Part shown: piece by piece, positions 1 to 64,000 of the stretch
Position numbering within the stretch: the first letter of the stretch is position 1
How the letters are laid out: every line of letters begins with the position of its first letter
Source of the DNA: Myxococcota bacterium
Lineage (GTDB): Bacteria > Myxococcota_A > Polyangia > Nannocystales > Nannocystaceae
Reading direction: 5' to 3'
NCBI GenBank assembly: GCA_039028615.1
Contig: JBCCHT010000023.1
Coordinates: forward strand, 1-64,000
DNA length: 64,000 nucleotides
Notes under the pieces: model-generated
What the model saw: the letters and a program-made list of their open reading frames with translations, nothing else
Told to the model about the DNA's origin: nothing
Databases searched by the model: none
Program-made: the position numbers and the translations under genes

Positions 1-817
1 CCGCCCTGGGATCGGGCGCGTCCTTGGTGGGAGGCGGGGACGCTGACATCGCGTCGCCATTGCGCCGTCGCTCCGGCTCCTCGCCATCGGTGGGTGCGTC
101 GCTCGAAGCCACGACCGCCGGAGGCTCGCCTTCACGCGACGGCACTGCCGTGACCGCGACGGCGGCCGCTGCCGTCACCGCCGCTGCGGTCGCAACGAGC
201 TTCATCGCACCGAGTGTCGCGAGCCATGGCTTGGACGCCACCGCGGGCAGATGGCCCGCCAGCAGCGCGAACCGACGATCGACCTGCGCCCGCGAAGGCC
301 TGGCTCCCTCGACGGCCAGCAGCTCGGCACGAAGCTGCGCCCGAGCGGCCCGCAGGTGACTCGAGACCGTGCTCGGGCTGAGCTGCAACGCTTCGGCGAT
401 CTCGCGACCGGTTCGCCCCTCGAGTTCCCCGCGCAGGAAAATCGTGCGACGCAGCGGCGTCAACCCTTCGAGGAACTGGGCGAGAAAGTCACTGGCCTCG
501 ATGCGCCCTCGGGACTCGTGCGCGCCATGGGTGAGCTCGGCCAACGCATCGCGCTTTCGCGACCGCCGCTGCTGACCCCGACGGTGGCGAAAAGCCACTC
601 GCCGCGCGATGCCGACCAACCACGGTCGAACCGGTCGGTCGCCGTCGAACGTGTCGAGGCGTCGATAGGCGGTGAGGAACACCTCCTGGTGGGCGTCGGC
701 CACCGACTCGACGCCGAGGCGCGACAAGACCGTCCACACGTACCCCGCGTGCGCCCGATAGAGCACCTCGAAGTCGGTGAGCTGAGCCCGACAGGTCGAT
801 CCCGATGTCGCACGCAC
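1..817 (-). CDS. ECF sigma-70 factor with C-terminal hydrophobic segment and Pro/Ala-rich extension (runs off window edge)
   Basis: Not in the ORF track (no stop in window). Manual translation gives FEVLYRAHAGYVW..VADAHQEVFLTAYRRLDTFDG..PWLVGIARR (region 2) and LEGRTGREIAEALQLSPSTVSSHLRAAR (region 4), then KLVATAAAVTAAAAVAVTAV. Start GTG at 817 is approximate. Confidence 0.85.
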   Translation of the reverse strand, partial: MRATSGSTCRAQLTDFEVLYRAHAGYVWTVLSRLGVESVADAHQEVFLTAYRRLDTFDGDRPVRPWLVGIARRVAFRHRRGQQRRSRKRDALAELTHGAHESRGRIEASDFLAQFLEGLTPLRRTIFLRGELEGRTGREIAEALQLSPSTVSSHLRAARAQLRAELLAVEGARPSRAQVDRRFALLAGHLPAVASKPWLATLGAMKLVATAAAVTAAAAVAVTAVPSREGEPPAVVASSDAPTDGEEPERRRNGDAMSASPPPTKDAPDPRA

Positions 818-927
818 TCTACTCAGAGGGTTCTCCGGCTCGGCGCTCGCGTGCGGATCGCCGAGTTTTTTTCTTCCGGGCCGAGGCTCCGCGCGATACG
901 CAGCGTTACTCTTCGCGTGTGCCGTCG

Positions 928-1938
928 TCATGAGCCCCACCGAATCTCCACCCCCGCGAGGCCGCGGATCGGCACGGGCCAGGTGCGGTGAAAGGTCTGC
1001 CCGCGGTAGCGGTAGTCGAACTGCCGCAACAACACCAACAGCTCGGCGCCCACCGTCACCGCCATCATGGGGGTGACGTCGATGGCGATCGAGCCGCGGC
1101 CGAAGGCACCGATCCACAGATTCCGTGCCGTCTCGTCTCCGCCGACCCCGAAGCCCAATGCCGTCGCGCCGCCGAGCTCGGGGCCGACGCACTGGGATAG
1201 CTCTACGCGCCGCCCCACGCCCGCACGCACGCACGCCCCGGCTCGGGCGGCTCCGACCAGCACCTCTCCCTGCGTCTCGGGCGTGCTGCCCTCGACCTGC
1301 TGAGGAACCAGCGTCATGCCCTCGGCAAAGAACTTCATCCACGGCGTACGCCACCCCACTCCCACGACCGGGCCGGGTGCGATCCGAGGCATCGAGCCAC
1401 CGTCCACGATCAAGCCCCCCACGAGGGTCGGGCCGCGATCGAGCCGCGGCTGCGCTCGCCTTCGCGGCGCGCGTGGGCGTGTCGTCGGAGGCTCGGGGGG
1501 CGGCTCCGTTCGCGTTGGCCGGGGCCCTGCCGGGGACACGTCCACCTGCACATCCGGTGGCTTCGCGGGCGCTTCGACGGGATGAGGCCGGACGATGGTC
1601 GGCGGATGCGGCTCGTCGAGTCGCTGCGTCAGGGTCTCGGGATCGGACATCACGGCGACCACCAACACCGCAGCCTCGGCGAGGCGGGCACAATCGGGGG
1701 CCTGCAGCTCGCGTCGATTGACGTGCCCACGCCAGTGGATGGTGAGCAGTGCATGCCACCCCGATCCCCGCGGGCGCACGAGGGCATGCGCCTCCACTTC
1801 CGTGGTCGCGTCGCCGAGCAATGCCTCGTGGTACGCGGCGAGAGCTTCGGCATCCGGGCAACCGGAGGCCGGGGCGTCCCACCGAAGCGGGGATTCCGTG
1901 GGTGCGGTGACGGCTAGCAACAGGGACGGCAGCCACAT
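928..1938 (-). CDS. secreted hypothetical protein with Pro-rich linker and beta-strand-rich C-terminus (possible outer-membrane protein)
   Basis: Signal peptide MWLPSLLLAVTA; Cys pair in the N-domain; amphipathic beta-strands ending GVEIRW; co-oriented upstream of the ECF gene. Confidence 0.65.
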   Translation of the reverse strand: MWLPSLLLAVTAPTESPLRWDAPASGCPDAEALAAYHEALLGDATTEVEAHALVRPRGSGWHALLTIHWRGHVNRRELQAPDCARLAEAAVLVVAVMSDPETLTQRLDEPHPPTIVRPHPVEAPAKPPDVQVDVSPAGPRPTRTEPPPEPPTTRPRAPRRRAQPRLDRGPTLVGGLIVDGGSMPRIAPGPVVGVGWRTPWMKFFAEGMTLVPQQVEGSTPETQGEVLVGAARAGACVRAGVGRRVELSQCVGPELGGATALGFGVGGDETARNLWIGAFGRGSIAIDVTPMMAVTVGAELLVLLRQFDYRYRGQTFHRTWPVPIRGLAGVEIRWGS

Positions 1939-2147
1939 GAAACGATCGCGAACTCTAGCAATGCCACCTACGCACTGTATCGCCTGTTGGCCCGCTGTCG
2001 AGTCGGTACGAGCATGACCGCTCGATGTACCAGCGATGGCATTTCGAATCCCGCCGAACGAGCACGATTTTGATAGCGCCCGCTCATCGGCCGTGCAGGC
2101 GCAACCGTGGAGTCACGAAGACCCCATGGCTCCGCCCGTTGGCTCGC

Positions 2148-2768
2148 CTACTTCGCGCCGTGCTCGAGCTCGTCTCGGACGTTCTTCGCCCAACCGTCGA
2201 GGTCGGCCAGGGTCGACTCCAGCACTTCCGCCGACTCGCCGATCTCTTCCATGATGACCCGCAGCCGGTTCTTGGCGCGGTGCAGCCGGCTACGGACCGC
2301 GGCCTCCGTCAGCTCGAGCACCGCCCCGAGTTCCTTGGCGGTGAGGCTCTCCCACAAGAACAGCTCCAGCACGATCTGATCGTCGATGGGGAGTCGGCGA
2401 AGACCTTCCAATAACAGTCGCTTCTCCGCTTTGTCCGCCACGACCGCGCTGGGGCTGGCCCCGAGATCGACGGCGCTATGAGAGCCGAAGTCGAGGCGCC
2501 CCTCCTTCCGTTGGCGACGCCGGTAGTGCTGCCGCAAGGTGTTGCGGGCCGTACCGAACAGGAAGGCGCGAAACGAGGCGTCGCCTCTAAAGGAGGCATG
2601 ACCACGGACGACGGCGAGGAACGTCTCTTGGACCAGGTCCTCCATCTCCGACAGCCCCTTGGCCCGAAAGAAGCGATACACGCTGGAGTAGTGGCGCTCG
2701 AAGACCGCCTTGCCGGCCTGCTCGTCGCCCGATGCCCACGCAGCGAGCAGTTCGTGGTCGGTCGGCAT
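2148..2768 (-). CDS. ECF RNA polymerase sigma factor
   Basis: MPTDHELLAAW..EDLVQETFL..FRGDASFRAFLFGTARN..ELGAVLELTEAAVRSRLHRAK; start trimmed to ATG 2768. Confidence 0.92.
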   Translation of the reverse strand: MPTDHELLAAWASGDEQAGKAVFERHYSSVYRFFRAKGLSEMEDLVQETFLAVVRGHASFRGDASFRAFLFGTARNTLRQHYRRRQRKEGRLDFGSHSAVDLGASPSAVVADKAEKRLLLEGLRRLPIDDQIVLELFLWESLTAKELGAVLELTEAAVRSRLHRAKNRLRVIMEEIGESAEVLESTLADLDGWAKNVRDELEHGAK

Positions 2769-2976
2769 GGAACCCGACGGTAGCCCGAACCCACGGCGAT
2801 GGCAGGAACCCGCCGTTGCCTGCTGACAACGGCGTTCGATGGCCATTCCGAAGAAAGTACAGATCGCCGGGAATGGTCTGTGGCCGTCCGGCCACTTCAT
2901 CGGCGCGATGCCGATCGGGTCCATGTTCCGAGCGGCGCCACCCGGGCGAGGAGCCCGAGCAGAGGAACTCACGAAG

Positions 2977-3323
2977 ATGAACGAGAAGGTATGTGTGGCA
3001 ATGATGGTCCTCGCGATCGGCTGTGTCGTGGACGCGGACGAGTCCGGTGAAGGCGACGGCGTCGCCGAGATCGTCGAGAACCTGAGCCGAGCAGGCTTCC
3101 CCGAGGAGGAGATCTATGCGGCCGAGGGGTTCACGGTATGCTCTGCAACATGTCCACCGGTTCGAGCTTCGCCGCCCCGGTCTCGATCTCGGACTACCCC
3201 ACCGACGACGCCGACTGGGATTCGCCGGAGTACTACCAAACCCTGGCCATGACCGACGTCGACGACGACGGCGAGCTCGAGGTCTGCGGTCGCGCCTCGG
3301 ACGGGATTCGCTGTAGCCGCTGA
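2977..3323 (+). pseudogene. internally deleted secreted protein: lipoprotein/M57-protease-like N-terminus joined out of frame to a terminal FG-GAP/VCBS repeat
   Basis: Frame 1: MNEKVCVAMMVLAIGC..EIVENLSRAGFPEEEI. After about 3130 a different frame reads WDSPEYYQTLAMTDVDDDGELEVCGRASDGIRCSR*. Confidence 0.6.
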
Positions 3324-3338
3324 CTCGAGGATCACCCG

Positions 3339-6300
3339 GTGAACACCACGGATTCACCCGACTCGGACCGCTCTGCCCTCGACGAGGCGGAGCGGTCTTC
3401 GTCGTCCGGCACCGTCCCCGCCGATCCCCGCGACTCGAGCGGCTCCGGGCTCGCCGAGCAGGAGCTGGTGCGGGCCTCCGTGATGTCTCGGCTGTTCAGC
3501 GCCCATGAGACCGAAGCCCCTCGCATCGGCCGCTTCGTCGTCCTGCGAAGGCTCGGCGAATGGGGCATGGGCATCGTGTACGCGGCGTACGACGAGAAGC
3601 TCGACCGCCGGGTCGCCATCAAGGTGTTGCGGCGCGAACTCGATGCATCCGCGCGCGGGCGGATCCTCCGCGAGGCCAAGGCGATGGCGACGATCAGCCA
3701 TCCCAACGTGGTGCCCGTGTTCGAGATCGGCGAGCACGGCGAGGACCTGTTCATCGTCATGGAGTTCCTGCCCGGGCAGCCGCTCGACCGGTGGCAGCAA
3801 CAGCCCGAGCGCAGCGAGGCCGAGGTGCTCGCGGCCTACGTCCTCGCCGGTCGAGGCCTCGCCTGCGCCCACGGCCACGGGCTGATTCATCGCGACTTCA
3901 AGCCGCACAACGTGATGGCGCAGACCGCCGAAGATGGGCAGCTCGGCGTTCGTGTGCTGGACTTCGGCCTGGCTCGACGCGCAGAGGAACTCCCGTCGGT
4001 CGAGCGGCCTCGGCCAAAGCCCCCCGACGAGACCACGAGCGCCAGCGATCGGATGACGGCCACGGGCGCGATCTTGGGGACGCCCGCATACATGGCTCCC
4101 GAGCAGTTCACGAGCGCGTCCGTGGGCGCGGCGGCGGATCAATTTTCGTTCTGCGTCGCGCTTTGGGAGGGGCTCTACGGCACGCGGCCCTTTGTCGGGC
4201 ACACGGTGGCGGAGCTTCGAGACGCCATCACGGCCGGGCTGACCACCAGTCCCCCACGCCGCGCGACGCTGCCGGTCGAGGTCGGCGTGGCGCTCGAGCG
4301 CGGGCTGCAGGTCGATCCCGACGCCCGCCATGCCTCGATGAACGCGTTGCTGATCGCGCTGACCCCCGAGGAGCCCACCCGTCGTTGGCCGCTGGTCGTG
4401 GCCGGTCTCGCCGTGCTCGGCGTGGGCGGGGCCGGCCTGATTGCGTGGCAGCAAGCACGAGCCGAACGGTGCAGCGGTGCGCCCGAGCAAATGACGGGCG
4501 TATGGGACGCGGAGCGGCGAGCCGAGGTCGAGTCGTCGATGCTCGGCATCGACAACGAGTACGCACAGGTGGCCTGGTCGCGAAGCTCCGCCGAGCTCGA
4601 CGCCTACGCCGAGGCGTGGACGGGCATGTTCACCGAAGTGTGCGAAGCCACCACCATCCGACGCGAGCAATCCACCGAGGCGATGGATCTACGCATGACC
4701 TGCCTGCATACCGCCCGGCGAGAGCTGGCGACGGTGACAGAGGTGTTGAGCGATGCCGATGCCAAGGCCGTGCAGAAGGTGGACGAGCTGCTGGGAACCC
4801 TGGCGCCGCTGGAGCGCTGTGCCGACCTCGATGCCCTCGGGCGCGACGTGCCCCCGCCCTCCGCGGCAGAAGCCGAGATGGTCGAGCGCGTCCGGGAGCT
4901 GCTCGCCGAGGCAGAGGCGCAACGCAAGGTCGGTCGCATCGACCGGGCGGCAGAGCGTCTGAGCGAGGCCCAAGCGCTGGCGGAGGGTGTCGAGTACGAG
5001 CCCCTTCGAAGCGAGCTCGACCTCGAGCGGGGTGAAGTGCTCGACCTGCAGGGCGACTACGAGCAGTCCGAGCAGGCCCTCGAAGACGCGCTGAAACGAG
5101 CGACGCGCTGGGATCAGCGAGAGATCATGGAACGCGCAGCTCGCGGCCTGATCTCGGTCATCGGGGACGCGCAGCGAAAGCCCGAGCAAGCGCTCCGCTA
5201 CCGAGAGGTCGCCGAGGGTCTCGCCGAAGGTGACCCGCTCCGGGAGGCCGCCGTCCGACTCAACCTGGCGACGGTCCTCCGCCGCCACGACGCTCTGACC
5301 GAAGCGGAGACTCAGATCCGGCGCGCCCTCGAGCTCCGCGAGGGCGCGTTGGGTCCCGACGATCCCGCCGTCGCGGTCGCGCGAAACAACCTCGCCCTGA
5401 TCGTGCGCAGCCAGGGCAAGCAGGCAGACGCCAAACAGCTGCTGCGTCAGGTGCTGGAGACGAGAAAACGGACGCTGGGTTCCGACCACCCCGACGTCGG
5501 GCAGTCCTACAACAACCTGGCCACGAGCCTGGCCATGGGCGGTGCCCTCGACGAGGCCCTGCCCTTGTTCGAGCAAGCCCTGGACGTGTGGGAGCGATCG
5601 CTGGGGCCCGATCACCCGCTCGTCGCGGGCGTCCTCCACAACCTCGGGATGACCCAGCGGCGGCTCAAAGACCCATCCGCGGCCGAGTCACGGCTGCGGC
5701 GAGCGCTCGAGATTCGCGAGCGCACGCTCGAGCCCACGCACCCCGCCATCGCCTCGACCCGGGGAGAACTCGCCAATGTCTACGGGGACAACGGTGACTT
5801 CGTCAGGGCAGAGCGAGAGCTTCAGCTCGCGCTCACCATGACGGAGCAGCGACTGGGACCCGACCACTCCCGGGTGGGCATTCGCCTCAACCAGCTCGCC
5901 GAGATTCACCTGCAGCAAGGCCGATTCGAGGACTGCGAGCGAGACTCCCGACGGACGCTGGAGATCTTCGAAGCAACGCTGGGGCCCGAGCACGTCAATA
6001 TGGCCAAGGCACGTCTCATGCTCGGCCGGGCGCTGCTTTCTCGGGGGGAGCACACGGAAGCGGGACGGGAACTGGCGCAGGCACGGACGCTGGCACAGAA
6101 AGTCCTGGACCCCGCCGATCCTGCCCTGGCCGAGGCGCACACGCTGGAGGCGATGGCCCTGCTTGCCGGGGGCGACCCCGAGTCCGCGCGACCGCTGGCC
6201 GAGCGAGCATGGTCGAACCTGCAGCAGGGCAGCGCCGACCCGGTGCAACGAGCCGAAGCGGCCTTGGTGCTCGCCCGCGCGCTATGGGCCGCGAGCGACG

Positions 6301-6428
6301 ATGATGCACACCTGCGAGCGATCGAGGTCGCTCGAGCGGGAATCGTGGGTGATACATCGAAAGCTCCAGAACTGGCGAAGAGCCACGCGCAGCTGAGCGC
6401 GTGGCTTCGCGACAAAGAACAACAGTAG
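3339..6428 (+). CDS. membrane Ser/Thr protein kinase with TPR repeats
   Basis: VAIK, HRDFKPHN, DFG and GTPAYMAPE motifs; TM segment WPLVVAGLAVLGVGGAGLIAW; LGPDHP-type TPR repeats. Confidence 0.95.
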   Translation: MNTTDSPDSDRSALDEAERSSSSGTVPADPRDSSGSGLAEQELVRASVMSRLFSAHETEAPRIGRFVVLRRLGEWGMGIVYAAYDEKLDRRVAIKVLRRELDASARGRILREAKAMATISHPNVVPVFEIGEHGEDLFIVMEFLPGQPLDRWQQQPERSEAEVLAAYVLAGRGLACAHGHGLIHRDFKPHNVMAQTAEDGQLGVRVLDFGLARRAEELPSVERPRPKPPDETTSASDRMTATGAILGTPAYMAPEQFTSASVGAAADQFSFCVALWEGLYGTRPFVGHTVAELRDAITAGLTTSPPRRATLPVEVGVALERGLQVDPDARHASMNALLIALTPEEPTRRWPLVVAGLAVLGVGGAGLIAWQQARAERCSGAPEQMTGVWDAERRAEVESSMLGIDNEYAQVAWSRSSAELDAYAEAWTGMFTEVCEATTIRREQSTEAMDLRMTCLHTARRELATVTEVLSDADAKAVQKVDELLGTLAPLERCADLDALGRDVPPPSAAEAEMVERVRELLAEAEAQRKVGRIDRAAERLSEAQALAEGVEYEPLRSELDLERGEVLDLQGDYEQSEQALEDALKRATRWDQREIMERAARGLISVIGDAQRKPEQALRYREVAEGLAEGDPLREAAVRLNLATVLRRHDALTEAETQIRRALELREGALGPDDPAVAVARNNLALIVRSQGKQADAKQLLRQVLETRKRTLGSDHPDVGQSYNNLATSLAMGGALDEALPLFEQALDVWERSLGPDHPLVAGVLHNLGMTQRRLKDPSAAESRLRRALEIRERTLEPTHPAIASTRGELANVYGDNGDFVRAERELQLALTMTEQRLGPDHSRVGIRLNQLAEIHLQQGRFEDCERDSRRTLEIFEATLGPEHVNMAKARLMLGRALLSRGEHTEAGRELAQARTLAQKVLDPADPALAEAHTLEAMALLAGGDPESARPLAERAWSNLQQGSADPVQRAEAALVLARALWAASDDDAHLRAIEVARAGIVGDTSKAPELAKSHAQLSAWLRDKEQQ

Positions 6429-6502
6429 CGATCCGGGAGGGAATCGAACCCTCGACCTGCGGGATAAGAAGCCGCCGCTCTAACCAACTGAGCTACCAGA
6501 CC
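6429..6502 (-). tRNA. tRNA-Lys(CTT), atypical
   Basis: GGTCTGG TA GCTCAGTTGGTTAGAGC G GCGGC TTCTTAT CCCGC AGGTC GAGGG TTCGATT CCCTC CCGGATC G; followed by CTA instead of CCA. Confidence 0.85.
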
Positions 6503-6520
6503 GACGTGCACGTCGGCGTA

Positions 6521-6597
6521 TGGCGATCCGGGAGGGAGTCGAACCCTCGACATGTGGGTTAAAAAGCCACCGCTCTAACCAACTGAGCTACCGGACC
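6521..6597 (-). tRNA. tRNA-Lys(TTT), atypical
   Basis: GGTCCGG TA GCTCAGTTGGTTAGAGC G GTGGC TTTTTAA CCCAC ATGTC GAGGG TTCGACT CCCTC CCGGATC G CCA. Confidence 0.92.
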
Positions 6598-6617
6598 GAC
6601 GAGGTACGCCGACAGGC

Positions 6618-6645
6618 GCCCGCACGCCGGCTACGGCGTGCGGGC
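6618..6645. repeat. perfect 12-bp inverted repeat in tRNA spacer
   Basis: GCCCGCACGCCG-GCTA-CGGCGTGCGGGC. Confidence 0.9.
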
Positions 6646-6711
6646 TACGGTTTACGCCGCGTACCCCGAAAACGAAGGATGTGAATTGGATGGGACATTG
6701 AAAGTGTCTCT

Positions 6712-6790
6712 TGGAGGGCCAGACGGGACTCGAACCCGCATTCTTCTCGTTTAACAGACGAGTGCTGCAACCAGATTCAGCTACTGACCC
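6712..6790 (-). tRNA. tRNA-Asn(GTT), atypical
   Basis: GGGTCAG TA GCTGAATCTGGTTGCAGC A CTCGT CTGTTAA ACGAG AAGAAT GCGGG TTCGAGT CCCGT CTGGCCC T CCA. Confidence 0.88.
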
Positions 6791-6848
6791 GCGAGGACTC
6801 GGCCCGCACGAGGCGGGGTCGAGTTCAATCGTCGTGTCACTCTAGGCT

Positions 6849-6874
6849 GCCCGCACGCAAGGACGCGTGCGGGC
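6849..6874. repeat. 10-bp inverted repeat in tRNA spacer with the same arm as 6618-6645
   Basis: GCCCGCACGC-AAGGAC-GCGTGCGGGC. Confidence 0.9.
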
Positions 6875-6887
6875 TACCGATTGCGCT

Positions 6888-6962
6888 TGGTGCCTCGGGA
6901 CGGAGTCGAACCGCCGACGCCCACGCCTTCAACGTAGCGCTCTACCGCTGAGCTACCGAGGC
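6888..6962 (-). tRNA. tRNA-Phe(GAA)
   Basis: GCCTCGG TA GCTCAGCGGTAGAGC G CTACG TTGAAGG CGTGG GCGTC GGCGG TTCGACT CCGTC CCGAGGC A CCA. Confidence 0.9.
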
Positions 6963-7093
6963 CATTGTGTCGGTGCTGCCCGGTCACGCCTACGCGCGCG
7001 CCGGGCCACACAAACGGCTCGGTGATGCCAACCATGGGGCGAGATGAACGAGACATCGGAATCGACTTTCCAAAGACGACGAAGAGAAACAAC

Positions 7094-7170
7094 TGGAGCC
7101 GGTAGCAGGACTCGAACCCGCAACCCCCTGATTACGAAACAGGTGCTCTACCCGATTGAGCTATACCGAC
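7094..7170 (-). tRNA. tRNA-Thr(CGT)
   Basis: GTCGGTA TA GCTCAATCGGGTAGAGC A CCTGT TTCGTAA TCAGG GGGTT GCGGG TTCGAGT CCTGC TACCGGC T CCA. Confidence 0.92.
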
Positions 7171-7264
7171 GCGAAGGCGCTGATCGGTCGCTACGGGTCT
7201 TTCTACGGTCGTGGGAGCACTCCTGGTGCTCGCCTGGAAAATCAGCCTTACACCGAGGAAACGC

Positions 7265-7360
7265 TCAACACGAGCCAAATTTACGGCTATTCGAAGCCGT
7301 AAACGAACCCATCGCGACCGGATTGGTCGTCGTGTGGGTCTTTGTCGTGGTGCGTTTCAT
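7265..7360 (-). CDS. putative 31-aa leader peptide of the tRNA operon (thrL-like)
   Basis: ATG 7360 to TGA 7265: MKRTTTKTHTTTNPVAMGSFTASNSRKFGSC; weak SD (GGAA) upstream; overlaps a hairpin at 7280-7303. Confidence 0.55.
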   Translation of the reverse strand: MKRTTTKTHTTTNPVAMGSFTASNSRKFGSC

Positions 7361-7398
7361 GGCGTAGTTCCGTTGGACCGCCGAAGCGATCTTCAAAC

Positions 7399-7427
7399 GG
7401 TTTAGGGGATGAATACGGACGGGTCAA
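7399..7427 (-). promoter_or_regulatory. sigma70-like promoter for the leader/tRNA operon
   Basis: Minus strand TTGACC (7427-7422), 17-nt spacer, TAAACC (7404-7399); AT-rich tract upstream. Confidence 0.55.
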
Positions 7428-7465
7428 GCATTCGATCGAAAAAAGAATGCGGCACGGTTTCGGAC

Positions 7466-10105
<2,640 letters not shown>

Positions 10106-10175
10106 GCTCGGCTACAACCGAACGCGGGAGCAACGAGCGCCCGAGCTTCGGCGTCGCGATGCCTACCGGACGCGC

Positions 10176-10676
10176 TCAGTACTCGTAGATCGGCGACCAC
10201 TCGGACTTCGGCTCCGCGACCGTGTCGCCGCCTTCTTTCCCGCAGACGGTACGACCGGTGACGCCTCCGTCGCGTCGGCAGAACGCGCGCTGATCACCAC
10301 AATTCGCGGTCCAGGTATCGATGGGGCCGTCGACGTGTTCGTCGGAGATCTCCACCGAGTCGGGCGCACAACCGAGGAGCGGCCCGCTCGCTTCACGTCG
10401 GTCCTTCGCATCGCGCCCCGGGCTGCACCCTTCGACATGCGGGTCCTTCGAGCAGCGATAGGCTTCTTCGGCACAGTGCGCGTCCCAGATCGTACCGTCG
10501 CCGTTGATGATGGGATCGGAGACCACCACCTGCTCCACCGGGCAATCAGTGAGGCGCGCGGTGATGGGGGGAAGCTCGCTCTTGGTGTAGTGAGCGTAGG
10601 CCGGGGCGCACCCTCCGAGCAGTAGGCCGAACCAACACGCGACGACTCCACGGGGGGCAACGGAGGCACTCACCAT
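10176..10676 (-). CDS. small Cys-rich lipoprotein with internal duplication
   Basis: Lipobox LLLGGC; two similar units LTDCPVEQVVVSD..W.AHC and LLGCAPDSVEISD..W.ANC. Confidence 0.65.
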   Translation of the reverse strand: MVSASVAPRGVVACWFGLLLGGCAPAYAHYTKSELPPITARLTDCPVEQVVVSDPIINGDGTIWDAHCAEEAYRCSKDPHVEGCSPGRDAKDRREASGPLLGCAPDSVEISDEHVDGPIDTWTANCGDQRAFCRRDGGVTGRTVCGKEGGDTVAEPKSEWSPIYEY

Positions 10677-10810
10677 CGCGCGGAGCGTAGCGCAGCCCGA
10701 GGCCCGATCCGAGGAACGGCCGACCAGCCTCGTCGCGAGCTGACCCGAAGGACCCACCGGCCCTCCCATTCATCGAGGCGAAGCGTCAAGAGTCGTCTAC
10801 CATCCCGCCG

Positions 10811-11437
10811 ATGCCCCGCGCCTCCCTTCGCTCGTTCGCGTTCGCCACGTTGCTCGCTCCCGTCGCATTGCCTTGCGCGTCGTCGTGTGCGACCGCCGAA
10901 GCGACTTCGCCGATGCTCAGCCGCGGGCCGGACCGCGACCTACGACTGTTGGTGATCATTCCCGCAGACGCCGTCCCCTCCAAGATCTCGGTCGACGACC
11001 AGACCGTGTGCGGAGGAGCGGTCGCTCCCTGTCCCGGCAGCAGCGTCCTCGACGGTCGCGCGGAGAACCGACTCACGGTGTTCGTCTCGCCGGGCCGACA
11101 CGTGTTCTCGGCCCAGTTCCCGCAGGCGGTCGGCGGCGCGCACATCGATGAAGAGCAGAGCTTTCCCTTCGAGGCGGCGCCCGATGTCTCGCCCCAGTGC
11201 CACGTTCGCCGCGGGTGCTCGGTGCAGGAGCCCAGCGCCGAAGCGCCCCCTGAGCAACCGACTGCATCGAGTGAAGCCGAGTGCCGCCTGAACAGCGACT
11301 GCGCGGTGGGGCTCCAGTGCTTGCTCGGCGCGTGCGTACCCCTCTGTCGTGAAGATCGGGACTGCGCCAAGGGGCAAGAGTGTGGGCCGGGAGCCGAAGG
11401 GTACGACGAGTGCCTGGACGTCGCCGCTCCCTCGTGA
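10811..11437 (+). CDS. secreted Cys-rich protein
   Basis: Signal-like N-terminus; C-terminal ECRLNSDC..C..C..CREDRDC repeats. Confidence 0.65.
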   Translation: MPRASLRSFAFATLLAPVALPCASSCATAEATSPMLSRGPDRDLRLLVIIPADAVPSKISVDDQTVCGGAVAPCPGSSVLDGRAENRLTVFVSPGRHVFSAQFPQAVGGAHIDEEQSFPFEAAPDVSPQCHVRRGCSVQEPSAEAPPEQPTASSEAECRLNSDCAVGLQCLLGACVPLCREDRDCAKGQECGPGAEGYDECLDVAAPS

Positions 11438-11474
11438 GCTCCCGGCCCGCCGCTTCATGACGGCGGCGACGCGC

Positions 11475-13583
11475 TCACATGCACGCGGCGGTTCCGTCGA
11501 ACGCCGAGTGGTTCGACAGGTCGGGCCACGTCTCGAGCAGGCCCGACTTGTACAGGCCAATGCTACCGTGCCCGACCCCGGGGACCATGCAGTGATCGAT
11601 TTGATCGCGCCCCCAGGAGTTCGGGAAGGTCGTGGTCCAGTTCTGGAAGACGTTGCCGTTGGAGGTGCCGATCTCCGTCTCGCCCACGACCATCAACGCG
11701 CCCACGCTGGTCACCGCCGTCTCCATCGCGTCGGTGCTGGGGCTGTAGCTCAGCGGGCCCCACGAAGAGTTGGGCAGGCTGAGGTCGCTCAGACCGTTGG
11801 GCCAGTCGGCGCCGCTGGTGCCGTGGACCATCTGGCCCGGCGTCTCGAGGATGACCTCCATCAAGCGATCGGGGTGCTGGGTGAAGTAGCGCAGGGCGAA
11901 CTGTCCGCCCGCGGAGTGGCCGAACAGGTGGAAGCGGCCGTCACCCACGCCCGCCTCGGCGTAGCGATCCACGATGGTCTCGACCCACTCGTCGGCGTTG
12001 ATGTTGGCCCCCAGCAGCGCCCGGAAGCCGCCCGCGTCGTCGGAGGGATCGAAGTCGTTGCCGAAGCTCCAGTCCTCGAACTGCGGCATGATGAGCACGA
12101 AGCCCAACTCGTCCGCCGCCGCCACGAAGCCGGTGTAGCTCATGTACAGGTGGGTATTGGCCAGGCCGCCGCCCCAGTCGTCGGTCTCGTCGGAGGTGAA
12201 GCGGTTCGTGCCCGGGACGACCACGAAGACCTCGGCCGTGCTGGGGTCGAGCCCCGCGGGGATGTATTGCAGCCAGCCTCCGTAGTCGTCGAACTTCTGC
12301 ACGACGTGGCCGGCCTCGACCTCGCCGAGATCGGGACGCACGCTGGAGCAGGTCCGAACCTCGCCGCCGTCATAGGCCAAGGTGTGGGTGATGCCCTCGG
12401 GGCAGCCGCCCCAGCCCTCGCCCGGGACGCCGATCCACAGGTCGTCGAGGCCTCCCGCTCCGCTCACGCGACCCAGCGCGCCGCCGAAGCGATCGTGGGA
12501 CTCGGGGGCCGACGACACGCCGCCATAGGTCTGGTCGAGCAAGACCTCGACGCCGCTGGTGATGGGCTCGAAGCCGGTGAACACCCCACCGCCGCCGCCG
12601 TAGCTGGGCGCCCGCACCAAGTGCACCACGCCCGAGTTCCAGCGCGTGGAGCCGTTGTAGTCCACGTCCTCATCGGGCACGCCGATGGCCAGGCTGTTGC
12701 ACCCGCGGATGCCCAAGTAGTTGGCCGTGGTGTAGCGGCCGATGCCCAGGCTGGAGCCGAAGCGATCGTAGGCCTCCGGCGACTCGTCCAAGGGGCCCGT
12801 GCCCTGGTAGAGGTACGAGCTCGAGGGGCCCTGGAGCAGGCCCGATGCCGAGCCGTACAGCACGTTGACCATGCCTGCGTCGACGGTGGAGCCGATGTTC
12901 TCGCGGGGCACACCGACGACCAGATCGTCGTAGCCGTCGCAGTTGACGTCGCCGGCAGCGATCACGTCGCCGAAGTAGTCGTAGGGCTCGGCCACGCTGC
13001 CCGTGACGCCCGCGGTGTCCTGGGTGAAGCGTGACGCGGCGCCGAAATTGGGCGGCGTGGACCCGTCACCGAGGTCCTCGCCGTTGATGACCACCACCGC
13101 ACCCGCGTTGGTGTCACCGCCCACGGTGGCGTGCGGGATGCCGAACGCGAGATCGTCGTGGCCGTTGCCATCGAAGTCGCCCACGGCCACGCTGGTGCCG
13201 AAATGCTGGCCGGGCACCTGGTTGACGCCCGAGAACAAGAACACCCCCTCGTCGCCGTCGAGCAGCATATAGCGGTCTTCGAGGTCGTCCTCGAAGCCGC
13301 TCTCGCTGTTGCTCCACGCGGCCGCGACCTCCGTGCGGGGCGAGCCCGTGCCGAAGTGGATGCCGACCAGACCGTCGGCATCGGAGTACATGGGGTAACC
13401 GAAGACGCTGTCGGGGTTGTTGTCGTCGTCGAAGTCACCGTGCGCGACGGTGCGCGCGTAGTCGGTCGGATACTGGCTGGCCCAAGGGTCGATTTCGGCC
13501 TGGGCGATCGTGGGGACCAGCAGCGCGGCGCCCGTGAGGGCCACGGCCGGAAGCGAGCATCGAAGAGGGGGCTTCATACGCAT
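11475..13583 (-). CDS. secreted FG-GAP (integrin-like) repeat protein fused to an alpha/beta-hydrolase
   Basis: FGTSVAVGDFDGNGHDDLAFG and FGDVIAAGDVNCDGYDDLVVG repeats; C-terminal GHSAGG nucleophile elbow and GVGH. Confidence 0.85.
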   Translation of the reverse strand: MRMKPPLRCSLPAVALTGAALLVPTIAQAEIDPWASQYPTDYARTVAHGDFDDDNNPDSVFGYPMYSDADGLVGIHFGTGSPRTEVAAAWSNSESGFEDDLEDRYMLLDGDEGVFLFSGVNQVPGQHFGTSVAVGDFDGNGHDDLAFGIPHATVGGDTNAGAVVVINGEDLGDGSTPPNFGAASRFTQDTAGVTGSVAEPYDYFGDVIAAGDVNCDGYDDLVVGVPRENIGSTVDAGMVNVLYGSASGLLQGPSSSYLYQGTGPLDESPEAYDRFGSSLGIGRYTTANYLGIRGCNSLAIGVPDEDVDYNGSTRWNSGVVHLVRAPSYGGGGGVFTGFEPITSGVEVLLDQTYGGVSSAPESHDRFGGALGRVSGAGGLDDLWIGVPGEGWGGCPEGITHTLAYDGGEVRTCSSVRPDLGEVEAGHVVQKFDDYGGWLQYIPAGLDPSTAEVFVVVPGTNRFTSDETDDWGGGLANTHLYMSYTGFVAAADELGFVLIMPQFEDWSFGNDFDPSDDAGGFRALLGANINADEWVETIVDRYAEAGVGDGRFHLFGHSAGGQFALRYFTQHPDRLMEVILETPGQMVHGTSGADWPNGLSDLSLPNSSWGPLSYSPSTDAMETAVTSVGALMVVGETEIGTSNGNVFQNWTTTFPNSWGRDQIDHCMVPGVGHGSIGLYKSGLLETWPDLSNHSAFDGTAACM

Positions 13584-13756
13584 GATTCGTGAGTCCGTTC
13601 GTCCCGCCGGGGTCGGCGGTCGACGGTCTCGTTCCCGCGCGACGGCGAGTGGATCACACCGACCGACGACAAAATGTGAGTCATGCAATTCGACGAAGTG
13701 GTGGCTGCGCGCTCTCGAACCTGAAATCCGTTTCTCGACGGCTACACTCCGCGACG

Positions 13757-14860
13757 ATGAAACGTTTGATCCGCCCCCTGCTATGCGCCGCACTCCTGCT
13801 GCCCTTCGCCACGAGTGCATGCATCGACGCCGAGGTGATCGAAGAGGGCGGCTCCGCGGACGAATTCGAGCCCGTATCGCGTGATTGGCCGGAGATCCAC
13901 CGGCCCCAGGCGCCCCGCCGCACCCGAACCTGGCAGACCGAAGACGGGCCCGTGACCTACGAGGTGGTCGACGGCGACGTGGTCATGGAGGGCGACATGA
14001 TCCTCGGGACAGAGGACGAGTTCGACGCCCTGCACCGCGCCGATGGCCTCACCTTCCGCGGGGTCGGCCGTGACAATCGGTTGTGGAGCATGCCGGTGAA
14101 GTATTCGTTCGCCAACAGCATCACGGGTGCCATGGAGACCGCGATCGAGGACGCGCTCGATCGGCTCGTGGACGAGAGCGACGCGCAGATCTCGTTTCAG
14201 GAGTGCTCGGGGCTCTGCGCCGGCTCGCACATCAAGTTTCGCTTCGAGTCTGGCGATGGCTGCTCGTCCAACGTGGGCCGAGTGCGGTGGCCGGGGATCA
14301 ACAAGGTGAACCTCGAGGAGGCCTGCGACGGCGTGAACGGAACCGCCGCCGGACAAAACCGCGAAGAGAGCGTGATCATGCACGAGGTCATGCACGCGCT
14401 GGGCGTGTACCACGAGCACTCCCGCTGCGATCGCGACACCTTCGTCACCATCAACTGGGGCAACATCGAGGACGATCGCGACCACAACTTCGAACGGCAC
14501 TGCAGCAACGCCACCGACTACGGGGTCTATGACTACGCGTCGGTGATGCACTATCCCGATACCGCGTTCAGCACCGGAGGCTTCACCATCACCGCGCCCA
14601 ATGCCGCCGACCAAGCGCTGATGGGTACGCGCAACGGCTTGAGTCAGGGCGATCGGTCGGTGCTGATCGGCCTTTATGGGTTCGACTGCGAGCCCACGCG
14701 CAACACCTGTCAGCCCTGGGAGTGCGGGTACATCCCCGTGGGCTGCGGCATCAGCCTCAACTGCGGGCCCTGCCAGCCGTGCGAGTCGGGCTACTGCGCC
14801 GACGGGAGCTGCTGCCCGAATAGCGGGGTGTGCTCCAACGGCATCCCCTGCGCGCTCTGA
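13757..14860 (+). CDS. astacin-family (M12A) metallopeptidase lipoprotein with Cys-rich tail
   Basis: EGDM prodomain motif; HEVMHALGVYHEHSRCDRD; Met-turn YDYASVMHY. Confidence 0.92.
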   Translation: MKRLIRPLLCAALLLPFATSACIDAEVIEEGGSADEFEPVSRDWPEIHRPQAPRRTRTWQTEDGPVTYEVVDGDVVMEGDMILGTEDEFDALHRADGLTFRGVGRDNRLWSMPVKYSFANSITGAMETAIEDALDRLVDESDAQISFQECSGLCAGSHIKFRFESGDGCSSNVGRVRWPGINKVNLEEACDGVNGTAAGQNREESVIMHEVMHALGVYHEHSRCDRDTFVTINWGNIEDDRDHNFERHCSNATDYGVYDYASVMHYPDTAFSTGGFTITAPNAADQALMGTRNGLSQGDRSVLIGLYGFDCEPTRNTCQPWECGYIPVGCGISLNCGPCQPCESGYCADGSCCPNSGVCSNGIPCAL

Positions 14861-14914
14861 AGTCGAGGCCAAGGGTTTCGAGGTGCGGCCTCGTGAGCCG
14901 CACCTCGCCCGGGC

Positions 14915-15847
14915 TCAGCGGACCCAGAGCTGAATCCAGGCGACCCAGCCCGGCCCGCCGAAGTTGGGAGCGTAGCGCCAGTAGACCTGGGCCCCAGGGC
15001 TCGACCGGTCTCCCGAAGCGATCGAAACCGAAAAGCAGTTGTTGTACCACCAGCCCGCGCTGTTGTTGTCGGCGCAGTTGGCCGCGTTGTCGTCGTTGTC
15101 ATTGTCCCAGGTCGAGAACGGGTGGCCGTCGTGGTGATCGACGAAGAAGCCACCGTCGTTCGACATCGGAGTGTTCTGCACGGAGAGCACGAAATTGGAC
15201 GACTCGTCGCCGACGGAGAAGTCGTCGTAGACATGGACCGTGACGTCGTTGCGCACCTGGAGCTGGAGGCCGCCTTCCGTCAGCGCGTGGAGACGACGGT
15301 TGCCGAGCCAGCCGATGTTCATCGCGGGCAGGTCCCCGAAGCCAGCCGCGTATTCTTCCCAATCGCGGTCGAACTGGATGAAGGTCGTGGTCTCGTCGTT
15401 GAGCGCCACGAGGGTCCAGCCCCCGCCTTCGGTGGTCATGTCGCACTGCACGTCGAAGGGCTCGAGACCCCCGAGGCCGTCGACATCGATCGTATAGATG
15501 CCGTCCTCGCTGCCGGGCTCGTCTCGGATCCACTCCGCGCAGCTGGCCGGGTACTCCATGGGCGGCGGCTCGCCCGTGCTCGAGTCCGAGCTACTCTCGT
15601 CGTCGGCCCCGTCGTCGCTCGAGGACTCGTCGGCTTCGCCCCCGGTCGTCGTGGAGCCGCCGGGTGCGGTGCCGCTGGTCGACGTGGCCGTCGGCTCGTC
15701 GCTCACGTCGGAGGTGGTCGTTTCGGCGTTGCCGGTCTCTTCTCCGGCGTCGGTCTCGGTCTCGGTCGCGACCGGCTCGGGCCCAAAACAGCCGCCAAGC
15801 AGCGATAGGGAGCAAATGAGGAGGGTATTGAGGCTTCGGGCGTTCAT
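14915..15847 (-). CDS. lipoprotein with fibrinogen C-terminal (FReD) domain
   Basis: Lipobox LLGGC; CDMTTEGGGWT, FDRDWEEYAAGFG, WLGN, FSTWDNDND, GWWYNNC. Confidence 0.88.
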   Translation of the reverse strand: MNARSLNTLLICSLSLLGGCFGPEPVATETETDAGEETGNAETTTSDVSDEPTATSTSGTAPGGSTTTGGEADESSSDDGADDESSSDSSTGEPPPMEYPASCAEWIRDEPGSEDGIYTIDVDGLGGLEPFDVQCDMTTEGGGWTLVALNDETTTFIQFDRDWEEYAAGFGDLPAMNIGWLGNRRLHALTEGGLQLQVRNDVTVHVYDDFSVGDESSNFVLSVQNTPMSNDGGFFVDHHDGHPFSTWDNDNDDNAANCADNNSAGWWYNNCFSVSIASGDRSSPGAQVYWRYAPNFGGPGWVAWIQLWVR

Positions 15848-15934
15848 CGGGGGTCCTTTGCGAGATGACTGGAGCGCACAGTCATGTCGCCAGGACGAAA
15901 AGTGATCGCGGCCTCGGGGGACTTTTTTCAAGGC

Positions 15935-16882
15935 CTACGCGCGAATGGCGGACGCCAGGGCTCGGCCATACGCGGCGGCATCGGAAGGTCGCCGGTCGGG
16001 CTCGCGAACCAACCCCTGCGCGATGGCGGCGGCGAGCGACTCGGTCGCATCGGGCCTCGTCGTCGTCACCGACTCGGGACGCGTGACCGCGCCAATGTTC
16101 CGCAGCAACGAGGTCACCTCGCGATCGGGAAACGCTCGGCGACCCGTGACCGCTTCGTAGGCCACCGCCGCCAGACCATAGACATCGACCGCGGGGGTCG
16201 CCCGCCGGGCACCGTGCTCGAGCACCTCGGGCGCGAGATAGGGCAGCGTGCCGAGCTGCTCTCGCGAGGCGGTCATCGCCGACGGGCCCTTGCACAAGCC
16301 GAAGTCGATGAGGATCGCCCGCTCGACGGCCTCGGGATCGCCCGCGATGAACACGTTGCTCGGCTTGACGTCGCGATGCACGATGCCCGCCCGATGCACG
16401 AAGGCGAGGGCATCGCCGAGCTGCTCGACCAGCGCCGCGATATGGGGCCACGGCAAGCCCCGCCCGGCTCGTAGACGGTCGGCCAGGGTTTCCCCCTCGA
16501 GCAGCTCCATCACGAGCAAGCGCGTGCCGTCGGCCAAGCGACCATGCCCCCGAGTGCGCACGATATTCGGGTGCCGCAGTCCGATCGCGACCTCGGCCTC
16601 TTGCTCGAAGCGAAGCGTCCAGCGCTCGTCCGCCGACGGCTCGGGCGCGACGCACTTGATCGCCGCCTCGGTGCCCTCGGCCTCGTGCACGGCCTCGAAC
16701 ACCACGCCGAATCCTCCGTGGCCCAGGGCGGTCTTGAGGCGCCAGGCCTCGTCCACGACGACCTCCGGCCCGAGTTCGGAGAAGGTCCGCGCCTCCACCG
16801 AGCGCTCGGGGCCACGCTCCACTTCGAGCTCTGCCCCGCGCAGGAACGCGAACGGGTCGGGCTCGGAGGGATCGCCGGTCAC
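15935..16882 (-). CDS. stand-alone cytoplasmic Ser/Thr protein kinase
   Basis: GHGGFG, AAIK, HRDVKPSN, DFG, GTLPYLAPE; no TM or sensor domain; start approximate (GTG 16882). Confidence 0.9.
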   Translation of the reverse strand: MTGDPSEPDPFAFLRGAELEVERGPERSVEARTFSELGPEVVVDEAWRLKTALGHGGFGVVFEAVHEAEGTEAAIKCVAPEPSADERWTLRFEQEAEVAIGLRHPNIVRTRGHGRLADGTRLLVMELLEGETLADRLRAGRGLPWPHIAALVEQLGDALAFVHRAGIVHRDVKPSNVFIAGDPEAVERAILIDFGLCKGPSAMTASREQLGTLPYLAPEVLEHGARRATPAVDVYGLAAVAYEAVTGRRAFPDREVTSLLRNIGAVTRPESVTTTRPDATESLAAAIAQGLVREPDRRPSDAAAYGRALASAIRA

Positions 16883-16936
16883 GCCCCAGTGTACCGGGCC
16901 GCGAGCCCCCGCCGCCCAATTGGTATCCTGCACGCG

Positions 16937-17572
16937 GTGGACGAGCGCGACGAAGCCGAGCTGCTCGAGGCCTGGCAAGACGGCGAAACCTCCGCGGGCG
17001 AAGTGCTCGTGCGACGCCATTGGTCGGACCTGCTGCGGTTTTTCCTCGCGGCCACGGGCGGCGATCGAGCGGCATCGGAGGACCTCGCGCAAGAGACCAT
17101 GCTGACCGTGCTGCGCCGTCGCGATGCGATCACCAGCTCGTTCCGCGCGTATTGCTATGGCGTGGCCCGGCTCAAGCGGCACGAGGCCTTTCGCGCCCGC
17201 ACCAAGGACGCCGACCACCAGCCCGCGGACGAGCATGGGGTCGTGCTCGCGGCCGATGAGGGCATCTCGGAAGAAGACCGGCAGCGCTGCAAGCTGGCGA
17301 TCTCCGTGCTGCGGCGGCTCGACCCCGACGACCAGCTACTGCTGGTGCTCAAGGACTATCTCGGGTTCACCCAGCCCGAGCTCGCGGAGACCTTCAAGAT
17401 CAAGCAGTCGCAGGTCTCCGGGCGGATCAACCGCGCTCGCCTGCGGTTCCGTCGCGAGTTCGAGGCGCTCGAGCAGACCCCCGAAGAGCGAGACCTGACG
17501 ATGCGCAGCCTCGGCTCTGCGCTCGCATCGATCGTGGCCCGCCTGCCGACCGACGTGGGCATCGCTCGATGA
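16937..17572 (+). CDS. ECF RNA polymerase sigma factor
   Basis: DEAELLEAW..SEDLAQETML..SFRAYCYGVAR..ELAETFKIKQSQVSGRINRAR; stop overlaps the next ATG (ATGA). Confidence 0.88.
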   Translation: MDERDEAELLEAWQDGETSAGEVLVRRHWSDLLRFFLAATGGDRAASEDLAQETMLTVLRRRDAITSSFRAYCYGVARLKRHEAFRARTKDADHQPADEHGVVLAADEGISEEDRQRCKLAISVLRRLDPDDQLLLVLKDYLGFTQPELAETFKIKQSQVSGRINRARLRFRREFEALEQTPEERDLTMRSLGSALASIVARLPTDVGIAR

Positions 17573-20500
17573 GCGGCGCCGACCTGCGACCGGGCGATCG
17601 GGTCGGTCGCCTGGTGGTTTTGCGCGAGGTCGGGCGCGGGGCGAGCGGGGTCGTGCTCGAAGCCTACGATCCGAGGCTCGACCGCAATGTCGCGCTCAAG
17701 CTGCTGCACGAGCGGCTGGACCCCGAACGCGAGGAACGGGCGCGGAAGCGGCTGGTGAAGGAAGCCCAGGCGATGGCGCAGCTGAGCCATCCCAACGTGG
17801 TCGCGGTGCACGACGTCACCACCGTGCGGCTCGGCGAGCAGACCCATGCCCTCGTGGAAATGGAGTACGTGCCCGGCTCGACGCTGGAGCAGTGGCTCGC
17901 CGAGCGGGGTGGCGCGGAGTGGCGGGAGATCCTCGACGTCCTCCTGCTGGCGGGAGAAGGCCTCGCCGCCGCGCATGCCACTGGCCTGGTGCATCGGGAC
18001 TTCAAGCCGGCCAACGTCCTCATGGACGAAGGGCAGCGACCCAAGGTGTCGGACTTCGGGCTCGTGCGTCGCGCCGACGAGGTCGACCGCTCGAGCGCCA
18101 CGCCCGTGAGCAGCCCGACCGCGCTCGACGTGCCGTTGACCGTGACCGGTACGCTGCTGGGCACACCCGCCTATATGGCCCCCGAGCTGTTTGATGGCCT
18201 CCCCGCCGATGCGAAGTCGGACCAGTTCGCCTACTGCGTGACGCTGTACGAGGCGCTCCACGGAGTGCGGCCGTTTACCGGGGAGACGCTAGCTCAGCTC
18301 GCCCACGCCACCCACGAGCACGACCTCGCTCGGCCGAGCCGCGGGCGACGGGTGCCGGGCTTCGTGCAGCGGGCCCTCGTTCGCGGGCTCCAGCCCGACC
18401 CCGCAAAGCGGCACGAGAGCATGGCGGCCCTGCTCGACGCCCTGCGAGCCGACCCCGGGAGAACCGTCCGTCGGCTGGGCGTCATCGCGGCGCTCGGAGC
18501 CGGCCTGACCGGAGCGGCGATGGGCGTGGCGCCCTACTTCGAGCCCGGCACCCTCGACCTCACCATGGAGTACTCCGGGCAGCGACCAGCGGGCGTGGTC
18601 GTGATGATCGACGAAGAGCGCCAGGAGCTCGTCGCTGATGCGGTCACGGTGGATCTGGCCCCCGGTTTCCATCGACTCTCCATCGAAGCGCCCGACTACG
18701 AGCCGGTCTCCAACCTCATCTTCGAGGTCGAGCGCGGCCAAACCTTGACCGTCAAACAACCGCTGCAGCACGAGCAGGGCACGGTCGAGCTGCGCACGTT
18801 CCCGCGGGGTGCGGGCGTGACCATCGGTGCCCGTGAGCTGGGCTCGACCCTCGATGGCCTGCAGGTGGATACGGGCGCGCACGCGCTCCGCGTCACGTTG
18901 CCCGGTCACCACGACGCCCGACTGGCGGTCGACGTCGCCGCGAAGCAAACCGTGGCCATGGCCGCGTACCTCGCCCGAGCCACCGTGTTCGAACACTTCG
19001 ATGCGGGGCTCTCGCTCGGCCGCGGGCGCTTGGGCGATGCCGACGGCGATGGCCACCCGGACCTGTGGTACCGCAACTACGCCTCGCTCAGTGCCATCTC
19101 TCCGACTTCGGGCGAACGACTGTGGACGCGCCGGGTATCCAAGGATCCGAACGCGGCGTTCTCGATCATGGTCGACCTCGACGGGGATGGAGTGCCCGAC
19201 CCGGTGCTGCTCGGCACGGACGACGGCGGGGCGATCCTGCGGGCGTTTTCCGGGGCGGTGCAAAGCGACGACAAGCCGCTGTGGACCTTCGTGCCCGCGA
19301 GCGATCGCCGAGAGGCCCCACTCGTGCCTCCGGTCCACCTCGAGACGGACCAAGGGTCGTTCATCGTAGCGACCACGCTGGGGACGGGCCAGGTCACGGT
19401 CATCGATGCCAAGTCCGGGGCTGAGCGAAGGACCGAGCCATTGGCCCCGCCGATCTTCGGCCTGGTCGCCAGTCGCGACGCCTCGCATCCCTGGATCGCC
19501 GTCGCTCATCGCGGTGGGGTGAGCCTGCTGGACGCCGACGGCACGAAGCGCTGGACCTACCCCATCAAAAAATTCGATGAGGGGCTCGCCGCGGGGCTCA
19601 ACAAGCGCAACCGGCTGGAGCACATCGGTCGCGAGAGGCGCGGTTCCTGGATGCTCGCCGCGCCGCTCGATGAACACCCGGGCGATGACGTGGTGCTGGT
19701 GGCCGCCACCGACCCGGGCGGTGGCCCGCTGCTGGGGCTTTCCAGCGAGACCAAGGCCGAAGTCCTCCGTGGACCTCGCCTGCATCCGTTTGGCCTCGAA
19801 AACGCGGGTGATCTCGACCACGACGGCACGCACGACTTCATCGTTCAGCGAAGCCCTCCCGACCTGGACACGGTGCACCCCGAACCTGGCCGAGGGGACC
19901 TGCCCCGAGCCGTCGTGAGCGGTCGCGACGGCCGACAGCTTCATCCGCTTCAGCCGGGGCAACGCGTGGGTCGCTGGCCGTGCGGAGGTGAACCTGCGAT
20001 CATCGAGTACGGCAATCGACCCTTCCGCGCCTGGCGGGTGGGTGACGAGCAGCCCATCGTGCCGCTGCCCGCCCTCGACGAGACGGTGGACATGATCTGC
20101 ACCGACTGGAACGGCGACGGTCGGGACGATGCGGTGATCTCCAGCGACCACCACGGGCTGCGTGCCTACGAGGTGGTCGACGGTGAAGTCGTCGAGCTGG
20201 GCGGCATCACGTTCGGGCGCCGCATCGATGATGTGGTGCCGCTCGGAGACGTCGACGGTGATGCGATGCCCGATCTGCTCTTGGCCGCGAAGGGCCCGGT
20301 CGTCACCCGGGGCTCACGGGTTCGTTGGGGGCGCGCCTATGGGTCGAGAATCCGGGCCCAGCCGCTGGTCGTCGATCTCGATGGCGACGGCGCTAGCGAA
20401 GTCGCCGCCTTCACGGGCGAGGACTCGGACGACCATCTTCAGATACTCGCGGCCGAAGACGGACGCCGGCTGAAAGCGTTCCCCGAGAGCGGACCGGGTA

Positions 20501-21516
20501 TGCGAACCCCTGCCGCCCTCGACGGAGCGGCTCCGGGTACGCGAGATCTGATCTTTGCGCACGGGCTGCTCGTGCAGCGCCTGCAGGGCACCGACCTGAC
20601 GCTGCACCGCCTCGAGGTCGATCCTCCGATCCACACCTACGCAGGCGTCGGCATTGCAGCCGACGACTCTGTGTGGATCTCCGGCTTCGACGACGCTCCG
20701 CCGCTCACGAACCTGGCGCGTGCCCCCGACGAGCCCCATCGCTGGAACCCCCGGCTCACGTTGCCCGGACGTGGGGGCTCCAATGTTCGGCCGCAGTTCG
20801 CCCCGCTCGACGACGATGCCTCCCGAGAAGTGGTCGCGGTCGTCGATGGCGGGCGGCTCGTGGTCGTCGACGAGCAAAGCGGCGAATGCCAGTGGTCACG
20901 CTGGATCGGCCCGGGCTTCGCCTCGTGGGGCCCGACGCTGGTCGATCTCGATGGCGACGGCCGACCCGAGATCATCACCTCGCTCACGGAGGATGCTCCC
21001 TCCGTCGGCCCGTCGTGTACCGAGGCCAGCGCTCGACCGAAGCCGTCGCGCACGCCCGGGCTCGTCGCGCTGGCGGGGGCCGACGGACGCGTCCTGTGGC
21101 GGAGCCCGGGGGCAGGCCTCGGCGCCGCGCCCATCGTGGTCACCCATGGCGACGAGCGCTGGTTGATGGGGGTCGCGAAGGATCTCGGGCTCTACTCGAT
21201 CGATCTCGACGGTGGCACGCGAATCGCCCCCGACCCGACGCTGAAGTCGTCGTTCCCGCTGAGCGTCGGGGACATCAACGGCGACGGCTGGCCCGAGGTG
21301 CTGCTCGTGGACCGGGCGGGCACGCTGCAGGTGATCGATGCGGTGACCGGCGCCCAGCAGTGGTCGTGGTCCGATCTGGGCGCGGGTGCTCTGCGTCCGC
21401 CTACGCTCGCCGACATCGACGTGCCCGCCGACGGCCGCCAGGAACTCCTCGTCTCGACCGGCAAAGGCTTCGTGCTCGCGCTCGACGGGATGTTCGTACG
21501 GCGCCTCCCGAAGTAG
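17569..21516 (+). CDS. membrane Ser/Thr kinase with PEGA-like and FG-GAP/VCBS/PQQ-like beta-propeller repeats
   Basis: HRDFKPAN, DFG, APE; TM segment; many DLDGDG repeats. Confidence 0.93.
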   Translation: MSGADLRPGDRVGRLVVLREVGRGASGVVLEAYDPRLDRNVALKLLHERLDPEREERARKRLVKEAQAMAQLSHPNVVAVHDVTTVRLGEQTHALVEMEYVPGSTLEQWLAERGGAEWREILDVLLLAGEGLAAAHATGLVHRDFKPANVLMDEGQRPKVSDFGLVRRADEVDRSSATPVSSPTALDVPLTVTGTLLGTPAYMAPELFDGLPADAKSDQFAYCVTLYEALHGVRPFTGETLAQLAHATHEHDLARPSRGRRVPGFVQRALVRGLQPDPAKRHESMAALLDALRADPGRTVRRLGVIAALGAGLTGAAMGVAPYFEPGTLDLTMEYSGQRPAGVVVMIDEERQELVADAVTVDLAPGFHRLSIEAPDYEPVSNLIFEVERGQTLTVKQPLQHEQGTVELRTFPRGAGVTIGARELGSTLDGLQVDTGAHALRVTLPGHHDARLAVDVAAKQTVAMAAYLARATVFEHFDAGLSLGRGRLGDADGDGHPDLWYRNYASLSAISPTSGERLWTRRVSKDPNAAFSIMVDLDGDGVPDPVLLGTDDGGAILRAFSGAVQSDDKPLWTFVPASDRREAPLVPPVHLETDQGSFIVATTLGTGQVTVIDAKSGAERRTEPLAPPIFGLVASRDASHPWIAVAHRGGVSLLDADGTKRWTYPIKKFDEGLAAGLNKRNRLEHIGRERRGSWMLAAPLDEHPGDDVVLVAATDPGGGPLLGLSSETKAEVLRGPRLHPFGLENAGDLDHDGTHDFIVQRSPPDLDTVHPEPGRGDLPRAVVSGRDGRQLHPLQPGQRVGRWPCGGEPAIIEYGNRPFRAWRVGDEQPIVPLPALDETVDMICTDWNGDGRDDAVISSDHHGLRAYEVVDGEVVELGGITFGRRIDDVVPLGDVDGDAMPDLLLAAKGPVVTRGSRVRWGRAYGSRIRAQPLVVDLDGDGASEVAAFTGEDSDDHLQILAAEDGRRLKAFPESGPGMRTPAALDGAAPGTRDLIFAHGLLVQRLQGTDLTLHRLEVDPPIHTYAGVGIAADDSVWISGFDDAPPLTNLARAPDEPHRWNPRLTLPGRGGSNVRPQFAPLDDDASREVVAVVDGGRLVVVDEQSGECQWSRWIGPGFASWGPTLVDLDGDGRPEIITSLTEDAPSVGPSCTEASARPKPSRTPGLVALAGADGRVLWRSPGAGLGAAPIVVTHGDERWLMGVAKDLGLYSIDLDGGTRIAPDPTLKSSFPLSVGDINGDGWPEVLLVDRAGTLQVIDAVTGAQQWSWSDLGAGALRPPTLADIDVPADGRQELLVSTGKGFVLALDGMFVRRLPK

Positions 21517-21522
21517 CTCGGC

Positions 21523-23436
21523 TCACATCACGTGACCGTCGACGCGGAGCTGAAACAAGAAGTAGGGCGGCAGACAGGCACCGCCTTCGTCCTCGGGCGC
21601 ATCGAAGGGCGAGCGCGCACAGATGTAATCGTCGCGGCAAGGATTGTCGGCATCACAGGCTCGCATCCCCGCCGGCCTCGCGTTCTCCTCGACGCAGACG
21701 GGGAAGGGCCGACGCTGCCCCACGCACAGGTTGAAGGGTCGCAGCGACACGATGGCCCCGCAGGTCTCGCCCGCCTGGACCTCCGAACAGCTCGTGGTGC
21801 ACATGCCCTCGGGAAATCCGACCGAGTTGCCGTTGCACACCATGTCGTCTCGGCAAGCGCTCGACGTCGCCCCGGCGGCGCGATCACGATGGGGGTCGGC
21901 GTTCGCTCGCACCGTGCCCACCTCACAGGGATCTCCCGCCCCCGCCGGCTCGTCCATCACACAGGTGCCCAGCTGCGGGTCACCCAAGTCGCGACAGCGC
22001 AGCCCGTCGGCGCAGGTCCACGCGGCGAACCCCGCATCGCCCAGGCTACAGTGGCTGCCGTACCCGCCCTGATTGGCGTCGTGCTCGGACAGCGGTCGCG
22101 CCGCTTCGCCCGGCTGCCCCGACGCCAACGCCACGAGGTACGCCTCCCGCCGCTGCAGGTCACCGCCCAAGTGTGGTGAGATGGGCACGGCCACGGCATC
22201 GAGCTCCCGCCCCTGTGGCTCTGCGCCCACGATGTGAAAGCCCGCCACGCTGCGGCTCTCGTGACACCCACCGCAGGTCAGCCCGTCGAGGCGTCGGATC
22301 ATGGCTGCGGGCGACTTCGCGTGCTGAAGCTTCGAGTAGTCGATGCCTTGCAGATCGGCTTCGCTCAGGAACTGTGCGTAGGGGCGATTGCCGAGCCGGG
22401 CGAAGCCCCGCGGGGTCACCGAGAGCCCGCGTCGAGCGAGGAAGCGATCGGGGATCACCGCGACCCCATCGTCGAGCGCAGCTGCGTTGGCCGGGTCGTT
22501 CAGCCAGGCGACCAGCTCCGCCTTGAGCCGCGGGTTGCGACGCAGGCGCTCCGCATCGGGCGTGTTCTCGAGGCCCACCGAGACGAAGCGATCGCCCTGC
22601 CGATGGAACACGCGCAGCAGATACTCGGCGTGCCCCGCCATCCGGGGACGCACCGCCGAAGGCCAGCGCACGCTCTGCAGGTTGACCTCGACCGCCTCCA
22701 GCTGTGAAGCGCCCAACCGCGATGCCGCCAAGGGCCCCTCATCCCGACGCAACCATTCGGCCTGCGCCTTTACATCGAGCCCCTCCGGCATCATCCAGCG
22801 GTTGGCGACGTCCTGGCAGTCCTCGCCGTCCTGCCACAGCACCACGTTGAAGGTCATCGGCAGCCGCGACTCCACGTCGCCCTGGGGCAGGCTCGCCTCG
22901 TAGGCCAAGCGATAGATGAGCCGGGTCTCCCCGCAGTGCTCGGGCGCAAAGGGGTGGCGATCGATGCGATTGACCACCGCCACCAAGTCGAGCCGGACGT
23001 TGTCTCGATTCAGCCAGCGACGATCGAACTGCCGATGCGGGTGACTGGTGCCCACGCCCGCCTTGGGATCGTCACGGGCATCTCGGCGAAGGTCGGCCGC
23101 GATCGCGGTACCGATGCTGCGAAACGCGGGGTCGGCCGACAGCTCGGCGGTGCTCTTCGCCTCCATGCCCAAGACCACCTGCCCGAAGGACAGGCCCGGC
23201 ATCGCCGCCAGCGTGGGTCCATCGGTGATGAGGGTTACGGGCTCCCGCGGTGGGGCCACGGGTTCGGCCGCCGGCTCGGGCTCCGCCGCGGTTTCCTTCT
23301 TCGTGGCGACTTCGGCTGCGGCCGGTTCCTCCTCCGCCTTTGCTTCCACGGCCACCGCAGGCGTTCCCGTCTCGGGCTCCGCCGCCGGGGGGTGACACGC
23401 GAACAACACCAGAGGAAACAAACGCTTGGCCACCAC
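21523..23436 (-). CDS. lipoprotein with one CxxCH heme-c motif and Cys-rich C-terminus
   Basis: LVLFAC lipobox; LTCGGCHESRS; many C-terminal Cys; start approximate. Confidence 0.7.
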   Translation of the reverse strand: MVAKRLFPLVLFACHPPAAEPETGTPAVAVEAKAEEEPAAAEVATKKETAAEPEPAAEPVAPPREPVTLITDGPTLAAMPGLSFGQVVLGMEAKSTAELSADPAFRSIGTAIAADLRRDARDDPKAGVGTSHPHRQFDRRWLNRDNVRLDLVAVVNRIDRHPFAPEHCGETRLIYRLAYEASLPQGDVESRLPMTFNVVLWQDGEDCQDVANRWMMPEGLDVKAQAEWLRRDEGPLAASRLGASQLEAVEVNLQSVRWPSAVRPRMAGHAEYLLRVFHRQGDRFVSVGLENTPDAERLRRNPRLKAELVAWLNDPANAAALDDGVAVIPDRFLARRGLSVTPRGFARLGNRPYAQFLSEADLQGIDYSKLQHAKSPAAMIRRLDGLTCGGCHESRSVAGFHIVGAEPQGRELDAVAVPISPHLGGDLQRREAYLVALASGQPGEAARPLSEHDANQGGYGSHCSLGDAGFAAWTCADGLRCRDLGDPQLGTCVMDEPAGAGDPCEVGTVRANADPHRDRAAGATSSACRDDMVCNGNSVGFPEGMCTTSCSEVQAGETCGAIVSLRPFNLCVGQRRPFPVCVEENARPAGMRACDADNPCRDDYICARSPFDAPEDEGGACLPPYFLFQLRVDGHVM

Positions 23437-23521
23437 GAGACATCGTGACAGACCACGCCGCCGAGTGTCGAGCCTCGAGGCACGCGGGTTCGCCCGACGA
23501 AGCGGCCCGTGGTAAGCGACA

Positions 23522-24853
23522 GTGGTGGCGAGTCGGGGGCACGGACGCAAGCTGCTCCGCGATACGTGGAGACTGCTGCGAGACCCGCTGCCCTACTACG
23601 ACGAGGTTCGACGGCAACGAGGCGACTTCGCCGAGCTGTCGTTGGGACCTCGGCCCGCGCGGCTCGTCAGTGACCCGGCCGCGGTGGCGGAGATCTTGCG
23701 TCGGGACGTCGACGAGTTTCGAAAGGGCTACGGCAACGACGCGCTCGCCCCCCTCATCGCGGGCTCGGTGTTCCTCGCCGAGGGAGAGGCGTGGAAGCGC
23801 CAGCGACCGATCATGGTGGCCGCGCTGCGTCGCCGGGTGCTCGCGGAGCGCCTGCCCATCGTCGCGACGTGCGTCGACGCCATGCTCGATCGATGGTTCG
23901 CCGAAGGCACCCGGGCCGAGGTGAACCTGGCCGACGAGATCCGCGAGTCGAGCACGAGCATCGCCAGCCGGGCCCTGCTCGGCTCGCCGCGCTTCGACGA
24001 AGACCCCAGCCTGCGCGCGGACCTCGATGCCGTATGGCGAGAGATCTACCGACGCCTCGTCCATCCCCTGTCCGCGCGCCTGTCGGGCTCGCGTCGCCGC
24101 GCATACGAACAAGCACTGCGGCGCGTGTTCGAGGCGGCGCGTGCCTGCGTCGAGCACGGCGCAACCCAAGACGAACCTCACCCTTCGCCGCTCGCCGTGC
24201 TGCTCGAGTCCGCCGACCTGTCCGACGAGGAGGCACTCGCCGAGGCCATGATGCTCATCGTGACCGGCCAGGAGTGTGTCGCGATCGCCACGACCTGGGC
24301 ATTGGTGCTGCTGGCTCAGCACGCCCCAGCTCGTGCGCGCGTGCGCGAGGAATTCGACGTGGCCGCGGCAGGTGAGCACGCCGTGGGCACCGTGGGCTGG
24401 GTCGAATCGCTGACCTACACCCGGGCGGCCGTCGACGAGGCGATGCGCCTGTATCCGCCCGCGTGGATGTTCTCGCGCCGCAGCGAGCGACCGATCGAGC
24501 TCGAAGGGGCCACGATCGGCGAGGACGAAGAAGTGCTCATCTGCCCGCACGTGACGCACCGCGACGAGGGGCGATGGACGGAGCCGAAGCGCTTCGACCC
24601 GACGCGATTCCTGCCCAAAGGCGAAGGGCGAACGACGGCCCGGCGGAGCTACTTGCCCTTCGGTTCGGGGCCGCGAACCTGTGCGGGCATCGTGTGGGCG
24701 AGGTGGCAAGCGGTGGCCACGGTGGCGCTCGTGGTGGGCCGGGCCGATCTCGACGTCCCCCATGACGCCCGCCCCCCGCGACGGCCCGGCCTCACCCTGC
24801 GCCCCGAGGGACCCCTGCCCTCGATCGTACGAGCGCTCCCCCCTCGACCTTGA
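23522..24853 (+). CDS. cytochrome P450
   Basis: EAMRLYPP (ExxR), FDPTRF, heme motif PFGSGPRTCAG. Confidence 0.93.
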   Translation: MVASRGHGRKLLRDTWRLLRDPLPYYDEVRRQRGDFAELSLGPRPARLVSDPAAVAEILRRDVDEFRKGYGNDALAPLIAGSVFLAEGEAWKRQRPIMVAALRRRVLAERLPIVATCVDAMLDRWFAEGTRAEVNLADEIRESSTSIASRALLGSPRFDEDPSLRADLDAVWREIYRRLVHPLSARLSGSRRRAYEQALRRVFEAARACVEHGATQDEPHPSPLAVLLESADLSDEEALAEAMMLIVTGQECVAIATTWALVLLAQHAPARARVREEFDVAAAGEHAVGTVGWVESLTYTRAAVDEAMRLYPPAWMFSRRSERPIELEGATIGEDEEVLICPHVTHRDEGRWTEPKRFDPTRFLPKGEGRTTARRSYLPFGSGPRTCAGIVWARWQAVATVALVVGRADLDVPHDARPPRRPGLTLRPEGPLPSIVRALPPRP

Positions 24854-24863
24854 ACGAGCATGC

Positions 24864-26036
24864 TCAGCCTTCACACGAGGTCAACGCCAAGACGGCATAG
24901 GCCGCCGCGGCATCCCGCATGTGCAGGTGACTGCGCTTGCGATCGCGGTTGAGCGACCACGCCGGCCACGAGCCGTCCTCGTTCTGGTGCTCGCGAAGCC
25001 ACCGTAGACCCCGGGCCGCCGCCCGAGCGCCGTCGGGCTGTGAGCACAGCACGAACGTGGCCAAGCCGGTCGCATAGCCATCGGGCTTGCGCACCCGACG
25101 AGCCATGCGACCCGGCTCGACCAGATCACGCAGCGCCCATCCCCCGTCGTCGCGCTGCGCATCGATCAGCTGCCCGACGATCCGCCCCCGTGCGGCCTCG
25201 GGCACCCAATCGTCCAGGTGTCGACCCGCCCACAACGCCCCCGCGGCATCGTGCAGGCTCATCGGGTCGCGCTCGTCGGCGATGCGCCCTTGGAGATAGC
25301 CGCGCAAGCCATCGATCGGCGCGGCGTGGCGCGCCCCGTACTGCTGTCCTGCGGCTCCGACCGCCAACGCGCCCAGCACCGCCCCCCAGTCGTCGTTCCC
25401 TGCTTCCCAGGGCTGGAACGAGAAATCGAGCCAGTCCCACGCCCCGTCGCCTCGTTGCACCTCCCACATGCGATCGAGCGCAGCCAAGGTCTGCGCGGTG
25501 GGTTCGCGCCCCATCGCCCGATCGGACAGCGCCAAGGCACTGGCGTTGAGCACCGCCTCCGTCGCGAGGGACCGCGTCCAGGTGCGCCCGCCCTCCCGAC
25601 CGTAGAAGCCGACCTGTGCGGACCATGGGCCCTCCTGCTCGACACGCTCGACGAGGCGACGGCGTGCTTCGGCGAGCAACTCGTGATCGCCCAGGCCCGG
25701 CCGCACGAACATATAAGGATGCGTGGTGTGACACGACATCGCGCACGGGAAGTGGTTTCGGACCTTGGGCGGATCGTCGAGCCACGACCGCGTGCGCTCG
25801 TCGAGATAGGTCGTGGCCAATGGTTGCCACGAAGGCGTGACCGACTCGACATGTTCGGGCGGTGCCGCGACCGCAGCGCTGTGATCGAACGTCGGCGTCG
25901 ATGGCTGTGGCTCTGAATAGAGTTTGGGTTTCACGGTGACGCTCGAATCCTCTGCGACGACCGGAGACACCGTCGGCTCCCCCGCTGCACACGCCAACGC
26001 TCCAACCATGACCAACACACCGAGACGCTTCACCAT
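24864..26036 (-). CDS. prenyltransferase/squalene-cyclase repeat (QW-repeat) lipoprotein
   Basis: QRGDGAW, QRDDGGW and QNEDGSW repeats; CAMSCHT motif; lipobox ALAC. Confidence 0.75.
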   Translation of the reverse strand: MVKRLGVLVMVGALACAAGEPTVSPVVAEDSSVTVKPKLYSEPQPSTPTFDHSAAVAAPPEHVESVTPSWQPLATTYLDERTRSWLDDPPKVRNHFPCAMSCHTTHPYMFVRPGLGDHELLAEARRRLVERVEQEGPWSAQVGFYGREGGRTWTRSLATEAVLNASALALSDRAMGREPTAQTLAALDRMWEVQRGDGAWDWLDFSFQPWEAGNDDWGAVLGALAVGAAGQQYGARHAAPIDGLRGYLQGRIADERDPMSLHDAAGALWAGRHLDDWVPEAARGRIVGQLIDAQRDDGGWALRDLVEPGRMARRVRKPDGYATGLATFVLCSQPDGARAAARGLRWLREHQNEDGSWPAWSLNRDRKRSHLHMRDAAAAYAVLALTSCEG

Positions 26037-26394
26037 CACAGACCCAGTCGTTTCGACGATCGAACGCCGAACTCGGTCTGAAGAAAATGCCCATAGAGTG
26101 CAGATATCGAGCGGTAACCGGCGAAGTACGATTGGTTTCAACGACCGTCCACCCATGCCCGGCACCCAGTGTCACGACCGCAAGGGATGGCTACAGTAGC
26201 CGCCACCTCGCCCTCAATTGAACGTCGGGCCAACGTTCGTGGGCTACGTCTCCACCACGGACGACGTGCGCATTGAAGTCGTTCGCACGTCTTCCCCTGC
26301 CGTGATGCGGGCTGCTACAGGCGCGCCCTCTTTCACGGGCACCCGCGCCTCATCGGTGTCGACGCCCGCCAACCCGAGACGGAAACGTACCGCG

Positions 26395-27243
26395 ATGAAC
26401 GAATATCGAATCACCCGCCATCCCATCACGATGGTCTTCGCAGTGTTGTTCGCCCTGATGTCCTGGACGAACGAAGCCCACGCGGCCGAGTGCACGGTCG
26501 AGCTCCCCGCCGAAGACCATGACCGCCTGGTCGAGCTGTCGGACACCGCCGAGCTGGGCGGTATCGAAGACGTTCGGGACCGCGTCGGGGAGATCGCCGA
26601 CATCTTCGCGAGCAACGACGACCCGCGCGGTCTGTTCCCCGTGGTCTATGCGCCCATCACCGCCCGGGCCGTGGAATCGGTCGAGCAAGGCGTCTATGGC
26701 GACGAGGTCTGGGCATCAGCGATCATCATCGAGTTCGCCCGGCCCTACTTCGACGCGCTGAACCTGCACCTCACGGGCGGAAACCCGGCCCCCGAGTGGC
26801 AGCACTACTACGAGCGCGCCACCGACTGTGACGGCTCGTGGCTCCGCGCCGCGGCCACCGGGATCAACACCCACCTCACGGTGGATCTGGCCCGCACCGT
26901 CGCGCTCGTGGACACGCCCGCGTCCTATCAGGCCGACTTCGACCTCTACGGCGAGATCCTCGTCGAGGTCGAGCCGCAGATCATCGACAACCTCTGGAAC
27001 GACTACGGCGTCGACGCAGAGGATTTCTTCGGCGGCTTCTTCTTCGGCGACTTCGTCGACGGAGCCCACGGCGACGGCACGCTCACCAGCTTCGTGTTCC
27101 AGGCCGTCCGCGGCAACGCGTGGCGCAACGGTCAGCTGCTGCGCAACTGGTTCACCCGCGGCTGGGGCAACCACGGCATCGCCACGACCCGTGCGAAGTT
27201 CGAGCTCGCCCTGGGCTCGCTGGAAGCCCTGGGCGCGATCTGA
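26395..27243 (+). CDS. secreted DUF5995-like protein
   Basis: Signal peptide ending AHA; F..VY..IT, FARPYFDA, GINTHLTVDL motifs. Confidence 0.7.
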   Translation: MNEYRITRHPITMVFAVLFALMSWTNEAHAAECTVELPAEDHDRLVELSDTAELGGIEDVRDRVGEIADIFASNDDPRGLFPVVYAPITARAVESVEQGVYGDEVWASAIIIEFARPYFDALNLHLTGGNPAPEWQHYYERATDCDGSWLRAAATGINTHLTVDLARTVALVDTPASYQADFDLYGEILVEVEPQIIDNLWNDYGVDAEDFFGGFFFGDFVDGAHGDGTLTSFVFQAVRGNAWRNGQLLRNWFTRGWGNHGIATTRAKFELALGSLEALGAI

Positions 27244-27249
27244 GGGCGT

Positions 27250-28290
27250 CTACCCGGGAGGAACGTCCGCCCCGGGTATGCCCACGTCCACGCTCACCAC
27301 GGTGCCCGGATTCCCGATGGCGTACAGGTTCGTGGGCGAAAACCCGTCGCCCTTGCCGAACTGCACGCCATAGATGGGCGACGGGACCCCGACCAACACG
27401 ACCGGTTCGCCCACGGGCTGACCGGTCTCGTCGATCTCGAGCCGCATCAGCTCGTTGTCGCGGGTGTCCGCCGTGTACAGGTTGCCGCACTGGTCGAGCG
27501 CCAGGCCCTGCAGGAACCCATCGGCGCTCAGGACGATCTCGAACTCGACCGGGTTGCCCGCGGGGTCGATCTCGATGCGCCGCAGCTGCCCGTACTCGGA
27601 CGCGGTGTACCAGAGCATCGATCGCGCTTCGTCGAACACGATGCCGCCCCCCGCCCCGGCCTCGGACCCCGCGATGATCAGGGTGACGGTGCCGTCGGGC
27701 TCCACCCGGAAGATCGACGCCTGCCCCGGATCGGTGAACCAGACGCGATCTTGCAGGTCGACGTACATCCCGTTGGGCATGGTGAGACCGGTGGCGATGT
27801 CGACGGGGCTCCCGCCCGCGGACACTCGGGTCAGCACCTGGTCCATCCACCGCGCGATGACGACGTCACCGTTGCTCATCATGCGCAGCCCAAACGAAGG
27901 GCCGGGCACGGTGGCGAAGGTCGACATCTGCCCTCCCGCGTCCATGGCCACGATGTCGTCGCCCTGCTTGGCCAGCATGTTGCCCGCCCCGTCGAACACG
28001 AGGTCTTCGCTCTGGGCGAACGCGTCGGTGACCATCTCGAAGGCCAGCGGCGGCTCGGGCAGCGAGCAGTCGAGCTCGCCCGTCGTGGCGTCGCCCGAGC
28101 TACTCGAGTCGGCGGGCCCGGTGTCCTCGGTCGCAGGTGTCTCGGGCCCCGTGCTCTGAACCGAAGCGCCGTCGCTCGCCGCGGTCGTGGCCGTGTCGCC
28201 GGCCCCGTCGTCCCCGTCCCCCGTCGAGTCGCCGCACGCCACCAATACGACCAACACCACGCTCCACGACCACCGCCCCATGGAGGCCAT
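27250..28290 (-). CDS. SMP-30/gluconolactonase-like beta-propeller lipoprotein
   Basis: Lipobox LVAC; SEDLVFD, PNGMYVD, GLALDQCGNLY. Confidence 0.8.
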   Translation of the reverse strand: MASMGRWSWSVVLVVLVACGDSTGDGDDGAGDTATTAASDGASVQSTGPETPATEDTGPADSSSSGDATTGELDCSLPEPPLAFEMVTDAFAQSEDLVFDGAGNMLAKQGDDIVAMDAGGQMSTFATVPGPSFGLRMMSNGDVVIARWMDQVLTRVSAGGSPVDIATGLTMPNGMYVDLQDRVWFTDPGQASIFRVEPDGTVTLIIAGSEAGAGGGIVFDEARSMLWYTASEYGQLRRIEIDPAGNPVEFEIVLSADGFLQGLALDQCGNLYTADTRDNELMRLEIDETGQPVGEPVVLVGVPSPIYGVQFGKGDGFSPTNLYAIGNPGTVVSVDVGIPGADVPPG

Positions 28291-28356
28291 CGTAGCCCGT
28301 GTCGGACGCCCGGTGGGGCCCACTTCCGTCCCCTCGCTTCGGGGCCCTTCGGGGGC

Positions 28357-29481
28357 TCAGCCCCTCCCGCTTCGATCGACCCCGACGTTGAGCAGCGGCA
28401 TGAACTTCGCACCGCCTTGCAGCGCGAAGTTGAGCAAGCCCAGCTGCACCCCCCGCAGACGGCCCGTGACGTTGATGAACCCCACCTGCACGCCGTTCAT
28501 CGCCCCTGCGTAGTTGTGCAGACCTCCGAGCTGCAGGCCGTCGTGATGACCGAGGGTGACGTTGATCGGGGCCAGCTGGGCTCCGGTCACGGTCCAGGCC
28601 GCGTTGGCCAGTCCTGCGATCTGCACCCCATCGAGTTGGTCCGCCCGAGCGAAGATCCCCGTCAACTGGGCCCCGACGTGCGTGCCCGAGTAGGTGGCCA
28701 GACCACCGACTTGGACCCCCTTCATCCCCGGCCACCCGTGGCCATCGAAGTCCACGCTCACGGCGATGCCGGCCGATGCCTGCAGGCCCCGCAGGTACCA
28801 GGCCTGCGCGAGCACACCACCGAGCTGGACGCCCAAAAGCTCGTCGGTCCGCGCGACGACCCCTCCGAGCTCGACCCCGTGCATCGTCTCGGTACGAGCG
28901 ACGACTCCTCCCGCCAGCATCCCGTACGCCCACTCCGAGCGAGCACGGAGCCCTCCCACCTGCACCCCCACCAGTAGCTCGCTTCGAGCGCTGATACCCG
29001 CCAGTTGGGCGCCGAGCAGCTCGTCCGCGCGCGCGACCACGGCCCCGAGCTGAGCCCCCGCGATCCCGATGAGCCCGCCCTCGTCGGAGCCGATCGGCGG
29101 CCCCGAGAGGGTGGCAAGACCGATCTGGAGTCCGAAGTAGTCCTCGACGTGGGCCACCGCCGCGACTTGCAGGCCGACGCCGTAGACCGTGTTGTGGGCA
29201 TAGCCGCCGACCATCACGCCGTCGTGACTGCGAAACTCCGCGTGCGGAAGAGCCAGCGCCAAGAAACCACCGAAGGGATGGCAGGGGCGCGGCCAGGTCC
29301 GCTTCGGCCCCAGGGACAAGCTCACGGGCGTAAACCTCCAGCCCTCGTCTCCGCGGCAGCGCGCGGGTGTGCTCGCTTCGGCGTCGCTCGACTCGGCCTT
29401 CTCACTCGCCGCGGCGAGCGACGGCCACGCCGACATCGCCAGACCGAGTCCGGCGAGAAGCAAACGAACGAAGGGAGCCAT
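28357..29481 (-). CDS. LA_2272-like surface repeat protein (GxQ repeats)
   Basis: About 15-aa repeats G[VAL]Q[LIV]xG..; C-terminal GVQLGLLN..FMPLLN. Confidence 0.75.
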   Translation of the reverse strand: MAPFVRLLLAGLGLAMSAWPSLAAASEKAESSDAEASTPARCRGDEGWRFTPVSLSLGPKRTWPRPCHPFGGFLALALPHAEFRSHDGVMVGGYAHNTVYGVGLQVAAVAHVEDYFGLQIGLATLSGPPIGSDEGGLIGIAGAQLGAVVARADELLGAQLAGISARSELLVGVQVGGLRARSEWAYGMLAGGVVARTETMHGVELGGVVARTDELLGVQLGGVLAQAWYLRGLQASAGIAVSVDFDGHGWPGMKGVQVGGLATYSGTHVGAQLTGIFARADQLDGVQIAGLANAAWTVTGAQLAPINVTLGHHDGLQLGGLHNYAGAMNGVQVGFINVTGRLRGVQLGLLNFALQGGAKFMPLLNVGVDRSGRG

Positions 29482-29570
29482 GGCTCCCTCGCTCAACTGA
29501 ACGCGAAGCGATTGGTTTCACTCGATCGAAGGCATCGGCCCCCGATTCGCGGGAAAACCATCCCACGCCG

Positions 29571-30437
29571 TCAGCCCACTCGCTCGTCGTGGAACGCGAG
29601 GAAGGCCTCGGTGACCTCCTCGGTCTGCTCGACGTGCGGATAGTGCCCCGCTCGATCGAGCATGACCACGTCGGGCTCGGGTACGACATCGCGGTACCGC
29701 TGCGCCGCGTGTCGCCCCGAGACCGGGTCGAGCGCTCCGTTGATGAACCGCAGCGGGATCGAAGACTCCTGCAGCGGCCCCACCCATCGCTGGCGATGGA
29801 CCCGTCGTTCCTCCATGTAGCGGATCAAGGGCGGCAGCATCTGGCGGCCGCCCTTGCCGACCAACAGATCCCACGACCCGCGCAGGAAGGCTTCGCTCGG
29901 CGGAAACTCGTCGCTGAAGACCTGGGCCAGGTTGCGCCGAAACAGCCGCTCCGAGCTGAGACCGGCGACCACGGGCCCCAGCGGCGACGCCAACAGCCGC
30001 TGAATGAAGCGAGGCCGATGCGTCTCGGGAAAGAGCCCGCCATTGAGGAACACGCACGACTGCCACTGCACCTTGGCCGTCCCCGCCTTCTGGCGAGCCA
30101 GCAGCTCCTGCGCCACCGTGTCCCCCAGGTCGTGCGCCAGGATGTGCGCGCGCTCGATGTCCTGCTCGAGCAACAACCCCTCGAGGACCGTCGCCTGAAG
30201 ACCGACCGGCAGCGCACGCCCGCGAGGCTTGGCGCTGCGCCCCAGACCGATGAGATCCGACGCCACCACATCGAAGCGAGCGGTCAGTGCGGGCCACATT
30301 GGCTCGTAGTCCCACGACGACGTCGGGAAGCCGTGAATGCACAAAAGTGCCTCGCCGGACCCGGCCCGTCGAAAGAACACCTCGAGCCCCTCGATGGTCG
30401 TGGTCGACCCCTTCGCGTACCAGCTGTCCACCGTCAT
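29571..30437 (-). CDS. alpha/beta hydrolase (epoxide hydrolase/MEST-like)
   Basis: HGFPTSSWD, AHDLG, GHYPHVE. Confidence 0.92.
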   Translation of the reverse strand: MTVDSWYAKGSTTTIEGLEVFFRRAGSGEALLCIHGFPTSSWDYEPMWPALTARFDVVASDLIGLGRSAKPRGRALPVGLQATVLEGLLLEQDIERAHILAHDLGDTVAQELLARQKAGTAKVQWQSCVFLNGGLFPETHRPRFIQRLLASPLGPVVAGLSSERLFRRNLAQVFSDEFPPSEAFLRGSWDLLVGKGGRQMLPPLIRYMEERRVHRQRWVGPLQESSIPLRFINGALDPVSGRHAAQRYRDVVPEPDVVMLDRAGHYPHVEQTEEVTEAFLAFHDERVG

Positions 30438-30566
30438 CGAATCGGCCCGAAGTATCCCTCTGCGATCGCCCAGCCATCAAGCGCAGATCGTTGGGGTCAC
30501 GCGGACTCACGCGACCGCAACGTAAGAAACGCGGGGCTCGACACCACAGGGTAGCGGAGAACCCCC

Positions 30567-32363
30567 ATGAAACACCACGGCCTCGCTACCTTCGATCGCA
30601 TCGCGCTTGCTGGCGCCACCGCTGCCGACGACCAACGGCTCGACCTCGAGTCTCTCCCCTCCGCCGCTCCTCTCCGCGAGGCGCCCCCGAGTGTGCCCCG
30701 CTGGTCGCGGGCCTTCAGCGAGGTGCTGGACCGGGTGCCTCGCGTCAATGGCCGCCTCGAGCCCAAGGAACGCCGCGCCGCCCAAGAGGCCCTCTCGACG
30801 CTCGTCGACGCCGAGGTCGAAGCCCTCTTCGGCAAAGGCGGCGGGGAGGAACGATGGAACGAGCGCTTCGCCTGGACGGGGCGCCGCTGGCCGGAGATCG
30901 AGCCGCTCGGCGTTCAGCTCGCGGCGTCATGGCTGTGCTGTTACTTGGCCGAGGCGGCGGAGCAGCGCTTCAACGCCTTCGGTCGGCTCTTTCCCCGCAA
31001 CATGAGCTTGCCCACCGAATCGCAGCTCCAGCTCCTGGCCGACCACATGCACGAGGGCTTCGCCAACCCCGACGCGGGCATCCCGGCGGGCTTCATCTTC
31101 TTCGGCCAGTTCATCGACCACGACGTGACCCTCGACGCGATCACCGGGCTCGGCGAGACCGGGGTCACCGTGGAGGACGTCATCAACCTGCGCTCGCCGA
31201 GCTTCGATCTCGACAGCGTCTACCGCGACGGGCCCGAGGCCAGCCCGCACCTATACGACCAGACCCGCGAGCACGAGGGCTACCTGCTCATCGAGCAGAA
31301 AGGGCACGACCTGCCCCGCAACAGCCAAGGCCGGGCCTTGCTGGGCGACCCTCGTAACGACGAGAACCTGTTCGTCTCGCAGCTGCACCTGCAGTTCTTG
31401 CTGTTTCACAACGCCGTGCTGCGCATGGTCCACGGCGGCGGCGTGGATGTGGCGTTCGGTCGCCTCCCCGACGAGAGTGACTTCGAGTTCGCACGACGCC
31501 TCGTTCGCTGGCACTACCAGTGGATCGCCGTCAACGAGTACCTGCCGCTGATCGTGCACGGCAAGCCCCTCGATGCCGCGCACGCGATCACGGGCGTGCC
31601 GCAAGGGGCAGGCACCGTGCCGTCGCTCCTGCCCGACTTCAACGTGGCCGCCGCTCACCTGTCGTCGCTCGGCTTCACCGGGTGCTGCGGTCGGGTGCAC
31701 GACGGCCCCAAGATGCCGGTCGAGTTCTCGGGCGCCGCGTTCCGCTTCGCGCACAGCCAGGTCCCCAGCCGCTTCGACATCAACGACGAGCGGCAGAACA
31801 TCCCGCTGTTCACCCCCAAGCCCCCTGCGCCGGGAGCCTTCAACCCGGCCACCGACACCGTCAGCTGGGAGCGCTTCTTCGTCATCGACGGCAGCACGCC
31901 GCAGGCGGCTCGACCCATCGACACCTTCGTCACCGCGCAGCTGTTCGCCCTGCCCTTCGCGCCTTCGGCTCCGTCGCTGCCGCTGCGCAACCTCGTGCGA
32001 TCGGCTCTGGTCTACGCACTGCCCACGGGTGAGACGGCACGCACGACCCTGGGCCTCGACACCGCCTCGCAGATGTCGCCCGCCGCCCTCGCCAAGACGG
32101 CCGCCGCCGGTCTAACCGACGCCACGCCGCTGTGGTTCTACTGCCTGGGTGAAGCCGAGGACAACGGCGGTCAGCTCGGTGCCGTGGGCGGGCTCATCGT
32201 GGCCTGGACCTTCTTGCAGATGCTGCGCTGCGATCCCCACTCGTACGTCAACGCGGCCACGCCGTGGCAGCCCGTGCTGCTGCCCAGCGAGCCGGGCAAG
32301 TTCGAGATGGCCGACCTCATCCGCATCGCCGACGGCGAGCGCATCGACGCCTTCGGGTCCTAG
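30567..32363 (+). CDS. heme peroxidase, peroxidase-cyclooxygenase superfamily
   Basis: FGQFIDHD, DLDSVY, GDPRNDEN, WHYQW, AFRFAHS, TPLWFY. Confidence 0.88.
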   Translation: MKHHGLATFDRIALAGATAADDQRLDLESLPSAAPLREAPPSVPRWSRAFSEVLDRVPRVNGRLEPKERRAAQEALSTLVDAEVEALFGKGGGEERWNERFAWTGRRWPEIEPLGVQLAASWLCCYLAEAAEQRFNAFGRLFPRNMSLPTESQLQLLADHMHEGFANPDAGIPAGFIFFGQFIDHDVTLDAITGLGETGVTVEDVINLRSPSFDLDSVYRDGPEASPHLYDQTREHEGYLLIEQKGHDLPRNSQGRALLGDPRNDENLFVSQLHLQFLLFHNAVLRMVHGGGVDVAFGRLPDESDFEFARRLVRWHYQWIAVNEYLPLIVHGKPLDAAHAITGVPQGAGTVPSLLPDFNVAAAHLSSLGFTGCCGRVHDGPKMPVEFSGAAFRFAHSQVPSRFDINDERQNIPLFTPKPPAPGAFNPATDTVSWERFFVIDGSTPQAARPIDTFVTAQLFALPFAPSAPSLPLRNLVRSALVYALPTGETARTTLGLDTASQMSPAALAKTAAAGLTDATPLWFYCLGEAEDNGGQLGAVGGLIVAWTFLQMLRCDPHSYVNAATPWQPVLLPSEPGKFEMADLIRIADGERIDAFGS

Positions 32364-32609
32364 CCCGAGGGCGCTCGGCCGGCACGGAGCAATCGGCAAT
32401 TCAGCGGCAACATTCGATCGACTGCCCGGCTCGTCGCGTACGCCACCGTGTGGAGCACGAGCATCGTCGCCCACGAGGACTGACCGCGCCCACCGACGGG
32501 CCGTCGTGAGGGAAACGCCGAGGCGCGGGCGAAATCTCCGGAAATCGAAATCCAAAGCGGTTCGGCCGGGCACCTCACGGTTGTGGGGCGTGACCTCAAC
32601 GAAGCCGCG

Positions 32610-34337
32610 ATGAATGTCCGACTCTGTGCCGCGAGCGTGCGACCGACCGAGATCCGGGCCGCCGATCAGATCGTGCAGTGCCTGCGGCAGCACGGCGTGG
32701 AGCGAGTCTTCGGGATTCCCGGGGGCACCATCTCGCCGGTCTTCGACGCCCTGATCGCGGCGGGGATCGAGATCGTGTCGTGCCAACACGAGACCATGGC
32801 CGTCTACGCGGCGGCTGGTCACGCGCGGGCGACCGGGTGCCCCGCCGTGGTCGCGGTCACCTCCGGGCCCGGGGTGCTCAACGCCCTGACCGGACTGGCT
32901 GCGGCCGACCGCGACGAGCTGCCCGTGCTGCTGCTGTGCGGAGAAGCGGACACCCGCAGCTTCGGCCGCGCCCCGCTCCAAGAAGGCGGCACGACGGGCC
33001 TGGACATCGTCACCATCGCTCGGTCGCTCACGCGTCACGCCGAGCTCGTGATGCAGCCGCAGCGAGCCGCCGCGGCGGTCGATCGTGCGCTGACGACGAT
33101 CGGCCAGGCTCCCTACGGCGCGGCCTTGCTGAGCCTCCCCTTCAACGTCACCCGAGCCCCGGTTTCCGCGGCATCGTTCGTCGGGCAGCGCACCCCGCCG
33201 CCCCGGTCTCCAGACCTCGGACTGTGTGCCGAGATCGCCACGCTGCTGGGCGAGGCCGAGCGACCCGCGATCATGCTCGGCGTCGGTGCCAAGCGAAGCG
33301 GGGTCGGTCCCATCGTACGCCGGATCGCGGAGCGGTTGGGCGTTCCCGTGCTCACCGACATCGAGGCCAAGGGCTGCATGCCGGAGAGCCATCCGCTGTC
33401 GCTCGGAGTCTTCGGCATCGGCAGCCGGGGGCACGCCACCGCCTATCTACGCCGTGGCGTGGACCTGCTCGTGACGGTGGGATGTCGACTCGACGACAAC
33501 ACCACCAATCGCTATGCCGACGTCCTGCGTCCCGCCGAGGGTCTGCTAGTCCAGCTCGATCACGATGCCGATCGCCTCGGTCGAGCCTATGCCGCCGATC
33601 GGATGCTGTGCGCGGACTTGGTGCTGACCTGCGAGGCGATCGAGCGAGCACTCCCGGCACCAAGCCCCGCCGATCACGACCGCCGTCGTCGCCTGGCCCG
33701 CGCCCCCGACCCCTGCTCGCGCCTCGAGGCTCCGAGCCGGGCTCCCCACGATCCCCGTCGCGTCGCCCCTGCCCTGGTGGCCGCGCTCGGCCCCGACGGC
33801 GCCTTGTGCTGCGACATCGGCAACCACCTGCTCTTCGCCGCGCAGAGCCTGGCGGTGGACGACCCCGAGGGGTTTTGGGTCTCGGCCGGGTTGGGCGGCA
33901 TGGGCTCAGGCCTCGGCGTGGCCATCGGCATGCAGGTCGCCTACGGAGACCGACGCAAGGTCGCGTGCATCGTCGGCGACGGCGGCCTGCTCATGTGCGG
34001 CAACGAACTGTCGACCCTCGCTCGGTACCAAGTGCCGCTGGTGATCGTGGTCTACGACGATCGCCGCTGGGGCATGGTGTCCGACGGGTTCGAGCAGATC
34101 TACGGCCACCGCCCGCCGCAATTCGACACGCCCCGAGCCGACCTCGTGGAGTACGGACGCTCGATGGGCGTCCGCTCGCATCGCGTCGATGCGTTGACCG
34201 AGATCGAGCCGCTGCTGCGCGCACACCCGGCCGAGCCTCTGCTGCTGGTGGTGCCGATCGATCCCCGCGTGCAGCCCACCAACGAACGCAATGACGTGCT
34301 CGGACCCGACTCGAAGGACCGCGCGCCACTCGGCTGA
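32610..34337 (+). CDS. ThDP-dependent enzyme (acetolactate/acyloin synthase-like)
   Basis: FGIPGG, HE, TSGPG and the GDGG..NE ThDP-binding motif. Confidence 0.9.
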   Translation: MNVRLCAASVRPTEIRAADQIVQCLRQHGVERVFGIPGGTISPVFDALIAAGIEIVSCQHETMAVYAAAGHARATGCPAVVAVTSGPGVLNALTGLAAADRDELPVLLLCGEADTRSFGRAPLQEGGTTGLDIVTIARSLTRHAELVMQPQRAAAAVDRALTTIGQAPYGAALLSLPFNVTRAPVSAASFVGQRTPPPRSPDLGLCAEIATLLGEAERPAIMLGVGAKRSGVGPIVRRIAERLGVPVLTDIEAKGCMPESHPLSLGVFGIGSRGHATAYLRRGVDLLVTVGCRLDDNTTNRYADVLRPAEGLLVQLDHDADRLGRAYAADRMLCADLVLTCEAIERALPAPSPADHDRRRRLARAPDPCSRLEAPSRAPHDPRRVAPALVAALGPDGALCCDIGNHLLFAAQSLAVDDPEGFWVSAGLGGMGSGLGVAIGMQVAYGDRRKVACIVGDGGLLMCGNELSTLARYQVPLVIVVYDDRRWGMVSDGFEQIYGHRPPQFDTPRADLVEYGRSMGVRSHRVDALTEIEPLLRAHPAEPLLLVVPIDPRVQPTNERNDVLGPDSKDRAPLG

Positions 34338-34371
34338 GTCCAGACCGACCGACGACACAGAGGACGACGAC

Positions 34372-35424
34372 ATGAACGGAATCTTGGGACTGGGTAAGTT
34401 CTTGCCCCCGGACGTTCGCCGCAACGATTGGTGGCCGAAGGCCACGGTCGACAAGTGGCGCCAACGCATGCGCATGGCCGCCACGCAGGAGCCCGTCGAC
34501 GACGACGCCCGCCGGGTGATGGAGGCACAGCTCGAGTACGCCGACGACCCCTTCTCGGGCGCGGTCGAGCGCCGCGTGATGTCGCCGGACATGAACGCCT
34601 CCGACATGGAGATCGCCGCCGCCCGAGCCGCCCTCGACGACGCGGGGGTCGATGCCAGGGACATCGACCTGGTGATCAACGAGTCGAGCACGCCCGACTA
34701 CCTCGGCACCAATACCGCCTGTGTAGTGCACGAAGCCCTGGGCTTGCCCCGCACCGCGCTGACCGTCTCCGTACAGGCGGCATGCAACGGGTTCCACCAG
34801 CAGGTCACGCTCGCCGATGCTCTCATCGCCAGCGGCCGTGCGCGCCGAGCCTTGCTCGTGCAATCGTGTGGCCTGTCGCGGCTGTTGCCCTACGACCAAC
34901 CCTTCTCGCCGCTGTTCGGCGACGCTGCCACCGCTCAGGTGCTCGGCCCGGTCGGTGAAGGGCGAGGGCTCCTCGCCGCTCATCACCGCACCGACGGTTC
35001 CCTGGGCCATACGCTGCTGCTCGAGACGCAGGAAGGGCGATGGTGGAACCGTGGCCCGGTGGCGCTGCGCAACGCCAACCCGAGTGCCTCCCATCAGATG
35101 CTGGTGACCCTTCCGCGCTACGCCCGGGAGACGGTCGGCGGCGTGCTGAAGCAGGCCGAGCTTCAGCCATCCCAGGTCGACTTCGTCGCCATGCACCAGG
35201 CCTTTCCCTGGTATCGCCGCGTCGTGCAAAAGGCGGTCGGTCTCGAGCACGCGCGAGCGCTCGACACCTTCAGCTTCGCGGGCAGCGTGTGGGCCTGCAA
35301 CGTGCCCTTGGTGCTGGCGACGGCGCAGCAACGGGGAGAGCTGAACGATGGAGACCTCGTCGTCACGCAAGGCGGCGGCAGCGGGATGACCTACTCCAGC
35401 CTCGCGCTGCGCTGGGGCCGGTGA
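34372..35424 (+). CDS. 3-oxoacyl-ACP synthase III (KAS III)-like protein
   Basis: QAACNG (Cys), FGDAA, MHQA (His), GGGSG; the usual GN motif reads GS. Confidence 0.88.
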   Translation: MNGILGLGKFLPPDVRRNDWWPKATVDKWRQRMRMAATQEPVDDDARRVMEAQLEYADDPFSGAVERRVMSPDMNASDMEIAAARAALDDAGVDARDIDLVINESSTPDYLGTNTACVVHEALGLPRTALTVSVQAACNGFHQQVTLADALIASGRARRALLVQSCGLSRLLPYDQPFSPLFGDAATAQVLGPVGEGRGLLAAHHRTDGSLGHTLLLETQEGRWWNRGPVALRNANPSASHQMLVTLPRYARETVGGVLKQAELQPSQVDFVAMHQAFPWYRRVVQKAVGLEHARALDTFSFAGSVWACNVPLVLATAQQRGELNDGDLVVTQGGGSGMTYSSLALRWGR

Positions 35425-35577
35425 ACGAGCGACGATCTTCTCGTTCAGCGCATACCAACCGGGAAGCCACGCGGGCGGACCCGCCGAGACCCCCGCGCCG
35501 ACGATCACCACCAGTCCGTCATCCAACGCGGAGGACAGGCGAGCGATCTCCGACGTCCACGAACCGGGCTTCATCAC
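35425..35577 (-). pseudogene. N-terminal fragment of a SIR2-like protein
   Basis: LVVIVGAGVSAGPPAWLPGWYAL matches the SIR2 GAGxS..LPxW start; the frame then runs antisense into the KAS III gene. Confidence 0.6.
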
Positions 35578-35584
35578 GTCGACG

Positions 35585-35905
35585 TCAGCGACGCCCGGAG
35601 CCTTTCACCAACACCGCTCGCAGCTGCGTCGACACCTCGGGTGGCACATCGCCCGACCGCAGGATCCGCTTCGCTTCCGACTTCGCTTCCTCGAGTCGGC
35701 CCGACGCCGCCAGCGACACCGCCAACGAGACTGCCGCCTCGAGATCTGCGTCCACCTCGGTTTCGCCCTGTCCACGCACCGACGCCGCTTCGTCCCGCAG
35801 GCCGCGTTCGGCGTAGAGCTGGGCCAGCTTGGCGCGCGTCGAGGCACGCTCAGCGACTCCCGGGATCTCCCCCTTGAGGATGTCGACCAACGTCATCAGC
35901 TGCAT
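35585..35905 (-). CDS. short TPR-like helical protein, probably a C-terminal fragment
   Basis: LAQLYAERGLRDEA and LAVSLAASGRLEEA TPR-like helices; stops 7 nt before the SIR2 fragment start. Confidence 0.5.
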   Translation of the reverse strand: MQLMTLVDILKGEIPGVAERASTRAKLAQLYAERGLRDEAASVRGQGETEVDADLEAAVSLAVSLAASGRLEEAKSEAKRILRSGDVPPEVSTQLRAVLVKGSGRR

Positions 35906-35960
35906 TCGGATCGAGTACCGCTGCCGTCGATGGTGGCGCTACGTCGACTCCGTTCAGGTT

Positions 35961-36090
35961 GATCTCGGATTCCCCTTTGGTTTCGTGCGATCGAAAAAGG
36001 AGATCTCGTGGAAATCGACGGATCAGATCCCGGGATCTCGCAGATCAGATCTCGGGATCTCTTCGATCAGATCTCTTCGATCAGATCTCC
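35961..36090. repeat. GATC-rich repeat cluster
   Basis: 13 GATC by manual count in about 130 bp, including tandem GATCTCTTCGATCA x2. Confidence 0.85.
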
Positions 36091-36093
36091 TCG

Positions 36094-36999
36094 TCACCCG
36101 TGCTTGAGATGGGGATCGAGCAGCTTGCCCCACGCCTTGCTCACCCGCCCGTACTCCTCGGGGCACTGCTCGGCGCGTTCACGCGGCAGCACGTCGTCCT
36201 CCACCATGTGCTCGTGCGAGTCGGGGTCTTGGCCGTAGACCAAGCACAGCGTGTTGTAGAAGCGCTGCTCGCCCAAAGAGTGCACGCCCCAAAACGGAAG
36301 CTCTTGGAGTTCGCTCTCGGCTTCGTCGGGCAAGAACGCCTCCGCTCCGTCGATCGCCATGTTGCGACCGTCCTCTCCGCTCGAGAGCAACGCGAGCGTC
36401 GCGAGCTGATCCACGGCGTCCTCTTCGTTGCCCGTGATCGGCAGCTCGAAGATGTGGGCCACCGCGTGCCCGAGCTCGTGATAGAGCGTGAACATGGTCG
36501 CGCCTTCGATCTGCGCGTCCGCCATCTCTTCGCTCTCGGCGTACTTGTCGAACATCGTCGCGAAGCTCTCGATCAGCTCGTAGCACATCGAGATCTGATG
36601 CTTCTCCGGGTCGTAGAAGGCGTTGGCTTCACCGCAGTCTTCGAGCACGACCGGGACGTCGAACGGAAACGCGAGCGTCGCGTTGTTGTACTCGCAAAAT
36701 TGCTCGAGCAGCTCGGCCCCCTGGAGCACCTCTTCGAGATCGTGGTTCTCGGTCTGGCCGTAGCGCGGCTTCAGATCGCCCGCATCGGCGGGTCCTTTCG
36801 CCTTCGCGTCGTCGTCCTTTTCGGCCGGGGCGGCATCCTTCTTCGCCGGCTCCTTCGCGTCCGCATCCGAGGACTTCTTCGCCGGGGCATCGTTGCTGGC
36901 CGACGGCTCGCTGTCCTTCTTGCACCCGACCGTCGTGAACACGAGCACGGTGGCAGCGAGAGCCGACAGACTGCGAATCAACGGGAGAGGCCTCGACAT
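36094..36999 (-). CDS. DUF4344-type metallopeptidase lipoprotein
   Basis: Lipobox TVGC; CGEANAFYDP, HELGHA, EEDAVD, HSLGEQR..CLVYG. Confidence 0.85.
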   Translation of the reverse strand: MSRPLPLIRSLSALAATVLVFTTVGCKKDSEPSASNDAPAKKSSDADAKEPAKKDAAPAEKDDDAKAKGPADAGDLKPRYGQTENHDLEEVLQGAELLEQFCEYNNATLAFPFDVPVVLEDCGEANAFYDPEKHQISMCYELIESFATMFDKYAESEEMADAQIEGATMFTLYHELGHAVAHIFELPITGNEEDAVDQLATLALLSSGEDGRNMAIDGAEAFLPDEAESELQELPFWGVHSLGEQRFYNTLCLVYGQDPDSHEHMVEDDVLPRERAEQCPEEYGRVSKAWGKLLDPHLKHG

Positions 37000-37091
37000 C
37001 CAATCGATGGTACGCCCAAGCCGGACCCCACGACAGGAACGGGGCGCGGAGCCACTGCCCTCGCGCCCCCGCGGCGGGCTCGGACGGGCCC

Positions 37092-38390
37092 TCAGCGGAT
37101 GCGGAAGGCGTTCATGATGATGCCCGGCACTTCGAGACCGCCCCGAGGCACGTCGCCGGACAGGTCCATCATGCGTGCGGTGGCCAATAGCGCCGTGGCC
37201 TCCGTGGCCCAAGTCGTACCGTCGAGCTGCAGTACCCGGGTCGAGCCGGCCATCGGCGGAAGATCGGTGAACACTTCGATCGGCTCGTCGCCGGCCAGAT
37301 CCAGTCGGCCCCAACGCCACGCGGCCGCGCCGTTGGCATCACCCAGGGTCTCGACGTCGGCCGGCAGCAGGTCTTCGTCGAGGAGGCGCACGTACACCTC
37401 GGTGTCGCGCTGCTGCATGAGCGTGCCGCCCTGTCGCCCGCCCGTTCGCTCCGCGAAGGTGACGTAGCGATCGACCTCGTAGGTCCCCGCCGGGATCCGG
37501 AAGATGCACTCCGTGCCGTCGCTCAGCCCGCCGATCCGATTGAACACCGACGACACGTCCGATGCCCCCCACAGATCTCCATTGTCGGCCAACACCAGCG
37601 AGGTGAGTGCGGCGCAGTCCGGGATCTCCACCGTCCGGGTGACGGTATCCGTCTGCGGATCGAGAAACACCACGTTGGACATGGGGCCGTATGCGCTGGA
37701 GAACGACACGAAGGACTGCGAGTAGACCAGCTCGCCATCGCGATCGAGCGGACGGCCGCCGATGACCCCGATCCATCCCACCGCGCCCGTATCCCCCAGG
37801 TCGATGGTGCCCGTGATCTCGAACCGCGAAGGATCCCAGATGCCCACGAGTTGGGTCAGCGTGTCGATGACATAGGCCTTGGTGTCGGAGAGGAACACGA
37901 AGTTGCCGTGGCGAGCGCCCGACGAGCTCGCCGTGAACCCCTCCATCGACAGCGTGCGACCCTCGGTGATGCCCCCCGCCGAGTCGATCGAAAACTCGGT
38001 GAGCCGCGGCGTCGCCCCGTCGACGAGGTACACGACCTCGCCATCGTCGGGCCCGACCGCGATCCCCCCGTTGGGGATCTCCAGTGCCTGGCCGAGATCG
38101 ACGTCGATATCGTCCGCGGGTGAATCGACCATCACGACATAGCCCTGCCGTGGCGTCCCCGGCAGGACGACGGAGACCGCGTACTGGCCATCCGAAGCTC
38201 CCTCCGTCGTTGCCGACGCGGTCTCGTCCGCGTCGTCACTGGCGGGCATCGGTTCCGTCGACGCGACCGTGCTACCCGCGGCGGTGTCCTCCTCGGGCAC
38301 CGCACAAGCGGCGAAACTCGATGACGCGACGAACCCACACACTGGAAGCATGGCGAGGAGCCGTGAGCTAGGGCGGCGAAGAATCTGCAT
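37092..38390 (-). CDS. MxcI-like lipoprotein (beta-propeller-like)
   Basis: Lipobox FAAC; QALEIP, FLSDTKAY, WDPSRFEITGTI; similar to 43521 and 44856. Confidence 0.7.
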   Translation of the reverse strand: MQILRRPSSRLLAMLPVCGFVASSSFAACAVPEEDTAAGSTVASTEPMPASDDADETASATTEGASDGQYAVSVVLPGTPRQGYVVMVDSPADDIDVDLGQALEIPNGGIAVGPDDGEVVYLVDGATPRLTEFSIDSAGGITEGRTLSMEGFTASSSGARHGNFVFLSDTKAYVIDTLTQLVGIWDPSRFEITGTIDLGDTGAVGWIGVIGGRPLDRDGELVYSQSFVSFSSAYGPMSNVVFLDPQTDTVTRTVEIPDCAALTSLVLADNGDLWGASDVSSVFNRIGGLSDGTECIFRIPAGTYEVDRYVTFAERTGGRQGGTLMQQRDTEVYVRLLDEDLLPADVETLGDANGAAAWRWGRLDLAGDEPIEVFTDLPPMAGSTRVLQLDGTTWATEATALLATARMMDLSGDVPRGGLEVPGIIMNAFRIR

Positions 38391-38476
38391 GTCTGGTTCG
38401 GTGGTCGGACCGCGAGACGATCGGTTCGTGAAACTCGCACCACGACGCGGGGGCGGGTTCCGATGCTCCTCGCAGC

Positions 38477-38495
38477 GAAAACGCAAATCAATCTC
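38477..38495. promoter_or_regulatory. putative Fur box
   Basis: Minus strand GAGATTGATTTGCGTTTTC, 12/19 match to GATAATGATAATCATTATC, between divergent uptake genes. Confidence 0.5.
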
Positions 38496-38608
38496 AACAA
38501 TAACCGAAGGCGCTCAAAACGCAGAACTCGAACAACGTAGGTCGGCTCTCTGTGGGATCTGGTCGCATAGGGCGAGGAACACGCCGCTTCGTGAGGTGAA
38601 CCTTTATT

Positions 38609-38634
38609 GAAAGCGACATTCAGAATGCTTGACA
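38609..38634 (+). promoter_or_regulatory. second weak Fur-like box next to TTGACA
   Basis: GAAAGCGACATTCAGAATG (11/19), followed by TTGACA at 38629-38634; no clear -10. Confidence 0.35.
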
Positions 38635-38697
38635 GTTGCGCGGGGGTCGGGCCTTCTGGGTCGCCCCCGCGAAACCGGGTCTCACAGCTGTACAACG

Positions 38698-41457
38698 ATG
38701 TTCCCACTGCGAAAGCCCGCTCGATCTTCGGACGACCGGTCTGCGATCTCGAGACCACGAACGCTGGCTCGAATGGCGTGGGTCCTCGTCGCGCTGCTCG
38801 GCTGCCCTGCGTCGGTGTGGGCGGCTCCGCCGACCGAGTCGAGCAGCGCGGTGCCGCCGGTCCTTCGGGATTTCGTCCAGGCCGAGCGACCCCCCGAGCG
38901 GCCGGACGAGGCCGTCGTGGTCACGCTGCGACTGACCATCGACACCACGGGAGCGGTGACCGAGGCCGAGGTGGTGGAGTCCAGAGGCGAGGCGTTCGAC
39001 GACGCGGCTCGCACGGCGGCGCTCGGCTTCGTGTTCGATCCGGCCCGGGTCGACGGACAGGCCCGGGCCGCTCGCATCGTTTTTCAGTACGCCTTCGATC
39101 CCGCGCCGGCTCCGGCTCCCACTCCGGCCGAGCCGGAGCTGCCTCCGCCCGGAAACGTCGCCGGGCAAGTGTTCGAGGCAGACACGCAGACGCCGTTGGC
39201 CGGAGTCCTGCTGCGGCTGTCGGGCGACGCAGGCACCTTCGAAGTACGCTCGGACGCCGACGGCTCGTTCGCCCTCGACGACGTCCCCCCCGGTCGATAC
39301 GAGCTGACCGCGACCTCCGACGGGAACGGCACGTTGTCCATCCCGCTCGTGATCGAGCCCGGCGAGTCCGCGACTCCCGTGCTGCGCATGGTCGCGGCGG
39401 CCCGCGCTGCACCGCCCATCGAGGTCACGGTGGTGGGCGAGTCGGAGGCCGAGCGCCTCCGGCAGTCGGCCCAGGCCGTGTCCGTGGTCGAGACCGAGGA
39501 GGCGCGCCGACGCAGCGCCGACCTGGGCGAAGTGCTGGCACGAACCTCCGGCGTGGGCGTCCGACGGGGCGGAGGGCTCGGCTCCGGCACCCGCTTCTCG
39601 CTCAACGGCCTGACGGGCGACCAGATCCGCTTCTTCGTCGACGGAGTCCCGCTTCACTTCGCGGGCTACCCCTTCGGCATCGCGAACGTCCCCGTCAACC
39701 TGGTCGATCGAGCCGAGATCTACCGCGGGGTGGTGCCCGTGCGGTTCGGCGCCGACGCGCTCGGTGGCGCCGTCAACTTGGTCACCGACGACGACGTCGA
39801 CGGCACCCACGGCGGGCTTTCGTACCAGATGGGCTCGTTCGGCACGCATCGCATGACCGCGTCGGTGCGCCACAAGCACGATCCCAGCGGCTACTTCGTC
39901 CGCGCGGTCACCTTCATCGACTCCGCGGACAACGACTATCGCGTGCAGGTCGAAGTCCCGAACGACGTCGGGCAGCTGTCGGAGGCCACGGTCCACCGCT
40001 TCCACGACGGGTACCGGGCCGTCGGCGGCAACGTGGAGACGGGAGTCGTCGATCGTTCGTGGGCCGACCGGCTGCTGGTACGGGCCTTCGTGACCGATGC
40101 CCGCAAGGACATCCAGCACAACGTCGTGATGACCGTCCCCTACGGCGAGGTCGAGTTCGGGCGCATGACGACCGGCGCGAGCGCACGGTACTCGAATCGC
40201 TTCGCGGGACGCTTCCGGCTGGGGGTCATCGGGGGCTACGCCTATACCGCCACCGAGTTCCAGGACCTCGCCGAGTGTGTCTACGACTGGTTCGGTCGGT
40301 GCATCTTCGATCGAGCGACCCCCGGCGAGCTGGTGCCCGGCGGAGCCGACCAGATCCTGCACGAGCACGCGGGCTACGGGCGGGTGAGCTTCGAATGGCG
40401 GATTCACCCGCAGCACGCCCTGCGAGCCTCGCTTTCGCCCACGTACACCACGCGAGAAGGGGAAGATCGGCTCCTCGACAACCCGGACGCCGTCGACCCC
40501 CTGACCGCGCAGCGGGACCTGATGACCTGGGTCAACGGCGTGGAGTACGAGCTCAACCTGTTCTCCGATCGCGTCGAGAACATCGCCTTCGCCAAGCACT
40601 ACACCCAGCTGGCTCGGTCGGAGGAGCCGCTGCCCGGCGGCAGGCTCCAGGCACGCGATCGCGACACGCATCGCGGCGGCGTGGGCAATGCCCTGCGCGT
40701 GCGGATCGTCGACTCGCTCTACGCCAAGGCCTCCTACGAGTGGGCCACCCGGCTGCCGCGTCCGAACGAGATCTTCGGCGACGGCGTTCGCATCGTCGAC
40801 AACCTCGAGCTGCGGCCGGAGGTGAGCCACAACGTCAACGGCGGGCTCACCTTCGGGCTCGAGACCGACAAGGCCGGCGACTGGCGAGCCGACGTCAACG
40901 GGTTCCTGCGCGAGGTCGACGACCTGATCGTGCTGCTGGGTACCGCCGAGGTCTTCAGCTATCACAACGTGTTCGAGGCCCGCTCGACTGGCGTCGAGGC
41001 CTCGGCCGGTTGGACCTCGCCCGGCGACTACGGGAGCATCGACGGCAACGTCACCTACGTCGACTTCCGCAACACCTCCACCGAGGGGCCCTTCGGCGAC
41101 TTCGACGGAGACCGGATCCCCAACCGTCCGTATCTCACGGTCAACGGCTCGGCCAAGCTCGCGTACCAGGGCATCGCGGCCGCGGACGCACGGGACCAAC
41201 TCTCGCTGTCGTGGAACACGCGATACGTGCGGGAGTTCTTTCGCGGCTGGGAGAGCGTGGGCCTGGTGCAGTTCAAACAGACCGTGCCGTCGCAGCTGCT
41301 GCACACCGTCGGGCTCACCTACCTGACCCGAGGCACGACCGTGGATCTGTCGTTCACCGGCGAGATTCAGAACGTGACGGACCAGCAGGCCTTCGACTTT
41401 TTCGGCGTGCAGCGACCCGGCCGCGCCTTCTACTTCAAGACCACCCTCGACTTCTGA
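38698..41457 (+). CDS. TonB-dependent receptor, MxcH-like (N-terminal TonB-C and carboxypeptidase-regulatory-like domains)
   Basis: Plug motifs EIYRGVVPVRFGADALGGAVNL; NLELRPE; C-terminal QRPGRAFYFKTTLDF. Start 38698 or 38773. Confidence 0.92.
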   Translation: MFPLRKPARSSDDRSAISRPRTLARMAWVLVALLGCPASVWAAPPTESSSAVPPVLRDFVQAERPPERPDEAVVVTLRLTIDTTGAVTEAEVVESRGEAFDDAARTAALGFVFDPARVDGQARAARIVFQYAFDPAPAPAPTPAEPELPPPGNVAGQVFEADTQTPLAGVLLRLSGDAGTFEVRSDADGSFALDDVPPGRYELTATSDGNGTLSIPLVIEPGESATPVLRMVAAARAAPPIEVTVVGESEAERLRQSAQAVSVVETEEARRRSADLGEVLARTSGVGVRRGGGLGSGTRFSLNGLTGDQIRFFVDGVPLHFAGYPFGIANVPVNLVDRAEIYRGVVPVRFGADALGGAVNLVTDDDVDGTHGGLSYQMGSFGTHRMTASVRHKHDPSGYFVRAVTFIDSADNDYRVQVEVPNDVGQLSEATVHRFHDGYRAVGGNVETGVVDRSWADRLLVRAFVTDARKDIQHNVVMTVPYGEVEFGRMTTGASARYSNRFAGRFRLGVIGGYAYTATEFQDLAECVYDWFGRCIFDRATPGELVPGGADQILHEHAGYGRVSFEWRIHPQHALRASLSPTYTTREGEDRLLDNPDAVDPLTAQRDLMTWVNGVEYELNLFSDRVENIAFAKHYTQLARSEEPLPGGRLQARDRDTHRGGVGNALRVRIVDSLYAKASYEWATRLPRPNEIFGDGVRIVDNLELRPEVSHNVNGGLTFGLETDKAGDWRADVNGFLREVDDLIVLLGTAEVFSYHNVFEARSTGVEASAGWTSPGDYGSIDGNVTYVDFRNTSTEGPFGDFDGDRIPNRPYLTVNGSAKLAYQGIAAADARDQLSLSWNTRYVREFFRGWESVGLVQFKQTVPSQLLHTVGLTYLTRGTTVDLSFTGEIQNVTDQQAFDFFGVQRPGRAFYFKTTLDF

Positions 41458-41474
41458 TCGTCGACGCACACGCC

Positions 41475-42140
41475 ATGGACACCGTCGAGACCATCAAGAA
41501 CCTATTCATCAACTCGGGCGCCGGCTGGGTGCTCTGGCTCCTCTTCGGCCTCTCCGTGGGCAGTGTGATCGTCGCGGTGGAGCGGTTTTTCGTGTTTCGC
41601 AGCAAGAGCCAGGACCTCGATGGGGTGGTGGGCGTCGTCGATGCTCACCTCAAAGCGGGCGATCGCGAGGGCGGCATGAAAGCCCTGGCCGGCATCCGCT
41701 CGGTCGGGGCCCGGGTCGCGTCGGCCGGCATGCGACTGGCAGGGAGAGGCCCTCGTGCCGCCGAAAAGGCGATGGACAGCGCGATGGCGCTGGAGCGCAA
41801 GGGCCTCGAGGCACGACTGGCCTACCTCGGCACGCTGGGCAACAACGCTCCCTTCATCGGCCTGCTCGGCACGGTCATCGGAGTGATCCTGGCGTTCGAG
41901 GAGCTGGGGCAGGCGAACCAGGCGGCCGGCACCGGGGCGAGCCAGGCCGCCTCCAACGCAGTCATGAGCGCGATCGCGGAGGCCCTGGTCGCCACCGCGG
42001 TTGGCATCGCCGTCGCCCTGCCCGCGGTGGCGCTGTACAACTACTTCCAGCGGCGCATCGCCAACATCATGCACGACGCCGAGGCGCTGTCGAGCCTCGT
42101 CGTCGCCTACCTCGTGGACACCGACGAGGACCAGGACTGA
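41475..42140 (+). CDS. exbB: MotA/TolQ/ExbB proton channel
   Basis: APFIGLLGTVIG and IAEALVATAVG..VALPA. Confidence 0.9.
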   Translation: MDTVETIKNLFINSGAGWVLWLLFGLSVGSVIVAVERFFVFRSKSQDLDGVVGVVDAHLKAGDREGGMKALAGIRSVGARVASAGMRLAGRGPRAAEKAMDSAMALERKGLEARLAYLGTLGNNAPFIGLLGTVIGVILAFEELGQANQAAGTGASQAASNAVMSAIAEALVATAVGIAVALPAVALYNYFQRRIANIMHDAEALSSLVVAYLVDTDEDQD

Positions 42141-42141
42141 G

Positions 42142-42579
42142 ATGGCCGGCTCCAAGCAGCCGTCCAGCGGCATCATCGAGGGCGTCAACGTCACCCCGCT
42201 GGTCGACATCACGCTGGTCCTGCTGATCATCTTCATCGTGACGGCCAAGATCGTCGTGGCGCCCGCCGTGCCTCTCGATCTTCCCACGGCATCGCAGAGC
42301 GAAGCCGTTCAGACCGTGCTGTCGGTCGCGGTCGAGGCCGACGGCCAGATCTCGGTCAACGGCGAAGCGTGTGCGCTGAGCGAGCTCGGAGCCAAGGCCC
42401 AGGCGGTGAAGTCGGAGAGTGCCGACCTGCGAGCGGTCATCGCTGCCGACGCGGCCGTGCCCCACGGGCGGGTCATCGCCGTGCTCGACACGCTGCGGGC
42501 GACCGGCATCGATCGCGTGGCGTTCGCGGCCAACCGCCCGACCGACGACGCGAACACCGAGGAGGCGGACGCTCCGTGA
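42142..42579 (+). CDS. exbD: ExbD/TolR biopolymer transporter
   Basis: NVTPLVDITLVLLIIF; IAAD..VPHG. Confidence 0.92.
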   Translation: MAGSKQPSSGIIEGVNVTPLVDITLVLLIIFIVTAKIVVAPAVPLDLPTASQSEAVQTVLSVAVEADGQISVNGEACALSELGAKAQAVKSESADLRAVIAADAAVPHGRVIAVLDTLRATGIDRVAFAANRPTDDANTEEADAP

Positions 42580-43487
42580 GCGAGTCACCGCGCACGAGCT
42601 CGGCTGCCGTGGAAGACACGGCCGCCTCGGGGACGCCTGCGTCTCCCGGCTCGTTCGCGGCTGAAGTGCTCGGCACCGCCAAGGCTCAGCGACCCGCGCA
42701 GGGGCTGGGCATCGGCATCTTGGTCTCCGTGCTCCTGCACGGCTCGGCGGCCTACGGGGTGTCGCAGACCGCGAGCGACGAGGATGGAGCCGAGTCCGAG
42801 CCGTCGCGGCCCATGGTAGTGGAGCACGAGATCGACCTGACGCCGCTCCCCGAGCCAGAGCCCGAGCCCGAGCCGGAACCCGAGCCCGAACCCGAGCCCG
42901 TCCCCGAAGTGCCCGAGCCCGAGCCCGTCCCCGAGCCACCACCCGCCCGCAAGCGCTCGGAGCCGGCACCGACCAAGCCCGCCCCTCCCACGCCGCCGCC
43001 GCCCGCCGCCGCCGGTCAGGCGCTGTCGTCCGACAGCGACGAGCCCCTCGATTTCGACATCCCGATGGGCAACGCGGGCGTGTACGCGGGCGGCTCGACG
43101 TCGACCCAGGGCACGGGCACCAAGCCGGGAGGTACGGGCAGCACGCCCGCCACCCAACCCGCCCCGGTTGCCGCGGCTCGGCCCGCGCCGCCCAAGCCCA
43201 ACAGCAGCCGCGCCCGCCCGGTCTCCCTGCCCGCCAAGAACTGGAAGTGCGCGTGGCCATGGTCTGCGGACTCACTGGGCATCGACGAGCAGACCGTCGT
43301 GATCCGCGTGGTGGTGACGGCGAACGGCACGCTCCAGCGAGCCAGTCTATTGGCCGACCCGGGCCACGGCTTCGGCGACGCCGCGCTGAAGTGTGCCCGC
43401 ACCGCGAAGTTCGTGCCCGCCCGCGACGACGACGGCAATCCCTACACCGCAACTTCCCCTCCCATCCGCGTCCGCTTCACCCGTTGA
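42576..43487 (+). CDS. tonB: TonB energy transducer
   Basis: TM motif SVLLH; (EP)n tract; C-terminal GFGDAALKC..FVPA. Confidence 0.85.
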   Translation: MSESPRTSSAAVEDTAASGTPASPGSFAAEVLGTAKAQRPAQGLGIGILVSVLLHGSAAYGVSQTASDEDGAESEPSRPMVVEHEIDLTPLPEPEPEPEPEPEPEPEPVPEVPEPEPVPEPPPARKRSEPAPTKPAPPTPPPPAAAGQALSSDSDEPLDFDIPMGNAGVYAGGSTSTQGTGTKPGGTGSTPATQPAPVAAARPAPPKPNSSRARPVSLPAKNWKCAWPWSADSLGIDEQTVVIRVVVTANGTLQRASLLADPGHGFGDAALKCARTAKFVPARDDDGNPYTATSPPIRVRFTR

Positions 43488-43520
43488 CGAACGCCGACCG
43501 ACTCCAAAGACGACGCCATC

Positions 43521-44849
43521 ATGTCGAACCTCGATTCCCTACTCCGCTCCTTCCCGCCTGCGGGACCCCTTGCGCGGGTCGTGCTCGCGGCCTCCGTCTC
43601 CGTGCTTGCGAGCTGCAACGGCTCCACATCGTCGTCCGAAAACGGCGGCGGCGAGACCGGCTCCGTCACCTCGGAGACGGGAGCCGACGTCACCGGTAGC
43701 GAGACGGGAGCGGACACCGAGGTCGTGGCCAGCGATCACATCCTCGCCTCCGTCGTCATCACCGACGTCGGGCGGACCACGTACCTGCAGGTCACCAACG
43801 AGCTTTCGGGGCACCTCGGGAACGAGACGGGCATCGAGATCGCGGGCCAGGCCGAGTTCTTCGTCGAAGGACGCAACCTCTACGTCGGGCTCAGCGAAGA
43901 ACCCACGTGGGTCAAGTATGAGATCGGCGAGGACCTCCAGATCACCGAGGTGTCTCGCATGAGCCTGGCCACCTTCGGCCTGCCCAACATCGACTTCGGC
44001 AACGCGATCGTCGACGCCGACACGGCCGTGTCGATCTCGTCGCAGGCCCTGCTGGCCATCGTCTGGAACCCGCAGACGATGGAGATCACGGGCACGGTCG
44101 ACCTCGGGCACATGGCCGATCCCGACCTCGACCTCGAGAACTGGACCACCACCGCCCACGACGGGCTGGTGTACATCCCCGCCCGATGGGGCAGCGTGCT
44201 CGCGGCCTCCGTCGCGCCGCGGGTGCACCTCACCGTCGTCGACCCCGACGCCCTCGAGGTCGTGGCCATCGCCGAGGACGAGCGCTGCTCGAGCGGCGGC
44301 CGCATCGTGTTCGACGAGGCGGGCTACGGCTACGTCATGGGCGACGGCCGCAACTACGGGGCCCAGCTCGCCGCCCAGCTCGCCGGAGACCCGGTCCCCG
44401 AAAACTGCCTGCTTCGAATTCCGCCGGGCGGCACCGACTTCGAAGAGGGCTACTTCCACACCATCAAGAGCCTGACCGGCGGCGTCGAGTCCATTACCGA
44501 GCTCGAGACCAACGCCAATGGCGGCGGCTACGGCTTCGCGAAGATGTTCCACCCCGACCAGCTCCCCGATGGTGTGGACGCGGTGGACTTCTCGCTGTGG
44601 GGCTACAACGCCCATCGGCTGTGGCGAATCCAGCTCGGGGACGAGCCCAGCGCCGAGCCAGTCGAAGGAGCGCCGTACTCGATCGTCGGGTTCGCGGGCA
44701 GCGAGGTGGACGGCCAGCTCTACGTCGGCGAGAGCGAAGACGCCGGCGCCTCCTCGACCGTCTATGCCGTGGATGCCGAAGCCAACCTGGCGACGCCCGT
44801 GTTCACGATGGACGGCTACTTCCACGGGCTGTTCCGGCTCGAATCCTGA
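43521..44849 (+). CDS. MxcI-like lipoprotein
   Basis: Lipobox LASC; WNPQTMEITGTV, EDERC, CLLRIPPG. Confidence 0.75.
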   Translation: MSNLDSLLRSFPPAGPLARVVLAASVSVLASCNGSTSSSENGGGETGSVTSETGADVTGSETGADTEVVASDHILASVVITDVGRTTYLQVTNELSGHLGNETGIEIAGQAEFFVEGRNLYVGLSEEPTWVKYEIGEDLQITEVSRMSLATFGLPNIDFGNAIVDADTAVSISSQALLAIVWNPQTMEITGTVDLGHMADPDLDLENWTTTAHDGLVYIPARWGSVLAASVAPRVHLTVVDPDALEVVAIAEDERCSSGGRIVFDEAGYGYVMGDGRNYGAQLAAQLAGDPVPENCLLRIPPGGTDFEEGYFHTIKSLTGGVESITELETNANGGGYGFAKMFHPDQLPDGVDAVDFSLWGYNAHRLWRIQLGDEPSAEPVEGAPYSIVGFAGSEVDGQLYVGESEDAGASSTVYAVDAEANLATPVFTMDGYFHGLFRLES

Positions 44850-44855
44850 GGGCTC

Positions 44856-46145
44856 ATGCACACTGAGACTCGCTCTTCCATCGTTCTCCCGGCCCACGCG
44901 TCGCTGGGCCTCGTCCTCGCGCTCGGCGGCTGCCCGTCGTCACCGAGCGGCGACGATGGCCCCAGCGCCGCCGAGACCGGAGGCGACACGGGCGGGGAGA
45001 CCACCGCTGGCGTCGACGAGAGCTCGGGCGGCGAAGACCCGGTCCAGGCCGCGTACTTCGTGTTCAACCGGATTCAGACGCCCGAGGGCCGCACCATGTT
45101 CGCGTCGATCCTGCCGCAGCTCGACCACGGCCTCGTCGACGTCGGCGAGGCACTCGAGCTGTCCGGCCTCAGCCGCGGGCGGATCTTCAACGACAAGCTC
45201 TACGCCTTCGACGGAGAGTCGGGCGTGATCACCCGCTTTGCCATCGCCGAGGACGGAACCCTCAGCCCCGATGCCCTGGACGATGGGTCGCCGGCCCAGG
45301 TGAGCTTCGCCAGCCTCGGGATCTCCGCCTTCCTCAGCACGGTGTCCTTCATCGACGAGAACCGGGCGCTGTACTTCGACCTGTGGGGCGACGTCGTGGT
45401 CGACTGGAATCCCACCACGATGACCATCGTCGACAACTTTCCCGCCGGTCTCCAGCGCGAAGGCTTCGACATCTCGGGCGGAGAGATGACGCGGATCGAC
45501 GACCAGCTCGTGATTCCGCTGTCGTGGCAGAACGCCGGCACGGCAGAAGCGATCGAGGTCAATGCCATCGGCGTGGTCGACCTGCAAGACCCCACGTCCA
45601 TTCGCGTCATCGAAGATGCCCGCTGCATGGGCACCGCCAGCACCTTCGTGTTCGAAGATCAGCTCTACGTCATGGCCGACAACTTCGGCGGGCTCGCGGT
45701 CACCCTGACCGACGACGAGCTGCCCCCGCCGTGCCTGCTCCGATGGACGCCCGGTGCCGATGCCTTCGATGCCGATTACCACCTCGACCTCTCCGCCCAC
45801 ACGGGCTACCAGCTCGTCGCGGGTGCGTTGTCGACGGGCGACGGCACCTTCATGACCCAGGTCTACACCTCGGACGAGGACCCGAGCACGCTCGGGCTCT
45901 TCGAGCTGCTCGATGGTGATCACTGGTCGCGCGCGTTCGTCTCGCTCGATGGCGAGACCACCATCGTCGAACAGATCCCGCCGGGCGCCGCGAGCTCGCA
46001 GGGGTGGATCGTCGACGGTCGGTACCTGTTCCCTCGAGCCGACGACACCGCCGGAGAGTCCACGCTGTTTTCGTTCGAGGACGGCACCGTGAGCGAGTTG
46101 CTCACCGTGCCCGGCGACCTGTTCATCGTCGATCGGGTGCGCTGA
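44856..46145 (+). CDS. MxcI-like lipoprotein
   Basis: Lipobox LGGC; QTPEGRT, ALEL, WNPTTMTI, EDARC, CLLR. Confidence 0.75.
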   Translation: MHTETRSSIVLPAHASLGLVLALGGCPSSPSGDDGPSAAETGGDTGGETTAGVDESSGGEDPVQAAYFVFNRIQTPEGRTMFASILPQLDHGLVDVGEALELSGLSRGRIFNDKLYAFDGESGVITRFAIAEDGTLSPDALDDGSPAQVSFASLGISAFLSTVSFIDENRALYFDLWGDVVVDWNPTTMTIVDNFPAGLQREGFDISGGEMTRIDDQLVIPLSWQNAGTAEAIEVNAIGVVDLQDPTSIRVIEDARCMGTASTFVFEDQLYVMADNFGGLAVTLTDDELPPPCLLRWTPGADAFDADYHLDLSAHTGYQLVAGALSTGDGTFMTQVYTSDEDPSTLGLFELLDGDHWSRAFVSLDGETTIVEQIPPGAASSQGWIVDGRYLFPRADDTAGESTLFSFEDGTVSELLTVPGDLFIVDRVR

Positions 46146-46432
46146 GCGTCCTGGGCCCTCGGCCGCCCGGGCGCGGATCGACGGACCGAGGGATTCACCT
46201 ACAAATGCGCGAGATGCGTATGCTGGGCGGCGCGGCACCAACCGTGCCGACCAGCGTGTATCCGCCCCAGTTCGGATCTCCGCGCAGAAAACGCACATAG
46301 ATCTAACTCATTGAACTCAGGGAGTTTATCCGCCATTGCGGGCAATGGGAGCACACGCACCTACAGTTAGGGAGAAAACCTCTTGTTCACGTCATATGCG
46401 CGAGCTAGACGGCCTCGCACATCGGCACCGCC

Positions 46433-47722
46433 ATGGACGCATTCACTCCGACTCACGCCGGCATGGTCCTGCTCTTCGTCCTCGGATACGGGGCGATCAT
46501 CTTCGAGCACAATCTGCGGATCAACAAAGGCGCCGTCGCCCTGCTGCTCGCCGCGGGCTTGTGGCTGCTCTACTTCTCCGGCCTCGCGCCGTCCGAGCAC
46601 GTCGCCACGCATCAGCTCTCCGAGCTGCTCAGCGAGGTCGCGCAGATCGTCTTCTTCCTGCTCGGTGCCATGACCCTGGTCGAGGTCATCGACCTGCACG
46701 GCTCGTTCAAGCTCGTCACCGATCAGATCCGCACCCGCTCCAAGTGGAAGATCATGTGGGTGCTCGCGACGCTGGCGTTCTTCATGTCCGCCGTGCTCGA
46801 CAACCTCACGACCACCATCGTGATGGTCTCGCTGCTCCGTCGCATCCTGCCCAACCGCGAGAACCGACTGCTGCTCGGCTCGCTCGTGGTCATCGCCGCC
46901 AACGCGGGCGGGGCATGGACCCCGATGGGCGACGTCACCACCACCATGCTGTGGATCGGCGGACAGGTCACCACCCTCGGCGTCATGGGTGCGCTCATCC
47001 TCCCGAGCCTCGTCACCATGATCGTCGCCGTGCTGCTGCTGGGTCGCAGCGAGAAGGCCGGTCACTACGGCGGGGAGGCGGCCGACGGCGATCAGCACGT
47101 CGAGCTCGGTGCCCGCCGCGTCCTCAGCCTCGGCCTCGGCGCCTTCATCATGGTGCCCGTCCTCAAGTCGGTCGCCCACATCCCGCCCTTCGTCGGCATC
47201 CTGCTCGGCCTCGGCGTCATGTGGCTCGTCACCGACGTCCTCCACCACGAGCACGAGAGCCGCCAGCACGTGAAGGTCCCCGCCGCCTTCACCAAGATCG
47301 ACGTCTCCGGCGTCCTCTTCTTCCTCGGCATCCTGCTGGGCATCGGCGCCCTCCAAGCCGCCGGCCTCCTCAACGCCCTCGCCCACGGCCTCGACAGCGT
47401 CGCCGGCAGCCCCACCGTTCTCGCGGGGGTCCTCGGCGTCCTCTCGGCCGTCATCGACAACGTGCCCCTGGTCGCCGCCACCATGGGCATGTACTCCCTC
47501 GAGCAGTACCCCACCGACAGCCAGTTCTGGGACCTCATCGCGTACTGTGCCGGCACCGGTGGATCGATCCTCATCATCGGCAGCGCCGCCGGGGTCGCCT
47601 TCATGGGCATGGAGAAGGTCGACTTCATGTGGTACCTGAAGCGGATCTCGCTGGTCGCGTTGGCCAGCTACGCGGCGGGTATGGCTACGTACCTCGGGCT
47701 GGCTGCTGTCGGCGTGGTGTAG
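46433..47722 (+). CDS. nhaD: Na+/H+ antiporter, NhaD family
   Basis: FFLLGAMTLVE, LDNLTT, ANAGGAWTPMGDVTT, DNVPLVAA, GSILIIGSAAGV. Confidence 0.93.
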   Translation: MDAFTPTHAGMVLLFVLGYGAIIFEHNLRINKGAVALLLAAGLWLLYFSGLAPSEHVATHQLSELLSEVAQIVFFLLGAMTLVEVIDLHGSFKLVTDQIRTRSKWKIMWVLATLAFFMSAVLDNLTTTIVMVSLLRRILPNRENRLLLGSLVVIAANAGGAWTPMGDVTTTMLWIGGQVTTLGVMGALILPSLVTMIVAVLLLGRSEKAGHYGGEAADGDQHVELGARRVLSLGLGAFIMVPVLKSVAHIPPFVGILLGLGVMWLVTDVLHHEHESRQHVKVPAAFTKIDVSGVLFFLGILLGIGALQAAGLLNALAHGLDSVAGSPTVLAGVLGVLSAVIDNVPLVAATMGMYSLEQYPTDSQFWDLIAYCAGTGGSILIIGSAAGVAFMGMEKVDFMWYLKRISLVALASYAAGMATYLGLAAVGVV

Positions 47723-47819
47723 CGGCTGCGGAGCGCGCGGGTAGCCGCTTCCCGGGCCCACGGGCGCTCGTCAGTGTCGCGGGTCGTCGACTCGAGACAT
47801 GGGATTCGCCGCGGGCAAC

Positions 47820-48437
47820 TCAGCCCATGCCCGCGCGAATCTCCTCGACCCAGTCCTCCAGGTTGCCGACGGCGCTCTTTGCCTCGTCGCTCGACTTGGC
47901 CACCGTCTCGACCGCCTTCTTCAGTAGCTCTTTCCCGCGTCGGATCCGGCTGCGGGCGGTGTCCTCCGGGACACCGAGCACCTCGCCGATCTCCGCGCCG
48001 GTCAGCCGCTCCCAGAAGTACAGCTCGAGTACGATCTGAAATCGCAGCGGGATACGGCGCAGCGCGAGCAGGAGGGCTCGTTGTTCGCGGACGGCATCGA
48101 CCATCGTGGTCGGACCGGCGCCGAGGTCGACCACCGAGCACTCGTCGATGTCCTCGGCGTTGTTCTTGGGTCGACGCCGCGCTCGATAGTGCTCACGCAG
48201 CACGTTGTGCGCGACGGCGAACAGGAAGGTTCGGAAGGTCGACCGCCCCTCGAAGCGCTCCTTGGCCTTGACGCACCCGAGGAAGGTCCGCTGGACCAGA
48301 TCGGCGGCCTCGTCGTCGTTGTCGATCTTGTTGATGAAGAACCGCCGGATCGGCTCGAAATGGCGTTGAAAGAGTCGGTTGCCTGCCCGCTGATCGCCGC
48401 CTTGCCATGCGGTCAGCAGGGCTTCGTCATCCTTCAT
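47820..48437 (-). CDS. ECF RNA polymerase sigma factor (paralog of 2148-2768)
   Basis: DEALLTAW..DLVQRTFL..FEGRSTFRTFLF..SVVDLGAGP..LELYFWE.LT. Confidence 0.92.
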   Translation of the reverse strand: MKDDEALLTAWQGGDQRAGNRLFQRHFEPIRRFFINKIDNDDEAADLVQRTFLGCVKAKERFEGRSTFRTFLFAVAHNVLREHYRARRRPKNNAEDIDECSVVDLGAGPTTMVDAVREQRALLLALRRIPLRFQIVLELYFWERLTGAEIGEVLGVPEDTARSRIRRGKELLKKAVETVAKSSDEAKSAVGNLEDWVEEIRAGMG

Positions 48438-48568
48438 CGGCGCCGAGGATGCCACGTGGCCCGCTGTGGCCGCCACCCGGGAGACATTTGGACCTTTCGT
48501 GCCACCCCGGTCCAAAAAAGAAACAACGGACTGCGAAACTTCGTGCACTACCATGGCCACGCCGTTCG

Positions 48569-51352
48569 ATGGATACGCGCGAGGACTCGCTTTCGCCTGA
48601 AGCCCCGCCTTCGCAGGGTCACGGGGCCAGGTCTTTGAGGGTCCGGGTCGCCAAATCGCTGTTTGACAAGCTCGACATCGAAGAAGTGGCGCCCCAGGAA
48701 TTTGGTCGCTACCTGCTCGAGGGGAAAATCGGGGAAGGCGGCATGGGCGAGGTCCACTTGGCGTGGGACCAGCAGCTCGGGCGGTACCTGGCACTCAAGG
48801 TGCTGTCGCCAGGCCGCGCGGGAGTCGAAGGCGAAGAAGGTGAGCGGGAGCGGAAACGCCTGACCCGCGAGGCCCAGGCCCTGGCGAAGGTCTCCCACCC
48901 GAACGTCGTGCACGTGTACGAGGTCGGCGAACACGAAGGCGACGTGTTCATCGCGATGGAGCACGTCGAAGGGTCGCCTCTGCACAAGTGGCTGCAAGGC
49001 GCGTCCAGGACCACAAAGGAAGTCCTCCAGGTCTTCCTGCAAGCCGGCGAAGGGCTGATCGCGGCCCATGATGCCGGCTTGGTGCATCGCGACTTCAAGC
49101 CGAGCAACGTTCTGGTGGGGGACGATGGTTGGGTGCGGGTCTTGGACTTTGGGCTCGCCCAAGGCCCCGGGCTCGAGGTGGGCGCGACTCGGTCAGCAAG
49201 CGGACGCGATGTCGCAGTCACGACGGGTCGGGTGACCAAGACGGGCGCGGTGGCGGGCACGCCCGCCTACATGGCGCCGGAGCAGTTCCGCGGTCACGAA
49301 CCCGATGCCCGAGCCGACCAGTTCAGCTTTTGCATGTCGGTCTACGAAGCATTGGCGGGATGCCGACCCTTCGAGGCCGAAGCGCTACGACGGGCGGGCG
49401 AACGAGCACTGCCCAGTCCAACGAAAGGCGATCGTCGAGTTCCCTGGCTGCTGGCGCGGGTGCTGCGACGCGGGCTCTCGGCCGAGCCGCAAAACCGCTG
49501 GGCGGACATGAAAGCGCTTTTGCAAGCGCTTCGCTCAGCCCAGCGTTGGCGAACGCTTCGATGGTGGGGTGCAGGACCCATCGTGTTCGGCTTGGCGGGC
49601 GCAGGGTTGATCACCATGGCCAATCAGCCCACCTGCGACCCCGCCTCTACGTCGCCCCCCGTGCGGTGGGCATCGGACCTCCCACAGCAAGTCGAAGAGG
49701 CGATGCTGTCGGTGAAGAAGCCCTATGCAGAAGACACGGCGAGGTTGTCCAACGATCGACTGGATGCCTTCGTAGGGGAGTGGACGCAAGCCTACAACTC
49801 GACCTGCCGGGCCGACGACGAGCGTCGCCAACGCGCTGAGGCGTGCTTGGCCAACTCCACCACGAGCTTCAACGCGGTCATCGACCGGCTGACGGAAGGC
49901 GATGAGCTGGGAGTCGTGAATGCGGGGTCAATCCTCGAGCAACTGGCATCTCCCAGCCCCTGTGCGGGTGCCGATCCGCCATCCGCGGATGCATCGGTCA
50001 CGGGAGAGCAGTTCCAGACGTTCGTCGAGGCCAAGGTGGACGCTGCGGCTGGCAGCTACGAGCGAGCCCTCGAGGAACTCGAGGAACTGAGCAACGAACT
50101 CCCCAAGACGGCAGACGACTTGCACGCCCAGACGTTGACGCTGCTGGGGCAGATGCAGGCAAAACGGGGGCGTCTCGACGAAGCGCGGTACCACCTGGGG
50201 CTTGCCAGCGGCCGAACCTACACACCAGAGCCGCAAGTCCAAGCCAAACTTGCGCTCACCGATCTTCTGCTGGAACTCGAAGACTACGACGCAGCGAAAG
50301 ACCAGCTCAACGGGGCCCAGCACTCCATCTCAGACACTTCGTTCGATACGCAGGCCGACTTCTTCGATCTCGATGGCAAGTACGAAATGTTCGCGAGGTA
50401 TGACGCGGAGGCAGGAGCCCAACGGCACGAGAAGGCCCTGGAGCTGAGACAGCGGCGGGAGGTCCCAGATCAGAGCCAGCTCTTCGCCACGCGGCAGCTG
50501 CTCGCCCACGCACTCGCCGCGAAGGAGGAGTTTGACAAAGCGACCAAGCTCTACGAGGCGGTCAGAGAATATCGAAAGGGGACCGTTGGCGAGGCACACC
50601 CGCTGTACGGGGAGGCATTGTTCAACCTGGGTGTTCACGAAGCGGACGACAGGGGGCGCTTCAACAACGCCAGAAAGTACCTCGAGGACGCACTAGAGAT
50701 CGTACGCAACGCGGAGGGCGAGAGTTCGCACTTCACGGCGCGGATCAAAGCCAAGCTGGCGGAGTCGTTGCTGGAGCTGGGGGAGAAGGAAGAGGCGCTG
50801 AAGCTCGCCAACGAGTCTTGGAGGACGCAGCAATCCTTGCCCCAAACCCACTCCGACTACCGCGCGAGCCTGGCCGCCCTGGCGTCGGTCGAGCAGGGCA
50901 ACGAGCTTTGGGAAGCGTCCCTGGAGCATCATCTACTACTAAATGCGGCCCAAGAGCTCGCCGGCTCCGTAGACCCCTCCGCGTTGCACAACCTCGCGTA
51001 TCTCAGTTGCAAGGCGGATCGATGCCCCGAAGCGAGAAAGTGGATCGAAGCCACGCGTGCGGAACTCGCAAAGCTCTCCCCCGAACAACGAGAGGAACTT
51101 GGTCTGCTCGTTCAGATGATGCTTCTGTACTCCCAAAGCATCGAGATGGTCGTAGAAATCGACGCAGGCAACCGGGAACGCGCAATCGAACTCGCCCGAG
51201 AGATCCGCGAAACAGCCGAAGCGTTAGAAATCGAGCCCGGCGACACGCGAAGCCAGGGCCAGCTCAAAACGCTCTACGAAGAGTTCGAGCCCTACGAAGA
51301 GCGCCTGGGCCTGCGCCCTACTCCTCCGCCTCCCGATACGGCACGTCCGTAA
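48569..51352 (+). CDS. membrane Ser/Thr kinase with TPR repeats
   Basis: GEGGMG, LALK, HRDFKPSN, DFG, APE; TM segment; helical repeats. Confidence 0.93.
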   Translation: MDTREDSLSPEAPPSQGHGARSLRVRVAKSLFDKLDIEEVAPQEFGRYLLEGKIGEGGMGEVHLAWDQQLGRYLALKVLSPGRAGVEGEEGERERKRLTREAQALAKVSHPNVVHVYEVGEHEGDVFIAMEHVEGSPLHKWLQGASRTTKEVLQVFLQAGEGLIAAHDAGLVHRDFKPSNVLVGDDGWVRVLDFGLAQGPGLEVGATRSASGRDVAVTTGRVTKTGAVAGTPAYMAPEQFRGHEPDARADQFSFCMSVYEALAGCRPFEAEALRRAGERALPSPTKGDRRVPWLLARVLRRGLSAEPQNRWADMKALLQALRSAQRWRTLRWWGAGPIVFGLAGAGLITMANQPTCDPASTSPPVRWASDLPQQVEEAMLSVKKPYAEDTARLSNDRLDAFVGEWTQAYNSTCRADDERRQRAEACLANSTTSFNAVIDRLTEGDELGVVNAGSILEQLASPSPCAGADPPSADASVTGEQFQTFVEAKVDAAAGSYERALEELEELSNELPKTADDLHAQTLTLLGQMQAKRGRLDEARYHLGLASGRTYTPEPQVQAKLALTDLLLELEDYDAAKDQLNGAQHSISDTSFDTQADFFDLDGKYEMFARYDAEAGAQRHEKALELRQRREVPDQSQLFATRQLLAHALAAKEEFDKATKLYEAVREYRKGTVGEAHPLYGEALFNLGVHEADDRGRFNNARKYLEDALEIVRNAEGESSHFTARIKAKLAESLLELGEKEEALKLANESWRTQQSLPQTHSDYRASLAALASVEQGNELWEASLEHHLLLNAAQELAGSVDPSALHNLAYLSCKADRCPEARKWIEATRAELAKLSPEQREELGLLVQMMLLYSQSIEMVVEIDAGNRERAIELAREIRETAEALEIEPGDTRSQGQLKTLYEEFEPYEERLGLRPTPPPPDTARP

Positions 51353-51980
51353 GCGAAGCCTCGAAATCAACCCCCGGGTAGTCCACCGTCTCGGCCGTGT
51401 CGTAGTCATGGCAGCTGGTCAGCCGCGCCTTGATGGTGCCGGACAGGTGCGTGTCGTCGAACGCCGTCACCTCCATCATCAGGTCATCGGGCGTCCCTTC
51501 GTTACCGCCACAGCCCACGAGCTGCTCCTTGCCACCGACCATTGCCGAGAACCCCACGTTCATGCGAAACACCTCGTTGGGCCCCTTCTTGATCTCCATC
51601 TCGCGAAACTCGAAGCGCACGGTGGGCACGCGAGCTTTTCGAGCGTTGATGTCGATGGAGGGCTTGGGCTTGCCGGGGAGACCCTTGGGAAAGGGAGTCA
51701 CCCTGGCTCGGCCCTTGGCCTCGGTGAAGGGCTCCGCGTCGCCGATCTTCACGGAGAAGGCGTACTTTTCCTCGGGCTCGGCGTCGGCCTTTTTTGCACC
51801 GGCCTTCTTGGCATCCCCACCGCTCTTGGAGGACTTGGCGTCGGACTTCTTGCCATCGGCGGAGTCGCCGGCCTTGGCTTTCTCGCCTTTGTCGGCCGCG
51901 CCGTCGGAGTCGCAGCCGGCGGAAACGAGCACGAGCGCGGGAAGAAGCGAGAGGACGGAACGTCGGAAAGTCGTGGTCAT
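51318..51980 (-). CDS. hypothetical lipoprotein
   Basis: Lipobox VSAGC; Lys/Ala/Asp linker; beta-rich domain with a Cys pair. Confidence 0.7.
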   Translation of the reverse strand: MTTTFRRSVLSLLPALVLVSAGCDSDGAADKGEKAKAGDSADGKKSDAKSSKSGGDAKKAGAKKADAEPEEKYAFSVKIGDAEPFTEAKGRARVTPFPKGLPGKPKPSIDINARKARVPTVRFEFREMEIKKGPNEVFRMNVGFSAMVGGKEQLVGCGGNEGTPDDLMMEVTAFDDTHLSGTIKARLTSCHDYDTAETVDYPGVDFEASLTDVPYREAEE

Positions 51981-52108
51981 GATGAAAAGCGGGGCGCGGA
52001 GGGCCCGATACGGGTAGTCCGCACGGGGGCACCCGTGATCATGCGACCGGCGATTTTTTTGCACGAGGTGAACGGCTGATCACGGTGGATCCACCTCAGA
52101 GCCCGAAT

Positions 52109-52846
52109 TCAGGCCATGAGCTGCTCCCAGCGGGCACACAGCAGGTCGACCTAGGGCTCCGCGGCCAAGCCGGGGTAGCGGCCGAGCCCGTAACCCTCGT
52201 TGCACTCGACGACGACCCACCGCCCGTTCGCGAGGCGACCGACGTCGATCGAGAACCCGGCCACCGCCTCGTCGGTGCGACGCAGCCGGTTCAGGGCGTC
52301 GTCGAGGAACGCAGCCGGTGGCGCTTGGTCGTCCGCCCCGTGGTAGTGACACAGGCCGCGGACTTGGCCGTGCACGACGTAGGCACGGTACTCGGAGACG
52401 AACTCGACGACGGTGCTGCACTGCACCTCGAGGCGACCGGACGCGCCCTGAAAACGAAACGCGTCGTCGTAGCCGCCAAAGACGAAGCCGGTGAAGCGCT
52501 TGTCTTTGGCGAGCGGCTTGACGAACACGGGCAGGTCGCCCTCGTTGGTGAGCACGGCATCGACGGTGGAGGTCCACTGGCGTCGGCCCATCAAGGGAGC
52601 GAGCGAAGCGGGATAGGTCGGCAGGCGCTGCGCCTCGACCCCGAGCACCTTGAAGGCCGCGGCCATCATGTCGAGGTCTCCGGCGACGAGCGTGGTCGGG
52701 GACAGAGCCAGCTGCCGACGTCGCATCCGCTTGGCGGTGAAGGTCTGCACGTCGATACCACGCGCGGGCAGGATCTCGAGCACGGCCTGGGCCTCGACAT
52801 CGGGCCGGTTGGGGTCCACGACGTGGACGTAGGCGCGCTCGATCAT
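52109..52846 (-). CDS. ATP-grasp (DUF4343/R2K-like) protein with an in-frame TAG 14 codons before the probable true end
   Basis: PVFVKP..KRFTG, SEYR, IDVG..VVECNEGY; after TAG (52151-52153) the frame continues VDLLCARWEQLMA*. Confidence 0.8.
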
Positions 52847-52877
52847 CGAAGGTCAGTGTAGACCAGTGTTGCTCGGA

Positions 52878-53219
52878 TCAAGTCACGTCCTGCCACGACC
52901 GAACGAACCGGACCACGATCCACGCAGCGGCGAGCAGCATCGAAGCGATGCCCAACGCGGTGAGCTTGGCGGCACGGATCACCCGGCCGTGCCTCGGGCC
53001 CAAGACCAAAGCACCGATGAAGGCCACATTCGCGGTGTTGAACAGCCGCACCGCGGTGTCTTCGGCCAACCACCAGGTCACCCGCTGGAGCGTTCCCGGG
53101 TCGACGTTGACGATGACGGCGTGGTCGTAGAGATCCGAGTATGTGAACACGAGCCAGCATCCGAAGACCCAAAGGGCCGGAAGCCAGATCTGGTGCCGAC
53201 GGGGCTCGGGGCTCTCCAC
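52878..53219 (-). CDS. small membrane protein (about 3 TM)
   Basis: Three hydrophobic segments; start approximate. Confidence 0.55.
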   Translation of the reverse strand: MESPEPRRHQIWLPALWVFGCWLVFTYSDLYDHAVIVNVDPGTLQRVTWWLAEDTAVRLFNTANVAFIGALVLGPRHGRVIRAAKLTALGIASMLLAAAWIVVRFVRSWQDVT

Positions 53220-53325
53220 GGTCGAAACAACGGGTGAATCGGCGCGTGCTTTCAGGCCCAACGCCGTCGATGAACCCCGCGGCCCGAGTCGAGCCGCAGG
53301 GTTCCGTTCGTCGGCGATCAGGAGC

Positions 53326-54348
53326 TCAGAACCCGGGCCCTTCGATCTCCCCCGCCTCGACCTCTTCGGCCGGCATGCCCATGGGGACATCGCTGGCCGG
53401 TAGCTCGGCGAGCGACACGATCGACCCGTCCTCGGCACGCGCGTGCAAGGCCCCGGACAGCGCCGCGCCGAGGGCGACGATGTCGTCGGAGGTCACGTCC
53501 TCGTCCTCCGGGTCGACCACGTGCTGCAGCGTGGTGCTGTACCCGAGCTGGGTCAGCTCGTTCTGCGTATTCTGGTAGCCGGCCAGGAACGCGGCGGGGG
53601 TCATCGACTGGGTCCAGGTGTGCTGACCGTTGACGGCGTTGTAGGTCCACAATCGCAGGGTCAACGAATCCACCGTCCACGGCACGGTCTGAGCGCACGC
53701 GACGAAGTCGTCGAAGAGCTGATGCGCGTTGCCGCCCTGGACGTGACAGGCCTGCGTGAGCGTGGGAGCACCCGGCGGTGTGGAAATGGTGACCGACTCG
53801 ATCATCGCGACTTCGGTGGCCCCGGTCGCGGTGGGAATGATGTAGTCGAAATAGGTGGGCGATCCCCAGCGATCCATGCCCAAGATCGCGATGGCGATGG
53901 TCTCGATGGGGCTGGGCGTCTCGGGGCACAGCCACTCCCCCGAACCGGGCTCGGGATCTCCTGCGGCATTCTCGTAGAGGAAGGGGCCGAAGAACGAGGG
54001 GTTGTTCTCCATATAGTTGAGGTCATCCGCGTGATGGCAGTGGACCCCCCAAGTACCCGCTTGGGGCACATTCTCGACGCCGTTGACGTTGATGCTGTAG
54101 TGCGGCGGGTTGTGGGTGACGATGTCCGGATCGGCGACCCCCTTCCAGTCGAGGGCGTGATAGCCGTACAGCGCGGTCTGTACGAGGGTATAGCCGGTCC
54201 CCGGATAGTTCATCGAGCCGAGGCCGGTGGGGGTGTAGGTGGTGACGGTCGGGGCCTTGTCGACCGAGGGGTCGACGATGCTGGACTCTCCGGCAAAGGC
54301 GGGCGTGGCCAGCAAGGCAAGGGCGAGCAGGGGGGCGTTTCGAAGCAT
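53326..54348 (-). CDS. secreted hypothetical protein
   Basis: Signal peptide MLRNAPLLALALLATPAFA; codon pattern typical of coding DNA. Confidence 0.75.
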   Translation of the reverse strand: MLRNAPLLALALLATPAFAGESSIVDPSVDKAPTVTTYTPTGLGSMNYPGTGYTLVQTALYGYHALDWKGVADPDIVTHNPPHYSINVNGVENVPQAGTWGVHCHHADDLNYMENNPSFFGPFLYENAAGDPEPGSGEWLCPETPSPIETIAIAILGMDRWGSPTYFDYIIPTATGATEVAMIESVTISTPPGAPTLTQACHVQGGNAHQLFDDFVACAQTVPWTVDSLTLRLWTYNAVNGQHTWTQSMTPAAFLAGYQNTQNELTQLGYSTTLQHVVDPEDEDVTSDDIVALGAALSGALHARAEDGSIVSLAELPASDVPMGMPAEEVEAGEIEGPGF

Positions 54349-54571
54349 GGGGGATTGACTCCTGTCGGGACGGGCCGCGACGTGCGGCCGGATACAGCGG
54401 CCAAACTGGCGTCCCCCCTCGGATTTGGCATCTGAACGCGATCTAAAACGAGGCATCAGAGGGGGCCTGGCGCCCGTGGTCGGGTCGATGGCCGCCCCTG
54501 CCCTGCTCCGCCGCCCACCGCCAATCCATCCCCGCGGTGAATGCACGCGTGCTCCATGCAAAACTGTCATC

Positions 54572-55471
54572 GTGCATCCCCATGCCGTGATCCAGTTGCC
54601 CGATGGTTCGGCTCATGAACTGGTGCCCGGAGACATCATCGGACGCATGCACACGGCGGCGCTCGTCGTGGACGACGGGCGGGTGAGCGAAGCCCACGCG
54701 ATGGTGAGCCTGCGGGGCGGCGATCTGCAGCTGCTGGGGCTGCGGGGCGCGTTCACGGTCGACGGGACTGCGCGCGACCAGGTAGTGCTGAAGACCGGGC
54801 TGCGGGTGGCGCTGGCCAAGGGCGTCGCCCTGCGCGTGCTGTCGGTGACGCTGCCCGACGATGTGCTGGGTCTCGAAGGACCCGACCTCCCGCTGCGTGC
54901 GCTGCCAGGGGTGTCGTCGATCGTGACGTCACCGCGGCTGCGCGTCGTTCGAGGCTGGGACGAACGCGCGACGGCGCGGGTCTGGAGCACGGGCGAGGCC
55001 TGGCGACTGCGCGTCGGTGACGGAGCCCACCGCCCGGTGGAGGCAGGCGACGAGATCGAGATCGACGGAGCGACCCTGCGCTTCCGGTCGATCCCGCTGT
55101 CGGGTGCGGGCCATAGCGCGACCCGCCGACCCGATCGCCCGGCCGCGTCGCTGACCATCGTGGCGAACTACGACTCGGTGCAGATCCACCGCGAAGGCCG
55201 GGTCGTGCTGCACTTCGGCGGGATCTTGGCGCGCTTGGTTTCGGAGCTGGTCGCGGTGCGAGGCCCGGTCGCGTGGCGAGTCTTGGCCGCGGAGCTGTGG
55301 CCGGATCAGGACGACGCGGCGGTGGTCCGCGGTCGGCTCGACGTCAACCTCAGCCGTCTGCGTCGCAAGTTTCGTGTGGCCGGGCTGCGCCCCGACCTCG
55401 TCCGCACCGATGGGGCCGGCCAAGTGGAGCTGGTGCTCGGGCCTCACGACACCATCGAGGACCGTACGTGA
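54572..55471 (+). CDS. FHA-domain protein with C-terminal winged-helix (OmpR-like) domain
   Basis: IIGR..DGRVSEAHA (FHA); LAAELWP..RLDVNLSRLRRK (wHTH). Confidence 0.78.
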   Translation: MHPHAVIQLPDGSAHELVPGDIIGRMHTAALVVDDGRVSEAHAMVSLRGGDLQLLGLRGAFTVDGTARDQVVLKTGLRVALAKGVALRVLSVTLPDDVLGLEGPDLPLRALPGVSSIVTSPRLRVVRGWDERATARVWSTGEAWRLRVGDGAHRPVEAGDEIEIDGATLRFRSIPLSGAGHSATRRPDRPAASLTIVANYDSVQIHREGRVVLHFGGILARLVSELVAVRGPVAWRVLAAELWPDQDDAAVVRGRLDVNLSRLRRKFRVAGLRPDLVRTDGAGQVELVLGPHDTIEDRT

Positions 55472-58400
55472 GCGACACCCCGGCGCGCTTGCGGGTGCTG
55501 AGCGGAGGCCCGCTCGAGGGCACGGCCGACCGCGTAGGGACCGAGGGTTCGGCCTGCTTCGACGTGACCGAGCGCGAGCGCTACGACGATGCGGGGCGAC
55601 TGGGGCGAGGTGGCATGGGCGAGGTACGGGTCGCGGTCGACCAACGCCTCGACCGAGAGGTCGCCCTCAAGACGAGCCTGGCCCACGACGCGGAGACCGA
55701 GGCGCGAATGGTGCGGGAAGCGATGCTGGCTGCCCACCTGGAGCACCCCGGCATCGTGCCGGTCTACGGGGCGGGGCGACTGCCGGACGGGCGCCTGTAC
55801 TACACGATGCGGGTCGTCCGTGGCCGCTCGCTGCAAGATGCACTCGCAGACACCACCACGCTGGCCTCCCGGTTGCGACTGGTGCGACGGGTACTCGATG
55901 CCGCCGAAGCGGTCGCCTACGCCCACGATCGCGGCGTGCTGCACCGCGACCTGAAGCCGGCGAACGTGATGCTGGCCGAGCACGGGGAGACGGTGGTCGT
56001 GGACTGGGGCCTGGCGACGATGCTGTCTCCCGCGCCCCCCGTCGACGGGACCTCGGTGCCCGGTCACTCGTCCGAGCCTCCCGCGACACCGCTGTCGAGC
56101 GAGACGGGCACCGACCCGGGCGGAGCCGATCTCACGCTGCCCGGCGACGTGTTCGGGACCCCCGCGTACATGGCCCCGGAGCAGGCCCGCGGCGAACAGG
56201 TGGGCAAGCGGGCGGACGTCTTTGCGCTCGGCGGGATGCTCTTCCACCTGCTGACCGGACACCCGCCACGAGAGTGCGACGCCACGGCGGGTCCCACGGA
56301 GCCCGTGCGCGCGCGTCATCCCGAGGTTCCGGCCGAGCTCGCGGCCATCGCCGATCGGGCCCTGTCGGACGATGCCACCGCGCGCTATCCAGACGCGGGC
56401 GCGCTGGCAGCCGATCTCGCCGCATGGCTCGACGGTCGCCCCGTCACCGCCCACGACTATTCCCTCGTCGAGCTGCTGGCGCGCCTGGTTCGAGCCCACC
56501 GCCTCGCCATCACGGTGGCCCTGATCGCGACCATCGGAATCGTGGTGGCCATCGTCGTCGGCATGCAACGCACGATCGCCGAGCGCAACCGGGCCCGCGC
56601 GGCGGAGACCGAGGCGGTGCAGGCCCGCGAGAGCTCGGATGCCAACCTGGCGCGCGCGCTCGTGGCCCAGGCCATCGTCGCCGCCGATCGAGGAGACCGA
56701 GCCCGCGCCGAGCTCCTCGCCGCCCATGCGCTGCGTTTCGGCGAGGATCCGCGCGCACGAGGGCTGCTGGCCCGATCCGCGGGTCGACCCCGAGCGACCC
56801 GCGTGCACGTGGGTCCTCCTCTCGATTGCCTCGACGTGGAAGTCGACACCCGGGGCGAGCGCGTCGCGTGTCTGCGCGACGACGAGGTCCTGGTACTGGT
56901 ACCCGATCGAGGCCCGACGCCCCTCGCTCGCCGACCGATCCGAGCCTGGTCGGCCGCGTTCGGGGGTGACCTGCCGTGGCTGGCCATGCTCGACGAAGAG
57001 GGGATCTTGGGATGGGACCTCGCCACGAACCGAATCGACCGCTTGCCCGGGCCGTCGCTCGACTCCGAGCTGCGCACCACCGCCATCCCCGGCGTCGCGC
57101 TGCGCTTCGCTCGAGGCCGGGCGCACGTGGTCGATGCCGACGGCCACCCCGAGGCGCTGGGGCCCGAGTGTCCAGGGCGTACCCGACCGCTGCGCTCGGT
57201 CATGCTGCCCGGTGCGCGGGTCTTCTACGCCTGCGCGGGCCGAGGCTCGGCGGATAGCACCATCGTGCGAATCGAGGCCGACGGCACCCACGAACAGCTG
57301 CTGTCGATTCCCGTCGGGGATGGGCCGCCCTCCGCCTTGGACGTCGACCCCGACGACCCGCAGCGAGTCGTCGTCGGCACCGAGGACGGCCTCGTCACCC
57401 TCTACGAGCGAGGCCGCGTGCTGGTCCTTCGTCGACCCGAGGGCGGCCCCGGCGTGCGCGAGCTGGCGCTATCCGGCTCTCGCATCGCCATCGCGGGTAG
57501 CCAAGGGGGCGTGCAGGTCCTCGACCTCGAAGCGCCGCAGTGGAGCACGAGCCTCCCGGCGGGCCCCGCCACCGTGCGCTGGATCGAGGATGGGCAGGTG
57601 CTCCGAGTGGTGAGCGACGAGGTCACCGACTGGGAAGTCCCCGCCGTCCTGTGGCCCCACCGCCTGGAGCTCGGCTCCGGGCTCTCCGCGGTCGCGCTCA
57701 GCCCCGACGGCGAGACGATCGGCAGCACCCACGGCGACGGCACCCTGCGCCTGCACGAGCGCAGGACCGGCGCGCTCCGCTTTCGGCACTCGCTCCAAGG
57801 CGGCGTCGCCAAGGACCTGGCCTTCTCCCCCGATGGCCGCTTCGTCGCCGCGGGTACGGCCCAGGGCCTCGAGGTGGTGGTCTTCGACGTCGAGTCGGGG
57901 GCACGCGTGCGCTCCATTCCCACCAAGAAAACCCGCCGACTCGCCTGGGATGCGACCCAGCTATTCGTGGTCCCGAGTGCCTATGCCCTCACCAGCTGGG
58001 ACTCGGTCGGCACGCGCCGCGACTGGGCGGTGGACCTGCAGGTCGACGATCTCGAGCGCATCGTGGACGGACCCGGCGTGGTGATCGTCGAAAACCGCAG
58101 CTTCGTTCGCCGACTCGACCCCGCGGTGGGACTGCACGCCGACACGCCGCGGGCCGAGGTCACCAATGCCCACGCCGTCGCGAGCAGCCGCAACCGGACC
58201 TACGTCGCGGCCGGCCACATGGTGGTCACCTTCGACGCCGAGCTGCGAGAGCTCGATCGGCTACGAACCCCGGGGGCCGAGATCGAAGAGGTCGCCCTTT
58301 CTCCCGACGCTCGCTGGCTCGCGGTCGGTCACCGCGACGGCGCGGTGGGGCTGTGGCGAACCGAGGACTGGCAGCCAATCGCTCGGCTCGAAGGCCATAC

Positions 58401-58575
58401 GGGTCGGGTCCCGGCCCTCGCCTTCACTCCCCGAGGCGACGGGCTCGTCAGCGGGAGCTGGGACGGCACGATCCGCACCTGGGACCTCGGCGTCATGGAG
58501 ATCACCGCGGCCGACTTCATCGAGACGGCGCAAGCGGCCTGGGGCATGGACCTGGCCGCCGCGCTGCAGCGCTAG
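55468..58575 (+). CDS. membrane Ser/Thr kinase with WD40 repeats
   Basis: GRGGMG, HRDLKPAN, DWG, APE; TM segment; LEGHTGRV..SGSWDGTIRTWD; GTGA overlap with the upstream gene. Confidence 0.93.
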   Translation: MSDTPARLRVLSGGPLEGTADRVGTEGSACFDVTERERYDDAGRLGRGGMGEVRVAVDQRLDREVALKTSLAHDAETEARMVREAMLAAHLEHPGIVPVYGAGRLPDGRLYYTMRVVRGRSLQDALADTTTLASRLRLVRRVLDAAEAVAYAHDRGVLHRDLKPANVMLAEHGETVVVDWGLATMLSPAPPVDGTSVPGHSSEPPATPLSSETGTDPGGADLTLPGDVFGTPAYMAPEQARGEQVGKRADVFALGGMLFHLLTGHPPRECDATAGPTEPVRARHPEVPAELAAIADRALSDDATARYPDAGALAADLAAWLDGRPVTAHDYSLVELLARLVRAHRLAITVALIATIGIVVAIVVGMQRTIAERNRARAAETEAVQARESSDANLARALVAQAIVAADRGDRARAELLAAHALRFGEDPRARGLLARSAGRPRATRVHVGPPLDCLDVEVDTRGERVACLRDDEVLVLVPDRGPTPLARRPIRAWSAAFGGDLPWLAMLDEEGILGWDLATNRIDRLPGPSLDSELRTTAIPGVALRFARGRAHVVDADGHPEALGPECPGRTRPLRSVMLPGARVFYACAGRGSADSTIVRIEADGTHEQLLSIPVGDGPPSALDVDPDDPQRVVVGTEDGLVTLYERGRVLVLRRPEGGPGVRELALSGSRIAIAGSQGGVQVLDLEAPQWSTSLPAGPATVRWIEDGQVLRVVSDEVTDWEVPAVLWPHRLELGSGLSAVALSPDGETIGSTHGDGTLRLHERRTGALRFRHSLQGGVAKDLAFSPDGRFVAAGTAQGLEVVVFDVESGARVRSIPTKKTRRLAWDATQLFVVPSAYALTSWDSVGTRRDWAVDLQVDDLERIVDGPGVVIVENRSFVRRLDPAVGLHADTPRAEVTNAHAVASSRNRTYVAAGHMVVTFDAELRELDRLRTPGAEIEEVALSPDARWLAVGHRDGAVGLWRTEDWQPIARLEGHTGRVPALAFTPRGDGLVSGSWDGTIRTWDLGVMEITAADFIETAQAAWGMDLAAALQR

Positions 58576-58608
58576 AGTTCGTCGGCCCTCTGGTCTGCCG
58601 CCGAAAGC

Positions 58609-60114
58609 TCAGCGATCCATCCACAGGCGGCGATTGACATCGTCGACGGCATCGAGACGCCGTCGATGGCGTCGCTGATCGAGTTCCGACATGTCTTGGA
58701 ACGTCCTGTTCATGTGTCGGTACTGCTGATCGATCTGGCCGCGGATCCGTTCCCGCCGCTCGGCGTGCTCACGCGTGGCCGGGATCCCCTGATGCTCCCG
58801 CAACAGAGCACCGGCCTGCCGCTCGTGGTCACTGAAGCGATCGCGGATGATCTGCGCGGCCCCGGTTCGCTCGTCGTTGGCCTCCAACATCGTCGTCACG
58901 CCACCGACTCGGCGATCCAGCGCATCCTTGAGCGGCTGCAGCCGGCGCTGCGTCGCGTCGTCCAGCGCACCGAAGTGGGTCAACGCCGAGCGGTGCGCGT
59001 GGCGAATCTGGTCGCTGGTGGGGAGGTTCTCCGCTTGCCCCTGCACCAAGCGACTGTGCGCGGTGAGGACCTCGTGGGAGAAGGCCTCGAACTCTCGCGC
59101 GTCCGCGTCGTCGGCGTGCCGCCCCGCTCGGGCCTGACCCGCGTGGACCGACTCGTGCTCGATCGTGTTGACGAGGTTGCCCATCTGGTTGGTACGCGCC
59201 CACTGATCCATCCACTCGCGGTGAATGAAGATCTGCGGACCGTGGGGCCCGGGCACGGTGACCCCGAACGGGTTCCGGCCGCCACGTGAGACCTGCTGCG
59301 GGTCGGCGCCGACGCTCTTGAAGTCGTCGGTCATGCGGATCGACGCGGCGTTGCCGGCCAATCGCAAGTTGCGATGAAGATGAGCGAGCGCCTCGTCGTG
59401 CCGCCCGGCGAGGATCATCCGACGCGCCTCCTCGGCCCGCCCGGCCTCCATCGCATCACGACCACGCAGCTCTCGCTCGGCTTCGAGGCGCTCGTGCTCG
59501 GGCCGGGTGACATCATCGATCACCCGGTTGAGCTGGCGGCGCGAGTGCTCCTCGAACATGCACTGCGCGGGCGCAGGGGCACTCGCCATCGCCCCCGGCA
59601 TGGGGCCGGGCATCGCGGGGCCGCCCACGGGCAAGCGTGCGTCCAGGCCTCGAACCGCCCGATCCCCCAGCGTGTCGGCCTGCTGCTCGAGCGCGTGTTC
59701 GTCGTTGACGGCGACCCCTCCGATCAACCGTGTGACGCCCACGTTCCCCCGCCGTTGTTGCACGACATGGGCGAACTCGTGGGCCAGCACGCGACGCCCC
59801 TGGGCGTCACCCGGCTGCACGCGCCCGGGCGCCAAGTGAATCTCGTTGCGCCGCGTGAACGCGACCGCCCCCACTGCGGCCGCTTCGGCCGAGTCCGGTC
59901 GCAGACGCACATCGGAGAAGTCCTCCCCGAACGCTCGCTCCATGTGCCGCCGCAGGCCGGGCTCGACCGCCTGCCCTCCCCTCGCGCCCGAGACCCGGAT
60001 ATTGCTCAACGAAAACGGGACCCGCGGCACCGCCTCGACGTCCGACGGCTCCGAGGTGGGACTCGGCGTCACGACCGACGGCTCCGGCCTATGTAGTGCT
60101 CGACGCTCGCTCAC
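58609..60114 (-). CDS. DUF4157 (eCIS-core) protein with C-terminal HExxH domain
   Basis: MERAFGEDFSDVR..GAVAFT..LAHEFAHVVQQ..LEQQAD; second motif HESVHAGQ..REFEAF. Confidence 0.85.
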   Translation of the reverse strand: MSERRALHRPEPSVVTPSPTSEPSDVEAVPRVPFSLSNIRVSGARGGQAVEPGLRRHMERAFGEDFSDVRLRPDSAEAAAVGAVAFTRRNEIHLAPGRVQPGDAQGRRVLAHEFAHVVQQRRGNVGVTRLIGGVAVNDEHALEQQADTLGDRAVRGLDARLPVGGPAMPGPMPGAMASAPAPAQCMFEEHSRRQLNRVIDDVTRPEHERLEAERELRGRDAMEAGRAEEARRMILAGRHDEALAHLHRNLRLAGNAASIRMTDDFKSVGADPQQVSRGGRNPFGVTVPGPHGPQIFIHREWMDQWARTNQMGNLVNTIEHESVHAGQARAGRHADDADAREFEAFSHEVLTAHSRLVQGQAENLPTSDQIRHAHRSALTHFGALDDATQRRLQPLKDALDRRVGGVTTMLEANDERTGAAQIIRDRFSDHERQAGALLREHQGIPATREHAERRERIRGQIDQQYRHMNRTFQDMSELDQRRHRRRLDAVDDVNRRLWMDR

Positions 60115-60174
60115 GGGAATCCACCAACGCTCCCATGATACCCCGCGTCCCGAGCATGAGCCCAGGCCCCGGAA

Positions 60175-60591
60175 CTAGATCCGTCGCGCCATTGGCTCGG
60201 GCACGAGCTCCTCGATCGGCGTCTGCAAGTGCGAACGATCGAGAGGGCGCCGGATCCTCCCCGCCAGCTCGGAGAGAACGACGGACGCCTGCACCCCACC
60301 GCGGGACTTTTCGCGCATGAGCTCGACGAGGTCGGCCGGGGTCTGAACGGCGTGGATCTCCGCTTCTTCGGTGGTGAAACCGTGGAGCCCCTCGAAGATC
60401 CAGATCACCTCGGTGACGACGAAGTAGCGGGTCTGGGCGTTGGCATAGCGACGCATCGACAGCCCGAGCTCCCGAAACGAGTGTCCACATTTCGGGCATT
60501 TCGCCTCGAGCAGCACCACGTCTTCGAGCGCCATCGCCAGCGGCGCGGAGCACCCGGGACAATCGAGCCGGACCGGATCGTCGAACTTCAT
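60175..60591 (-). CDS. Zn-ribbon protein with ACP-like helical segment
   Basis: CPGC-x17-CPKC; EVIWIFEGLHGFTTEEAEIHAVQTPADLVELM. Confidence 0.6.
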   Translation of the reverse strand: MKFDDPVRLDCPGCSAPLAMALEDVVLLEAKCPKCGHSFRELGLSMRRYANAQTRYFVVTEVIWIFEGLHGFTTEEAEIHAVQTPADLVELMREKSRGGVQASVVLSELAGRIRRPLDRSHLQTPIEELVPEPMARRI

Positions 60592-60911
60592 TGCTCGCAG
60601 CCGATGCCGTCGTTGTCCCGGTCGAGGCCGTACTCGTCGGGGCCGACCACCGTCACCGGTGCCGCTCCCAGAGCGATGACGTCGGCGCAATCGAGATCGT
60701 CTTCGACGGGCAGGCACGGGTCGTACGACGAGTGACACTGCGGCGTGGGCTCGAGCGTGGTCCCGTCCGTGGTGTCGTCCTCCCCACCGCTGGAGCTGGC
60801 CGCCACCAGGTCATCGTCGGAGAAATCTCGGATGGGGCCCCGCAAACAACCCACGATCTCCGCGCTCAGCAAGAGCACGGCGGCGAAGCGTAGGTGCTGG
60901 CTCGGCGCCAT
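60588..60911 (-). CDS. lipoprotein with excalibur-like Ca-binding domain
   Basis: Lipobox IVGC; DLDCAD..GPDEYGLDRDNDGIGCE. Confidence 0.75.
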   Translation of the reverse strand: MAPSQHLRFAAVLLLSAEIVGCLRGPIRDFSDDDLVAASSSGGEDDTTDGTTLEPTPQCHSSYDPCLPVEDDLDCADVIALGAAPVTVVGPDEYGLDRDNDGIGCEQ

Positions 60912-60968
60912 CACGTCGAGATTTTCAGAACGTCGCAGCCGCAGCAAGGGTTTTCGAGAGGCGCGGGC

Positions 60969-63900
60969 CTACGACTCGAACAGGGCCACGATCCGGGCTT
61001 CATCGGGGTGCGTGAACACGGCCGGATCGGCCAGCGCCCTGCCGTCCAGATGTGCCCGAAGCGCCGCCAGGTCCCGCGTCGTTCGAGCATCGAGATCGAC
61101 ATTCGCCGTCGCCCCGAGCGCCCTGTCCAGCACCTCGCGGGCGGTTTCCCGATCGCCCGTCGCCAACAGCGACAGCGTCGACTCCACGGCCAGCTCACCG
61201 AACCCATAGCCGACCGCCCCCCGCTCGATGGCCTCGTCCAGCACTCGGATCCCGCGGATCTGGGCCCGAGCGTGATCGCCGAGCACATGCATCACGCGAA
61301 CCTCGACGCCCATGAATTCCACCTGCTCCAGGTCCCCGAGCGGGCCATCGCCGACGAGTTCAGCGCGACGCCGCCGAATCTCGTCGACATCGCCGTCCCG
61401 CAGCGCCTGCCGCAGGCGCAGCGCGAGCAGAGTGCTGCCCGCGCTGGCATCGGGTTGCCGCTGGAACAGCGCATCGAGCTGCGCGAGCGCATCGTCGAAG
61501 CGAGGGTCCCCCGCCCGCTCGAACACGTTGACGAGGGTGGCGCTCGGTGCCCCGACCCTCGGGTGGTCCTCCCCGAGCAACCGGTCGGTCCGCTCGATCG
61601 CACTGACGCACGCCCGCTCGGCCTCGGCGTGGCGCCCGGACAGCATCAGGGCTTCACACCGCAGAAGATCGAGGTCCGCCCGCCACGGATGATCTTCGTC
61701 GACCAGCGACTCGCGCAGCGCCTGAGCATCGTCGAGTCGCTTCAGGGCCTGGGTGTAGCGCCCGCGCCGTTGGTCGATGATCGCCAGGTTCTGCACGTTC
61801 ACGGCCGCGTTGCGCTTGGTGCCGAGCCCCCCCTGCACATGCATGCGCAGCGTCTCCTCGAAGATCGCCTCGGCCTCGTCGAGCTTGCCTTGCAATAGGG
61901 TCACCGCCCCCAGGTTGGAGAACGGCACCAGCCGATAGGGATGATCGGGACCCAGCGTGCGCTCGGCCTGCCGCAATGCCCGGCGCAGATACTCTTCGGA
62001 TTCGTTGTGGCGGCCCGGCCAGCGGATGAGCAGCACCCCGAGCTCGTCGTACAGGTTGGCGAGCCGAGGGCTCTCATCACCAAAGAACTCCTGCTCGAGT
62101 TCCATGGCGCCTTGCAGGAGCACCTCGGACTCTTCGAAGTTGCCCGACTCTCGCTCGAGGCGCGCGAACACAAGGCCGTGGATCACCCGCATGCGGCTGG
62201 AGACCAGCCCCTGGGCGACCCGCTGCGCGGCCAACTCGAGCAGGGAGCGGCTCACCGGGTAGCGCCCCACGCCGAGCTCGAGTTCGGCGAGGCGGATCAT
62301 CACCGTGGTCTCCAGCTCCCCACGCCCCGCCTTGGCGGCCAAGGCCATGGCGGAGTGCAGGCTCGCCCGGGCATCGTTCTTGTCGGTGTCGGAGAGTAGC
62401 TGGCCATGCAGCGCGCTCGCCCGGGCCATGCCGTCGATGTCTCCGGCGCTGCGAGCCAACTCGAGCGCGTCGAGAGCAGCCGGGATCCCCTCCTCCCGGC
62501 GCTCGAGGTTGAGAGAGGAGAGGCCATCGGCCAAGTGCGACTCGATCTCCAGCACCGTGTCGCGATCGAGCGGCGCGAGACCGGAGGCCTCGACCGGTTC
62601 GAGGCACTCCTTGGGTGCGGGCAGGCTCACCGCGCTACGGGTCGCGCTGCGAATGGTGGCCGCATCGGAGCGCTGGAGCTGAGTGGTCAACGCGGCCAGT
62701 CGGCGCAAGCGCTTGTCGAGGCAAAGCGACGCGGCCGAGAGCTGGGGCCGGTTGGCGCCCCCGTCGATCGTGGCCCGACACACATCGTGCCGAGCCTCCG
62801 CCCACTCTCCGGCCCAGGCCTCCACCGCCGTCTCAACGCGATCGGCCGTGTCCGCGGCATAGGCCAGCTCGGACGCCACCATGGAGTCCCGAATCTCGCC
62901 CCGTACGGTCGCGTTCCAGACCCCGTCGAGGGCGGGATGGGTCGAGCAGCTCGCGTAGCGTCCCTGGTCGATCTGGTATCCACCCAGACCCACGAGGCCC
63001 GCCGTGGCGACGGCGGCTGCGGCCATGAACCATCGGCGACGGCGTTGATGCGGGTCGTCGGCCAGCGCAGCGAGCAGCTCCCCCATCGACGCGAAGCGCT
63101 CCTCGGCCCGAGGAGCCAGGCCACGAGCGATCACGGCGGCGATCCAGCCCGGCACTCGCTCGGCGTCGAACGATGGTGGGTCCTGCCGTTTCGCGACGAG
63201 CAGCTCTCCGGCGGTGAGCCCATCGAAGGGCCGTCGACCGTGCAGCATCTCGTAGAGCGTCACGCAGAAGGCGTACTGATCGGCTCTCGCGTCGAGCGGG
63301 TCGCCGTTTTGTTGCTCCGGCGACATGTACGGGGGCGTACCCACGACGCTCGACGAGCCGAGCGGGCCCTTCTTCCCCGCCGCCCGGGCGACGTCGACCA
63401 GCCGCGACAAACCGAAGTCCATCACCCGCGGGTGCCCGTCCTCGTCGAACATCACGTTGGACGGCTTGAAGTCCAGGTGCAGGATCCCGCGCTCGTGCGC
63501 CGCACTCAGGCCCCGGCCCGCATCGGCCAGGACCCCCACGATCTCCTGATGACTCCGGGGTGCGGCCTCGACCCATTCTCGTAGCGATGACCCGGGCAAG
63601 AACTCCATCACGATGAACACCCCGCCCGAGGGTGCTTCGCCGACGTCGTACACCGTGGCCACATGGCGATGAACGACCTTGGCCATCGCCCGCGCCTCTT
63701 CGAGTAGATCGATTTCCTGCTCCCCGGCGGTGTCCAGCGTGCGTGCCGGCTCGATGTGCAGCAGCTTGATCGCGACCCGCCGCGCGAGCTCGGGGTCGTA
63801 GGCCTCGTAGACCGTGCCGAACCCACCCTGGCCCACGCGATCGACCACGACGTAGCGCCCCAGCTGCTCCGGCCGCGACTTGGCGGTGCTATCACCGAAG

Positions 63901-64000
63901 AGCAGGCCATCGACCTGGTCGAGCAACGCGATGTCCTGCATCGGATCGGAGCGACCCGCCCGGCGGAGCAATCGACGAAAACGATCGTCGGGGGCCTCTC
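60969..64000 (-). CDS. membrane Ser/Thr kinase with TPR repeats (frame open to window edge)
   Basis: GQGGFG, VAIK, HLDFKPSN, DFG, GTPPYMSPE; TM segment; LGPDHP TPRs. Confidence 0.93.
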   Translation of the reverse strand, partial: EAPDDRFRRLLRRAGRSDPMQDIALLDQVDGLLFGDSTAKSRPEQLGRYVVVDRVGQGGFGTVYEAYDPELARRVAIKLLHIEPARTLDTAGEQEIDLLEEARAMAKVVHRHVATVYDVGEAPSGGVFIVMEFLPGSSLREWVEAAPRSHQEIVGVLADAGRGLSAAHERGILHLDFKPSNVMFDEDGHPRVMDFGLSRLVDVARAAGKKGPLGSSSVVGTPPYMSPEQQNGDPLDARADQYAFCVTLYEMLHGRRPFDGLTAGELLVAKRQDPPSFDAERVPGWIAAVIARGLAPRAEERFASMGELLAALADDPHQRRRRWFMAAAAVATAGLVGLGGYQIDQGRYASCSTHPALDGVWNATVRGEIRDSMVASELAYAADTADRVETAVEAWAGEWAEARHDVCRATIDGGANRPQLSAASLCLDKRLRRLAALTTQLQRSDAATIRSATRSAVSLPAPKECLEPVEASGLAPLDRDTVLEIESHLADGLSSLNLERREEGIPAALDALELARSAGDIDGMARASALHGQLLSDTDKNDARASLHSAMALAAKAGRGELETTVMIRLAELELGVGRYPVSRSLLELAAQRVAQGLVSSRMRVIHGLVFARLERESGNFEESEVLLQGAMELEQEFFGDESPRLANLYDELGVLLIRWPGRHNESEEYLRRALRQAERTLGPDHPYRLVPFSNLGAVTLLQGKLDEAEAIFEETLRMHVQGGLGTKRNAAVNVQNLAIIDQRRGRYTQALKRLDDAQALRESLVDEDHPWRADLDLLRCEALMLSGRHAEAERACVSAIERTDRLLGEDHPRVGAPSATLVNVFERAGDPRFDDALAQLDALFQRQPDASAGSTLLALRLRQALRDGDVDEIRRRRAELVGDGPLGDLEQVEFMGVEVRVMHVLGDHARAQIRGIRVLDEAIERGAVGYGFGELAVESTLSLLATGDRETAREVLDRALGATANVDLDARTTRDLAALRAHLDGRALADPAVFTHPDEARIVALFES

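Follow-up and report, generated by a model that had tools for sequence, protein, structure and literature searches.

A small operon of accessory tRNA genes in a myxobacterial genome is preceded by a 31-codon open reading frame (ORF) that is rich in the codons read by these tRNAs, and the start and stop regions of this ORF take part in a set of competing RNA helices. We propose that a ribosome-sensing leader gates the operon and switches its spare tRNA genes on when their codons are decoded slowly, a reading that we consider probable. Comparison of sequences establishes the ORF, the match between its codons and the tRNA set, the redundancy of the tRNAs and the presence of the competing helices, and we describe these in turn before weighing what they may do.

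The promoter, the leader ORF and the tRNA genes

All elements of the operon lie on the minus strand of the window (the whole 64,000-nt stretch of DNA that was analysed), and the promoter, the 31-codon ORF and the five tRNA genes are all present as the original prediction had claimed. The −35 hexamer (7422..7427, minus strand) and the −10 hexamer (7399..7404, minus strand), separated by a 17-nt spacer, were read from the sequence, and the same layout at the same distance was seen again in orthologues and in paralogous leaders. The consensus promoter scan made no call at the array promoter because its rule demands a T at the last position of the −10 hexamer. Transcription is expected to start near 7392, and the 5′ end of the leader transcript would form a small stem-loop (7376..7391, minus strand) that was found by eye at the same place in all nine leaders compared. 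When the 5′ UTRs of 18 of the 19 non-redundant leaders were folded, the median z was −1.6 (z < −1.5 in 9/18), and the stem-loop is moderately supported.

A purine-rich Shine-Dalgarno-like element (7368..7371, minus strand) precedes the ATG by 8–11 nt; a GGA/GAG-type element occurs, by eye, at the same distance in nearly all inspected leaders of the window type (class A). The leader ORF (7265..7360, minus strand) consists of 31 codons plus a stop, with the ATG at 7360 and the TGA at 7267-7265. A short ORF with a start codon and a ribosome-binding element (the latter judged by eye) in the 5′ leader is what an attenuator should possess, and the leader ORF is probably translated. Our recount of its codons agrees with the numbers given earlier: 15 of the 31 are cognate to the array, namely eight Thr (four of them ACG), three Lys (AAA, AAG, AAA), two Asn and two Phe. 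The likeness to thrL that had also been pointed out holds for composition and fails as homology, as an Rfam search of positions 5500-8500 of the window, with E values up to 10, returned tRNAs and chance-level matches only, with no leader family and no T-box.

The five tRNA genes, all on the minus strand, encode tRNA-Thr(CGT) (7094..7170, 77% identical to the genome's other Thr(CGT)), tRNA-Phe(GAA) (6888..6962, 73% identical to the non-array copy), tRNA-Asn(GTT) (6712..6790, 62%), tRNA-Lys(TTT) (6521..6597, 70%) and tRNA-Lys(CTT) (6428..6502, 75%). Their Rfam scores were 58–65 bits against a cut-off of 29, and by eye tRNA-Phe(GAA) differs from its non-array copy in the anticodon loop at positions 32, 37 and 38. 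In the whole genome, 25–27 of the 86 tRNA genes, covering 18 isotypes, belong to such arrays, which contain 2–7 genes each (up to 11 in relatives). Every one of the 27 array tRNAs has a copy with the same anticodon outside the arrays, at 51–77% identity. In some of the accessory tRNAs the discriminator base is unusual or the long variable arm is missing. The label 'accessory' is thus correct, because the five tRNAs of the window are redundant, divergent copies. Genes for ECF sigma factors and Ser/Thr kinases surround the array, and a tRNA repair, nuclease, defence, synthetase, peptide-modification or export gene was not found beside it.

Conservation of the leader and its codon match

The host is a marine myxobacterium of the family Nannocystaceae, a GC-rich lineage. 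The reading frame of the leader ORF is preserved, with 31-32 codons, in the orthologous clusters of five relatives (G002, G003, G004, G005 and G019), the tRNA sets of which differ; conservation in such clusters was a check that the original prediction had named, and its outcome was positive. We also searched 73 Nannocystaceae genomes with a covariance model of the leader (R1). In the 12.3-Mb genome that contains the window (G000), R1 matched at four places only, all four upstream of arrays, and across the family there were 34 matches in 24 of the 73 genomes. At 29 of the 30 R1 loci examined, same-strand tRNAs follow 20-300 nt downstream, and the thirtieth locus ends at the end of its contig. 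An ATG at the model start position, with a frame open to the conserved stop, was present in 26 of these 30 matches; two further matches appear by eye to have a GTG at the start position, and one more locus (L049) carries the same kind of ATG ORF cut by the contig end. Across the R1 loci the ORF varies in length from 24 to 48 codons, and the frame stays open. R1 matches outside the family (in G181 and G120) fell in coding-like sequence without tRNAs and were rejected as false positives. The stop-region motif alone is not specific, because a scan of the genome with it hit 399 places.

Codon matching within the genome was evaluated on all 13 multi-tRNA clusters, unselected, by scoring the best upstream ORF of each cluster against its tRNA set. 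The summed score was 28.6, compared to a permuted mean of 7.8 (SD 3.2), and none of 200,000 permutations reached it. Seven arrays are well supported, and each has a separate leader ORF that is enriched in the amino acids carried by the tRNAs of that array; among the 13 clusters the cognate tRNA set ranked first for six of these arrays and second for one. The window leader reached a binomial score of 5.5 for its cognate residues and ranked first against the 13 tRNA sets. Four housekeeping clusters (Thr-Tyr-Gly-Thr, Gln-Glu, Pro-Arg and Glu-Lys) and a Ser-Ser pair (on C83) had no convincing leader ORF. The leader of a Pro/Pro array (on C1) was not counted: its cognate residues (4/37) ranked it fourth, and it is not conserved in five genomes of the genus.

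The same relationship was found in the family, where 19 non-redundant leaders were picked by the model and not by composition, and core residues only were scored. Among these mutually related sequences, the summed score was 35.6 versus 10.3 (SD 3.0) and the cognate fraction 0.42 versus 0.25, and again 0 of 200,000 permutations reached either value. In both permutation designs, then, the regulatory codons are cognate to what the operon supplies, as they should be in an attenuator. Three other leader classes (Arg/Leu, Ser/Tyr and Cys/Gln) follow the same codon-match rule and are conserved in relatives. The suggestion that the codon content of the leader tracks the tRNA set was therefore borne out in orthologues, in paralogous arrays within one genome and in four leader classes that are unrelated to one another.

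At the level of single codons the match is more restricted. Of 51 Thr codons, 43 can be read by the Thr anticodons of the array (31.2 expected; 1 of 20,000 permutations reaches this), while the choice of Val and Lys codons did not match the array anticodons, and isoacceptor-level matching was seen for Thr only. The Thr run at codons 4-6 is still there in orthologues whose array has no tRNA-Thr. Rare A/T-ending codons made up 35 of 58 cognate codons, compared to 2 of 17 non-cognate codons and 195 of 878 codons in the genes of the window. Some of the rare leader codons sit in the A-U base of a hairpin within the ORF, and RNA structure therefore accounts for part of this bias.

Competing helices and the output step

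The leader can fold into several helices, which involve the regions where translation starts and stops. Segment 1 (7352..7366, minus strand) comprises the spacer upstream of the start codon, the third base of that codon and codons 2-3, and covariation indicates that it pairs with segment 2. Segment 2 (7249..7273, minus strand) consists of the last two sense codons, the stop codon and the next 16 nt, and according to ribosome-masked folds its partner can be either segment 1 or segment 3; these folds and the duplex energy also identify segment 2 as the 5′ arm of a long hairpin, X. The 3′ arm of X (7208..7230, minus strand) is composed of segments 3 and 4 and a conserved tail, as judged by masked folds and duplex energies. 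A small hairpin formed by segments 3 and 4 (P4; 7215..7231, minus strand) lies inside this 3′ arm and forms in the folds when segment 2 is masked. Covariation further supports the hairpin within the ORF (7280..7303, minus strand; codons 20-27). Two hairpins that had been noticed before, one of 9 bp (7303-7280) and one of 6 bp (7231-7215), are both present.

In nine leaders, the inner part of the 1:2 helix was 98% paired and the outer part 77%, and the hairpin within the ORF was 87% paired, with 7 of its 9 pairs covarying. The alignment of the 34 R1 matches, which was fitted to the model and contains two false positives and one weak match, gave 94% (inner) and 84% (outer) for the 1:2 helix with both-side changes in 10 of 13 pairs, and 90% for the hairpin within the ORF with all 9 pairs covarying. 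Overall, 88-92% of cells in the helices were paired, compared to 29-46% when the partners were slid, and covarying pairs amounted to 11 of 22 on the nine leaders and 19 of 22 on the 34 matches. Hairpin X was judged by duplex energies because the MAFFT alignment of the region after the stop left the 3′ arms unaligned. In the window, the duplex energy of segment 2 against the downstream region was −25.7 kcal/mol, and 2 of 200 shuffles were as low; over 26 leaders the median z was −3.1, and for 11 of them none of the 200 shuffles was as low.

In the masked folds, a ribosome at the stop gave P4 and a ribosome in the ORF gave X. The region had been recommended for folding in search of alternative structures, and pairings that depend on the position of the ribosome are indeed supported by covariation and by the masked folds. 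In silico, the leader thus has the mutually exclusive, ribosome-position-dependent pairings of an attenuator, and we conclude that a trp-like set of competing helices, made up of the start region, the stop region and the downstream hairpin, is supported at the level of predicted pairing.

The original prediction had noted the absence of a classic U-tailed terminator, and the terminator scan agreed: no hairpin followed by a T-run was found between the ORF and the first tRNA. There is no T-run behind P4, behind X (12 nt inspected) or behind the 1:2 helix; the frequency of T rises to 30–50% at +13 to +28 past the stop, with no consistent T-run. The hairpin within the ORF was considered as a terminator and rejected, as it is followed by just 3-4 T within the genus and by no T in other genera. 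The housekeeping tRNA genes of the same genome end in canonical terminators. An intrinsic terminator as the off structure, which an attenuator of the classic kind would have, was therefore not found.

Some leader attenuators, of the tnaC, mgtL and corA type, depend on Rho, and Rho had been put forward as the fallback output. This is now disfavoured: a search for the Rho RNA-binding domain (PF07497) came back empty in all 25 Nannocystaceae genomes covered (G000 and 24 others), compared to matches in 13 of 16 genomes of neighbouring families, and a search of G000 with the Rho protein of a relative returned nothing. The idea of a C-rich loading site is weak as well (the ORF has a C-minus-G skew of only +0.09, which differs from genome windows by less than one SD), and we reject a Rho-dependent output for now. 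As neither a U-tailed terminator nor Rho was found, the off state has no recognised executor, and we infer both the polarity of the switch and its output step, including the way in which the off state would stop tRNA synthesis.

Proposed mechanism, alternatives and known systems

According to the mechanism that we propose, the sigma-70-type promoter would produce a transcript of about 230 nt ahead of the first tRNA, and its 5′ portion would be translated into a 31-residue peptide without a function of its own. The codons of the leader would be those read by the downstream tRNAs, with a preference for rare A/T-ending ones. In the 1:2 pairing, the translation start region would be held by the bases right after the stop; alternatively, segment 2 and the last codons would pair with segments 3-4 and the conserved tail into X, or segments 3 and 4 would pair into P4. 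A ribosome at the stop would mask segment 2 so that P4 forms, and after its release the 1:2 helix would shut the start site, which would be the off state. A ribosome stalled anywhere in the ORF would leave segment 2 free, X would form and RNA polymerase would enter the tRNA genes (the on state). The spare tRNAs would then restore decoding, the leader would be translated faster and the array would be turned off again, which would amount to negative feedback. That stalling switches the array on is suggested by the logic of the arrangement and by analogy. The stop codon lies in the 5′ arm of a strong hairpin, a design that would equally suit an array switched on by completed translation.

We also considered the same sensor with the opposite polarity: a ribosome that reaches the stop would melt or prevent X and transcription would proceed, while stalling would keep the array off. 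Extra tRNA capacity would then be withheld if the matching amino acids or charged tRNAs were scarce, in a pyrBI-leader-like, amino-acid-specific counterpart of stringent control. The position of the stop codon speaks for this arrangement: in class A, as well as in the Cys/Gln and Arg/Leu classes, it belongs to the 5′ arm of the stablest conserved hairpin or immediately precedes it. The strength of X (−25 to −42 kcal/mol), which far exceeds that of P4, and the lack of a terminator after P4 point the same way. In addition, several arrays group amino acids (e.g. Thr, Ile, Met, Lys, Asn and Asp) that we take to be one biosynthetic family. However, X is not followed by a T-run either, extra capacity predicts near-identical copies instead of the divergent tRNAs observed, and positive feedback on tRNA supply would have no obvious set point. 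Moreover, with 2:3 set against 3:4 and the stop immediately ahead of segment 2, the topology matches the trp type, in which stalling switches on. We consider the reversed polarity unlikely.

As a second alternative, the conserved element could be a folded, non-coding leader RNA that, for example, binds a protein or a tRNA, directs processing or confers stability, with the open frame as a by-product. The strong conservation of the RNA structure, which includes the bases of the start and stop codons, the absence of a terminator and the fact that base pairing explains the conserved N- and C-terminal residues would all fit such an RNA. It is nevertheless improbable, since the frame stays open despite the variable ORF length, the Shine-Dalgarno-like element is correctly spaced, the variable middle of the ORF shifts its composition with the tRNA set, and the codon rule is common to four leader classes of different structure; no Rfam family, T-box included, matches the region. 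Even less probable is that the ORF encodes a functional peptide (a modified-peptide precursor, a toxin or a signal) that is merely co-transcribed with the tRNAs. The length of the peptide and the Cys at its C-terminus are conserved, but it has no conserved core: just residues 1-5 and the last residue are kept, and their codons are base-paired. Its composition follows the tRNA set, and the genes around the array offer no modification or export function. Finally, that low-complexity sequence beside tRNA genes produced the codon match by chance or by its composition has next to no probability, even though the Thr run overlaps a repeated ACG/ACC-rich motif and the Met/Phe leader has another frame that is His/Asp-rich, because no permutation reached the match in either of two independent designs, and sets as different in chemistry as His/Asp, Met/Phe, Ser/Tyr, Arg/Leu and Cys/Gln all show it.

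If the preferred reading, a leader that switches spare tRNA genes on upon slow decoding, is true, leader-peptide attenuation, a textbook mechanism for amino acid synthesis genes, here apparently governs tRNA supply, codon family by codon family. This would link the speed of decoding directly to the expression of tRNA genes in a feedback loop, would explain why divergent, redundant tRNA genes are kept as small arrays in large genomes, and would provide natural, compact sensors of codon-specific ribosome stalling. As neither a canonical terminator nor Rho was found, a new kind of output step is possible. The system occurs in the families of cultivable relatives (Enhygromyxa, Plesiocystis and Nannocystis) and is therefore directly testable.

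A broader interpretation is possible, although on the whole we doubt it. The arrays could constitute a near-complete second tRNA set, divided into modules with their own codon-resolved stalling sensors, and act as a surveillance-and-repair circuit for decoding, in which cleaved or depleted housekeeping tRNAs induce only the matching variant spares and an RNA switch halts transcription with neither a U tract nor Rho. Such a stop would be a new output mechanism. Possible triggers of such a circuit are tRNA-targeting toxins of competitors, phages or defence systems.

Among known systems, the leader-peptide transcription attenuators of proteobacterial amino acid operons (trpL, thrL, hisL, leuL, pheL and ilvL) are the first to be compared. 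They share with the arrays a short translated leader that is rich in regulatory codons and prefers rare ones, a stop just before segment 2 and mutually exclusive 1:2, 2:3 and 3:4 pairings, and in thrL and ilvL several amino acids are sensed together, as here. In contrast, the genes regulated here encode tRNAs instead of enzymes of biosynthesis, the region where translation starts itself serves as segment 1, a U tract is missing from the 3:4 hairpin, and there is no sequence or Rfam relationship. T-box riboswitches bind uncharged tRNA directly and do not need translation. They, too, respond to the state of one particular tRNA and regulate translation-apparatus genes through a choice between antiterminator and terminator; unlike them, the leader described here has a conserved ORF, and it has no T-box match in Rfam. 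Attenuators of amino acid operons are treated in the accessible parts of PMC1183508 and PMC3082878. In the literature searched, no paper described tRNA genes under the control of a leader peptide, and the combination of 'tRNA array' and 'attenuator' returned nothing.

Two systems resemble the arrays in their tRNAs. Anabaena sp. PCC 7120 has a cryptic, long trn operon of about 23-26 tRNA genes that has spread horizontally and is controlled via direct repeats in its promoter, a presumed repressor site (accessible text of PMC8421152). Its tRNAs are supernumerary and redundant and, according to the same text, on when translation is impaired, which is the role proposed here. Unlike the trn operon, the arrays hold 2-11 genes and each has a codon-matched leader; neither 'leader' nor 'attenuat' appears in the accessible text of PMC8421152. 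With at most 7 genes in this genome and 11 in relatives, the arrays also fall below the twenty or more tRNA genes that define an L-array. The second system is that of tRNA variants encoded by phages, which replace host tRNAs cut by anticodon nucleases; an example is phage T5, whose tRNAs counter AriB of PARIS (accessible text of PMC12409363). In contrast to the phage genes, the spares described here are chromosomal, and no nuclease or defence gene adjoins the array. Like the phage tRNAs, however, they are sequence variants with the same anticodons, and the E. coli targets of AriB given in the accessible text (Lys, Thr and Asn tRNAs) overlap with the tRNA set of the window.

Elements of the window locus

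The promoter hexamers, the 31-codon ORF and the five tRNAs of the candidate operon were all present on the minus strand of the window, as originally predicted. In the sequence we read a -35 hexamer (7427-7422) and a -10 hexamer (7404-7399) separated by a 17-nt spacer, a small stem-loop (7391-7376), a purine-rich ribosome-binding-like element (7371-7368) and the leader ORF (ATG at 7360, TGA at 7267-7265). Behind the ORF lie the genes for Thr(CGT), Phe(GAA), Asn(GTT), Lys(TTT) and Lys(CTT), on which ARAGORN and Rfam agree (58-65 bits in Rfam, where the tRNA cut-off is 29 bits). A recount of the leader codons gave exactly the stated numbers, and both hairpins named in the leader were found. A consensus scan called no promoter at the window leader, because the -10 hexamer lacks the final T, and no terminator between the leader ORF and the first tRNA; Rfam leader, T-box and riboswitch families had no match in the leader region at E values up to 10. 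The neighbouring genes in the window encode ECF sigma factors, Ser/Thr kinases with TPR repeats, an astacin and a fibrinogen-domain protein, and none is related to tRNA metabolism. The adjacent kinase has relatives in Nannocystaceae (Enhygromyxa, Plesiocystis, Paraliomyxa, Nannocystis; 32-52% identity). A marine metagenome was the single sequencing run that contained the DNA in full.

Two GC-rich minus-strand hairpins, in the Phe/Asn spacer (6849-6874) and the Asn/Lys spacer (6618-6645), have a 10-nt arm sequence in common and are a repeated palindromic element inside the array, with a possible role as processing site or structural spacer. Directly after its last tRNA the array ends in a long GC-rich hairpin (about 6367-6410), which has no clear T-run and overlaps the 3' end of a converging kinase ORF (3339-6428, plus strand), the stop of which touches the last base of tRNA-Lys(CTT).

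The window tRNAs are spare copies, which agrees with the back-up role proposed for them: each has a second gene with the same anticodon elsewhere in the genome (G000; 12.27 Mb, 94 contigs, 86 tRNA genes), at an identity of only 62-77%. The genome holds eight same-strand arrays of such copies, with 27 tRNA genes of 18 isotypes, and for every one of the 27 there is a duplicate elsewhere in the genome, outside the arrays, at 51-77% identity; no array gene represents Glu, Gly or SeC. By eye, the discriminator position (window 6428-6790) is U in the accessory Asn tRNA and G in both accessory Lys tRNAs, compared with G and A in the housekeeping copies, and the accessory Phe and Lys tRNAs differ from their housekeeping copies in the anticodon loop at position 32, 37 or 38. 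Two further observations concern array tRNAs at the loci L021 (G000:C27:172144-172260) and L024 (G000:C43:37444-37520). The first tRNA of the seven-gene array was given an acceptor stem of only 5 bp by ARAGORN; counting about 57 more bases upstream, among them a hairpin insert of about 44 nt, yields by eye the full 7 bp. A long variable arm is missing from the Ser-anticodon tRNAs of the seven-gene array (73 nt) and from the Leu(CAG) tRNA (77 nt) of the Arg-Leu array, and their charging identity is therefore uncertain.

Leader composition and the downstream tRNA set

Other arrays of G000 have their own promoter and a short ORF rich in the residues of their own array. Cognate residues made up 15/30 of the leader at the window array, 16/30 at the seven-gene Ser/Ala/Trp/Cys/Val/Ile array, 18/36 at the Arg-Leu array, 12/36 at the array of four Ser and one Tyr, 8/24 at Met-Phe, 7/24 at Asp-His and 8/32 at Cys-Gln. 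We then scored each of the 13 multi-tRNA clusters of G000 with each of the 13 tRNA sets; the best ORF was selected alike for every pairing, so that nothing was picked by eye. The true pairings summed to 28.6, compared with 7.8 (sd 3.2) after permutation, and none of 200,000 permutations reached the true sum. In this scoring no convincing leader ORF was found at four housekeeping clusters (Thr-Tyr-Gly-Thr, Gln-Glu, Pro-Arg, Glu-Lys) or at a Ser-Ser pair on contig C83. The leader of the Pro-Pro array has only 4 cognate residues in 37 and is not conserved in the genus, and for these reasons we count seven supported leader arrays in G000, with 25 tRNAs, rather than eight. A His/Asp-rich second frame that overlaps the Met/Phe leader (G000:C43:29930-30040, L023) also scored highly against the Asp-His tRNA set and is probably a by-product of repeated triplets.

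A DNA search of 41 related genomes with the leader region matched four genomes of the same genus (71-81% identity) and one of another genus. The upstream ORF was conserved, as the original prediction required: all five relatives keep the ATG-to-TGA frame of 31-32 codons, before arrays that read Thr-Met-Lys-Asn-Phe-Lys-Lys, Phe-Lys-Asn, Met-Phe-Lys-Lys-Asn, Met-Phe-Lys-Asn and Lys-Asn. At three of these loci (L003, L004 and L006, in G003, G005 and G004) the spacer to the first tRNA measures about 300 nt rather than 94, and Thr codons 4-6 are kept in the leader though the array lacks tRNA-Thr; a tRNA-Thr gene, now lost, may have left remains in this long spacer.

Four leaders of G000, including that of the window, have nucleotide motifs around the start and stop in common. 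From nine leaders of this kind we built a covariance model (R1), which found exactly these four places in G000 and gave 34 matches in 24 of 73 family genomes and 8 of 17 genera. When R1 was also run on 151 sampled genomes of the class, its only two matches outside the family proved false, being coding-like sequence without tRNAs. Same-strand tRNAs lay 20-300 nt downstream at 29 of the 30 loci examined, the remaining one being cut by a contig end. The middle part of the R1 leaders varies widely, in step with the arrays: runs of Thr, Val, Ile and Met precede Thr-Val-Ile-Met arrays, a Met/Phe-rich leader precedes a Met-Phe repeat array and a His/Asp-rich one an Asp-Asp-His array. When the first five residues and the final one were dropped, 19 non-redundant leaders gave a sum of 35.6 compared with 10.3 (sd 3.0) and a cognate fraction of 0.42 compared with 0.25; as in the G000 clusters, 0 of 200,000 permutations were as high in either measure, so the predicted tracking of the tRNA set held in both data sets. 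Three matches without an ATG at the model start, two of which seem by eye to use GTG, were omitted here. The Arg/Leu, Ser/Tyr and Cys/Gln leaders were not detected by R1 and are conserved together with their arrays in four, four and two other genomes, respectively. Counting the R1 type, G000, which belongs to a GC-rich lineage, thus has four leader classes. Five loci of other genera (L037, L042, L047, L048 and L054) carry a 5'-UTR stem-loop with an identical 7-nt loop where the window has a tetraloop hairpin; this common stem-loop could be a candidate binding site.

At the isoacceptor level, the codons used for Thr matched the array's Thr anticodons (43/51 compared with 31.2 expected; 1 of 20,000 permutations reached this), and Val and Lys codons did not track array anticodons. 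Rare A/T-ending codons accounted for 35/58 cognate codons, compared with 2/17 non-cognate codons and 195/878 in six window genes, and part of this bias may stem from the A-U base of a hairpin, where some rare codons sit. Each third of the ORF has a similar share of cognate codons (0.34, 0.40, 0.38), and depletion of cognate codons is confined to base-paired positions. The original observation is thus real, and every comparative test available, all at the level of sequence, supports its interpretation as leader-peptide control.

Leader RNA architecture and proposed polarity of the switch

Three leader helices are backed by compensatory changes. The pre-ATG spacer, the third base of the start codon and codons 2-3 pair with the 16 nt after the stop, and one supported hairpin lies inside the ORF, near its end. 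In the nine leaders 88% of cells were paired, compared with 34-45% when partners were slid, with changes on both sides in 11 of 22 pairs; in the alignment of the 34 R1 matches, which was fitted to R1 and includes two false matches and one weak one, the values were 90%, 34-48% and 19 of 22.

Alternative structures, which the original prediction had anticipated, appeared when folds were masked by ribosome position. A long hairpin (X) takes its 5' arm from the last codons, the stop and the next 16 nt, and its 3' arm contains a self-complementary stretch able to form a small hairpin (P4) instead. X formed with the ORF occupied and P4 with a ribosome at the stop; without a ribosome, X and the helix between start and post-stop regions were similar in energy. 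The X arms were more complementary than shuffled controls (median z -3.1), with 0/200 shuffles as low for 11 of 26 leaders and 2/200 for the window leader. The arrangement of X and P4 explains both the near-invariance of a Cys codon, the TGA and the next bases and the conservation of a short motif after P4. In the Arg/Leu, Ser/Tyr and Cys/Gln leaders the stop codon lies in or just before a conserved strong hairpin.

In trp-type attenuators the stop lies just before segment 2, pairing 2:3 competes with 3:4, and 1:2 forms without translation. The Nannocystaceae leader has the same topology, with the start region as segment 1, the region just after the stop as segment 2 and P4 as 3:4. Because of this topology, we infer that ribosome stalling on the leader would be the on state and completed translation the off state, so that the spare tRNAs would close a negative feedback loop on their array. 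The main rival is the opposite polarity, a pyrBI-like design in which completed translation would switch the array on. That the spare tRNAs have diverged from the housekeeping copies supports the polarity in which stalling is on, since it argues against mere gene dosage.

As to the output of a stalling-on switch, the earlier remark that no classic U-tailed terminator is visible was borne out, as no T-run follows P4 or X. Canonical terminators do occur in this organism: among 33 plus-strand tRNA units of G000 inspected by eye, no fewer than 12 end in a GC-rich hairpin followed directly by 4-7 T. Rho, previously suggested as a route of control, is disfavoured. Its RNA-binding domain (PF07497) was found in 0 of 25 family genomes (G000 and 24 others), compared with 13 of the 16 searched from neighbouring families of this class, and the Rho protein of a relative had no match in G000; the family Nannocystaceae may lack this factor. 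The sensing part of the leader switch is well founded, and its polarity and output step are ones that we infer.

Comparison with known systems

No description of tRNA genes under leader-peptide control turned up in the literature searched, in line with the original prediction. The closest biology is the long tRNA array of Anabaena, which is induced by translational stress and, unlike the Nannocystaceae arrays, controlled through promoter repeats (PMC8421152); neither 'leader' nor 'attenuat' occurs in that paper. In its Lys, Thr and Asn tRNAs the window array resembles the set that is targeted by the PARIS nuclease AriB and replaced by phage T5 (PMC12409363), a likeness that we take as a lead for the physiological trigger and not as evidence. 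In mechanism, the nearest parallel is the leader-peptide attenuation known from amino-acid operons, from which the Nannocystaceae leaders differ in that they have no U-tract terminator, use the start region as segment 1 and target tRNA genes.
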